From positions 1 to 30,190 of the forward strand of contig JBAXFC010000001.1 of NCBI GenBank assembly GCA_037140135.1: 30,190 nucleotides of DNA. Direction: 5' to 3'. The notes beneath the pieces are model-generated. The model saw only the letters and a list, made by a program, of their open reading frames with translations. It did no database searches and was not told the origin of the DNA. This DNA comes from Chloroflexota bacterium. Its GTDB lineage: Bacteria > Chloroflexota > Limnocylindria > Limnocylindrales > CSP1-4. The position numbers and the translations under genes were made by a program. This document shows, in pieces, positions 1 through 30,190 of the stretch (its first letter is position 1; the number at the start of each line of letters is the position of its first letter).

Positions 1-1849
1 GGCTGGGCGCACGGCGCTTGGGCGCGGCCTCGGGGGCCGGAGCCTCGGCTGCTGCCGGAGCTGCCTTGGGTGCCGCGGCCCTGGGGGCCTCGGCCGGGCG
101 GCCCCGCTGCATCTGGGCCCGGAGGAGCTGCTCGAGCTCCGGCGGGACCTCGCTCCACTCCTCGCCGCCCGTGGGCCGCGGGGCGCGATCGGCGAACCGG
201 TCCTGGCGATCGCTCCGCGGCCGGCCGACGGGCGGCTGGCTGGGGCGTCCGCCCTGGCCACCACGTCCGCCCTGGCCGCCCTGGCCGCCCTGGGGACCCT
301 GGGGACCCTGGGGACCACGCTGCGGATCGGCGAACCGGCTCGGGGTTGTGCCCCTGCCGCCGCCATAGCGCTCGCGCTCGATCGCGGCAGCGTACGCACC
401 GGCACGCCCGCCGCGGTTGCCACCCTGGCCGCCGCGATTGCCACCCTGGCCTCCGCGATTGCCGCCCTGGGCTCGCCGGCGCTCCGCCAGCAGGTACTCC
501 GGAACCTCAGGCTCCTCGAGATCCTCGTCGTCGAGGGGCGCGAGGTCGCCGGCCGGCCGTGCGGCCGGCGTCCCGATCTGGCGATCCCAGACGGACCCGA
601 AGGACGGGGACCGCGGGGGACGCGGCGCGCTCAGCGCCTCGAGATCGTCGAACGGCGTCGGAAGCTCGCCCGACGGCGTTCGCGGCGCGGGCCGGCTGGC
701 GCTGCTCCGGCCACCACGCGCGGGCCGGGCCTCGGCCACAGGGGCCTCGTCCTCGACCTCGCCCTCGGCGGCCTCGGCGTCGGCATCCTCTTCATCGGCA
801 TCGGCGGCTGCACCGGCAGCGGCCGCGCCCTCGGCGGCAACGGCACCCTCGGTGCCCTCGCCGTCAACGCCCTGGTCATCGCGCCGACCGCGACCACGAC
901 CACGACCACCACGGCGGCGGCGGCGGCGGCGGCCCTCGCTGTCAACACCCTCGCCCTCGGCGCCTTCGGCACCTTCGGCACCCTCGGCGCCCTCGGCGTC
1001 AAGCGCCTCCTCGACAGCCTCGTCGAGATCCTCGTCCTCGGCGACGGGTCGTGCGACCGGTCGTGCGACGGCGGCGCGGGACAGCTTCTCGCCCGGCAGG
1101 GCGATCAGCACGCCACCACCTGCGGAAGCGGCAGCGGCCACCTCCTCGCGATCGTCCCGGTATACGCGATCGTCGCGCTCGACGAGCTCGGAGCGCTCGC
1201 CCCGGCCGCGACCACGACCACGCGACGACGCGGCAACCTCGTCCCGACGGTCCCCGCGACCGCGGCCACGGCCACGGCCACGGCCGGTGCCCTCGGACTG
1301 CTTGTCCGGGACCTCGGTCATCGAGAGATCCTCGTCGTCGTCCGAGACGCGGCGTCCGGAGCGGGTGGAGCTCTTGTCCACCTTGGCGATCTGGGTGATG
1401 TCCGTGAACAGGTCCGCGACCTCGATCAGGTCCGACGAGGTGTTGCCGCGGAAGCTGATGACCTCGACGCGGACGCCCATCTCCTGCACGGCACGGATGG
1501 CAGGCGCGAAGTCCCCGTCGCCCGACACGACCACGGCCACGTCCAGGTTGCGGGCGGTCTTCATCATGTCCACGACCAGCTCGATGTCGAGGTTGGCCTT
1601 GACCTTGCCGTCGCCGTACTTGCGGATGTCCTTGCTGACCACCTTGTACTGGTGGCGGGCGAGGAACTGGTGGAAGTTGCGCTGGTTCTCGTTGTCGGGA
1701 TCAAGGCCCGTGTACGCGTACGCACGGACGAAATCCCGTCCGGCGGTTGCCGACTTCAGCAGCGTGACGTAGTCGATATCCACGCCGGCCGCCTTGGCCG
1801 CGTAGAAGATGTTCGCCACGTCAACGAAGACGGCGACGTTCTTCCCCAC
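1..1849 (-). CDS. NYN (LabA/DUF88, PIN-like) domain protein with long low-complexity RG/acidic C-terminal tail; 3' end runs off the window
   Basis: Manual translation from GTG at 1849 (SD GGAG just upstream): MGKNVAVFVDVANIFYAAKAAG...KANLDIELVVD...VSGDGDFAPAI...VEVISF...ADLF, which are NYN acidic motifs. The frame stays open to position 2, so it has no stop in the window and is absent from the ORF track. Confidence 0.92.
   Translation of the reverse strand, partial: MGKNVAVFVDVANIFYAAKAAGVDIDYVTLLKSATAGRDFVRAYAYTGLDPDNENQRNFHQFLARHQYKVVSKDIRKYGDGKVKANLDIELVVDMMKTARNLDVAVVVSGDGDFAPAIRAVQEMGVRVEVISFRGNTSSDLIEVADLFTDITQIAKVDKSSTRSGRRVSDDDEDLSMTEVPDKQSEGTGRGRGRGRGRGDRRDEVAASSRGRGRGRGERSELVERDDRVYRDDREEVAAAASAGGGVLIALPGEKLSRAAVARPVARPVAEDEDLDEAVEEALDAEGAEGAEGAEGAEGEGVDSEGRRRRRRRGGRGRGRGRRDDQGVDGEGTEGAVAAEGAAAAGAAADADEEDADAEAAEGEVEDEAPVAEARPARGGRSSASRPAPRTPSGELPTPFDDLEALSAPRPPRSPSFGSVWDRQIGTPAARPAGDLAPLDDEDLEEPEVPEYLLAERRRAQGGNRGGQGGNRGGQGGNRGGRAGAYAAAIERERYGGGRGTTPSRFADPQRGPQGPQGPQGGQGGQGGRGGQGGRPSQPPVGRPRSDRQDRFADRAPRPTGGEEWSEVPPELEQLLRAQMQRGRPAEAPRAAAPKAAPAAAEAPAPEAAPKRRAPS
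288..316 (-). repeat. In-frame 9-nt tandem repeat x3 encoding GPQ
   Basis: ccctgggga x3. Confidence 0.85.
410..472 (-). repeat. In-frame 21-nt tandem repeat x3 encoding GGNRGGQ-type units in the NYN tail
   Basis: ccaccctggccgccgcgattg-like unit repeated three times on the + strand. Confidence 0.85.
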
Positions 1850-1872
1850 GTTGACTCCTATATGGTGCGGCG

Positions 1873-1891
1873 GTCCCGGCTTGTCCGGGAC
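1873..1891. other. Stem-loop between the GNAT stop and the NYN start
   Basis: GTCCCGG-cttgt-CCGGGAC, perfect 7-bp stem. Confidence 0.5.
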
Positions 1892-1902
1892 GCCCGGGGG
1901 CG

Positions 1903-2358
1903 CTAGCGGCGGGCTGTGCCCGACGCAGGAAGGGTCCGCCGGAGCACGGGGCCGGCGGTGCCGAACCCGGCGCGCTCGAAGCGGGCCAGGGCGGCTGAGT
2001 CCGAGGGCTGCTCCGCCTCGACCGACGAGCAACCCTTGTTGCCCGCTGAGCGGAGGAGCTCCTCGATGAGCAGTTCCGTCACGCGATCTGCATCGTGATC
2101 CGGGGCGACGACCAGGAAGTCGATGGTCCCGACATAGCCGCCGGCCGTGACCGACGGACGCAGGACAAGCAGCGCCCCGCCCACGATCTCCCGTTGCACT
2201 TCGGCGACGAGGAGGCTCGCGTTCGGCAAGTAGGTGAGCTGACGGAGCAGGTCCGCAGCATCGAGCGGTCCGTGCACGACTCTCGAGAACACCGACCGGC
2301 CGATCGTGACCAGGCGGTCGATGTCCGTGATGCGAGCCGGGCGGATCTGGTGCTCCAC
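1903..2358 (-). CDS. GNAT-fold N-acetyltransferase-like protein (degenerate acetyl-CoA loop)
   Basis: GTG start, VEHQIRPARITDID; LLVAEVQREIVGGALL and GTIDFLVVAPD strands; C-terminal ARFERAGF, typical GNAT layout. Confidence 0.8.
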   Translation of the reverse strand: MEHQIRPARITDIDRLVTIGRSVFSRVVHGPLDAADLLRQLTYLPNASLLVAEVQREIVGGALLVLRPSVTAGGYVGTIDFLVVAPDHDADRVTELLIEELLRSAGNKGCSSVEAEQPSDSAALARFERAGFGTAGPVLRRTLPASGTARR

Positions 2359-2538
2359 GCCGTGGTCACGACCTCGTGCAGCGTTCGACCGTACGCAGGG
2401 TCCCCGACCGCTTGCCGGTTCGGAAGGACGGCCCCACGCCAGGCCGAGAGTTGACGACGTCCCCGGAGGCGAGCGAACGAGGCTCGAACAGCCATCCCGG
2501 GACGAAAACGGCAAAGGGGACGGATGCAAACGGCAACC

Positions 2539-2566
2539 TTGCATCCCCTCCGCGAGCGACTAATAT
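2539..2566 (+). promoter_or_regulatory. Putative sigma70 promoter of the liv operon, overlapped by an inverted repeat
   Basis: TTGCAT-N16-TAATAT in an AT-rich patch; GGATGCAA-N9-TTGCATCC (2522-2546) overlaps the -35. Confidence 0.45.
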
Positions 2567-2731
2567 ACGTCATCGCTCCGCGGTGGTTGCCGGGAGCGTT
2601 GTGGGTCCCCCGTCCCGGGACAGCGTCACCGTCGTGCTGGGCATCTCGACCCGGCCACCAGGGATGCAGTTCCGGTCCCCGGGCTAATCGAAGTCATCGG
2701 GTTTCGACGGGGGAGTTTGGAGGAGGCGTTC

Positions 2732-3961
2732 ATGAAATTCGCTCGTGTTGGCGTGGCCCTTGCGGTCGCGGCAATCGTCGTGTCGGCCTGCGGAGGCTCG
2801 GGCGGCGGCAGCGGCAAGACGATCAAGATCGGCATTTCCCTGCCGCTCTCCGGCTCGGCCCTGGCCAGCGCAGGCCCGGCCCGTGACGGCGCGCTCCTTG
2901 CGATCAAGGAGTTCAAGCTCGACGGCTACACCATCGAGACCGTGGTCCTCGACCACGCGGTCAACGGCGTCCACGACCCGCAGCAGGGCGCCAAGGACAT
3001 GACCACGTTCGTCGGCACCGATGGTGTCGTCGGCGTCGTCGGCCCGTTCAACTCGTCCATCGCCAAGGTGCAGATCCCGATCTCCAACGAGGCGGGCCTG
3101 CTCCAGTGCTCGCCCGCGAACACCAACCCCGACCTGACCAAGGGCGACGCCGGCGTGCAGCTCCGCGCCAAGAACCCGACCAAGATCAACTACGTCCGCG
3201 TCGCGACGACCGACGACATCCAGGGCCCGGCCGTCGCGCAGTACGGCTACACCACCCTGGGCCTCAAGAAGGTCGCGATCATCGACGACACCGAGACCTA
3301 CGGCAAGGGCATCGCCGACGCGTTCGCGGCGGAGTGGACCAAGCTGGGTGGCACGGTCGTCGGTCGCGAAGGCGCCCCGAAGGGCACCACTGACTACACC
3401 GCGATCCTGACCAAGTTCAAGGACGCAGCCCCCGACGCCGTCTTCTACGGTGGCGTGACCGCGACCGGCGGTGGCCTCGTGCGCAAGCAGATGCCGCAAG
3501 CCGGCCTCGACAAGCTCGCCTACCTCGGCGGCGACGGCATCCAGGACGGCCCCGGCACCCCTGAGAACGCCGGCTCGTTCATCAACATCGCCGGCCCGGC
3601 CGCCGCGAACTCCTACAGCTCGGTCGCCGCGATCGCGGAGTACCCGGGCAAGTCCGACTTCGAGGCCAAGTACAAGACCGCCTACGGCGTCGCCGCCGGC
3701 GCGTACTCCGCCTCGGGCTACGCCTGCGCCCAGGTGATCCTCGCCGCCATCAAGGCTGCCGCCGCCAAGGGCGCGGTTGACCGCGAGTCCGTTCGTGTCG
3801 CCGCCACCAGTGGCGCCACCTTCGACACCGTCCTCGGCCCCGTCACCTTCGACGCGGTCGGCGACACCAGCCAGAAGATCATCTCCCTCTACAAGGTCGA
3901 CCTCACGGCGGCCGGCGGCAAGGGCGACTGGATCTTCGACAAGCAGGTCGACTACAAGTAG
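2732..3961 (+). CDS. livK: Branched-chain amino acid ABC transporter substrate-binding lipoprotein (LivK/LivJ family)
   Basis: SD AGGAGG at 2721; signal peptide with lipobox VSAC; IKIGISLPLSG, VVGPFNSS, PDAVFYGG motifs. Confidence 0.92.
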   Translation: MKFARVGVALAVAAIVVSACGGSGGGSGKTIKIGISLPLSGSALASAGPARDGALLAIKEFKLDGYTIETVVLDHAVNGVHDPQQGAKDMTTFVGTDGVVGVVGPFNSSIAKVQIPISNEAGLLQCSPANTNPDLTKGDAGVQLRAKNPTKINYVRVATTDDIQGPAVAQYGYTTLGLKKVAIIDDTETYGKGIADAFAAEWTKLGGTVVGREGAPKGTTDYTAILTKFKDAAPDAVFYGGVTATGGGLVRKQMPQAGLDKLAYLGGDGIQDGPGTPENAGSFINIAGPAAANSYSSVAAIAEYPGKSDFEAKYKTAYGVAAGAYSASGYACAQVILAAIKAAAAKGAVDRESVRVAATSGATFDTVLGPVTFDAVGDTSQKIISLYKVDLTAAGGKGDWIFDKQVDYK

Positions 3962-3982
3962 TCGTCCACCCGGACACCACAG

Positions 3983-4012
3983 GAGCCGGGGAGCCCAAGG
4001 GCTCCCCGGCTC
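3983..4012 (+). terminator. Strong GC stem-loop after the binding-protein gene (partial terminator or mRNA stabiliser)
   Basis: GAGCCGGGGAGCC-caag-GGCTCCCCGGCTC followed by tctttctct. Confidence 0.7.
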
Positions 4013-4048
4013 TCTTTCTCTCCGGAACCACCACCAGCGGAGAACCCC

Positions 4049-5095
4049 ATGACGGCACTCCCCGCGGCCAGCGACGCCGGGCGCGCGCGCGTGCCGGCCG
4101 GCCGGGCGGTACGGCTGTTGGCCCTGCTCGCGATCGTCATCGGCATCGGCGTCGTCGCCGTGTCGAACATGGGCGTCGAGCAGGCGACAGAACAGCTGGT
4201 CAACGCCCTGACGCGCGGTGCGATCTACGCCCTGATCGCCCTCGGCTACACGATGGTCTACGGCATCATCGAGCTCATCAACTTCGCGCACGGCGACATG
4301 TTCATGGTCGGCGCGTTCGTGAGCCTCACGTTCCTCGGCCAGGTCCTCGGACTCAACGGGGCGATCACCGACGTCCCGACGCTGCTGTTCATGGTGATCG
4401 CAGCCTTCGTCGTGACCATGGTCATCCTGGCCCTCGTCGGCGTCACCATCGAGCGCTTCGCCTACAAGCCGCTCCGCCAGGCGCCCCGTCTCGCGCCGCT
4501 GATCACGGCCATCGGCGTCTCGTTCATCCTCCAGAACATCGTCCAGCTCAAGTACGGCGCGTACCAGACGAACTCGCCGCAGATCTTCCCGGACACCTGG
4601 AAGATCCCGATCGGCACCGCCAGCATCTCCGTGCTGAGCCTGTTCATCATCGCCGTGGCCGTCATCCTCATGATCGGTCTGCAGCTGTTCATCGGACGCA
4701 CCCGGCTGGGCCGCGCGATGCGCTCGACCGCGGCAGACCGCGACGCCGCCGCCCTGATGGGCGTCAACATCAACCGCACCATCGCGATCACGTTCCTGAT
4801 CGGCTCGGCCCTCGCGGGCGCCGCGGGCGTGGTCAACGGGATGCAGTACGGCGTCGCCCGCTTCGACGACGGCTTCCAGGCCGGCCTCAAGGCCTTCACG
4901 GCTGCCGTCCTCGGTGGCATCGGCAACACGGTCGGCGCGGCCCTTGGCGGCTTCATCATCGGCTTCATCGAGGTGGGTGCAACGGCCATGGGCTACACGC
5001 GCTGGGGTCCGGCGATCGTGTTCGGCACCCTGGTCATCGTCCTGGTCTTCCGACCCGCGGGTCTCCTCGGCCAGCAGCTCGGTGAGCGCGCATGA
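4049..5095 (+). CDS. livH: Branched-chain amino acid ABC transporter permease
   Basis: YALIALGYTMVYGIIELINFAHGD, TRLGRAMRS, GLKAFTAAVLGGIG motifs. Confidence 0.95.
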   Translation: MTALPAASDAGRARVPAGRAVRLLALLAIVIGIGVVAVSNMGVEQATEQLVNALTRGAIYALIALGYTMVYGIIELINFAHGDMFMVGAFVSLTFLGQVLGLNGAITDVPTLLFMVIAAFVVTMVILALVGVTIERFAYKPLRQAPRLAPLITAIGVSFILQNIVQLKYGAYQTNSPQIFPDTWKIPIGTASISVLSLFIIAVAVILMIGLQLFIGRTRLGRAMRSTAADRDAAALMGVNINRTIAITFLIGSALAGAAGVVNGMQYGVARFDDGFQAGLKAFTAAVLGGIGNTVGAALGGFIIGFIEVGATAMGYTRWGPAIVFGTLVIVLVFRPAGLLGQQLGERA

Positions 5096-6303
5096 GCGCC
5101 GTCTCGGACCTCGGCACCGCGAGGACCCGCCGCTTCGACGGCCTCAAGAAGCGGGCGGCCCGGCACCGCTCGTGGACCATCGTGGTCTCCATGGCGGTCG
5201 TCGGCGCGATCCTGCCGGTGCTCGCCTACATCCCGCCGTTCACCAGCGCCCAGCCGCCCAGCGCGTGGATCGACGGCTACACCAATGCCGGCGTCTTCGT
5301 CCTGCTCGCCCTCGGTCTCAACCTGGTCGTCGGCGTGGCGGGCCTGCTCGACCTCGGGTATGCCGCCTTCTTCGCGATCGGCGCGTACACGTACGCCTAC
5401 GTCGCGTCGCCGTTCGGCAACGACATCCTGGGCATCACCCTGATCAAGAGCTTGGGCATCGAGGGGGCAGGCATCGTCTTCTGGCCGATGCTGCTGGTGG
5501 GCGCCCTGGTGGCGGCCACCTTCGGCATCCTGCTCGGCGCCCCGACGTTGCGCCTTCGAGGCGACTACCTCGCCATCGTCACCCTCGGCTTCGGCGAGAT
5601 CGTGCCGATCGTGTTCCTCAACGCGGACGCGGTCACCAACGGCACCAACGGGATCGGCGGCCTCGTCCGGCCGGCCCTGCCGATCATCGGCGGGTTCTCG
5701 GCGATGAACCCGTGGCCGTACTACGTCACCATGCTCGCCCTCGTGGCGACGGTGATGATCCTCTGCTACCGCCTCGTCGAGAGCCGCCTCGGCCGCTCCT
5801 GGGAGGCGATCCGCGAGGATGAGCTGGCGGCCGCGGCCAACGGCATCAACACCGTCACCACCAAGCTGCTGGCCTTCGCGCTGGGCGCGTCCACGGCAGG
5901 CATCGCGGGCGTCTTCAACGCCAGCAAGCTCGTCACCGTCTCGCCCGACCAGTTCACGTTCATCGTGTCGTTCACGGTGCTCGCGATGGTCGTCCTCGGC
6001 GGCATGGGCAACTTCTGGGGCGTGGCAGTCGGCGCGTTCGTGATCTACACGATCAACAACGTGCTGCTCAAGTCGCTCAACCAGTTCTTCGACAAGACCC
6101 AGATCCCGATCCTGATGGACATCGACTTCATCCAGCTCCAGTTCCTGCTCTACGGCCTGGCGCTGGTCGGGATGATGCTGCTGCGACCCGAGGGCTTGTT
6201 CCCCAACAGCCGGCGCAAGCGAGAGCTCCACGCCGTCATCGCCGACGCCAGTGAGGACGAGCTCCTCGCTGCCGAGGCCACGACCGAGGAGGGGCAGCGG
6301 TGA
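5092..6303 (+). CDS. livM: Branched-chain amino acid ABC transporter permease
   Basis: ALGLNLVVGVAGLLDLGYAAFFAIGAY, LRLRGDYLAIVTLGFGEI, SRLGRSWEAIREDE; ATGA overlap with livH. Confidence 0.95.
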   Translation: MSAVSDLGTARTRRFDGLKKRAARHRSWTIVVSMAVVGAILPVLAYIPPFTSAQPPSAWIDGYTNAGVFVLLALGLNLVVGVAGLLDLGYAAFFAIGAYTYAYVASPFGNDILGITLIKSLGIEGAGIVFWPMLLVGALVAATFGILLGAPTLRLRGDYLAIVTLGFGEIVPIVFLNADAVTNGTNGIGGLVRPALPIIGGFSAMNPWPYYVTMLALVATVMILCYRLVESRLGRSWEAIREDELAAAANGINTVTTKLLAFALGASTAGIAGVFNASKLVTVSPDQFTFIVSFTVLAMVVLGGMGNFWGVAVGAFVIYTINNVLLKSLNQFFDKTQIPILMDIDFIQLQFLLYGLALVGMMLLRPEGLFPNSRRKRELHAVIADASEDELLAAEATTEEGQR

Positions 6304-7313
6304 GCGGCAACGTCCTGGACAACGATCCGATCCTCGTCGCCGACGGCGTCACGCGCCGGTTCGGCGGCCTGGTGGCGGTCAGCAAGGTGGACTTCACGAT
6401 CCCCGAGCGCGCGATCGTCAGCCTGATCGGCCCCAACGGGGCCGGCAAGACGACGTTCTTCAACGTCCTGCTCGGCGTCATCGATCCCTCCGACGGCTCG
6501 GTTGAGTTCCGCGGCCGGCGGATGGTGGCCCGGCCCGAGCGGCTCGCGTTCGAGTCGCTGGTCTGGGTGGCCCCGGCCCTCATCCTCGGCCTGCTGGCGT
6601 TCCTGCTGGCAGAGGCCGGGATCCTCGGCGGCCGACTCCTGGCCCTGGTGGGCTTCCTCGTCCTCATGCTCCTGATCGCGTCGCTCCTGCTCTCGATCAT
6701 CCGGCCGGTCTGGTACCAGAAGCGCCTGTCGAAGCTGGGCATCTTCCGGAGCGCGCGCCCCAACGACATGGTCGAGGCGGGTGTCGGCCGCACCTTCCAG
6801 AACATCCGCCTGTTCAAGAACATGACGGCCATCGAGAACGTGCTCGTGGGCATGCACGTCAAGCTCAAGGGCAACCTGCTCGAGGCCATGATCAACTCGA
6901 AGCGGATGCGCAACGAGGAGGTCGAGGCCCTGAACCGGGCCAACGAGCTGCTCACCCTGGTGGGCCTCGGCGGCAAGGGCAACGAGGCGGCACGCAACCT
7001 TCCGTACGGCGACCAGCGCCGGCTTGAGATCGCGCGCGCGCTCGCGTCCGATCCCAGGCTCCTGCTGCTCGACGAGCCGGCCGCCGGCATGAACCCGAAG
7101 GAGACCCAGGACCTCGTGGCCCTGATCTCCAAGCTCCGCAGCGAGCTCGGGCTCACGATCCTGCTGATCGAGCACGACATGAAGCTCGTCATGGGCATCA
7201 GCGACCGGATCACGGTCCTGGACCACGGCGAGAAGATCGCCGAGGGCACCCCCGAGGAGGTCCGCAGGGACCCCAAGGTGATCGAGGCCTACCTGGGAGC
7301 GCCGGCCGCATGA
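6300..7313 (+). CDS. livG: Branched-chain amino acid ABC transporter ATP-binding protein with an internal hydrophobic insertion
   Basis: Walker A GPNGAGKTT, RTFQNIRLF, LPYGDQRRLEIARALA, LLLDEPAAG, IEHDM. Confidence 0.92.
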   Translation: MSGNVLDNDPILVADGVTRRFGGLVAVSKVDFTIPERAIVSLIGPNGAGKTTFFNVLLGVIDPSDGSVEFRGRRMVARPERLAFESLVWVAPALILGLLAFLLAEAGILGGRLLALVGFLVLMLLIASLLLSIIRPVWYQKRLSKLGIFRSARPNDMVEAGVGRTFQNIRLFKNMTAIENVLVGMHVKLKGNLLEAMINSKRMRNEEVEALNRANELLTLVGLGGKGNEAARNLPYGDQRRLEIARALASDPRLLLLDEPAAGMNPKETQDLVALISKLRSELGLTILLIEHDMKLVMGISDRITVLDHGEKIAEGTPEEVRRDPKVIEAYLGAPAA

Positions 7314-8050
7314 CCGCCCCGACCGCACCGGCGGCGACCGACGTCGTCCTCCGGCTCACCGATGTCCACAGCTACTACGGCGCGATCCACGCGCTGCAGG
7401 GGATCACCGCCGAGGTCCGGCGCGGCGAGATCGTGACCTTGATCGGTGCCAACGGCGCCGGCAAGACCACGACGCTGCGCACGATCAGCGGGCTGCTCCA
7501 TCCCCGCCAGGGGAGCGTGGAGCTCAACGGCGTGGACATCTCGCACGTCGCGCCGCACGACCTCGTGACCAAGGGCATCGGGCATGCGCCCGAAGGCCGG
7601 CGGATCTTCTCGCGCCTCACCGTCTACGAGAACCTGCTCATGGGCGGGTTCACGCGCAGCAAGGCCGAGAATGACGAGCAGGTCGCCCACGTCTACGAGC
7701 TCTTCCCGCGCCTGCTGGAGCGGCACGCGCAGAAGGGCGGCACGCTGTCGGGCGGTGAGCAGCAGATGCTCGCCATCGGCCGCGCGCTGATGACCCGGCC
7801 GTCCGTGCTGCTGCTCGACGAGCCGTCCCTGGGGCTCGCCCCGATCCTCGTCCAGCAGATCTTCAAGATCATTCGCGAGATCAACGGCCGCGGGATGACC
7901 ATCCTGCTCGTCGAGCAGAACGCCCTGCAGGCGCTCTCGGTCGCCAACCGCGGGTACGTGCTGCAGACCGGCGAGGTGGTCCTCTCGGGTGACTCCTCCG
8001 ACCTGATGTCGAACGAGACCGTCCGCAAGGCGTATCTCGGCGAAGACTAG
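7310..8050 (+). CDS. livF: Branched-chain amino acid ABC transporter ATP-binding protein
   Basis: GANGAGKTT, PEGRRIF, LSGGEQQMLAIGRAL, LDEPSLGLAP, VEQNA. Confidence 0.95.
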   Translation: MTAPTAPAATDVVLRLTDVHSYYGAIHALQGITAEVRRGEIVTLIGANGAGKTTTLRTISGLLHPRQGSVELNGVDISHVAPHDLVTKGIGHAPEGRRIFSRLTVYENLLMGGFTRSKAENDEQVAHVYELFPRLLERHAQKGGTLSGGEQQMLAIGRALMTRPSVLLLDEPSLGLAPILVQQIFKIIREINGRGMTILLVEQNALQALSVANRGYVLQTGEVVLSGDSSDLMSNETVRKAYLGED

Positions 8051-8076
8051 CCTCGTCGAGCCGGACCGGGCGCCAG

Positions 8077-9618
8077 GTGACCTCCACTCCGCGGGACGGG
8101 GGCGCCAGGAGCCCGAATCCACCCGGCGATGACGAGCCGCGGGTGCTGCTTCCGGAGACGGCGCGGGTCGCCCGCGGTGGACCCGGACCCCTGATCGTGG
8201 CCGCCCTCGTGGCGGCCGCGTTCGTTCTCGGGCTGGTGCGCCCGTGGGACTGGGTGGTGCCCGCTTGGACCGGGGACGGCGGCCCGTCCGGGAGCGCCCC
8301 GGCGTCAGCGCCCGCGCACGTCGCGTCGGATGGGGCGACGCCCGGGCCAACCGCACCCAGGGCGCCGTTCGCCGAGCCCGTCTGCGGCTACCCGACGAGC
8401 TGGCGCATCGCCGCCGATCTCGACTGGGTCGGCCACCGGGCTCGGACCTGGACGGCCGCCACAGCCGTTCCCGCATCCGGACCCACCGACCCCTCAATCA
8501 TCCCGCTGCCCGTGATCTCGTCGGTGGTGACGGCGATCGGGTGGTGCGCGCCGGTCAGCGGACCGGAGCGACCGCCGCGGACAGCCGCGGGGACGCTGTT
8601 CCGGCTTGACGCGGACGGGAGCGCGAGTGGCTCCCCGGTCGCCCGATCCGCGGTGGAGGTGTCCTTCGACCGCCTGGAGCCCGCCGCGCCCGATGCGCTG
8701 GGCGAGGTGTGGGTGCCGGTGCCGCGATCGGTGGGCATGCGGCCGCCATGGCCCGCCGGACGGTACGTGATCCGACTTGGCACGGCGGATGGGAGCTTCG
8801 TGCGATACCTCGGGATCGAGGTGGTGATCACAGCGGAGCCGTCACCGTCCGTGGAGCCGTCACCGGCCCTTCGCCAGGCCGGTCCGACGGTTGCATGGCG
8901 GGACGCTTCACCCGCACCGCGGGGGATCCACGACGTGACGGTGGCCCCGGGGCCCCGGCGGGGGAGACTAGAAGCGCGGCGCCTCGCGGACGATGTCGAA
9001 CGCGGCGCGCGCCATGACGATCGCGCCCACCACGGAGATCCAGAGCCCGTACGCGCGGTCCGGCAGCAGGCCGGCGGGTGCCGGCAGCGCGGCGGGCAGC
9101 CAGAGCGCGATGCCCACGAGCGCTGCGATCGCGAGGATCCCGAACGAGAGCCCGCGGTCGATCCCCAGCGGCCGCACGCCGGCCGCATACGGCAGGAGCA
9201 CGAGCGCCAGGGTGGCCAGCGCGGTCACGAACACCACCACGCCCGGGAAGTAGTCGAAGGCGCGATAGATCTCGGGCGGGAGGCCGCCGTCACCGCCGAC
9301 CGTGAACCACGGCAGCACGCAGCCGATCATCAGCACGATGGCGCCGATCGCCGCCAGCCGCCTGCCCCCACCCATGGACCGCCGATGCATATCAGTCGGC
9401 CGAACTGTAGACCTCGGGGCGCAGGACGCCCACGAAGCGCAGGTTCCGGTAGTGCTCGCCGTAGTCCAGCCCGTAGCCGACCACGAACTGGTCCGGGATC
9501 TCGAACCCCTGGTAGTCAACCGGGATCTCGACCAGGCGGCGGGCGGGCTTGTCGAGCAGTGTGCAGATCCGCAGCGAGGCCGGGTTCTTGCCGCGCAGGT
9601 AGCGGACCAGGTAGTTGA
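8077..9618 (+). CDS. Hypothetical single-TM-anchored protein; coding-like part ends near 8870 but the frame stays open antisense over two downstream genes
   Basis: GTG start after livF; TM segment LIVAALVAAAFVLGLV; Pro/Ala linker; domain with two Cys and WPAGRYVIRL; true 3' end uncertain. Confidence 0.55.
   Translation: MTSTPRDGGARSPNPPGDDEPRVLLPETARVARGGPGPLIVAALVAAAFVLGLVRPWDWVVPAWTGDGGPSGSAPASAPAHVASDGATPGPTAPRAPFAEPVCGYPTSWRIAADLDWVGHRARTWTAATAVPASGPTDPSIIPLPVISSVVTAIGWCAPVSGPERPPRTAAGTLFRLDADGSASGSPVARSAVEVSFDRLEPAAPDALGEVWVPVPRSVGMRPPWPAGRYVIRLGTADGSFVRYLGIEVVITAEPSPSVEPSPALRQAGPTVAWRDASPAPRGIHDVTVAPGPRRGRLEARRLADDVERGARHDDRAHHGDPEPVRAVRQQAGGCRQRGGQPERDAHERCDREDPEREPAVDPQRPHAGRIRQEHERQGGQRGHEHHHAREVVEGAIDLGREAAVTADREPRQHAADHQHDGADRRQPPAPTHGPPMHISRPNCRPRGAGRPRSAGSGSARRSPARSRPRTGPGSRTPGSQPGSRPGGGRACRAVCRSAARPGSCRAGSGPGS
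8968..9390 (-). CDS. Hypothetical multi-pass membrane protein (about 4 TM)
   Basis: ATG 1 nt after the hpt stop; hydrophobic segments, GCVLPWF and YGLWISVVG motifs. Confidence 0.8.
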   Translation of the reverse strand: MHRRSMGGGRRLAAIGAIVLMIGCVLPWFTVGGDGGLPPEIYRAFDYFPGVVVFVTALATLALVLLPYAAGVRPLGIDRGLSFGILAIAALVGIALWLPAALPAPAGLLPDRAYGLWISVVGAIVMARAAFDIVREAPRF

Positions 9619-9958
9619 GCGTGAGCCCGGTGTCGATGATGTCCTCGACCAGCAGGACGTCCTCGCCGTCGATGCTCTTGGACAGGTCCTTGATGATCCG
9701 CACCAGGCCCGAGGACTCCGTGGCGGTGCCGCCATAGGAGCTGACCTCCATGAGGTCGATCCGCAGGGGGAGCGGGATCTGGCGCATCAGGTCGGCCATG
9801 AACGGCAGCGAGCCCTTCAGCACGCTGACCAGGGTCAGGGTCTTGCCGGCGTAGTCGATGCCGATCTGGCGCCCAAGCTCTGCGACGCGGGCGGCGATGA
9901 CCTCCTCGCTGAGCAGGACCTCCCCGATGTCGGCGACGAGATCGGTCTGGTGGGTCAT
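9392..9958 (-). CDS. hpt: Hypoxanthine phosphoribosyltransferase
   Basis: VLKGSLPFMADL, VSSYG, PRPP motif VLLVEDIIDTGLTL, FVVGYGLDY. Confidence 0.97.
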   Translation of the reverse strand: MTHQTDLVADIGEVLLSEEVIAARVAELGRQIGIDYAGKTLTLVSVLKGSLPFMADLMRQIPLPLRIDLMEVSSYGGTATESSGLVRIIKDLSKSIDGEDVLLVEDIIDTGLTLNYLVRYLRGKNPASLRICTLLDKPARRLVEIPVDYQGFEIPDQFVVGYGLDYGEHYRNLRFVGVLRPEVYSSAD

Positions 9959-10046
9959 GACGGGGTGCTCGATGCCTCCGGCTCAGGACGTGTCGGGTAC
10001 CGGATGATGATCGCCTGTCCGGCGCTGCCGCGCATGGTCGTCCGTG

Positions 10047-10694
10047 TCACGAATCGGTATCCGCTTCCGTGCCGGCGTGGGCCGCGAGCAGCAGGGCAGC
10101 GACGGTCTCGCCTGCGTGCCGGCGGCGGCGTCCACGGCGGCGGCCACGTGAGCGGGTGGCCCCCCCGATGGGGGCCGGCTCCTCGCCTCCATCGGGATCG
10201 AAACCGGTCCCGGCGGGCGGGCCGGCATCGGCGGGCTCCGCGGTCGCGACGGCCGCGCGGGTCGTGAGCCCGGCGTGCTCGCCCGCCTCGGTCACGATCT
10301 GGTCCGCCGGGCGGGGAGGCGTCGCCTGGCCGACCGTGCCGGAGAGCTCGTCGGCAAGGGCGAGGCGCCCGAACTTGAGCAGCAGCATCCGGAAGTCGCG
10401 GGCGTAGAACAGCTTGATCCGCACGTCCGGGTAGAGCTCCCGCAGGCGGCGCAGCTTGCGGTTCTTCTTGCGCACCAGCTTCTGCTTGAGCGTGGTGAGC
10501 TCGACATAGAGGTCCATCTCCGGCAGGAAGAAATCCGGGGAGAAGCTCTCGACGACCTCGCCCTCGAAGTTCCAGCCGATCGGAAAGGTGTCCGGCTCGT
10601 AGACCCAGAGGACCTGGTAGAAGTCCAGGATCCGGGCCAGCTCGGCCTCGCTCGCGTGGGCGAAGGCGGCGCGCGGAGCGATGGCCGCGGTCAT
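10047..10694 (-). CDS. PD-(D/E)XK-like nuclease-fold hypothetical protein with Arg-rich tail, upstream of hpt
   Basis: FAHASEAELARILDFY..YEP..F..SPDFFLPEMDLYVELTT..KKNRK; the PDF...ExT pattern resembles the PD-(D/E)XK core. Confidence 0.75.
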   Translation of the reverse strand: MTAAIAPRAAFAHASEAELARILDFYQVLWVYEPDTFPIGWNFEGEVVESFSPDFFLPEMDLYVELTTLKQKLVRKKNRKLRRLRELYPDVRIKLFYARDFRMLLLKFGRLALADELSGTVGQATPPRPADQIVTEAGEHAGLTTRAAVATAEPADAGPPAGTGFDPDGGEEPAPIGGATRSRGRRRGRRRRHAGETVAALLLAAHAGTEADTDS

Positions 10695-10804
10695 GCCGCG
10701 CAGCGCGACGTGCAGCCGGCGTCGAGGTGATGCTGCCGGGGTCCGCGGTGATCCATGGAAGGTCAGTCTACCGAAGCACCGGCGCCTGCGCGCGAGGCTG
10801 ATCG

Positions 10805-10823
10805 GATACCCCCATGGGGTATC
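10805..10823. promoter_or_regulatory. CsoR-type operator palindrome overlapping the -10 of csoR
   Basis: GATACCCC-cat-GGGGTATC, perfect 8-bp inverted repeat with C/G tracts typical of CsoR/RcnR sites; TATCAT at 10820-10825. Confidence 0.75.
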
Positions 10824-10831
10824 ATGCGGCC

Positions 10832-11212
10832 ATGCCCGAGCCCAGCACCCGACCGGCGCCCACGGCGGCCCATGGCGGTCGCGGCGCCATCACCGACGAC
10901 CAGGCCTTCCGCCACAGCTACACCAAGGACAAGGCGCAGCTCGTCCGGCGCCTGTCGCGGATCGAGGGCCAGGTGCGCGGCATCGCCCGCATGGTCGAGC
11001 GCGAGGAGTACTGCGTGGACATCCTCCAGCAGACCGCCGCGCTCCGGGCCGCCGTCGATGCCGTCTCGATCATGATCCTCGAGGATCATGTCCAGGGCTG
11101 CATCCGGAGCGCCGCCGAGCGCGGTGAGGCGGACAGGTACGTGGACGAGGTGGTGGACGTCGTGCGTCGCACCCTCGGACGACCGATCCGCGGCTCCAAG
11201 AGCTCTGGCTGA
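10832..11212 (+). CDS. csoR: Metal-sensitive transcriptional repressor, CsoR/RcnR family
   Basis: LVRRLSRIEGQVRGIARMVEREEYCVDILQQ..A..EDHVQGC with the C-H-C ligand set. Confidence 0.9.
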   Translation: MPEPSTRPAPTAAHGGRGAITDDQAFRHSYTKDKAQLVRRLSRIEGQVRGIARMVEREEYCVDILQQTAALRAAVDAVSIMILEDHVQGCIRSAAERGEADRYVDEVVDVVRRTLGRPIRGSKSSG

Positions 11213-11229
11213 GGATTGCTCGTGCCGGG

Positions 11230-11238
11230 TTATCCACA
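11230..11238 (+). promoter_or_regulatory. DnaA box (perfect)
   Basis: TTATCCACA, 9/9 consensus. Confidence 0.7.
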
Positions 11239-11262
11239 GCGGATTTCCCCAACGGTGCGAAT

Positions 11263-11271
11263 CGTGGATAA
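11263..11271 (-). promoter_or_regulatory. DnaA box (8/9), inverted relative to the first
   Basis: CGTGGATAA = reverse complement of TTATCCACG. Confidence 0.6.
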
Positions 11272-11277
11272 GCCCTA

Positions 11278-11306
11278 TTGACTCCGTCCGACCGCAACCC
11301 TAACGT
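11278..11306 (+). promoter_or_regulatory. sigma70-type promoter
   Basis: TTGACT-N17-TAACGT. Confidence 0.65.
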
Positions 11307-11312
11307 CCGGAC

Positions 11313-11450
11313 TCCGCACGCAGCACGCGCGCAACGGGGAGCGCCATCCGCGAGGGGCACCGGGGAGACCCGGGCCGGAACCGACCGGGTGGCGCCAGAC
11401 CGGACGACGCCGGCTGCGGCGCACGAACGACGCCGGGAGCGGCTCCCGGA
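11313..11450 (+). ncRNA. Structured RNA candidate (6S-like architecture or structured rsmG leader)
   Basis: Helices 11319-11324/11413-11418 and 11341-11350/11386-11395 flank a ~16x17-nt bubble; GAGA-tetraloop hairpin 11360-11373; 3' hairpin 11433-11449; lies directly after a promoter. Confidence 0.4.
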
Positions 11451-11469
11451 CGGCCCTGTGCACAACCAC

Positions 11470-12255
11470 ATGGAGGGTGCCCTGGACCGGCCGAGAGATC
11501 CGCTCCCGACGCGCGTTTCCGACCTTCCCGAGCTTCCGCCCGAGTACGGCGATGTGCTCGAGAGCGGCCTGGCAGCCCTCGGCCTGGAGCTGGAGGCCGA
11601 GGTCCGCGAGCAGATCGACGGCCACGTCCGGCTGCTGCTTGCCTGGACCGCCGCCATCAACCTGACCGCCATCCGCGAGCCGGCCGACGTCGCCCGCCTC
11701 CATGTCCTCGACAGCCTCGCCGCCGTGCGGCCGCTGCGCGAGCGGGGCGCGGACGGCCTGCTCGACATCGGCAGCGGGGGCGGGTTCCCGGGGCTGCCCC
11801 TGGCCGCCGCGCTTGGTGCCCGGCGGGCGCTGCTGGTGGACTCGGTGGGCAAGAAGGTCCGCTTCCTCCAGACGGTGATCGAGGCGACGGGCCGGGGAGG
11901 CTCCGCCGCCGCCGAGACGGCACGGGTCGAGGCGCTCGCCCACGATCCTCGGGACCGCGAGGCGTGGCCGGTCGTGACCGCGCGGGCCGTCAGCACGCTC
12001 GCCGAGCTGGTCGAGATCGGGCTGCCGCTGGTGGAGCCGTCCGGTGTGCTCGTGGCCTGGAAGCGGGCGCCGGTCGAGGCGGAGCTCGAAGCGGCCGCGA
12101 ACGTGCTCGACATCCTGCAGGCGGGGCTCGTGACCGTCATCGGGTGCGACGTGCCCGGCCTCGAGGACCATCGCCTGGTCATCGTCCCGCGGGCCGGGCC
12201 GATCCATCCCCGGTTCCCCCGCGATCCCGCGGAGCGCCGCCAGCGCCCCCTCTGA
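11470..12255 (+). CDS. rsmG: 16S rRNA (guanine(527)-N7)-methyltransferase
   Basis: WTAAINLTA, HVLDSL, DIGSGGGFPG, DSVGKKVRFL, ARAV; exact start uncertain. Confidence 0.93.
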   Translation: MEGALDRPRDPLPTRVSDLPELPPEYGDVLESGLAALGLELEAEVREQIDGHVRLLLAWTAAINLTAIREPADVARLHVLDSLAAVRPLRERGADGLLDIGSGGGFPGLPLAAALGARRALLVDSVGKKVRFLQTVIEATGRGGSAAAETARVEALAHDPRDREAWPVVTARAVSTLAELVEIGLPLVEPSGVLVAWKRAPVEAELEAAANVLDILQAGLVTVIGCDVPGLEDHRLVIVPRAGPIHPRFPRDPAERRQRPL

Positions 12256-12322
12256 GCGGCCCGGCCGGCCGGAGCGCACCGGCGCCCGTTCCCCGCCCGT
12301 CCGCTGCGCTACCCTCGAGCGG

Positions 12323-13045
12323 ATGCGCGTCGCCGTGCTCTCCGACATCCACGCCAACATCGTCGCCCTCGATGCCGTCCTCGCAGCCGTGCCATCGGTG
12401 GACGAGGTCTGGCAGCTGGGCGACGTCGTGGGCTACGGCCCCCAGCCCGATGCCGTCATCGCGCGCCTGCGCGAGGTGGGTGCCATCGGCGTGCGCGGCA
12501 ACCACGATGCCGCCGCCCTGGGCGGGCCGGAGATCGACTATTTCAACGCCGACGCCAAGGCGGCCATGGAGTGGACCAGGACCCGCCTCGGCGACGAGGC
12601 CAGGGCATGGTTGCGCGCCCTCCCGGAGCGCCTCGAGCGCGAGGGCTTCACCCTCGTCCACGGCAGCCCCCGCGATCCGATCTGGGAGTACGTGACCTCC
12701 ACCCCGGTTGCCCGGGCGGGGATGGCTGCCCTGGAGACCGACGGCGGCCTGCACGGCCACACCCATCTCCCGATCGCCTACATCGAGGAGGACGGGCGCC
12801 TGGAGACGATGAGCCCCGGCGACGGGTCGCAGCTGGTCTTCGACGGCCGGCGGGTGCTCCTCAACCCCGGCAGCGTCGGCCAGCCGCGCGACGGCATTCC
12901 CACGGCCTCGTGGCTGCTGCTCGACACCGATGCCGGCACCGCGACCTGGCACCGGACCTCGTACAACATCGCCCTCGTCCAGAACGAGATGGCCACCTTG
13001 TCGCTCCCGGAGCGACTCGTGGCCCGGCTCGCCTACGGGCTCTGA
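12323..13045 (+). CDS. Calcineurin-like metallophosphoesterase family protein
   Basis: SDIH, GDVVGYG, GNHD, VHGSP, GHTH, NPGSVGQPRD motifs. Confidence 0.92.
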   Translation: MRVAVLSDIHANIVALDAVLAAVPSVDEVWQLGDVVGYGPQPDAVIARLREVGAIGVRGNHDAAALGGPEIDYFNADAKAAMEWTRTRLGDEARAWLRALPERLEREGFTLVHGSPRDPIWEYVTSTPVARAGMAALETDGGLHGHTHLPIAYIEEDGRLETMSPGDGSQLVFDGRRVLLNPGSVGQPRDGIPTASWLLLDTDAGTATWHRTSYNIALVQNEMATLSLPERLVARLAYGL

Positions 13046-13048
13046 CGA

Positions 13049-15103
13049 GTGATCGGAGGACGCCGGCCCGTCCAGGGCCGCAAGGTCGGCGACAAGCGGA
13101 TCCGCGTGGAGCGCCACCACACGCCGTACTTCCGCTACACCGGCCCCAACCAGCTGATTGCCAAGCCCGCCGCGTCACAGCCCCGCACGCCGCTGGGCCA
13201 TGCCATCAACCGCCTCAAGCAGGGGGTCTTCGGGCGCCCGCTGGCCAACGAGGAGGAGATCGGCGAGCGGCTGCCCAAGAAGCTCGCCCTGCCCATCTTC
13301 TCGTCGGATGCGATCTCGTCCTCCGCCTACGCGACCGACGAGATCCTGCGGGTCCTGGTGCTCGCCGGGGCCAGCGCGCTCTACATCTCGATCGAGGTCG
13401 CGATCGCGATCGCGGTCCTGCTGACGGTGGTCTCGTTCAGCTACCGCCAGGTCTGCCGCGCGTACCCGTCGGGGGGCGGCGCCTACATCGTCGCCCGCGA
13501 GAACCTCTCCCAGACGGCGGGGCTGGTCGCCGCGGCCGCCCTGTTCATCGACTACATCATGACCGTGGCGGTCTCGACGGCATCGGCCGTCTCCCAGGCC
13601 TACTCGGTGTGGCCGGTCCTGTACGACATCCGGATCGAGATCGCCCTGGCGGCGATCGCGCTGATCACGGTGGCCAACCTGCGCGGCCTGCGCGAGTCCG
13701 GGAACATCTTCGCCCTGCCCACGTACCTGTTCGTCGGCATGGCGCTGCTCATGATCGCGCTGGGCCTGGAGCACATCGCCACCAACAACGTGCCCGCGCT
13801 GGCCGACCCGCCGTTCGTGATCAAGCCGCCGGACGTGCTGGAGCCGCTCACGCTCCTGCTCCTGCTCAAGGCGTTCGCGGGCGGTGCCGTCGCCCTGACC
13901 GGCGTCGAGGCCATCGCGAACGGCGTGCCGGCCTTCAAGCCGCCCGAGTCCAGGAACGCGGGCAACACGATGACCATGATGGCCATCCTGCTGGGCGTCC
14001 TGTTCATCGGCATCACCTTCGTGGGCAACCGGTTCGGCATCCAGCCCACGACCGAGGCCGGCCCGACGGCCATCGCCCAGGTGTCGAGCTCCGTGTTCGG
14101 GGCCGGCTCGCCCCTGTTCGTGCTGTTCCAGATCAGCACTGCGCTGATCCTGTTCCTGGCCGTGAACACGAGCTTCAACGCGTTCCCGCGCCTGGCCGCG
14201 ATCCTGGCCGAGGACGGCTTCATGCCGCGCCAGTTCGCCGTCCGCGGTGACCGCCTCGCCTTCTCGTGGGGCATCGTCGTCCTCGCCGTCGTGGCCGCCA
14301 TGCTGCTCATCTACTTCCAGGGCGACGTCCACCTCCTGATCCCGCTCTACTCGGTGGGCGTGTTCGTCTGCTTCACCCTCTCGCAGGTCGGCATGGTCCG
14401 CCACTGGCTCTCGAGCAAGGAGCCGGGCTGGCACTGGCGGCTCGCGGTCAACGGCGCGGGCGCGATCCTCACGGCGATCGTGCTCGCGGTCGTCTCGTAC
14501 GTGAAGTTCGCGGCCGGCGCGTACCTCGTGCTGGTCCTGATCCCCACGCTCGTGGTCCTGATGGTCTTCATCAACCGCCAGTACGCCGCGTCCAAGCGCC
14601 AGCTCGCCGTCCGATCGGACTACGTGGTGGTGGCACCAGGACGCGAGGAACGGGCGATCGTGCCGGTCCCGGGCGTCAATCGCGCCGTCGTGCGGGCCCT
14701 GGGCGTCGCCCGCTCCCTGGCTGACGACGTCAACGCGGTCTACATCAGCAGCGACCCCGCGGACTCGGCGGAGATGCGGGAGGAGTGGGAGCGGCACGTC
14801 CCCGGCATCCCGCTGGTGATCGTGGAATCGCCGTACCGGGCGCTGGCCGGCCCGCTCCTCGCCTACCTCGACGTGCTCGACCACGCCTGGCCACCCGGCA
14901 AGCCCGCGCCGATCACGTTCGTCGTGGTGCCCGAGTACGTGGCCAAGCACTGGTGGGAGCGGATCCTCTACAACCAGGCGTCGCGCCGCCTGCGGACCGT
15001 CCTCCTGGGCCGACCCCACACGGTGGTGGTGGACGTCCCCTATCGCCGGGACGAGCCCCAGGACGAGATGGCGATACCACCCGAGCCCGGGTCGGCCCAC
15101 TGA
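13049..15103 (+). CDS. kimA: APC-superfamily permease, KimA/YdaO-like (probable K+ transporter) with cytoplasmic USP-like C-terminal domain
   Basis: GRPL..EERL.K.LALPIFSSDAISSSAYATDEIL, YPSGGGAY, NLRGLRESG, ALTGVEAIANG, LIPLYSVGVF; C-terminal VPV..VNRAVVRAL..A. Confidence 0.8.
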   Translation: MIGGRRPVQGRKVGDKRIRVERHHTPYFRYTGPNQLIAKPAASQPRTPLGHAINRLKQGVFGRPLANEEEIGERLPKKLALPIFSSDAISSSAYATDEILRVLVLAGASALYISIEVAIAIAVLLTVVSFSYRQVCRAYPSGGGAYIVARENLSQTAGLVAAAALFIDYIMTVAVSTASAVSQAYSVWPVLYDIRIEIALAAIALITVANLRGLRESGNIFALPTYLFVGMALLMIALGLEHIATNNVPALADPPFVIKPPDVLEPLTLLLLLKAFAGGAVALTGVEAIANGVPAFKPPESRNAGNTMTMMAILLGVLFIGITFVGNRFGIQPTTEAGPTAIAQVSSSVFGAGSPLFVLFQISTALILFLAVNTSFNAFPRLAAILAEDGFMPRQFAVRGDRLAFSWGIVVLAVVAAMLLIYFQGDVHLLIPLYSVGVFVCFTLSQVGMVRHWLSSKEPGWHWRLAVNGAGAILTAIVLAVVSYVKFAAGAYLVLVLIPTLVVLMVFINRQYAASKRQLAVRSDYVVVAPGREERAIVPVPGVNRAVVRALGVARSLADDVNAVYISSDPADSAEMREEWERHVPGIPLVIVESPYRALAGPLLAYLDVLDHAWPPGKPAPITFVVVPEYVAKHWWERILYNQASRRLRTVLLGRPHTVVVDVPYRRDEPQDEMAIPPEPGSAH

Positions 15104-15203
15104 CCCACCCGCCGCCCCGGTGGTATCGTGACCCGGCGCGACGACAAGGCCGGGAACGTCCCGGCGGCCCAGTCGTCGTCAAGCCCGGAGGCTCCGCGAG
15201 ACC

Positions 15204-15662
15204 GTGGCCGATCAGTCGGCTCCCCAATTCCGGCGAGCCGTCGTGGCGCTTTCCGGCAGTCGGACCGACCGCCAGATCGTCGCCCTGGCAGCGGACATCG
15301 CCCGGCAGGGTCATGCAGAGCTCATTGGCGTCCACGTCTTCGAGATCGACTGGACCCATCCGCTCGATGCCGATCTCGCGGGCCACGACGAGGATGCCCA
15401 GCGGGTCCTGGACATCGCGGAGGCAACCGCGGAAGCCGCTCGCTACAAGCTCGAGACCGTCCTGCTGCAGGCCCGCGATGTCGGAGCTGCGATCGTCGAT
15501 GAGGCGGTTGAACGCGAGGCGGACCTGATCATCTGCGGCCTGCCCTTCCGGCGCCGCTTCGGCGGCGACTTCACCGTCGGCCGCACCATCCCCTACATCC
15601 TGAAGAACGCGCCGTGTGCGGTCTGGGTCATCCGCGAAGCGATGCCCGAGGAGCAAGCATGA
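15204..15662 (+). CDS. Universal stress protein (USP) family
   Basis: AVVALSGS, QARDVGAAIVDEA..READLII, GRTIPYILKNAPCAVWV. Confidence 0.88.
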   Translation: MADQSAPQFRRAVVALSGSRTDRQIVALAADIARQGHAELIGVHVFEIDWTHPLDADLAGHDEDAQRVLDIAEATAEAARYKLETVLLQARDVGAAIVDEAVEREADLIICGLPFRRRFGGDFTVGRTIPYILKNAPCAVWVIREAMPEEQA

Positions 15663-16165
15663 AAGCCGTCATCGTCGGCTGTGGTCGCGTCGGGGCCGGA
15701 CTGGCCGCCGAGCTCGATCGCGCCGGGTGGCAGGTCCTGATCCTGGACACCTCGTCGGCCGCGTTCGACCGGCTCCCCTCCTCGTTCGGCGGCACGGCGC
15801 TTCGCGGCGACGGCACGGACGAGGACACGCTCCGCCGCGCCGGCGCGGAGGACGCCGACATGTTCCTGTCCGCGACCGAGGGCGACAACCGGAACATCAT
15901 GGCGGCGCAGCTGAGCCAGGAGGCCCTCGGTGCCCGGCGGGTGATCGCCAAGATCAACGATCCCGTCCGCGCCGAGGCGTACGCCCACCTGGGCATCGCC
16001 ACGCTGTGCCGGACCAACCTCATGACGACCGCGGTCCTCGGCCACCTCGGCCAGGCGACCGGCGGCCTGCCCGGCATCTATGCCCCGGAGAAGCCGCACG
16101 CCCACCACGTCGGCCTCGCGGGCGTTCCGGTCCACGGCGCCAACGCCGACCAGGCGGAGGAGTAG
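15659..16165 (+). CDS. trkA: TrkA-family RCK_N (NAD-binding) protein lacking RCK_C
   Basis: MKAVIVGCGRVG Rossmann motif, GDGTD, ATEGDNRN; ATGA overlap with USP. Confidence 0.88.
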   Translation: MKAVIVGCGRVGAGLAAELDRAGWQVLILDTSSAAFDRLPSSFGGTALRGDGTDEDTLRRAGAEDADMFLSATEGDNRNIMAAQLSQEALGARRVIAKINDPVRAEAYAHLGIATLCRTNLMTTAVLGHLGQATGGLPGIYAPEKPHAHHVGLAGVPVHGANADQAEE

Positions 16166-16167
16166 CC

Positions 16168-16839
16168 ATGTTCGTGCTCGTCGTGGGCGGCGGCAAGGTC
16201 GGGTACTACCTGACCAAGGAGCTCATCGCCTCGGGCCACGAGGTGGCTCTCATGGAGAAGGACCGCCGGCGCGCGGAGACGATCGCCGACGAGATCGGCT
16301 CGGTCGTCATCCCGCAGGACGGCTGCGAAGGCAAGTACCTGCAGGAGGCCGGTGCCAACCGGGCCGAGATCGTGGCCGCGGTCACCGGTGATGACGAGGA
16401 CAACCTCGTCATCTGCCAGATGGCCAAGCACCACTTCGCCGTTCGCCGGACCATCGCCCGCGTCAACAACCCCAAGAACGAGGCGCTGTTCCGGCACCTC
16501 GGCGTGGACGAGATCATCAGCCCCACCCGGATGATCCTGGGCTCCATCGAGCAGGACATCCCGGTCCACGAGCTGCTCCACCTCGCCGCGCTCGGCGTGG
16601 GCGAGCTCGAGATCATCGAGGCGCACCTGCAGGTCGGGTCCCCGGCCATCGGCCGCCTGGCGGTGGACCTGTCGATGCCGCAGGGCTGCTCCCTGTTCGG
16701 CATCATCCGGAACGGGACGCCCACGCCGCTGCGCGGGGACACGGTCTTCGCGGCGGGCGACAAGGTGATCGCGATCGGGCGACCGGACTGCGAGGCGCAG
16801 ATCCGCGGGCAGCTCATCGGGGAGCACGTCGAGGTCTAG
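16168..16839 (+). CDS. trkA: TrkA-family potassium uptake regulatory protein (RCK_N + RCK_C)
   Basis: VVGGGKVG, AVTGDDEDN, ARVNNPKN, C-terminal IIRNG...GDKV; SD GGAGGAG. Confidence 0.92.
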   Translation: MFVLVVGGGKVGYYLTKELIASGHEVALMEKDRRRAETIADEIGSVVIPQDGCEGKYLQEAGANRAEIVAAVTGDDEDNLVICQMAKHHFAVRRTIARVNNPKNEALFRHLGVDEIISPTRMILGSIEQDIPVHELLHLAALGVGELEIIEAHLQVGSPAIGRLAVDLSMPQGCSLFGIIRNGTPTPLRGDTVFAAGDKVIAIGRPDCEAQIRGQLIGEHVEV

Positions 16840-17152
16840 AGGCTCCCGGGCCCGGTCGGGCCTGGCCGGTCGGCCTGGTCGGTCGGCCCCGCGCGTTCCC
16901 GCCCAGCGGGACCACGAGCGCGCGGTGGAACGGTACGCCCGCCCGGCGAGACGCCTGTCACGTGGGCAGGTCTTCGGCGCGATGGTTCGACCGCATTGCG
17001 GGAATCCGGCGCACGGTGGAACCGTAGACCCGGAGGGCGGGGACGGGGCCAAGATCCAACACGCCACCGCGCGCGAACAGTCTCCGGGGAACGCGCGCAC
17101 CACCCCGGGGAGCACGCGCACCCACATCTCAATCGTTGTTATGAGTACTTAT

Positions 17153-17173
17153 CTTGACAACACCATTGTCAGG
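17153..17173. promoter_or_regulatory. HAIR-like operator (probable HspR site)
   Basis: CTTGACA-N7-TGTCAGG, same 7-7-7 geometry as HAIR (CTTGAGT-N7-ACTCAAG), overlapping the -35. Confidence 0.6.
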
Positions 17174-17183
17174 GTTCTACCTT
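17154..17183 (+). promoter_or_regulatory. sigma70 promoter of the hspR operon
   Basis: TTGACA-N18-TACCTT in an AT-rich patch. Confidence 0.7.
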
Positions 17184-17281
17184 CCGCAGTGTCCGACGGA
17201 CGGCCAACCCGGGTCGTCGGCGACCAACCTTTCCACCCTGCCGGCACACAGGCCGCCGGCCTTCGTCGGAGGATCGATGCG

Positions 17282-17482
17282 ATGACGCTGACCCGTCGCC
17301 CGTCGCCCTCTGGCGAGTCGGCCTGGAGCGGGCCCGGGCATCACGCCCGACTGCCGCTCGACGGGCGCGGCCCGGTCAAGCGGACCGTGACCCTGACCTT
17401 GGGGCTCGAGACCGGAACCGGAACCGACACCCGCCCGCAGGCCACCCGGCCTGCGGCAGATCACAACCCGGACAACAGCTGA
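17282..17482 (+). CDS. Candidate 66-aa small protein, first ORF of the hspR operon
   Basis: SD GGAGGA 8 nt upstream of ATG; GC-rich third positions; stop 1 nt before the hspR ATG. Confidence 0.4.
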   Translation: MTLTRRPSPSGESAWSGPGHHARLPLDGRGPVKRTVTLTLGLETGTGTDTRPQATRPAADHNPDNS

Positions 17483-17483
17483 C

Positions 17484-17885
17484 ATGGCGGCTTCGCGCCG
17501 GCTCGGGCCGGACCCCACTCGCCCGGTCTACGTCATCAGCGTGGCTGCGACCCTCGTCTCGGCCCACCCGAGGACGCTCCGGATCTACGAGGACGAGGGC
17601 CTGGTCTGCCCGGCTCGCACCCCTACCAACATCAGGCTCTATTCAGAGGAGGACATCCGGAGGATTCTCTGGATCCGCCACCTCACCCGGGACCGCGGCG
17701 TCAACCTCGCCGGGGTCCGCATCCTGTTCGAGCTCGAGGAGCGCCTCGGCAAGAGGATCCTCGAGGCGCTCTATGACGAAGGGACCCGTGACGGGGCTCC
17801 GGAGGCGTCGGGCGGCCGGGGGGCCGCTCGCGCAGCCGCCCCACCGGGTCCCGGACCGGACGACGGTTCGCAACGGACCACGTGA
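17484..17885 (+). CDS. hspR: MerR-family heat-shock repressor, HspR-like
   Basis: PVYVISVAATLVSAHPRTLRIYEDEGLV.PART..NIRLYSEEDI...GVNLAGV. Confidence 0.85.
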   Translation: MAASRRLGPDPTRPVYVISVAATLVSAHPRTLRIYEDEGLVCPARTPTNIRLYSEEDIRRILWIRHLTRDRGVNLAGVRILFELEERLGKRILEALYDEGTRDGAPEASGGRGAARAAAPPGPGPDDGSQRTT

Positions 17886-17976
17886 TCACAGCGTCCCCCC
17901 ACCACACCCAGTCCTTGAACCCCGACCCGAACCGTTCAGCCGGCCCGACCGCCGGCGCCATCTAGGAGAAACCCCA

Positions 17977-20451
<2,475 letters not shown>

Positions 20452-20476
20452 GCGAGACTCCGGGGGAACGGGTCCG

Positions 20477-21577
20477 ATGGAATACCGCGACTACTACCAG
20501 ATCCTGGGTGTCTCGAGATCGGCTGGCCAGGCCGACATCAAGAAGGCATTCCGGAAGCTGGCCCGCGAGCTCCACCCGGACCGGAACCCCGGCGACCAGG
20601 CGGCCGAGCGCAAGTTCAAGGACGTCAACGAGGCCAACGAGGTCCTCTCCGACCCGGAGAAGCGCAAGCAGTACGACATGCTGGGCGCCAACTGGGACCA
20701 GTACCAGCGCGGCGGCGGCGGCCGGCCGGGTGCCGACCCGTTCGGGCCCGGTGGGCCGTTCGCGGGCTTCGGCTTCGGCGGCGGGGGCGCAGGCGGTGCC
20801 GGTGGTCCCGGCGTGCGCTACGAGTTCCGCCAGGCCGGCGGTGAAGGGGCGGGCTTCTCCGACTTCTTCCGGATGTTCTTCTCGGGCGCGGGCGGAGCTG
20901 CAGGGCAGGGAGCAGGCGCCGGTGCCAGTGGCGGCAACAGCCGCACGGGCACCCGGACCCGTGGTGGAACCACCTTCGCCGACATCCTCTCGGGCATGGG
21001 CGGCGCGGGCGGCACCACGGGCGGAACGGCCGGGCCTGCGGCCACCCGCGAGCACGGCAAGGCCGCCAAGGGCGAGATCGAGGCCCCGGCCGAGCTGACG
21101 CTCGAGGAGGCCTTCCACGGCACCAGCCGCCTGGTCGAGCTGGAGGGCAAGCGCTACGAGGTGCGTATCCCGCGCGGCGCCGACACCGGATCCCGCATCC
21201 GCCTCTCCGGCAAGGGCCCCCACGGCCGCGACCTCGTGGTCACGGTCAAGGTCGCGCCGCACGCGGTCTACACCCGCAGGGGCGCGGACCTCGAGCGCGA
21301 GCTCCCGGTGACCCTGCGCGAAGCCCTCCTCGGTGGTGAGGTCCCGGTGACCACGCTCAAGGGCAGGGTCCTGCTCACGATCCCGGCCGGCACGCAGACC
21401 GGCAAGACGATCCGGCTCAAGGGCCAGGGGATGCCCAGGCTTTCCGACGAGGGGGCGGGCGACCTCTACGCCAAGGTCAAGGTCGTCCTGCCCTCGGCTC
21501 TCGACGAAGGGGCGCGCGACGCCGCCACAACCTTCCTCGACCTCGTCGCCCAGCCCGATCCCCGCGCGGCCGGCTGA
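20477..21577 (+). CDS. dnaJ: Class B J-domain chaperone (DnaJ/CbpA-like, no zinc finger)
   Basis: [13 protein letters not shown] motif, long G/F region, C-terminal EALLGG.V.V.TL..G and LKGQGMP; no CXXCXGXG repeats. Confidence 0.9.
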
Positions 21578-21598
21578 GCGCCCGTACGCAGCTCCCAA

Positions 21599-21639
21599 CC
21601 CACAGCCGGACCCCACAGCCGGACACCACCAGCCAGGAC
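21599..21639 (+). repeat. 13-nt tandem repeat (2 perfect + 1 degenerate) just upstream of clpB
   Basis: cccacagccggac x2, then ccaccagccaggac. Confidence 0.7.
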
Positions 21640-21650
21640 TGACCCGAACC

Positions 21651-24431
21651 ATGCAGCTCGACCGCTTCACCGAGAAGGCCCAGGAGGCCATCGTCACGGC
21701 CCAGTCGCTCGCGGAGCGCATGCAGAGCCCCGTGATCGATGCGGAGCACCTGCTCGCCGCGCTCGTGGAGCCGGACGACGGCATCCCCGCCGAGACGCTC
21801 CGGCGCCTGGGCGTGGACCTGGCCGCCTTCCGCGGCGAGCTGGCCGCGATCCTGACCCGGCGCGCCCGCATCTCGGGGGGCAATCTCGGCCTCGATCCGC
21901 GTGCCAAGCGGATCATCGACAAGGCCCAGGAGGAGGCGCGTCGCATGGGCGACGAGTACACCTCCACGGAGCATCTCCTCCTCGGCGCGGCCGATGCCGG
22001 CGGCGAGGTCCAGGCGCTCCTCGAGCGGCACCGCGCGGGCCGGGAGCAGATCCTGGGCGCCCTCCAGGGCGTCCGCGGCAACCAGCGCGTGACCACCGCC
22101 AATCCCGAGGCCACCTACCAGGCGCTCGAGAAGTACGGTCGGGACCTGACCGCAGAGGCACGTGCCGGCAGGCTCGACCCGGTCATCGGGCGTGACGAGG
22201 AGATCCGGCGCGTCATCCAGGTCCTGTCCCGCCGCACCAAGAACAACCCGGTCCTGATCGGTGAGCCCGGTGTGGGCAAGACCGCCATCGCCGAGGGCCT
22301 CGCCCAGCGCATCGTGCGCGGCGATGTGCCGGAGACGCTCAAGGACAAGCGCGTCGTGAGCCTGGACCTGGGTGCGGTCATCGCCGGGGCCAAGTTCCGC
22401 GGCGAGTTCGAGGAGCGACTCAAGGCCGTCCTCAAGGACATCAAGGATGCCGAAGGGCGCGTCATCCTGTTCATCGACGAGCTGCACACGGTCGTCGGCG
22501 CGGGCGCCGCCGAGGGCGCCATGGACGCGAGCAACCTGCTCAAGCCGATGCTCGCGCGGGGCGAGCTGCACACCATCGGCGCCACCACCCTCGACGAGTA
22601 CCGCAAGCACATCGAGAAGGACGCCGCCCTCGAGCGGCGCTTCCAGCCGGTGCTCGTGGACCAGCCCTCGGTCGAGGAGACCATCTCGATCCTGCGCGGC
22701 CTCCGGGAGCGCTACGAGGTCCACCACGGCGTCCGGATCACGGACTCGGCCCTGGTCGCCGCCGCCACGCTGTCCAACCGCTACATCACCGAGCGCTTCC
22801 TGCCCGACAAGGCCATCGATCTCGTCGATGAGGCGGCGAGCCGCCTGCGGATGGAGATCGACTCCATGCCCGTGGAGCTCGACGAGCTCGAGCGCCGCCG
22901 CATCCAGCTCGAGATCGAGCGCGAGGCGCTGCGCAAGGAGACCGACGACGCCTCACGGGCCCGCCTCGAGGTGCTGGAGAAGGAGCTCGCGGAGCTGTCC
23001 GAGCAGGCGGGCGCCATGAAGCAGCGCTGGGAGGCGGAGAAGTCCGCCATCGGCGCGATGCGCGCCACCAAGTCCGAGATCGAGCAGCTGGCCGTCCGCA
23101 TCGAGCAGGCCGAGCGTGAGGCCGACTACGGCACCGCCGCCGAGCTCAAGTACGGCAAGTCCCGCGAGCTCGCCGACCGGCAGGCGCAGCAGGAGGCCGC
23201 CATCCGCGCCCTGCAGGGCCCGGGCGCGCTGCTCAAGGAGGAGGTCGGCGCCGACGACATCGCCGAGATCGTGGGCGCCTGGACCGGCATTCCCGTCACC
23301 CGCCTGATGGAGGGCGAGATGGAGAAGCTGGTCAAGATGGAAGAACGTTTGCACGACCGGGTCGTGGGGCAGGATGAGGCGATCGCCGCCGTGTCGGACG
23401 CCGTCCGCCGCGCGCGTGCAGGCCTCAAGGATCCGCGCAGGCCCATCGGCTCGTTCCTGTTCCTCGGACCCACGGGCGTCGGCAAGACCGAGCTCGCGCG
23501 GGCGCTGGCGCAGTTCCTGTTCGACGACGAGCAGGCGATGGTCCGCATCGACATGTCCGAGTACATGGAGAAGTTCGCGGTGTCGCGCCTGGTCGGCGCC
23601 CCTCCCGGCTACGTCGGCTACGAGGAGGGCGGCCAGCTCACGGAGGCCGTCCGGCGGCGGCCGTACCAGGTGATCCTGCTCGATGAGATCGAGAAGGCGC
23701 ACCCGGACGTGTTCAACGTGCTGCTCCAGGTCCTCGATGACGGCAGGCTGACCGATTCGCAGGGCCGGACGGTGGACTTCAAGAACTCCGTCGTGATCAT
23801 GACCTCCAACATCGGCAGCCAGCAGATCGCCGCATTCGCCGGGCGCCCCGGCGGCGAGGCCTACGAGTCGATGAAGCGGGGCGTGACCGATGCGCTGCGC
23901 AGCTCGTTCCGGCCGGAGTTCCTCAACCGGATCGACGAGGTCATCGTCTTCCACTCGCTCACCGATGCGGACCTCGCGGCGATCGTGGACCTCTTGCTCG
24001 TGGAGCTGCAGGCCCGGATCGCCGCCAACGACCTCACCCTCGAGGTGACACCGGCCGCCCGGCTGCTGATCACTCGCGACGGCACGGACCCGGCCTTCGG
24101 GGCGCGGCCGCTCAAGCGGACGATCCAGCGCCTGGTCGAGAACCCGTTCGCGCGGGCGCTCCTCTCGGGGACGTTCAAGCCGGGTGATGTCGTCGTGGCG
24201 GACGCGGACCCGATCGGCGGGACGCTGGTCTTCACGACCGCGTCCGAGACGGTCGTGGCAAACGCGGCAGAGCGCCGGGACGCTCGCGGCTCGTCGGAGA
24301 GCGAGAACGCGCCGGCCGTCCGAACCGGCGGTGGTGACGGGCGCCGGTCCGCGTTCGACCTGCCGCCGCTCGAGGAGTCCAAGCGCCCCAAGAGCGACGA
24401 CGACAACCGCGGGGGCGGCCTCGTCAACTAG
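21651..24431 (+). CDS. clpB: ATP-dependent disaggregase ClpB with C-terminal extension
   Basis: GEPGVGKT and GPTGVGKT Walker A motifs, coiled-coil middle domain, GYVGYEEGG pore loop, [10 protein letters not shown]. Confidence 0.97.
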
Positions 24432-24452
24432 CCTGGCCGGCGCCGGGCCAGG
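24432..24452 (+). terminator. Stem-loop immediately after the clpB stop
   Basis: CCTGGCC-ggcgccg-GGCCAGG; no U tract. Confidence 0.4.
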
Positions 24453-24461
24453 GGCGCGATA

Positions 24462-24640
24462 TCTGCCAGACAGTCAAAGGACGAGTGCTCGTCCGGTCGC
24501 GCACGGCTGATTGCCGCCAGTTCGGCGCCTGGTGACTGGCTGTCATCGATTCGCGGCGGAATCGGGTCCGGGACGGGGGTTCCGGGCAACCGGACCGGGT
24601 CAATCGGTGTCGAGCAGTCGTTCTCTGACCAGGTGGCAGA
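24462..24640 (+). ncRNA. Highly structured intergenic element (ncRNA candidate)
   Basis: Long imperfect terminal stem 24462-24491/24611-24640 enclosing further helices, including a GCAA-tetraloop hairpin; G-U pairs favour the + strand. Confidence 0.45.
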
Positions 24641-24678
24641 AGATGGGCGGCCGACGCCGGAGGGGGCGGGGGCGCTCG

Positions 24679-25293
24679 TCAGCGAGCGGCCGGATCGGGA
24701 CCCCGCGTCGGTCCTGGAGCTCCGACGAGCACGTCGTGGAAGTGCCGCCAGGCGCGGAAGCGGAGGGCGCGCCCGCCGAACGCCGCGCCGTAGAGCGTCC
24801 GCGCCATGATGAACCCCACGACGCCGAGGACGGCCCCGGCCGAGTTCAGGATCACGTCGTTGATGTCGATGGTCCAGGACGGCAACGCCAGGCTCGACAG
24901 GTTGAGGAGCAGTTGCAGGCCCTCGATGGCGAACCCGAACGCGATCCCGGCGCCCAGGAGCGCGGCGATCGACCAGCCCCGCGTGATGAACGGCAGGCCG
25001 ATGCCGAACGGGACGCCCATGAGGAGGTTGTAGACGACCTGGTCGCGGGACATGGCGTCGCCGCCCGGCAGGAAGAACGGGTGGAGCCCGACCTGGACCA
25101 GCCACGGGCCTGCATCGCGGGCAAGCGCCGGGTCAAAGCGGATCGGCAGCAGGGCGTAGTGGGCGACGCCGGCGAGGTACACCGCGAAGATCGCCCGGGC
25201 TGCGGTCATCCCAAGGTCACGGTCGCCGCGGAGGTGCAAGAGCGCGACGGCTGCCAGCAGGCCGACCAGGACCAGGGCCGTGTCGATGACCAT
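24679..25293 (-). CDS. VanZ family membrane protein
   Basis: YNLLMGVPFG, AIEGLQL, TIDINDVILNSAG motifs; several TM segments. Confidence 0.85.
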   Translation of the reverse strand: MVIDTALVLVGLLAAVALLHLRGDRDLGMTAARAIFAVYLAGVAHYALLPIRFDPALARDAGPWLVQVGLHPFFLPGGDAMSRDQVVYNLLMGVPFGIGLPFITRGWSIAALLGAGIAFGFAIEGLQLLLNLSSLALPSWTIDINDVILNSAGAVLGVVGFIMARTLYGAAFGGRALRFRAWRHFHDVLVGAPGPTRGPDPAAR

Positions 25294-25370
25294 CAATCCC
25301 CCTGACATGCGCCAGCCGTGGCCACCAATGATCCGCTGGATCGCCCCGAACGGGTGGTCCGCTTTCGGTA

Positions 25371-25410
25371 TTGTCCACCTCGTTTCATCTGGCTATTCTA
25401 GCCAGATGAA
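25371..25410 (+). promoter_or_regulatory. Leaderless sigma70 promoter and operator palindrome of the TA operon
   Basis: TTGTCC-N17-TATTCT with ATG 6 nt later; TTCATCTGGCTA-ttc-TAGCCAGATGAA perfect 12-bp inverted repeat (25384-25410). Confidence 0.8.
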
Positions 25411-25699
25411 CACCGCAACCATCACCGAGGCCAAGAACGGGCTGTCTGCGCTGATCGACCGGGTGCGGGCGGGCGAGACCATCGTGCTCCTGGATCGGGG
25501 TGTGCCAGTGGCACGGCTCGAGCCGGTGGCAACGCTCGACGACCCGGAGGGACGCCTGCGCCGTCTCGAGCGCATGGGTGTGATCCGGCGAGGATCGGGA
25601 GCCAACCTGCTGGATCTGCTGGAGATGCCACCTCCGTCAACGACCGACGGGAGCTCGATCACGCAAGTGCTCCTTGATGAGCGGACGGAAGGCCGATGA
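25406..25699 (+). CDS. Type II antitoxin, Phd/YefM family
   Basis: MNTATITEAKNGLSALIDRVRAGETIVLLDRGVPVARLEP. Confidence 0.92.
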   Translation: MNTATITEAKNGLSALIDRVRAGETIVLLDRGVPVARLEPVATLDDPEGRLRRLERMGVIRRGSGANLLDLLEMPPPSTTDGSSITQVLLDERTEGR

Positions 25700-26136
25700 G
25701 GTTCTGGGACGCCTCGGCGATTGTTCCGCTCCTGGTCGACGAGCCCACCAGCGCCGCGGTCCTGCGGACGCTCGCAGGCGATCCCGACATCGTTGCGTGG
25801 TGGGGCACCGAGACCGAGTGCGTCTCGGCGGTGGCGCGTCTCGAGCGCAAGGGCGTCCTGACGCCGGCAGCGACGAGTCGGGCGCTGCGCCAGCTCGACG
25901 CCTTCGCGTCCGTCTGGCAGGAGGTTGCCCCTGTGCCTGTCGTGCGTCGCACGGCGATCCGACTGCTCCGCGTCCACGCACTCCGCGCTGCCGATGCGCT
26001 CCAGCTGGCCGCCGCGGTCGTCGTCGGGGAGGATCATCCGGGCACGCTGCCGATCGTGACCCGCGACATCCGGCTCGCGCTGGCGGCGGAGCGAGAAGGC
26101 TTCCCGGTGGTGGATCCAGGTGCAGGAGCGACATGA
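25696..26136 (+). CDS. vapC: Type II toxin, VapC/PIN domain ribonuclease
   Basis: MRFWDASAIV, TETECVSA, LRAADALQLAAA, VTRD.RL; ATGA overlap with the antitoxin. Confidence 0.92.
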   Translation: MRFWDASAIVPLLVDEPTSAAVLRTLAGDPDIVAWWGTETECVSAVARLERKGVLTPAATSRALRQLDAFASVWQEVAPVPVVRRTAIRLLRVHALRAADALQLAAAVVVGEDHPGTLPIVTRDIRLALAAEREGFPVVDPGAGAT

Positions 26137-26699
26137 CCACCCTGCCGCGCCCCGGTGCTGCCGGGGCCTGTGACCTGCTCGTCGGACCGGGCGCGACGCC
26201 GGCCGAGGAGGCCGGCGCTTGGGCGTCGGCGTCGATCGGGGCGGTCGTCGGGGGTCTGCTGCCACGAACGGCGCGAGAGCGGGTGCTCGGCGCGGTGTTC
26301 GGGTTCGATGCGGGCGGCGGACTCTGGGTGAACGAGTCGTACGCGGGCAAGCAGTGGTACCGGCGGCCGGAGGCGCCCGCGGCGGAGGCACCGGTGTTCG
26401 CGGCGTTCCACGTGCATCCGTTCGTTGTAGAGGCCGTTGGTGGGCGGCGGGCATGGTGGCACGCGATTGCCGCGTGGGCGCTGCCGGTCGTGGGTTCGGC
26501 GATCGTGGCCGCAGCACCGGCGCCGGTCCGACGGCCAACGGCGCTCGTCGCAGCGTCGATCGCTGCCGTCATCGGGGCGCGGCTGGCCCCCTCCGGCTGG
26601 CGCTGGCTGCCACCGCTGCTCGCGTTCAAGCTGGTCGTGGGCCATGCCACCGACGATGGGCCGCTTGCTCGCGCACTCGGGGACCACGAGGCGGCCTGA
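26133..26699 (+). CDS. Hypothetical membrane protein, translationally coupled to vapC
   Basis: ATGA overlap, SD AGGAG; hydrophobic segments; FDAGGGLWVNE..KQWY and FHVHP motifs. Confidence 0.75.
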   Translation: MTTLPRPGAAGACDLLVGPGATPAEEAGAWASASIGAVVGGLLPRTARERVLGAVFGFDAGGGLWVNESYAGKQWYRRPEAPAAEAPVFAAFHVHPFVVEAVGGRRAWWHAIAAWALPVVGSAIVAAAPAPVRRPTALVAASIAAVIGARLAPSGWRWLPPLLAFKLVVGHATDDGPLARALGDHEAA

Positions 26700-26810
26700 G
26701 GCCGGGCCCAACCATCGACGGCCGTCGCACCCCCCGGTCGTGCCGTTGACGGCGGCCGTGGAGCGACCCGACGATCCCGTTGCGCGTCCCTGAGCGCTCG
26801 AGGTTCCCCG

Positions 26811-27320
26811 ATGCACGGCCGTTCCGCCGCCCTGATCGCGGCGCTCCTCCTGGCGTTGCCGGTGGCCGCCTGCAATGCGCGCCCGGACGACCTCCGGGAA
26901 CGGGCGAGCCAGAACGCCCTGTCCGAGCAGTCGCCGGCCATCGCGGACGAGTCACCGCTTGGCAGCGACCCCCTGGCGCCCGGGAGCGCCGACCCGTCGA
27001 TCCCCCAGGTCACGTCCGACATCCGTGAGCTCGCAGCCGATGTGCCGATCGACGACGAGGGCAAGGTGACCTGCCCGGCCACCCTGACGTTGATGTTCAT
27101 CAAGGGCGGTGACGCCGCGGGCGGTCCCCTGGCGATCGCGTCGCTGTCGGCCACCTGCACGGATCGGGCGCTGATGCCCATCGATGCCTCGGGCCGGTTC
27201 GACGGATCGTCTTTCGAGTTCAAGCAGGGCCAGCGATCCTGGTCGGGGACGATCGCCGACGGCACGGTCACCATCACGGGCGGACCGGGCAACAAGTCGT
27301 ACGTGTTCGCGGCCCCCTGA
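26811..27320 (+). CDS. Hypothetical lipoprotein
   Basis: Signal peptide with lipobox VAAC; beta-rich C-terminal domain with two Cys. Confidence 0.8.
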   Translation: MHGRSAALIAALLLALPVAACNARPDDLRERASQNALSEQSPAIADESPLGSDPLAPGSADPSIPQVTSDIRELAADVPIDDEGKVTCPATLTLMFIKGGDAAGGPLAIASLSATCTDRALMPIDASGRFDGSSFEFKQGQRSWSGTIADGTVTITGGPGNKSYVFAAP

Positions 27321-27383
27321 CCGACGAGGGGTGGAGCGAGCGCCCCGGTGACAACCGGGTCCGGGTCTGGTCAACTACGGACC

Positions 27384-28841
27384 ATGACCACCGAGCCGCG
27401 CCCCGCTCCAGCCAACCCTGACGAGAACGCCACCGGCGCGACGCTGCGCCTGGCCGCCGAGCACGCCGCCGCCTACCTCGAAAGCATCGGTGAACGGCCT
27501 GTGCGGGCGACCGCAACGCGGGAGGAGCTGCTCGCGGCGTTCGGCGGGCCGCTCCCCGAAGAGGGGGTGCCGGGCGGGGATGTCGTGGAGCACCTGGTCC
27601 GGGCGGCCGAGCCCGGGCTCGTCGCGATCCCGGGACCGCGCTACTTCGGCTTCGTGATCGGCGGGTCGGTGCCGTCGTCGCTGGCAGCGGACTGGCTGGC
27701 AGCCACCTGGGACCAGAACGCCGGCGTCTACGCGGCGGGGCCGTCAGCGAGCGTGGTCGAGGAGGTGGTCGGCGGCTGGCTGCTCGAGCTCTTCGGGCTG
27801 CCGGCGGGCACCGGGTTCGGCTTCACCACCGGCTGCCAGATGGCGCACTTCACCTGTCTCGCGGCCGCGCGGCACCGTGTGCTGGCCAACACCGGCTGGA
27901 ACGTCGAGGAGGATGGCCTCGTCGGCTCGCCCCGGATCGACGTGCTCGTCTCCGAGGAGGCGCACGCCACCGTCCCCACCGCGCTCCAGTACCTGGGCCT
28001 GGGCCGGTCGCGGACGACCGCCGTGGCAACCGATGGGCAGGGGCGGATCCTGCTCGACTCCCTCGCCGAGCGGCTGCCAACGGGCACCGAGCCGCTGATC
28101 GTCGTGCTCCAGGCCGGCAACGTGAACACCGGCGCCTTCGACCCGCTCGCGCCGGCCATCGCCCTGATCCGCGAGCGCCGGCCGGACGCCTGGATCCACG
28201 TGGACGGCGCCTTCGGGATGTGGGCCGCGGCCTCGCCGACGCTCCGGCCTCTCGCAACGGGCATCGAGCTTGCCGACTCCTGGGCCACCGATGGCCACAA
28301 GGCGCTCAACGTCCCGTATGACTCGGGCATCGCCTTCGTGCGCGACGCGGACGCCCATGTGCACGCGCTCTCGCCCAAGAGCGCCTCGTACATCATCTAC
28401 AGCGACACCGAGCGAGACGAGTTCCGCTGGGTGCCCGAGTACTCGCGCCGGGCGCGCGGCTTCGCGGCGTGGGCGGCGTTCCGTGAGCTCGGCCGGACAG
28501 GGATCGCCCAGCTCATCGAGCGGCAGGTGGCGCTGGCCGGGCGGTTCGGGGCGGCGCTCCGGGCTGCTGGCGCCGATGCCGGAATCGAGGTCCTCAACGA
28601 CGTCGTGTTCAACCAGGTGCTCGTCCGGTTCCCGTCCGCGGACGGGGATGCGGCCGCGTCCGATGCGCGCACCCGCGCGGTGGTGGCCGGCGTCCAGGAC
28701 GACGGGACCTGCTGGCTGTCGGGCACGACGTGGCACGGCATGGCCGCGATGCGGATCTCGGTCTCCAACTGGTCCACCACCGAGGCCGACGTGGACCGCT
28801 CCGTCGAGGCGATCATCCGGATCGCCCGCGCCACGCGGTAG
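27384..28841 (+). CDS. Group II PLP-dependent decarboxylase (aromatic amino acid/glutamate decarboxylase-like)
   Basis: PRYFGFVIGG, GFTTGCQMA, WIHVDGAFG, PLP-lysine motif ADSWATDGHK. Confidence 0.9.
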   Translation: MTTEPRPAPANPDENATGATLRLAAEHAAAYLESIGERPVRATATREELLAAFGGPLPEEGVPGGDVVEHLVRAAEPGLVAIPGPRYFGFVIGGSVPSSLAADWLAATWDQNAGVYAAGPSASVVEEVVGGWLLELFGLPAGTGFGFTTGCQMAHFTCLAAARHRVLANTGWNVEEDGLVGSPRIDVLVSEEAHATVPTALQYLGLGRSRTTAVATDGQGRILLDSLAERLPTGTEPLIVVLQAGNVNTGAFDPLAPAIALIRERRPDAWIHVDGAFGMWAAASPTLRPLATGIELADSWATDGHKALNVPYDSGIAFVRDADAHVHALSPKSASYIIYSDTERDEFRWVPEYSRRARGFAAWAAFRELGRTGIAQLIERQVALAGRFGAALRAAGADAGIEVLNDVVFNQVLVRFPSADGDAAASDARTRAVVAGVQDDGTCWLSGTTWHGMAAMRISVSNWSTTEADVDRSVEAIIRIARATR

Positions 28842-28867
28842 CGGCCGGCTCGCGATCGGGGGCTGCA

Positions 28868-29545
28868 ATGCGCTTCGAGGAGGCGGTCCGGCGCCTGGCC
28901 GTGCTGCCCGACGTCCTGCCCGAGGGCCCGCCTGAGCTCCTCCCGATCTTCGTCGAGACCGGCGAGCCGCGCCCGCGTCCCGGCTGGGGCACCGCCGAGC
29001 GCGACGCGCGCCCCGCCGCCGTCCTCGTCCTGCTCTTTGCCGACGACGCCGGCGACGCCCGCCTGGTCCTCACCGAGCGCACCGACCGCGGCGGGCACCA
29101 CAGCGGCGAGGTCTCGTTCCCCGGTGGTCGAGCCGAGCCCGGCGATGCGGACCTGGTCGCCACCGCCCTGCGCGAGGCCCGCGAGGAGGTGGGTCTGGAC
29201 GCAGGCGCGGCCGGGGTCCGCGTGCTCGGGACGCTGTCGATGCAGTGGATCCCGGTCTCCAACTTCACGGTCACGCCGGTCCTCGCGGTCGCGGAGCGGC
29301 GCCCCCTGATGACCCCGCAGCCTTCCGAGGTGGCCGCCATCCTCGAGGCACCGGTGGCAGCGTTCATCCCCGGGGCCCCGCTGCTCGACGTGGAGCGCGA
29401 GATCCGGGGCCACGCCATCCGCTACGCCGCCTACCCCGTCGAGGGACTCGCCGTCTGGGGGATGACCGCGCGCGTCCTCGGCGGCCTTGGGGCGTGGCTC
29501 GGCCGCGAGATGGAGGGGGGCCCCGGGATGCGCACCGACCCGTGA
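28868..29545 (+). CDS. Nudix hydrolase, CoA pyrophosphatase (NudL/Pcd1) type
   Basis: AAVLVLL, LTER...HSGEVSFPGG, Nudix box ATALREAREEVGL, VWGMTA. Confidence 0.9.
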   Translation: MRFEEAVRRLAVLPDVLPEGPPELLPIFVETGEPRPRPGWGTAERDARPAAVLVLLFADDAGDARLVLTERTDRGGHHSGEVSFPGGRAEPGDADLVATALREAREEVGLDAGAAGVRVLGTLSMQWIPVSNFTVTPVLAVAERRPLMTPQPSEVAAILEAPVAAFIPGAPLLDVEREIRGHAIRYAAYPVEGLAVWGMTARVLGGLGAWLGREMEGGPGMRTDP

Positions 29546-29566
29546 CCCTCTGCCGGCCGGCTGCGC

Positions 29567-30016
29567 TCAGGCAGCGAGGTCGGCAGCCACCCCGCCGGTG
29601 TTCGAGAACAGCTGCTCGAGGTCGAGCAGGATGATCATCTGGTCATCGAGCTTCGCCACGCCGCGGACATAGGCCGTGTCGATCCCGACCGCGATCTCGG
29701 GGGTCGGCTCCACGGCGTCGGCAGGGACCATCAGGACCTCGGAGACGGCGTCCACGATCAAGCCGACATGCCGCGAGCCGGCGTCGCAGACGACGATCCG
29801 GGACGAACCGCTCGCGTCGGAGGGCGCAAGGCCGAACCGCGTGCGCAGGTCCACGATCGGGATGATCCGGCCGCGCAGGTTGATGACGCCCTCGACGGCC
29901 ACGGGTGCCTGGGGGACGGCGGTGATGGGCTGGTAGCGGATGATCTCGTACACGGCCGAGATCTCCAGTCCGTAGCGCTCGTCGTTGAGCGCGAAGACGA
30001 CGATCTGGGTGTCCAT
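29567..30016 (-). CDS. cheW: Chemotaxis coupling protein CheW
   Basis: QIVVFAL..ERYGLEI..V.EII, GVINLRGRIIPIVDL, GLIVDAVSEV. Confidence 0.93.
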   Translation of the reverse strand: MDTQIVVFALNDERYGLEISAVYEIIRYQPITAVPQAPVAVEGVINLRGRIIPIVDLRTRFGLAPSDASGSSRIVVCDAGSRHVGLIVDAVSEVLMVPADAVEPTPEIAVGIDTAYVRGVAKLDDQMIILLDLEQLFSNTGGVAADLAA

Positions 30017-30090
30017 GGCGGCGGCTCCGGTGCGGATTGGTCGGGGCGGGGGGCGCAAGGTTGGCCTCCCTGCGCCCCTCATGTGGTTGA

Positions 30091-30115
30091 CCTCCCCGGG
30101 CGGAGCCCGGGGAGG
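30091..30115. terminator. Perfect 11-bp GC stem-loop upstream of cheW
   Basis: CCTCCCCGGGC-gga-GCCCGGGGAGG. Confidence 0.55.
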
Positions 30116-30154
30116 CGGGATGGGACGGGGCGGGACGGGGCGCTCGTCCCGGCG

Positions 30155-30190
30155 CTAGGCGGCCCGGGTCCAGTCCTCCTGGCGCCGGCG
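30155..30190 (-). CDS. Probable 3' end of an upstream gene entering from the right edge (RRRQEDWTRAA*), possibly a chemoreceptor
   Basis: TAG at 30157-30155 closing an open frame; same strand as and upstream of cheW; only 11 codons visible. Confidence 0.35.
   Translation of the reverse strand, partial: RRRQEDWTRAA

Follow-up and report, generated by a model that had tools for sequence, protein, structure and literature searches.

A NYN-domain protein conserved in Limnocylindria with a predicted RNase E-like, motif-bearing disordered tail

The window (the whole stretch of DNA analysed, 30,190 nucleotides of a Chloroflexota contig) begins with a gene for what appears to be a conserved NYN protein with an RNase E-like disordered tail bearing short motifs, a description supported by comparison of its sequence with those of its relatives. 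As an earlier note on this DNA had proposed, we hypothesize a role as a degradosome or condensate hub. The explanation we favour, at about even chances, is that of a Limnocylindria endoribonuclease whose disordered tail is a module for substrate capture and assembly. The metal-dependent LabA-type NYN domain would cut, its substrate probably being RNA, and the appended module would be an intrinsically disordered polyampholyte. Its invariant oligo-Arg/RG block, other RG/RGG tracts and the C-terminal PKRR repeats would bind RNA, and all of these segments may additionally contact an acidic protein surface. Acidic blocks would offset the basic ones and yield a multivalent chain with patterned charge, prone to self-association with RNA. 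The short islands I0, I1 and I3 to I6 may serve as linear motifs for docking, either of protein partners or of the NYN domain in the same protein.

The gene and its NYN domain

The partial coding sequence (2..1849, minus strand, 616 codons) starts with GTG at 1849-1847, five nucleotides downstream of a GGAG ribosome-binding site read from the sequence (1855..1858, minus strand). No stop codon occurs within the window, since window and contig share their first base, and the 3' end is missing at the contig edge. The break lies inside the first APKRR repeat of a C-terminal basic repeat region, of which only the start is present (APKRRAPS..., 2..25, minus strand). The gene is incomplete, which the description in the earlier note did not say. 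Homologues start with MGKNVAVFVD, measure 636-742 aa (median 659 aa) and carry the repeat A-P-K-R-R-T-T-R-K mostly in 3-4 copies, at maximum 6, with Ala/Pro/Glu spacers; the C-terminal repeats of family f2 are KPAAK instead of PKRR. Neither the missing 3' end nor holB was found elsewhere in the assembly (genome 85% complete). A scan of positions 1-2800 for promoters and terminators, uninformative for Chloroflexota, returned one promoter-like site within the coding sequence and no terminator. The sequence motifs quoted in the earlier note are all present in the 616-aa translation, namely FVDVAN, NLDIELVVD, SGDGDF, ADLF, GRGRGRGRGR, ADADEEDADAE, RRRRRRRGGRGRGRGRR, AEGAEGAEGAEG and three GGNRGGQ units.

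The N-terminal domain (residues 4-151; 1397..1840, minus strand) affiliates with the LabA-like NYN family PF01936 (E 1.5e-35; 123.2 bits, cut-off 24.2), with positions 1-144 of the 145 in the profile covered. In an AlphaFold2 model calculated from a 68-row alignment, residues 1-155 (pLDDT ~80) adopt a beta-alpha pattern, a PIN-like three-layer fold lacking a helical insert after strand 2. With this domain model, Foldseek retrieved 2QIP (VPA0982 from Vibrio parahaemolyticus; TM 0.79) and the NYN domain of MARF1 (TM 0.77), and phmmer aligned the domain with 2QIP at E 5e-17 and 31% identity. The residues D10, N13, D50, D88, S109 and D111, together with D94 and D113, are invariant across the 68-row alignment, which includes three families. 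As inferred from strand-end positions and spacing, with no inspected structural superposition, the first six map onto D178, N181, D215, D246, S270 and D272 of MARF1, which are needed there to cleave single-stranded RNA (PMC6217404). The intact NYN core described earlier is thus borne out: the protein contains a NYN domain of the LabA type with intact active-site positions, and nuclease activity is predicted from them.

Nuclease activity has been demonstrated for no bacterial LabA-type (COG1432) NYN protein (PMC5499597), which counts against our explanation and is what would be expected of a non-catalytic regulator that acts by binding, like cyanobacterial LabA, and uses the NYN fold as an interaction platform. 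We regard such a regulator as very unlikely, because the invariance of every acidic, Asn and Ser position with a catalytic role in MARF1 (68 sequences, three families) would be unexpected in a dead enzyme.

Among the closest known proteins, 2QIP belongs to the same LabA-like NYN family (COG1432) and has the same D..N, D, D and SGDGD positions, but it is a stand-alone protein of ~160 aa, whereas the Limnocylindria protein adds a conserved disordered tail of ~500 aa. Bacterial NYN fusions commonly involve folded OST-HTH domains (PMC5499597), and Pfam detects none of these in the Limnocylindria protein. MARF1 (5YAA, 6FDL) has the same NYN fold with equivalent catalytic residues, although it is eukaryotic and only 16-17% identical. 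Its cleavage also depends on an appended RNA-binding module (PMC6217404). That module consists of folded LOTUS/RRM domains, in contrast to the disordered Arg-rich tail of the Limnocylindria protein. MARF1 acts in P-body condensates together with decay factors.

The disordered tail and its conserved islands

The tail (residues 160-616, at least 457 aa and about 500 in full) contains 69 Arg against 4 Lys, 75 Gly, 73 Ala, 86 Asp plus Glu and only 10 aromatic residues, with 21 RG dipeptides and 6 RGG tripeptides. DNA repeats in the gene coincide with peptide repeats. Charged residues account for a fraction of 0.35, with a net charge of -0.03 per residue. Basic and acidic blocks alternate, and charge segregation lies 6.5 standard deviations above 500 shuffles (z = 6.5). 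AlphaFold2 leaves 375 residues below pLDDT 50 and assigns order in the tail only to predicted helices at residues 452-461, 484-494 and 570-582. The charge-patterned disordered tail proposed in the earlier note is consistent with both results; it is a multivalent region of the type found in BR-bodies, from which condensate formation is predicted. The three helices do not resemble membrane anchors because their mean hydrophobicity is negative; their hydrophobic moment is low as well. A match to the mycobacterial RNase E model of NCBIfam (19.6 bits, cut-off 1400) falls in low-complexity sequence and was rejected as a sign of homology.

Among 84 non-redundant relatives (less than 85% identical to each other), seven short islands have a mean pairwise identity of 0.69-0.87, compared with 0.23 in the flanks, so that the disordered region consists of short conserved microdomains in divergent spacers. 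Three of the islands had been named before, at coordinates that proved right: FGSVWDRQIG (residues 417-426, window 572-601), EPEVPEYLLAERRR (residues 445-458, window 476-517) and EEWSEVPPELEQLLRAQM (residues 563-580, window 110-163). These are real, with identities of 0.69-0.72 against the divergent flanks, but the list was too short, as further conserved islands exist.

Island I0 (residues 150-199; 1253..1402, minus strand; identity 0.84) comprises the linker SGRRV..DDEDLSMTEVPDKQ and then a (GR)n block. Its M-x-E-V/M-P-x-K core is kept throughout the class, reading MPEMPAKEV in family f3, with S176, P181 and K183 invariant. Island I1 (residues 247-258; 1076..1111, minus strand; VLIALPGEKLSR; identity 0.76) has P252, G253, E254 and L256 conserved to at least 90%. 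Island I2 (residues 304-323; 881..940, minus strand; identity 0.87) is the oligo-Arg/RG block R7-GG-RGRGRGRR, in which 68 rows, among them those of families f2 and f3, show no variation at R308-R313, G314, G315, R316, G317, R318 and R320. It contains a (CGG)7 repeat at 912-933, and it is invariant class-wide though its codons vary: compared with one relative (L011), 12 differences are synonymous and 2 nonsynonymous. The corresponding codon differences for I0 are 17 synonymous and 5 nonsynonymous.

The remaining islands lie nearer the C-terminus. Island I3 (residues 408-427; 569..628, minus strand; APRPPRSPSFGSVWDRQIGT; identity 0.69), which includes the first of the islands named before, has F417, G418, W421, Q424 and G426 conserved to at least 90%. 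Island I4 (residues 438-461; 467..538, minus strand; identity 0.72), the second of these, is an acidic run followed by EVPEYLLAERRR, with a predicted helix at 452-461. Island I5 (residues 484-500; 350..400, minus strand; GAYAAAIERERYGGGRG; identity 0.69) has a predicted helix at 484-494. Island I6 (residues 563-585; 95..163, minus strand; EEWSEVPPELEQLLRAQMQRGRP; identity 0.69), the third, contains a predicted helix at 570-582 (block pLDDT 85), which no other element of the tail exceeds in confidence. Family f3 lacks I3 to I6 and its tail bears an island set of its own, and any partner set is therefore not fixed across the class; this difference between families counts against the favoured explanation. 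The codon comparisons for I0 and I2 show selection on the protein sequence. When each island was used as a profile to search all six-frame ORFs, no further copy turned up in the genome, the best other matches (E 0.04-1.6) being apparently unrelated. A search of 5.8 billion clusters with the tail region 405-590 as query retrieved this NYN family alone; three of the matches, shorter and without a Pfam domain, are probably fragments.

Island I4 invites a different interpretation of the tail. Its EVPEYLLAERRR and the consensus EIPEYLIAEQRR fit a core [DE]-[IV]-P-x-[FY]-L with basic residues after it, and the island's own core, E-[IV]-P-x-Y-L, resembles the FtsZ C-terminal peptide DDLEIPSFLRRR of relatives; the I4 consensus DEPEIPEYLIAEQRR and that FtsZ tail of the lineage have [DE]-I-P-x-[FY]-L in common. 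I4 might thus mimic the FtsZ peptide and dock on FtsA, which would tether the nuclease to the membrane or divisome, or let it compete with FtsZ. FtsA is present, and SepF, which was not found in five genomes, was accordingly not considered as the receptor of I4. By a rough estimate, not a tool output, the chance of the core arising in a tail of such composition is ~5e-4, but the pattern was defined post hoc, after the motif had been seen. The motif is moreover internal (residues 448-458 of more than 616) rather than C-terminal, and it is absent from family f3. Co-folding of the genome's own FtsA (L056:1483-2706) with tail residues 430-470 gave a score of 0.00, which counts neither for nor against. 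Taken together, a division-machinery tether seems quite unlikely.

Distribution, gene neighbourhood and RNA-decay enzymes

The tail is not private to the source genome. One copy of the gene occurs in 32/32 sampled genomes of the class Limnocylindria (15/15, 2/2 and 15/15 in the three families sampled), including small genomes of 1.0-1.4 Mb. In a tree of NYN domains the Limnocylindria proteins lie on one branch that keeps the family-level order, and the gene is a core, single-copy gene of Limnocylindria, probably inherited vertically. Among the candidates scored, more than 2300 database proteins match at E <= 0.001. Other Chloroflexota encode NYN proteins whose disordered region is N-terminal and which have a similar oligo-Arg block; they form a separate NYN clade. 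Contigs from RNA libraries of three studies lie on the NYN-coding part; the gene may be expressed, though these contigs may stem from DNA carry-over, a point against the favoured explanation. A model of an anti-phage defence NYN protein (PADLOC PDLC01154) matched only through its NYN half (positions 149-298 of 310). A defence function was rejected on account of this half-model match and of the gene's standing as a single-copy core gene throughout the class, with fixed synteny of a housekeeping kind.

The strong conservation of the NYN domain (0.93 pairwise identity within the family) and the retention of the gene in 1-Mb genomes, as expected for translation-linked core genes, would also suit a nuclease of the ribosome or of rRNA/tRNA maturation. 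Such an enzyme would trim precursors of stable RNA or cut mRNA on the ribosome, and its Arg-rich tail would bind rRNA like the extension of a ribosomal protein. The model for it is Rae1/YacP of Bacillus, a ribosome-dependent endoribonuclease of the NYN group that acts on mRNA in an organism using RNase Y and RNase J. The invariant oligo-Arg block, as though reading one fixed structure, points in the same direction, as do gene neighbourhoods that link bacterial NYN genes to tRNA and rRNA processing (PMC5499597). Yet genes for rRNA, tRNA or ribosomal proteins are adjacent in none of the loci examined, and a tail of 300-500 residues whose islands turn over from family to family is unlike a factor bound to a fixed ribosomal site. 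The domain is also PF01936 and not the YacP family PF05991; the protein lacks the GYN motif of the latter, and Rae1 lacks a long tail. We therefore rate this role as a doubtful, if real, possibility.

The neighbourhood points in yet another direction. The gene order GNAT-NYN-holB is found in families f1 and f3, and in f2 only NYN-holB was seen. In the window, the co-oriented upstream gene (1903..2544, minus strand, given as the longest ORF) encodes a GNAT acetyltransferase (PF00583, E 6.8e-8); 53 nt separate its stop codon from the start of NYN, and its true start is probably further in. Since the neighbourhood with the clamp-loader gene holB is kept in all three families, the protein could be a DNA nuclease of the nucleoid or of replication that cuts flaps or primers. 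FEN and T4 RNase H are among the PIN-like folds (PMC6217404), and the C-terminal PKRR repeats (KPAAK in f2) resemble histone-H1-like DNA-binding tails. Both the adjacency to holB, which could indicate DNA over RNA, and the Arg-rich, H1-like basic repeats, which bind DNA as readily as RNA, weigh against the RNA-based explanation. In f3, however, NYN and holB have a YtxH-like gene of opposite orientation between them, so that the operon is not obligate, and genes for NYN proteins with disordered regions in other classes do not neighbour holB. The characterised enzymes nearest in fold, moreover, cleave RNA (PMC6217404). A DNA nuclease is hence considered unlikely.

The favoured endoribonuclease would act in a setting of other known RNases. 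The earlier note had pictured an RNA-decay scaffold independent of RNase E, and RNase E/G (PF10150) was indeed found in 0/16 genomes (the source genome and 15 relatives) and above the Pfam cut-off in 1/301 genomes of the phylum Chloroflexota. In the same 16 genomes RNase Y occurs in 16/16 and RNase J in 15/16, and PNPase is present; a conventional decay machinery of the Bacillus type is therefore in place, with RNase Y as a possible hub. RNase Y is a known hub in Firmicutes, and its presence argues against our explanation in that a second hub would be unneeded. In the favoured explanation, a soluble, scaffold-bearing endonuclease would work alongside RNase Y and RNase J in a phylum nearly devoid of RNase E/G.

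Relation to RNase E and significance

As in the RNase E scaffold of the E. coli degradosome and the Caulobacter BR-bodies, the catalytic domain of the Limnocylindria protein precedes an extended disordered region with patterned charge, in which Arg-rich stretches and short conserved microdomains sit among spacers of low conservation; in RNase E the Arg-rich stretches bind RNA. The catalytic domain of the Limnocylindria protein is, however, unrelated to that of RNase E, with no PF10150 match, and the protein has no hydrophobic membrane-targeting helix. On sequence grounds, the protein is an analogue of RNase E in layout and not a member of that family.

A second parallel concerns the oligo-Arg block. 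The C4 nonapeptide RRRRRRSSA of cyanobacterial RNase E is a recognition site for PNPase, and its SSA matters for binding in Anabaena (PMC3964918). Both proteins have a highly conserved run of six to seven Arg in a disordered non-catalytic region, but the run in the Limnocylindria protein continues with GGRGRGRGRR instead of SSA. A form S-R7-S belongs to the NYN proteins of other Chloroflexota and is absent from the Limnocylindria protein. A wider, tentative and rather doubtful proposal is that Chloroflexota built soluble NYN-based RNA-decay scaffolds at least twice, with a C-terminal tail in Limnocylindria and an N-terminal region in the separate clade elsewhere. In both, the conserved oligo-Arg block would dock RNA and/or PNPase, after the manner of the cyanobacterial nonapeptide, and the proteins would nucleate BR-body-like condensates, in convergence with the RNase E degradosome and with eukaryotic NYN-containing P-bodies.

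No description of a NYN domain combined with a motif-studded disordered tail was found in the searchable literature. Scaffold-bearing endoribonucleases that organise RNA decay have so far been RNase E and, in part, RNase Y. If the favoured explanation is true, a third, unrelated catalytic domain would carry such a tail, making the architecture a recurrent one and not a quirk of RNase E, and bacterial LabA-type NYN proteins would gain their first functional context. The parallel with eukaryotic NYN nucleases working in P-bodies would be of comparative interest. The seven short motifs would then form a tractable set with which to look for RNA-decay partners in an abundant uncultured lineage of freshwater and soil.

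The gene and its NYN domain

The gene encoding the NYN-plus-tail protein is read from the sequence on the minus strand. It begins with a GTG codon (1849-1847), with GGAG located five bases before the start, and stays open to base 2 without a stop codon. The gene lacks its 3' end because the window opens at the first base of its contig; neither this end nor holB was found elsewhere in the assembly (85% complete, 681 contigs). The contig start (window 1-25) falls within the C-terminal PKRR repeat region, and tandem basic repeats, which are present in homologues at the break point, probably caused the assembly break. All motifs quoted in the earlier note occur in the partial translation (P0001, 616 residues) at the positions reported there.

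The NYN profile (PF01936) covers residues 4-151 over its whole length (Pfam, E 1.5e-35). AlphaFold2, with a 68-sequence alignment, modelled residues 1-155 as a confident domain of alternating strands and helices. Foldseek matched this domain to the LabA-like protein VPA0982 (PDB: 2QIP; TM 0.79, 31% identity) and, at TM 0.77, to the MARF1 NYN domains of mouse and human. In MARF1, D178, D215, D246 and D272 are each needed for Mg/Mn-dependent cleavage of ssRNA, and N181 and S270 are likewise conserved (PMC6217404). The places of these MARF1 residues are taken here by D10/N13 (end of strand 1), D50 (end of strand 2), D88 (where the long helix starts) and S109/D111 (end of strand 4), none of which varies in an alignment of 68 sequences drawn from three families. 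Judged from these residues, the active site looks intact and nuclease function is predicted. The protein belongs to the LabA-like NYN family, all testable features of which were found; no bacterial member of this group has been assayed for activity (PMC5499597).

Conserved islands in a divergent tail

Of the database candidates scored, over 2300 proteins reach E <= 0.001, and all named matches are from Candidatus Limnocylindria or Limnocylindrales (Chloroflexota). Distribution was assessed in a phylum sample of 301 Chloroflexota genomes. Every genome of the three sampled families of the class (15/15, 2/2 and 15/15) had a single copy in a long open frame, even where the genome measures only 1.0-1.4 Mb. 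In the 84 sequences left once those more than 85% identical were dropped, mean pairwise identity was 0.93 for the NYN domain, 0.23 for the remaining tail and 0.69-0.87 for seven tail islands (I0, residues 150-199; I1, 247-258; I2, 304-323; I3, 408-427; I4, 438-461; I5, 484-500; I6, 563-585), of which I0, I1, I2 and I5 were defined from the same alignment that scored them. The earlier note had singled out three short islands as possible partner-binding microdomains, and their contrast with diverged flanks was borne out (0.69-0.72 versus 0.23 identity); since they had been picked from one sequence before any comparison, this result is free of circularity.

Peptide repeats of the tail are mirrored by DNA tandem repeats. 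Between the window gene and a relative of another genus, the oligo-Arg/RG block I2 differs by 12 synonymous and 2 nonsynonymous codons, and the linker island I0 by 17 and 5, a mostly synonymous pattern which argues that selection works on the peptide rather than on the DNA repeat. The sequence R7-GG-RGRGRGRR is unchanged in all three families. The third family (f3) retains the linker motif, the Arg block and the basic C-terminal repeats, yet carries its own conserved islands in place of I3-I6 (EIGWxELxDLSQ, REYxFEEADAATLAELGL and a C-terminal GIWxRFRS), which argues that the layout of islands amid divergent sequence predates most individual islands. The tail module was found in this NYN family alone, and none of the other ORFs of the genome carries the islands. 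Two database proteins that match the tail islands, P0149 (389 aa) and P0123 (578 aa), lack an NYN domain; they probably derive from this gene as fragments or frameshifted calls.

Residues 160-616 comprise 69 Arg, 4 Lys, 75 Gly, 73 Ala, 86 acidic and 10 aromatic residues. Basic and acidic blocks take turns along the tail, with a net charge of about zero and a charge segregation 6.5 sd above shuffles. In the AlphaFold2 model 375 residues lie under pLDDT 50, and the tail forms only three short helices (452-461, 484-494 and 570-582), the last being its highest-confidence element. A reading of these helices as membrane anchors is disfavoured by their hydrophilic mean character.

Relatives, gene order and metatranscriptome contigs

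In other Chloroflexota (loci L036, L039, L040 and L057-L076) PF01936 is located at the C-terminus, preceded by an N-terminal low-complexity region of 500-800 residues, a layout that also occurs in genomes of 46-57% GC, where the long N-terminal frames are not due to chance. An oligo-Arg run, mostly S-R7-S, lies 150-190 residues ahead of the NYN domain in 16 of 25 proteins examined and resembles the PNPase-binding nonapeptide of cyanobacterial RNase E. In a maximum likelihood tree of 57 NYN domains (midpoint root, moderate support), a branch with support of 87/90, recovered in 93% of bootstrap trees, had the Limnocylindria proteins together on one side, where branching follows family. Those with N-terminal disordered regions were placed elsewhere, among short stand-alone forms; from these separate positions, the two layouts look like separate elaborations of one theme.

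In families f1 and f3 the gene immediately upstream of NYN (window 1903-2544, minus strand) encodes a small GNAT acetyltransferase. Beside this neighbour it was noted that Lys is nearly absent from the NYN tail outside the C-terminal repeats. The order in f1 is livK (opposite strand), GNAT, NYN and holB (DNA polymerase III delta'). Family f3 shares this order, but a YtxH-like gene on the strand opposite to NYN (L025:7620-8339, same place in L031 and L034) sits between NYN and holB. In f2 holB follows NYN immediately, and no GNAT match was found. The GNAT/NYN/holB linkage was not seen outside the class and is read as inherited gene order, not as proof of joint function.

Assembled metatranscriptome contigs from ice, soil and river (three studies) match the NYN-coding part with 85-99% likeness. 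They fit transcription of relatives' genes; DNA carry-over could also give such contigs, which provide no measure of level.

A candidate scaffold in RNA decay

The earlier note had proposed an RNase E-independent RNA-decay scaffold. RNase E/G (PF10150) was found neither in the source genome nor in 15 relatives, of which 8 have high-quality genomes, and its catalytic domain exceeded the Pfam cut-off in 1 of the 301 Chloroflexota genomes. RNase Y is present in 16/16 genomes, the source genome included, RNase J in 15/16, and PNPase in the source genome; the organism therefore has Bacillus-type decay machinery. Independence from RNase E thus holds only trivially, and the NYN protein is not the sole candidate hub. 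Membership of the RNase E/G family itself is rejected, as the defining domain is absent; the likeness to the RNase E scaffold is one of layout only.

By analogy with MARF1, the exposed NYN active site would need an RNA-binding appendage, a role that the Arg-rich blocks and basic repeats could serve. A polyampholyte tail with many Arg 'stickers' is the type of chain that may condense with RNA, and the helical islands would be typical docking motifs. As a lead to a partner, the invariant oligo-Arg run recalls the nonapeptide RRRRRRSSA of cyanobacterial RNase E, which suffices for PNPase binding (PMC3964918). A second lead is the core that island I4 (EIPEYL...RR) has in common with the FtsZ C-terminal peptide of the lineage (DDLEIPSFLRRR). 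The genome encodes FtsA, and no SepF turned up in the five genomes searched. In the FtsZ of relatives (L052, L053) a conserved RDFLxELE motif lies in a long linker and the tail reads DDLEIPSFLRR, and the organism's own FtsA (L056:1483-2709) terminates in an amphipathic GFLGRIRSGFRSIF helix.

Full-text literature searches returned no paper on the NYN-plus-disordered-tail architecture or on the RNase biology of Limnocylindria. The protein combines known elements, an NYN nuclease and a degradosome-style disordered scaffold.

Follow-up and report, generated by a model that had tools for sequence, protein, structure and literature searches.

The ABC ATPase LivG encoded in a livJHMGF transport operon of a Chloroflexota bacterium belongs to a known transporter family but differs from it in architecture, with a predicted two-helix hairpin nested inside the nucleotide-binding domain (NBD). 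The operon lies in a window of 30,190 nucleotides, which is the entire stretch of DNA analysed here. A first, sequence-only reading of the window had reported a 75-aa insertion in LivG, and the residues it quoted are found exactly at positions 6528-6752 of an open reading frame of 337 aa. Based on sequence properties and structure models, the hairpin probably turns LivG into an integral membrane protein. It would lie beside the permeases LivH and LivM, serve as an anchor and contribute two peripheral helices to the complex.

The gene order livJ-H-M-G-F is shared between the window and 20 of 20 related genomes examined, and livJ is the first gene of the operon in all 20 related loci (Table 1). 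The genes livH, livM, livG and livF are connected by 4-nt ATGA/GTGA overlaps, with ATGA at the livH/livM junction and GTGA at the livM/livG junction. The N-terminus of livJ encodes a lipoprotein-like signal (…VVSAC). The sequence-only reading had described the transporter as type I-like, a label that is at most tentative. Both permeases match PF02653, a family grouped in Pfam with the BtuC-type (type II) permeases. In the profile comparison with solved structures, LivM matched no solved chain up to an E-value of 1, which leaves no HAAT permease structure as a template for docking. LivH has an additional N-terminal hydrophobic helix (residues ~21-39) that is variable between orthologues and missing from the loci L017, L019, L020, L027 and L028. 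Covariation of this helix with the LivG hairpin was considered and rejected, as these five operons carry the hairpin without the LivH helix. In the second ATPase, LivF, the Pfam ABC_tran match is a single unbroken stretch, and the site equivalent to the LivG insert is longer by just one residue.

Table 1. Coordinates of the livJHMGF operon, the downstream gene X and the parts of the LivG insert in the window.
Feature	Position	Strand	Description
livJ	2717..3961	+	substrate-binding protein Peripla_BP_6 (Pfam PF13458, E 2.4e-42)
livH	4049..5095	+	BPD_transp_2 permease (Pfam PF02653, E 1.2e-47)
livM	5092..6303	+	BPD_transp_2 permease (Pfam PF02653, E 5e-46)
livG	6300..7313	+	ABC ATPase, 337 aa, with insert
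insert	6528..6752	+	75 aa, LivG residues 77-151, between beta-subdomain and Q-loop
hairpin helix 1	6543..6614	+	residues 82-105; helix in the AlphaFold2 model; hydrophobic core ~87-104
connecting loop	6615..6629	+	residues 106-110 in the model; 6-10 alignment columns
hairpin helix 2	6630..6701	+	residues 111-134; helix in the AlphaFold2 model; the more hydrophobic of the two
basic return linker	6702..6761	+	RP.WYQ..L.R.GIFRSARP; rejoins the NBD at the pre-Q-loop helix
livF	7310..8050	+	second ABC ATPase, 246 aa, without insertion
gene X	8077..8900	+	predicted single-pass membrane protein; no known family

The assignment of the ATPase gene to the LivG type, made in the sequence-only reading together with the claim of intact catalytic motifs, agrees with family matches and gene order. 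By far the best NCBIfam family is LivG (NF008449, E 1.5e-90) with 302.9 bits, short of the 362 required of an equivalog; UrtD comes next with 192.6. The C-terminal BCA_ABC_TP_C motif (PF12399) is recovered at residues 311-336 with 53.5 bits against a cut-off of 25.5. The catalytic motifs are all present and conserved across orthologues in alignments of 20-100 sequences. They comprise Walker A (GPNGAGKT, residues 44-51), the Q-loop glutamine (Q167), the signature (YGDQRR, 236-241), Walker B (LLLLDEP, 254-260) and the H-loop histidine (H292). Both Pfam ABC_tran (PF00005) and the NCBIfam LivG model match LivG in two stretches that are broken at the insert. Removing the insert restores the usual LivG spacing, as had been proposed. 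The same genome encodes four other LivG-like paralogues and ~30 other ABC ATPases, whose length here differs by -5 to +11 residues and in most cases by 0-1, as it does in the four paralogues. With +75 residues, the livG gene at 6300-7313 is the sole insert carrier among the ~35 ABC ATPases of its genome.

The structure predicted for LivG combines an ordinary NBD with an extra hairpin. An AlphaFold2 model based on a 100-row alignment reached a mean pLDDT of 90.3 and a pTM of 0.83, superseding an earlier run on a 20-sequence alignment in which the NBD was poor (pLDDT 63). The shallow run gave the same hairpin helices. Compared with solved structures, the model has LptB and MJ1267 as top matches (TM-scores of 0.87-0.92 by target length, with 0.86-0.87 for MJ1267, and ~0.64 by query). 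The best 50 solved matches are ordinary ATPase chains of ~226-375 residues that cover the NBD only, and none of these 50 contains a counterpart of the hairpin. The two hairpin helices are 24 residues long each and lie in a block with pLDDT values of 84-94, and the return linker holds a short further helix at residues 137-145.

Hydropathy, charge and the AlphaFold2 model agree on a predicted hairpin of two hydrophobic helices with a basic flank, as first proposed from the sequence. The Kyte-Doolittle maxima over 19-residue windows are 2.4 (residues 86-104) and 3.0 (residues 113-131), against values of up to 1.66 in the remainder of LivG. In 21 orthologues spread over the class, each hairpin segment comprises 18-20 essentially uncharged residues, with mean Kyte-Doolittle values of 2.41 for helix 1 and 2.66 for helix 2. 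The core of helix 1 is free of K, R, D and E in all 21 and has a near-invariant proline (P92), and helix 2 terminates in a conserved LL.(A/S)I(I/V)RP motif. Lysine and arginine together average 3.4 in the N-terminal flank, 5.4 in the C-terminal flank and 0.2 in the loop of these orthologues. The charge distribution conforms to the positive-inside pattern expected of a hairpin that begins and ends in the cytoplasm, as this one must with one half of the ATPase domain attached to either end. On an approximate Hessa scale, helix 2 has a mean insertion energy of -3.4, and the equally approximate mean for helix 1 is ~+0.6 with a range of -2.5 to +4.8. Segments of the NBD reach +5 to +10 at best on the same approximate scale. 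Helix 1 is thus marginal and, given its conserved proline, would need helix 2 or a partner for insertion. Apart from the borderline insertion energy of helix 1, the sequence features of the insert are those of a membrane hairpin of two helices with basic cytoplasmic flanks.

The position of the insert on the ATPase fold can be read from LptB. Two BLAST blocks anchor the comparison, pairing LivG G66 with LptB A57/G58 and LivG G161 with LptB G79. Gapless extension from these blocks maps the insertion to LptB residues ~68-72, beside L72 and H73. A MAFFT alignment alternatively pairs the LptB segment LLPLHARA with the N-terminal junction, so the insertion site is precise to ~4 residues only. On either side of the membrane-facing groove of LptB lie L72 and H73, which touch the LptF and LptG coupling helices or cross-link to them, whereas D64 and R77 face the cytoplasm and form no such cross-links with LptF/G (PMC5082905, PMC5548808). 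Taken together, the mapping and the cross-links place the insert on the membrane-facing side of the ATPase, adjoining the dock of the permease. Judged from the alignments, the insert immediately precedes the helix and strand with the Q-loop glutamine.

We suggest the following path for the chain. The loop would exit the NBD just before the short pre-Q-loop helix, at the rim of the coupling-helix groove and on the membrane-facing side. Helix 1, with ~18-20 apolar residues, would then cross the cytoplasmic membrane outward, and a loop of 5-10 residues without lysine or arginine would turn at the outer face. The very hydrophobic helix 2 would come back, and the conserved basic linker, which is partly amphipathic, would rest at the inner face and re-enter the NBD. 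With such a path, both ends would be cytoplasmic and the ATPase fold would therefore remain intact. The hairpin most likely adjoins LivH or LivM, where it might serve as a covalent anchor that holds LivG in constant register with its permease. Since the best-conserved part of the insert runs directly into the Q-loop helix, the hairpin may tune coupling as well. The anatomy of the sequence, its conservation, its distribution and the mapped insertion site are observed; that the hairpin enters the membrane, touches LivH/LivM and brings a functional benefit is inferred. A complex prediction of LivH (41-348), LivM (22-385) and an isolated LivG fragment (70-160), with alignments of 21 rows each, returned a score of 0.00 and speaks neither for nor against binding. 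Two candidate origins of the hairpin were rejected. Derivation from LivH or LivM helices reached profile-profile probabilities of only 0.5-1.2 %. Local duplication or a mobile element finds no backing in the ARP tripeptides at the two junctions, which constitute no DNA repeat and of which the N-terminal one is unconserved.

Conservation of the insert points to an old and selected element. The insert is 73-77 aa long in 80 orthologues, and the residues E85, R135, P136, Y139, A152 and P154 of the insert and its juxtamembrane parts are invariant. The return linker is the best-conserved part of the insert with a mean identity of 0.62, compared with 0.41-0.42 for the helices and 0.68-0.72 for the NBD, and the connecting loop is the least conserved. 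The hairpin helices diverge faster than the NBD yet remain apolar. Such divergence would fit lipid-facing helices, and equally a loosely constrained appendage. The dN/dS ratio, estimated from small samples in which dS approaches saturation, is ~0.42 in the insert and 0.20-0.29 in the NBD. The codon style is as host-like as had been claimed, with a GC3 of 0.973 for the insert and 0.962 for the remainder of livG. Considering length, invariant residues, dN/dS and distribution, the insert is no recent accident and, by these sequence measures, is under purifying selection. The earlier observation of ARP at both junctions stands for this copy and does not extend to the orthologues, where the N-terminal ARP is unconserved and only A152 and P154 at the C-terminal junction are invariant.

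In the genomes sampled, the insert is confined to one class of Chloroflexota and is widespread within it. It is carried by a single LivG paralogue, and this paralogue is encoded in a livJHMGF operon throughout. A word-indexed search with LivG residues 60-170 retrieved 554 cluster representatives; among the 120 listed, almost all measure 324-340 aa. When the insert by itself served as the profile of an exhaustive search, only 41 representatives were recovered at 50 % identity, for the most part fragments or frameshifted reads belonging to this family. No homologue of the insert profile was found outside this Chloroflexota lineage in the profile searches and genome samples. Among 401 Chloroflexota genomes, all matches to the profile fall in three families of a single class (15/23, 4/4 and 3/16 genomes), with no match in 358 genomes of the remaining families. 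A sample of 121 genomes of the class showed the hairpin in 21 of 35 genomes of family f1, 5 of 5 in f2, 8 of 40 in f3 and 0 of 39 in f4. The eight of f3 include G477, a genome flagged as unpublished on which none of the conclusions rests. Genomes of f2 are streamlined to 1.0-1.4 Mb and have kept the insert. A scan of GTDB species genomes confirmed 117 insert loci, one per species-level genome, so that the insert is not unique to this assembly. Nearly all 117 loci are labelled Limnocylindria, Limnocylindrales, CSP1-4 or Chloroflexota. Spread beyond the class was rejected for two loci labelled Dormiibacterota and Patescibacteria, which encode the same operon with ~62 % LivG identity and 67-68 % GC, values typical of the remaining loci. 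We attribute these labels to the labelling of metagenome-assembled genomes, because the GTDB-based sample contained the insert in one class only. As possible leads to similar inserts in other phyla, an Atlas look-up returned a 344-aa LivG cluster that is commonest in Planctomycetota, and a full-length alignment was obtained for two representatives of AlphaFold DB clusters with 336-357 aa.

The conserved link to the Q-loop could also mean that the membrane-embedded hairpin mainly controls ATP hydrolysis rather than anchoring LivG. Wired to the helix and strand entering the Q-loop, the hairpin could relay the state of the bilayer, the permease or a partner transmembrane helix to hydrolysis, which would include the membrane sensing suggested in the sequence-only reading. 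Such a role would be in line with the location of R135, P136, Y139, A152 and P154 on the return into the Q-loop helix and with an insertion site bordering the coupling-helix groove. The presence of the insert in LivG and not in LivF would moreover provide an asymmetric control point. The LptC helix, which joins the permease bundle of LptB2FGC as an extra transmembrane helix, modulates LptB2FG and tunes its ATPase activity, offering an analogue. Yet, the outer loop of 5-10 residues is too short and too variable for ligand binding, and the conserved juxtamembrane motifs are equally expected of a purely structural anchor. We regard primary control of hydrolysis as unlikely. A broader and quite unlikely scenario considers this loop of LivG as a recurrent portal for membrane-threaded ATPases, with the Limnocylindria hairpin as the minimal form and other phyla expanding the outer loop into folded domains. 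The hairpin might then act as a transmembrane allosteric wire to the Q-loop that bypasses the coupling helices. Information from the outside or from partner helices, such as gene X or the docking of the binding protein, would gate ATP hydrolysis.

The marginal insertion energy of helix 1 and its conserved proline raise the question of whether the hairpin spans the membrane at all. It could instead be monotopic or buried in protein, for instance as a wedge in the inner leaflet or as an arm on the cytoplasmic loops of LivHM. Such an arrangement is improbable, since the modelled 24-residue helices with 18-20 uncharged apolar residues each are long enough to cross a bilayer, the flanks are sharply positive around an almost charge-free loop, and the tight conservation of length fits a geometry of spanning and returning.

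The gene downstream of livF was considered as a source of a hairpin partner. Gene X represents a real conserved family without a Pfam match, and the end of the gene in the window is uncertain as the frame stays open to 9618. Its predicted product starts with a short head in the cytoplasm and a single transmembrane helix. An invariant Pro-Trp follows this helix, and a linker rich in Pro and Ala leads on to an outer domain of ~150 aa with two invariant cysteines and three invariant tryptophans. The sequence-only reading had named the protein encoded at 8077 as a possible partner of the hairpin. The hairpin could thus be a docking site recruiting this protein, whose outer domain would work with the transporter. 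The genomic context is in part suggestive, as gene X lies directly 3' of livF in 75 of 100 loci with a hairpin LivG. Strong matches to X occurred in 17 genomes of the 121-genome class sample, all of which carry the hairpin, and in none of the hairpin-less genomes of that sample. This co-occurrence carries little statistical weight because related genomes are not independent. Furthermore, X was found neither in the 5 genomes of f2 nor in the 8 hairpin-bearing genomes of f3, and it is missing from several f1 genomes that retain the hairpin. X is thus confined to one family within the wider range of the hairpin, and the hairpin is independent of X, older and more widespread. The proposed partnership stands as far as gene order is concerned and fails to account for the two families that keep the hairpin without X, making recruitment of X a very improbable purpose of the hairpin. 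The distribution is compatible with X being a later addition to the operon in one family with an accessory role. There is a negligible chance that the insert is an artefact of assembly, through a frameshift or a chimera, or a selfish element in the form of an intein or a mobile insertion of recent date. Frameshifts are evident in the metagenomic reads that make up some of the database relatives, but the insert here lies in a single unbroken frame, recurs in 117 species-level genomes, with closed or near-closed contigs among them, matches the codon usage of the rest of livG, has no direct repeat at its junctions and, at 75 aa and without matching motifs, is too short for an intein.

A membrane-anchored LivG differs from related systems in how the helices are attached. 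Canonical LivG proteins of the HAAT family (E. coli LivG and Methanocaldococcus MJ1267, PDB 1G6H/1GAJ/1G9X) share the motifs, PF12399, the operon with LivF and the fold. They are soluble with ~255 aa, whereas the protein described here has 75 extra residues that form two membrane-type helices. Among solved structures, LptB (PDB 4P33, 6MJP, 6MIT, 6S8G) comes closest to the NBD and itself lacks the insertion. The likeness to LptC is a functional analogy: LptC supplies its helix as a protein of its own, and the hairpin is part of the ATPase chain. In addition, LptB2FGC is an extractor, whereas livJHMGF encodes a binding-protein-dependent importer. MacB/ABCG-type half-transporters and LivM-LivG-like fusions in the Atlas also have membrane helices and an ABC ATPase on one chain. 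However, these proteins carry a whole permease at one end of the ATPase, while here two helices are nested and LivH and LivM are encoded separately. The regulatory insertion of CFTR NBD1 is likewise an extra segment in the beta-subdomain that leaves the catalytic fold intact. The CFTR segment is soluble, disordered, phosphoregulated and located before Walker A; the LivG hairpin is hydrophobic and located after Walker A. The full-text literature and solved structures searched contained no description of helices nested inside an ABC ATPase fold, nor of the insert as a known LivG variant.

The ATPases of textbook ABC importers are, to our knowledge, wholly cytoplasmic and touch the membrane subunits only via the coupling helix. 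A class-wide importer with an integral-membrane ATPase would, if true, break this rule. Annotation labels such proteins only as "ABC transporter ATP-binding protein", and topology predictors would count them as membrane proteins. The hairpin provides a natural experiment on the register of an NBD with its permease, on how a nested hairpin is inserted while the parts of a soluble domain on either side of it fold together, and on whether extra helices tune coupling. The class that carries it includes abundant soil and freshwater Chloroflexota with streamlined genomes of 1.1 Mb.

The gene directly downstream of livF, here termed gene X, forms a conserved sixth gene of the livJ-livH-livM-livG-livF operon and matches no known family. 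The encoded protein has a single transmembrane helix, after which come an invariant Pro-Trp, a Pro/Ala linker and a domain of ~150 aa with two invariant Cys. Gene X directly follows livF in 75 of 100 operons whose LivG bears the two-helix hairpin insert, and its range covers one family only. In the window, the frame reaches its first stop after 513 aa and runs antisense to other genes, overlapping both a membrane protein ORF and hpt, compared to ~230-320 aa in homologues. Given the shorter homologues, the end of gene X in the window is uncertain, and the long frame may reflect a sequencing error.

Coordinates of operon features and of the opposite-strand genes downstream
Feature	Position	Strand	Remark
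Extra N-terminal hydrophobic helix of LivH	4049-4170		LivH residues 1-40
livH/livM overlap	5092-5095		4 nt start/stop, ATGA
livM/livG overlap	6300-6303		4 nt start/stop, GTGA
livG/livF overlap	7310-7313		4 nt start/stop, ATGA
Gene X	8077-~8900	+	no stop before 9618
Small multi-helix membrane protein ORF, then hpt (hypoxanthine phosphoribosyltransferase-like)	8968-9958	-	downstream

Two hairpin loci (L109 and L091) were recovered from MAGs that bear the titles 'Candidatus Dormiibacterota' and 'Patescibacteria group'. The livHMGF-X locus of both is of the typical Limnocylindria type, with a LivG identity of 62% and a GC content of 67-68%, and the DNA is probably mislabelled or mis-binned. The hairpin was also found in P0068, a 464-aa protein on a 2.3-kb JGI contig, where residues 1-163 match the LivG N-terminus including the hairpin and are followed by the signalling domain of methyl-accepting chemotaxis proteins (PF00015). 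P0068 could be a genuine fusion or a chimeric assembly. The AlphaFold DB cluster representatives A0A523U7G6 (357 aa) and A0A357JD91 (336 aa) are ABC ATPases exceeding the usual length by 80-100 aa. Full-length alignment to the hairpin LivG model yielded 32% and 19% identity, respectively, and the two are possible carriers of comparable inserts outside this lineage.

The extra LivH helix stands before the canonical permease start. Most relatives have one, and at least five hairpin-bearing operons do not. The start/stop overlaps between consecutive genes from livH to livF suggest translational coupling and a fixed stoichiometry.

Follow-up and report, generated by a model that had tools for sequence, protein, structure and literature searches.

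In the window analyzed here (a single stretch of DNA, 30,190 nucleotides at its full length), an extensively base-paired element lies just downstream of clpB. To judge from its sequence, this element is probably the solo form of a DNA palindrome with three boxes, a repeat cognate to a multi-copy family of helix-turn-helix (HTH) nuclease genes in Limnocylindria-type Chloroflexota of lakes and soils, in a DNA-level partnership that resembles the one between REPINs and RAYTs. Comparison of many copies shows the association of gene and repeat, the identity of the repeat's arm with codons of the gene, the helical phasing of the boxes, the placement of copies at the 3' ends of genes, and their patchy distribution. 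The earlier note on this DNA had described the extensive pairing at positions 24462 to 24640, an observation that is confirmed, and had taken it for a noncoding RNA (ncRNA) candidate; the reading as a dedicated ncRNA is not supported.

How is the element built? The source assembly is a lake-water MAG, 85% complete and in 681 contigs, and the element sits in the 247-bp gap between the convergent genes clpB (+ strand) and vanZ (- strand). It measures 173 bp between its outer GCCA/TGGC cores, with about 4 more paired nucleotides on each side; outward complementarity beyond the cores is 0.59, 0.70, 0.46, and 0.52 at positions 1 to 4, against a background of about 0.33. The arms have matrix scores of 46.3 and 41.7, compared to a reversed-genome control maximum of 14.5, and mismatch the arm pattern, YGCCA-N3-AGTCARAGGACGASTG, at 0 (distal, or D, arm) and 1 positions. 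The proximal (P) arm looks like coding sequence and copies the C-terminal tail of HTH-nuclease family proteins; the gene itself is absent beside it. A gene-linked copy on another contig of the same genome, C105, carries the same arm subtype at the gene's 3' end: a 19-mer, GACGACTGCTCGACACCGA, is identical in its arm and the window P arm, and the subfamily signature CTCGTCCGG is common to both D arms.

The third box, the internal (I) box, repeats the initial ~15 nucleotides of the P arm in direct orientation. At 24529 to 24545 it differs at 1 position from the family consensus TGCCAGnCAGTCRCCAG, a column block that is conserved in alignment A3. It lies 79 bp from the D-arm core (spacer a) and 93 bp from the P-arm core (spacer b); with the total of 173 bp, these values place the copy in lattice class (1,3), both spacers falling on a 10.5-bp lattice (described below). 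Together with a partial inverted partner, the I box forms the GCCAGT/ACTGGC hairpin that the earlier note had picked out, and a CTGGCG/CGCCAG block about 20 nucleotides from the I box is conserved in the same alignment. The spacer between the I box and the P arm keeps only its length class; its sequence is unalignable across family copies (alignments A1 and A3).

Table 1. Features of the element and its surroundings (positions within the window)
Feature	Position	Strand	Description
Whole element, solo copy	24458..24644	-	Order on the - strand: proximal arm, internal box, distal arm
Proximal (P) arm	24604..24644	-	Reads CTGCCACCTGGTCAGAGAACGACTGCTCGACACCGA; translation LPPGQRTTARHR
Internal (I) box	24529..24553	-	TGACAGCCAGTCACCAG on the - strand plus adjoining CGAATCGA
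Partial inverted partner of the I box	24513..24527	+	GCCGCCAGTTCGGCG
Distal (D) arm	24462..24497	+	TCTGCCAGACAGTCAAAGGACGAGTGCTCGTCCGG; inverted noncoding copy of the P arm
Variable spacer	24554..24603		Contains the CGATTC/GAATCG and TCCGG-GCAA-CCGGA hairpins
clpB	21651..24431	+	Pfam AAA_2 2.8e-72, ClpB_D2-small 3.8e-24, Clp_N; stop 30 nt upstream of the element
VanZ-like gene	24679..25308	-	Convergent with clpB; Pfam VanZ 6.9e-12; stop 38 nt from the P arm
G+C-rich hairpin CCTGGCC-GGCGCCG-GGCCAGG	24432..24452	+	Directly 3' of the clpB stop; no T run; read from the sequence
Block of ~0.95 kb, element plus vanZ	24432..25384		Absent between clpB and the probable phd/yefM operator in G056 and G019

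How widely is the repeat dispersed? Across the family it consists of two inverted arms of ~36 bp with the core YGCCA-N3-AGTCARAGGACGASTGCTCGTC, set 111 to 224 bp apart, and a very variable interior. The arm pattern occurs in 64 of the 70 species genomes of the genus, at about 1 to 15 elements per genome, and its matches in the 70 number 489, compared to 145 in a reversed control. As to copy number, a point that the earlier note had raised, the repeat is dispersed, and in the organism's own genome, scoring with a position matrix yields exactly two elements, the window copy and that on C105. Among 301 genomes of the class, the arm subtype hardly occurs outside the genus, apart from one sister-genus genome; two unpublished genomes in that set (G165 and G306) gave single chance-level matches, on which no claim is based. 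Named records with paired arms are all from Limnocylindrales, Chloroflexia, or Chloroflexota MAGs. Matches of a 16-mer scan of the genome collection outside Chloroflexota were mostly due to chance, and only 27 paired-arm loci were kept.

Copies lie between genes, at their 3' ends: the flanking genes, where they can be called, are convergent (11 cases) or tandem (9 cases) and never divergent; none of these copies overlaps a gene. No transposase-bearing long form of the repeat was found, arm pairs being 300 bp apart or less except in the element-gene-element units around the nuclease gene (described below). Seven seemingly lone arms in one genome (G041), each viewed with 6 kb around it, have a weak partner 150 to 175 bp away and no transposase. 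Direct repeats of 2 to 9 bp at boundary offsets of 0 to 14 are not in excess among 56 copies. The repeat thus has no target-site duplication, nor did any filled and empty site pair up with exact junctions. The case for movement of the repeat is therefore its patchy distribution. Copies within one genome have highly diverged interiors and are not near-identical. At a locus common to three genomes, the arms are kept, the interior is unalignable, and the length goes from 164/165 to 174 bp. Two kinds of irregular copy were also seen. In one genome (L034:1495-1653; G002:C39), the 12-nucleotide core of one arm is inverted in place, reading GTCAGAGGACGA for TCGTCCTCTGAC; the inverted core lies between flanking CAGTC...GACT, and both arms are therefore partly direct repeats. 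Elsewhere (L070:402-552, L083:399-637, L244:1228-1522, and L109:5436-5578), the same arm occurs twice or three times in tandem, forming small arrays with spacings of 40, 66, or 71 bp.

The lengths of the element are quantized. Pooled from GTDB genomes, from named MAGs, and from 24 contigs of metagenomes, 105 unique copies have lengths that cluster at 111, 131, 141, 152, 163, 173, 185, 195, and 216 bp, and total length has a Rayleigh R of 0.84 at 10.6 bp (null 99.9th percentile, 0.29). Both spacers follow suit: the I-to-D spacer is 69, 79.5, 90, 100.5, 112, or 122 bp long (R of 0.92 at 10.5 bp), and the I-to-P spacer is 61, 72, 82, 93, or 104 bp long (R of 0.92 at 11.1 bp). Fifteen lattice classes (a,b) occur, with equal totals reached from different spacer pairs containing unrelated inserted sequence, though the length classes could be due partly to descent from a few founders. 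In addition, A/T power in the interior peaks at 10.0 bp (z of 18 versus shuffles), a peak that is absent in the flanks. Total length changes by ~10.5 bp per step, the value of the helical repeat in double-stranded DNA, and the lengths argue for a reading at the level of DNA.

What gene does the repeat belong to? When flanks were compared with flanks, one recurrent neighbor emerged, a gene of about 250 codons (P0001 in G041; P0002 on the own contig C105). Its product has an N-terminal XRE HTH (Pfam HTH_31/HTH_3, ~1e-10) and a C terminus with weak MmcB-like and YraN matches (Pfam and NCBIfam); E102, D115, and E130-x-K132 are invariant in 24 diverse homologues. In an AlphaFold model (pLDDT of 89.5), the N-terminal part resembles HipB, ClgR, and restriction-modification (R-M) controller proteins, and the C-terminal half resembles restriction-like nucleases, namely, R2 RLE, SduA, NucS/EndoMS, and Mrr. 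On this model, the partner is an XRE HTH fused to a predicted restriction-type PD-(D/E)xK nuclease domain. A PDB sequence search with the nuclease half gave no match, PADLOC gave generic HTH matches only, and a homodimer prediction scored 0.35 against a mark of 0.42. The family has 3,328 database members at an E value of ≤1e-5, and the only names they bear are "XRE regulator" or "Holliday junction resolvase-like endonuclease."

The gene is found in 69 of the 70 genus genomes, with 1 to 17 paralogues in each. Within a genome these are 30 to 60% identical, and there is thus no sign of recent transposition of the gene. The own genome has five. The C105 gene (P0002) occupies positions 146 to 865 (L002) and carries an element at C105 34-185; the other four (C76:1377-2048, C468:1610-2254, C222:5214-5843, and C21:13364-13981) are 32 to 51% identical. 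At the 3' end of the C76 paralogue lies an inverted pair that is weaker and spelled differently, and no recognizable inverted pair was found at the 3' ends of the C468, C222, and C21 paralogues. P0002 itself diverges at residues ~148 to 172, just past the catalytic E-x-K, where it reads MQGCSPGSIGSGVSPAAWQSRAGGGW compared to MQAMLAGIDRKVRLAP..RGW in all homologues. Judging by the sequence, either a double frameshift that compensates itself or an error of assembly seems to be the cause, and the gene may be impaired.

In 18 of the 30 closest homologues of P0001, the element overlaps the 3' end of the gene: one arm, CTGCCAnnCAGTCAGAGGACGACTGCTCGACACCG, encodes the conserved tail LPSSQRTTARHRV, the last ~12 codons, and the other arm lies ~150 bp downstream. 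The arms are, in other words, an inverted duplication of the last ~12 to 15 codons of the HTH-nuclease gene. At five loci a second copy precedes the gene by ~140 bp and, wherever its orientation can be told, points the same way, and six loci (L233, L240, L247, L248, L249, and L271) carry element-gene-element units of ~1.05 to 1.18 kb with the repeats in direct orientation. Such units resemble the precursors of solo LTRs, in that recombination of the direct copies would leave a solo element. Distant subfamilies of the gene have differently spelled arm pairs at the same 3' site. Across genomes, the arm count is higher where the best gene homologue is closer (Spearman, 0.40). Three genomes (G006, G010, and G024) have many repeats and no close homologue of the gene, and in two (G005 and G073) the gene is close but repeats of the window arm type are nearly absent.

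Does the element belong with clpB? clpB is conserved in 69 of the 70 genus genomes, and similarity ends at its stop codon. In 19 of the 19 relatives' loci fetched, there is no arm downstream of clpB, which speaks against the heat-shock-linked small RNA (sRNA) tied to clpB that the earlier note had suggested. Nor does vanZ adjoin clpB in these 19 relatives, a tblastx hint in L095 being spurious. In G056 and G019 (L089 and L091), the clpB stop is followed after ~44 nucleotides by ATCTGGCTATTCTAGCCA-ATG of a phd/yefM toxin-antitoxin module, and the window regains homology to these genomes only at ~25385, the start of that module. Element plus vanZ (24432 to 25384) is therefore an insertion-type difference, definable at the level of this block against G056 and G019. 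The G+C-rich hairpin directly after the clpB stop is part of the inserted block, because it is absent from the clpB ends of both genomes. vanZ sits where gene-linked copies have the HTH-nuclease gene. A separate feature of the locus is a perfect palindrome, CTGGCTATTCTAGCCAG, at 25385 to 25405 of the window, directly before the phd/yefM start; it is kept in G056 and G019 (L089:2225-2250 and L091), there directly after clpB, and is probably the toxin-antitoxin operator. In contigs from four lake-water DNA runs, the element was seen in the source run and one other, and no joint skipping it was seen; coverage elsewhere was thin. All runs listed as containing the stretch are DNA runs of lake-water metagenomes, with no RNA run among them.

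As RNA, the element folds very stably. The + strand of 24462 to 24640 has a minimum free energy (MFE) of -93.6 kcal/mol, compared to a mean of -75.2 (standard deviation, 4.3) for shuffles, and none of 200 shuffles does as well (z of -4.25); the comparison proposed in the earlier note thus came out in favor of real pairing. The - strand has -82.4 kcal/mol and a z of -4.71 against its own shuffles. The fold is therefore not strand specific, since the lower energy of the + strand vanishes once composition is controlled, and the pairing, though real, belongs to a palindrome in the DNA. The outer pairings previously described, TCTGCCA/TGGCAGA, GTCA/TGAC, AGGACGA/TCGTTCT (with one G-U), and TGCTCG/CGAGCA, are all in the MFE fold; the inner helices come out partly different there, and the paired ends reach ~4 nucleotides further than was thought, to 24458 and 24644. 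A REP-like single-strand hairpin within each arm (AGTC-N7-GACT or GGACGA-N4-TCGTCC) was also considered and dropped, as variants are not compensated.

Could the conserved thing nevertheless be an RNA? One could picture a 3' untranslated element, whether bidirectional terminator, mRNA-stabilizing hairpin, or 3'-derived sRNA, common to the HTH-nuclease mRNA, clpB, and vanZ. The stable fold on both strands would suit it, as would the placement of copies at gene 3' ends and never between divergent genes, and in gene-linked copies one arm does lie inside the mRNA. Moreover, no canonical intrinsic terminator lies near clpB or vanZ: a promoter and terminator scan of 24300 to 25450 gave nothing, and the hairpin at 24432 to 24452 was not called. 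Arm pairing is slightly above shuffles as well (75.8% versus 73.0% over 37 arm pairs in 61 oriented copies), as is arm covariation in the same copies, a check that the earlier note had proposed (0.196 versus 0.150); a small excess of this kind is expected also under a pairing constraint, and subfamily structure alone can produce it. G-U pairs valid only on the + strand had been offered as a sign of selection on RNA, yet in 48 copies oriented by the gene or the internal box, G-U-type mismatches number 110 in the sense and 108 in the antisense direction, with 335 other mismatches, and arm mismatches are mostly of the transversion type. The N3 box is mostly unpaired (in 25 to 38 of the 61 copies), and the TGCCAGnCAGTCRCCAG box is a direct repeat of the proximal-arm start rather than a pairing partner. 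A rod-like RNA is expected to change length in steps of ~22 nucleotides; total length here changes in steps of 10.5. There is no Rfam family at an E value of ≤10 in 24000 to 25200 and no relevant match at the gathering threshold in nine other copies; after clpB, the element is not conserved in the 19 relatives. An RNA-level element is accordingly quite improbable, and the novel ncRNA or 6S/Ms1-like RNA once proposed is not supported, the repeat being dispersed, with helix-quantized lengths and with arms conserved as a sequence motif more than as base pairs. On the DNA-level reading, the RNA hairpin would be a by-product of the inverted arms that acts at most as a terminator-like or mRNA-stabilizing structure between clpB and vanZ.

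Two DNA-level alternatives deserve the same scrutiny. In a purely regulatory operator array, an XRE-HTH repressor would loop DNA, solo copies would be the operators of its regulon, nothing would move, and the nuclease fold would be used for oligomerization or sensing. Helically phased multisite arrays do typify looping regulators, for example, the tetrameric RcoLS20 on two operators (PMC4207663), the HTH resembles those of HipB, ClgR, and R-M controller proteins, and an orthologous locus has kept its arms through drift of the interior; the paralogues, too, are old. Set against this are arrays at gene 3' ends rather than promoters (0 of 20 between divergent genes), one arm within the regulator's own coding sequence, and catalytic residues (E, D, and E-x-K) that stay invariant in the 24 homologues; copy number, furthermore, ranges from 0 to ~15 between species of one genus, and the clpB site is filled in the own genome only. 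We regard such an array as unlikely, if less so than an RNA. A classical MITE, an internally deleted derivative of an insertion sequence (IS) with a DDE transposase, mobilized in trans, would account for terminal inverted repeats of ~36 bp, small size, several copies per genome, intergenic placement, and patchiness. It is very improbable all the same, given that the 56 copies show no direct repeat of 2 to 9 bp at any boundary offset, that no transposase lies within any arm pair spaced more than 300 bp apart and the HTH-nuclease gene is the only recurrent neighbor, that copies within a genome are diverged in the interior instead of near-identical, and that the arm derives from the 3' coding end of a nontransposase gene.

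Which known systems come closest to a nuclease-associated DNA palindrome? Classical bacterial MITEs and ERIC/Correia-type elements are imperfect palindromes of 100 to 200 bp with terminal inverted repeats that lie between genes and are often cotranscribed as hairpins. The window family is likewise small, intergenic, and an imperfect palindrome with terminal inverted repeats, but it has no target-site duplication or parent IS, its interior is hypervariable, its length is quantized, and its arms come from the 3' end of a gene. The attC site of integrons is an imperfect palindrome that immediately follows the stop codon of a cassette ORF and has core sites R''/R' (RYYYAAC/GTTRRRY). Here too a palindrome with conserved ends and a variable center follows a stop, and vanZ plus element resembles an inserted cassette. 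Unlike attC, however, the window copy ends in GCCA...TGGC with no R''/R' core sites, its neighboring genes are unrelated and form no cassette array, and its ends are strongly conserved in sequence and equal to the 3' end of a specific gene. The family thus lacks both the marks of a MITE and the features of attC. The phrase "MITE-like/insertion-site relic" in the earlier note was the nearest of its alternatives, for an element at the border of an accessory vanZ block, although this is no classical MITE, in view of the missing target-site duplication and the nuclease partner; the element is better described as a solo nuclease-associated, helically phased DNA palindrome.

In the loops of lac, gal, and ara, an HTH protein sits on several operators that are tens of bp to ~100 bp apart and must lie on the same helix face. 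The phased multisite design and the HTH protein are shared with looping XRE-type regulators such as RcoLS20 of plasmid pLS20 (PMC4207663); in those systems the operators lie around promoters and the proteins lack a nuclease domain, whereas here there are gene 3' ends, dispersed solo copies, and an intact nuclease motif. REPIN/RAYT systems, in which REP doublets go with REP-associated tyrosine transposases (Bertels and Rainey, 2011, PMC3116915; PMC5581495), are similar in that short palindromes are dispersed extragenically as inverted doublets able to form hairpins, that a dedicated enzyme gene, unlike those of ISs, has its own type of repeat on its flanks, that repeat type tracks enzyme lineage, and that repeat populations are long lasting. 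They differ in that the enzyme here is an XRE HTH plus PD-(D/E)xK nuclease rather than an HUH/Y1 (IS200/IS605-like) transposase, its gene is multi-copy (1 to 17 per genome) with one arm in the coding sequence, and three boxes are phased as double-stranded DNA, in contrast to REPs, which are recognized as single-stranded hairpins; the family also has no GTAG/CGTC tag. Length periodicity is shared with the internally eliminated sequences (IESs) of the ciliates Paramecium and Blepharisma, in which it has been explained by the geometry of the excision complex (PMC9942856). Those are eukaryotic, bounded by TA, excised by a domesticated PiggyBac-type excisase, and present in tens of thousands (PMC9942856); the repeat described here is bacterial, occurs a few times per genome, is built of three boxes with a PD-(D/E)xK partner, and is known from sequence alone. 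Literature searches for a gene-plus-repeat system or for length-periodic bacterial MITEs returned only the work on ciliate IESs and REPIN/RAYT.

How might the nuclease and its palindrome work together? The boxes are candidate double-stranded DNA binding sites for an oligomer of the cognate HTH-nuclease, here the product of the C105 gene. The protein would hold the three boxes on one helix face and loop or wrap the ~150 to 175 bp between them. By analogy with the RAYT transposases and their REPINs, the nuclease complex would then copy or maintain the repeats, and solo copies could arise by nuclease-dependent copying or through recombination of the two direct repeats found around some genes. Taken as a whole, this amounts to an undescribed bacterial selfish or domesticated DNA system in which a nuclease sits on three phased boxes, loops ~150 bp, and copies or maintains its own palindrome, a proposal that is tentative and for which the odds are somewhat less than even.

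If it is true, this would be the first prokaryotic repeat family with lengths quantized by the turn of the DNA helix, at once a bacterial counterpart of the periodicity of ciliate IESs and a non-HUH analogue of REPIN/RAYT. To our knowledge, REPIN/RAYT is the only known pairing of a bacterial enzyme gene with its own dispersed palindromes, and a second, mechanistically unrelated enzyme class would stand beside it should the reading of the element as a nuclease-associated repeat hold. What began as an "ncRNA candidate" would become evidence for a DNA-protein machine. The 10.5-bp quantization of two independent spacers would predict that all three sites share a face of the helix and that the DNA between them loops or is wrapped, a structural prediction of a kind rarely obtainable from sequence. 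For the Chloroflexota, the practical consequence is that these repeats should be masked in ncRNA screens, and they may mark the borders of accessory DNA, as at the vanZ block.
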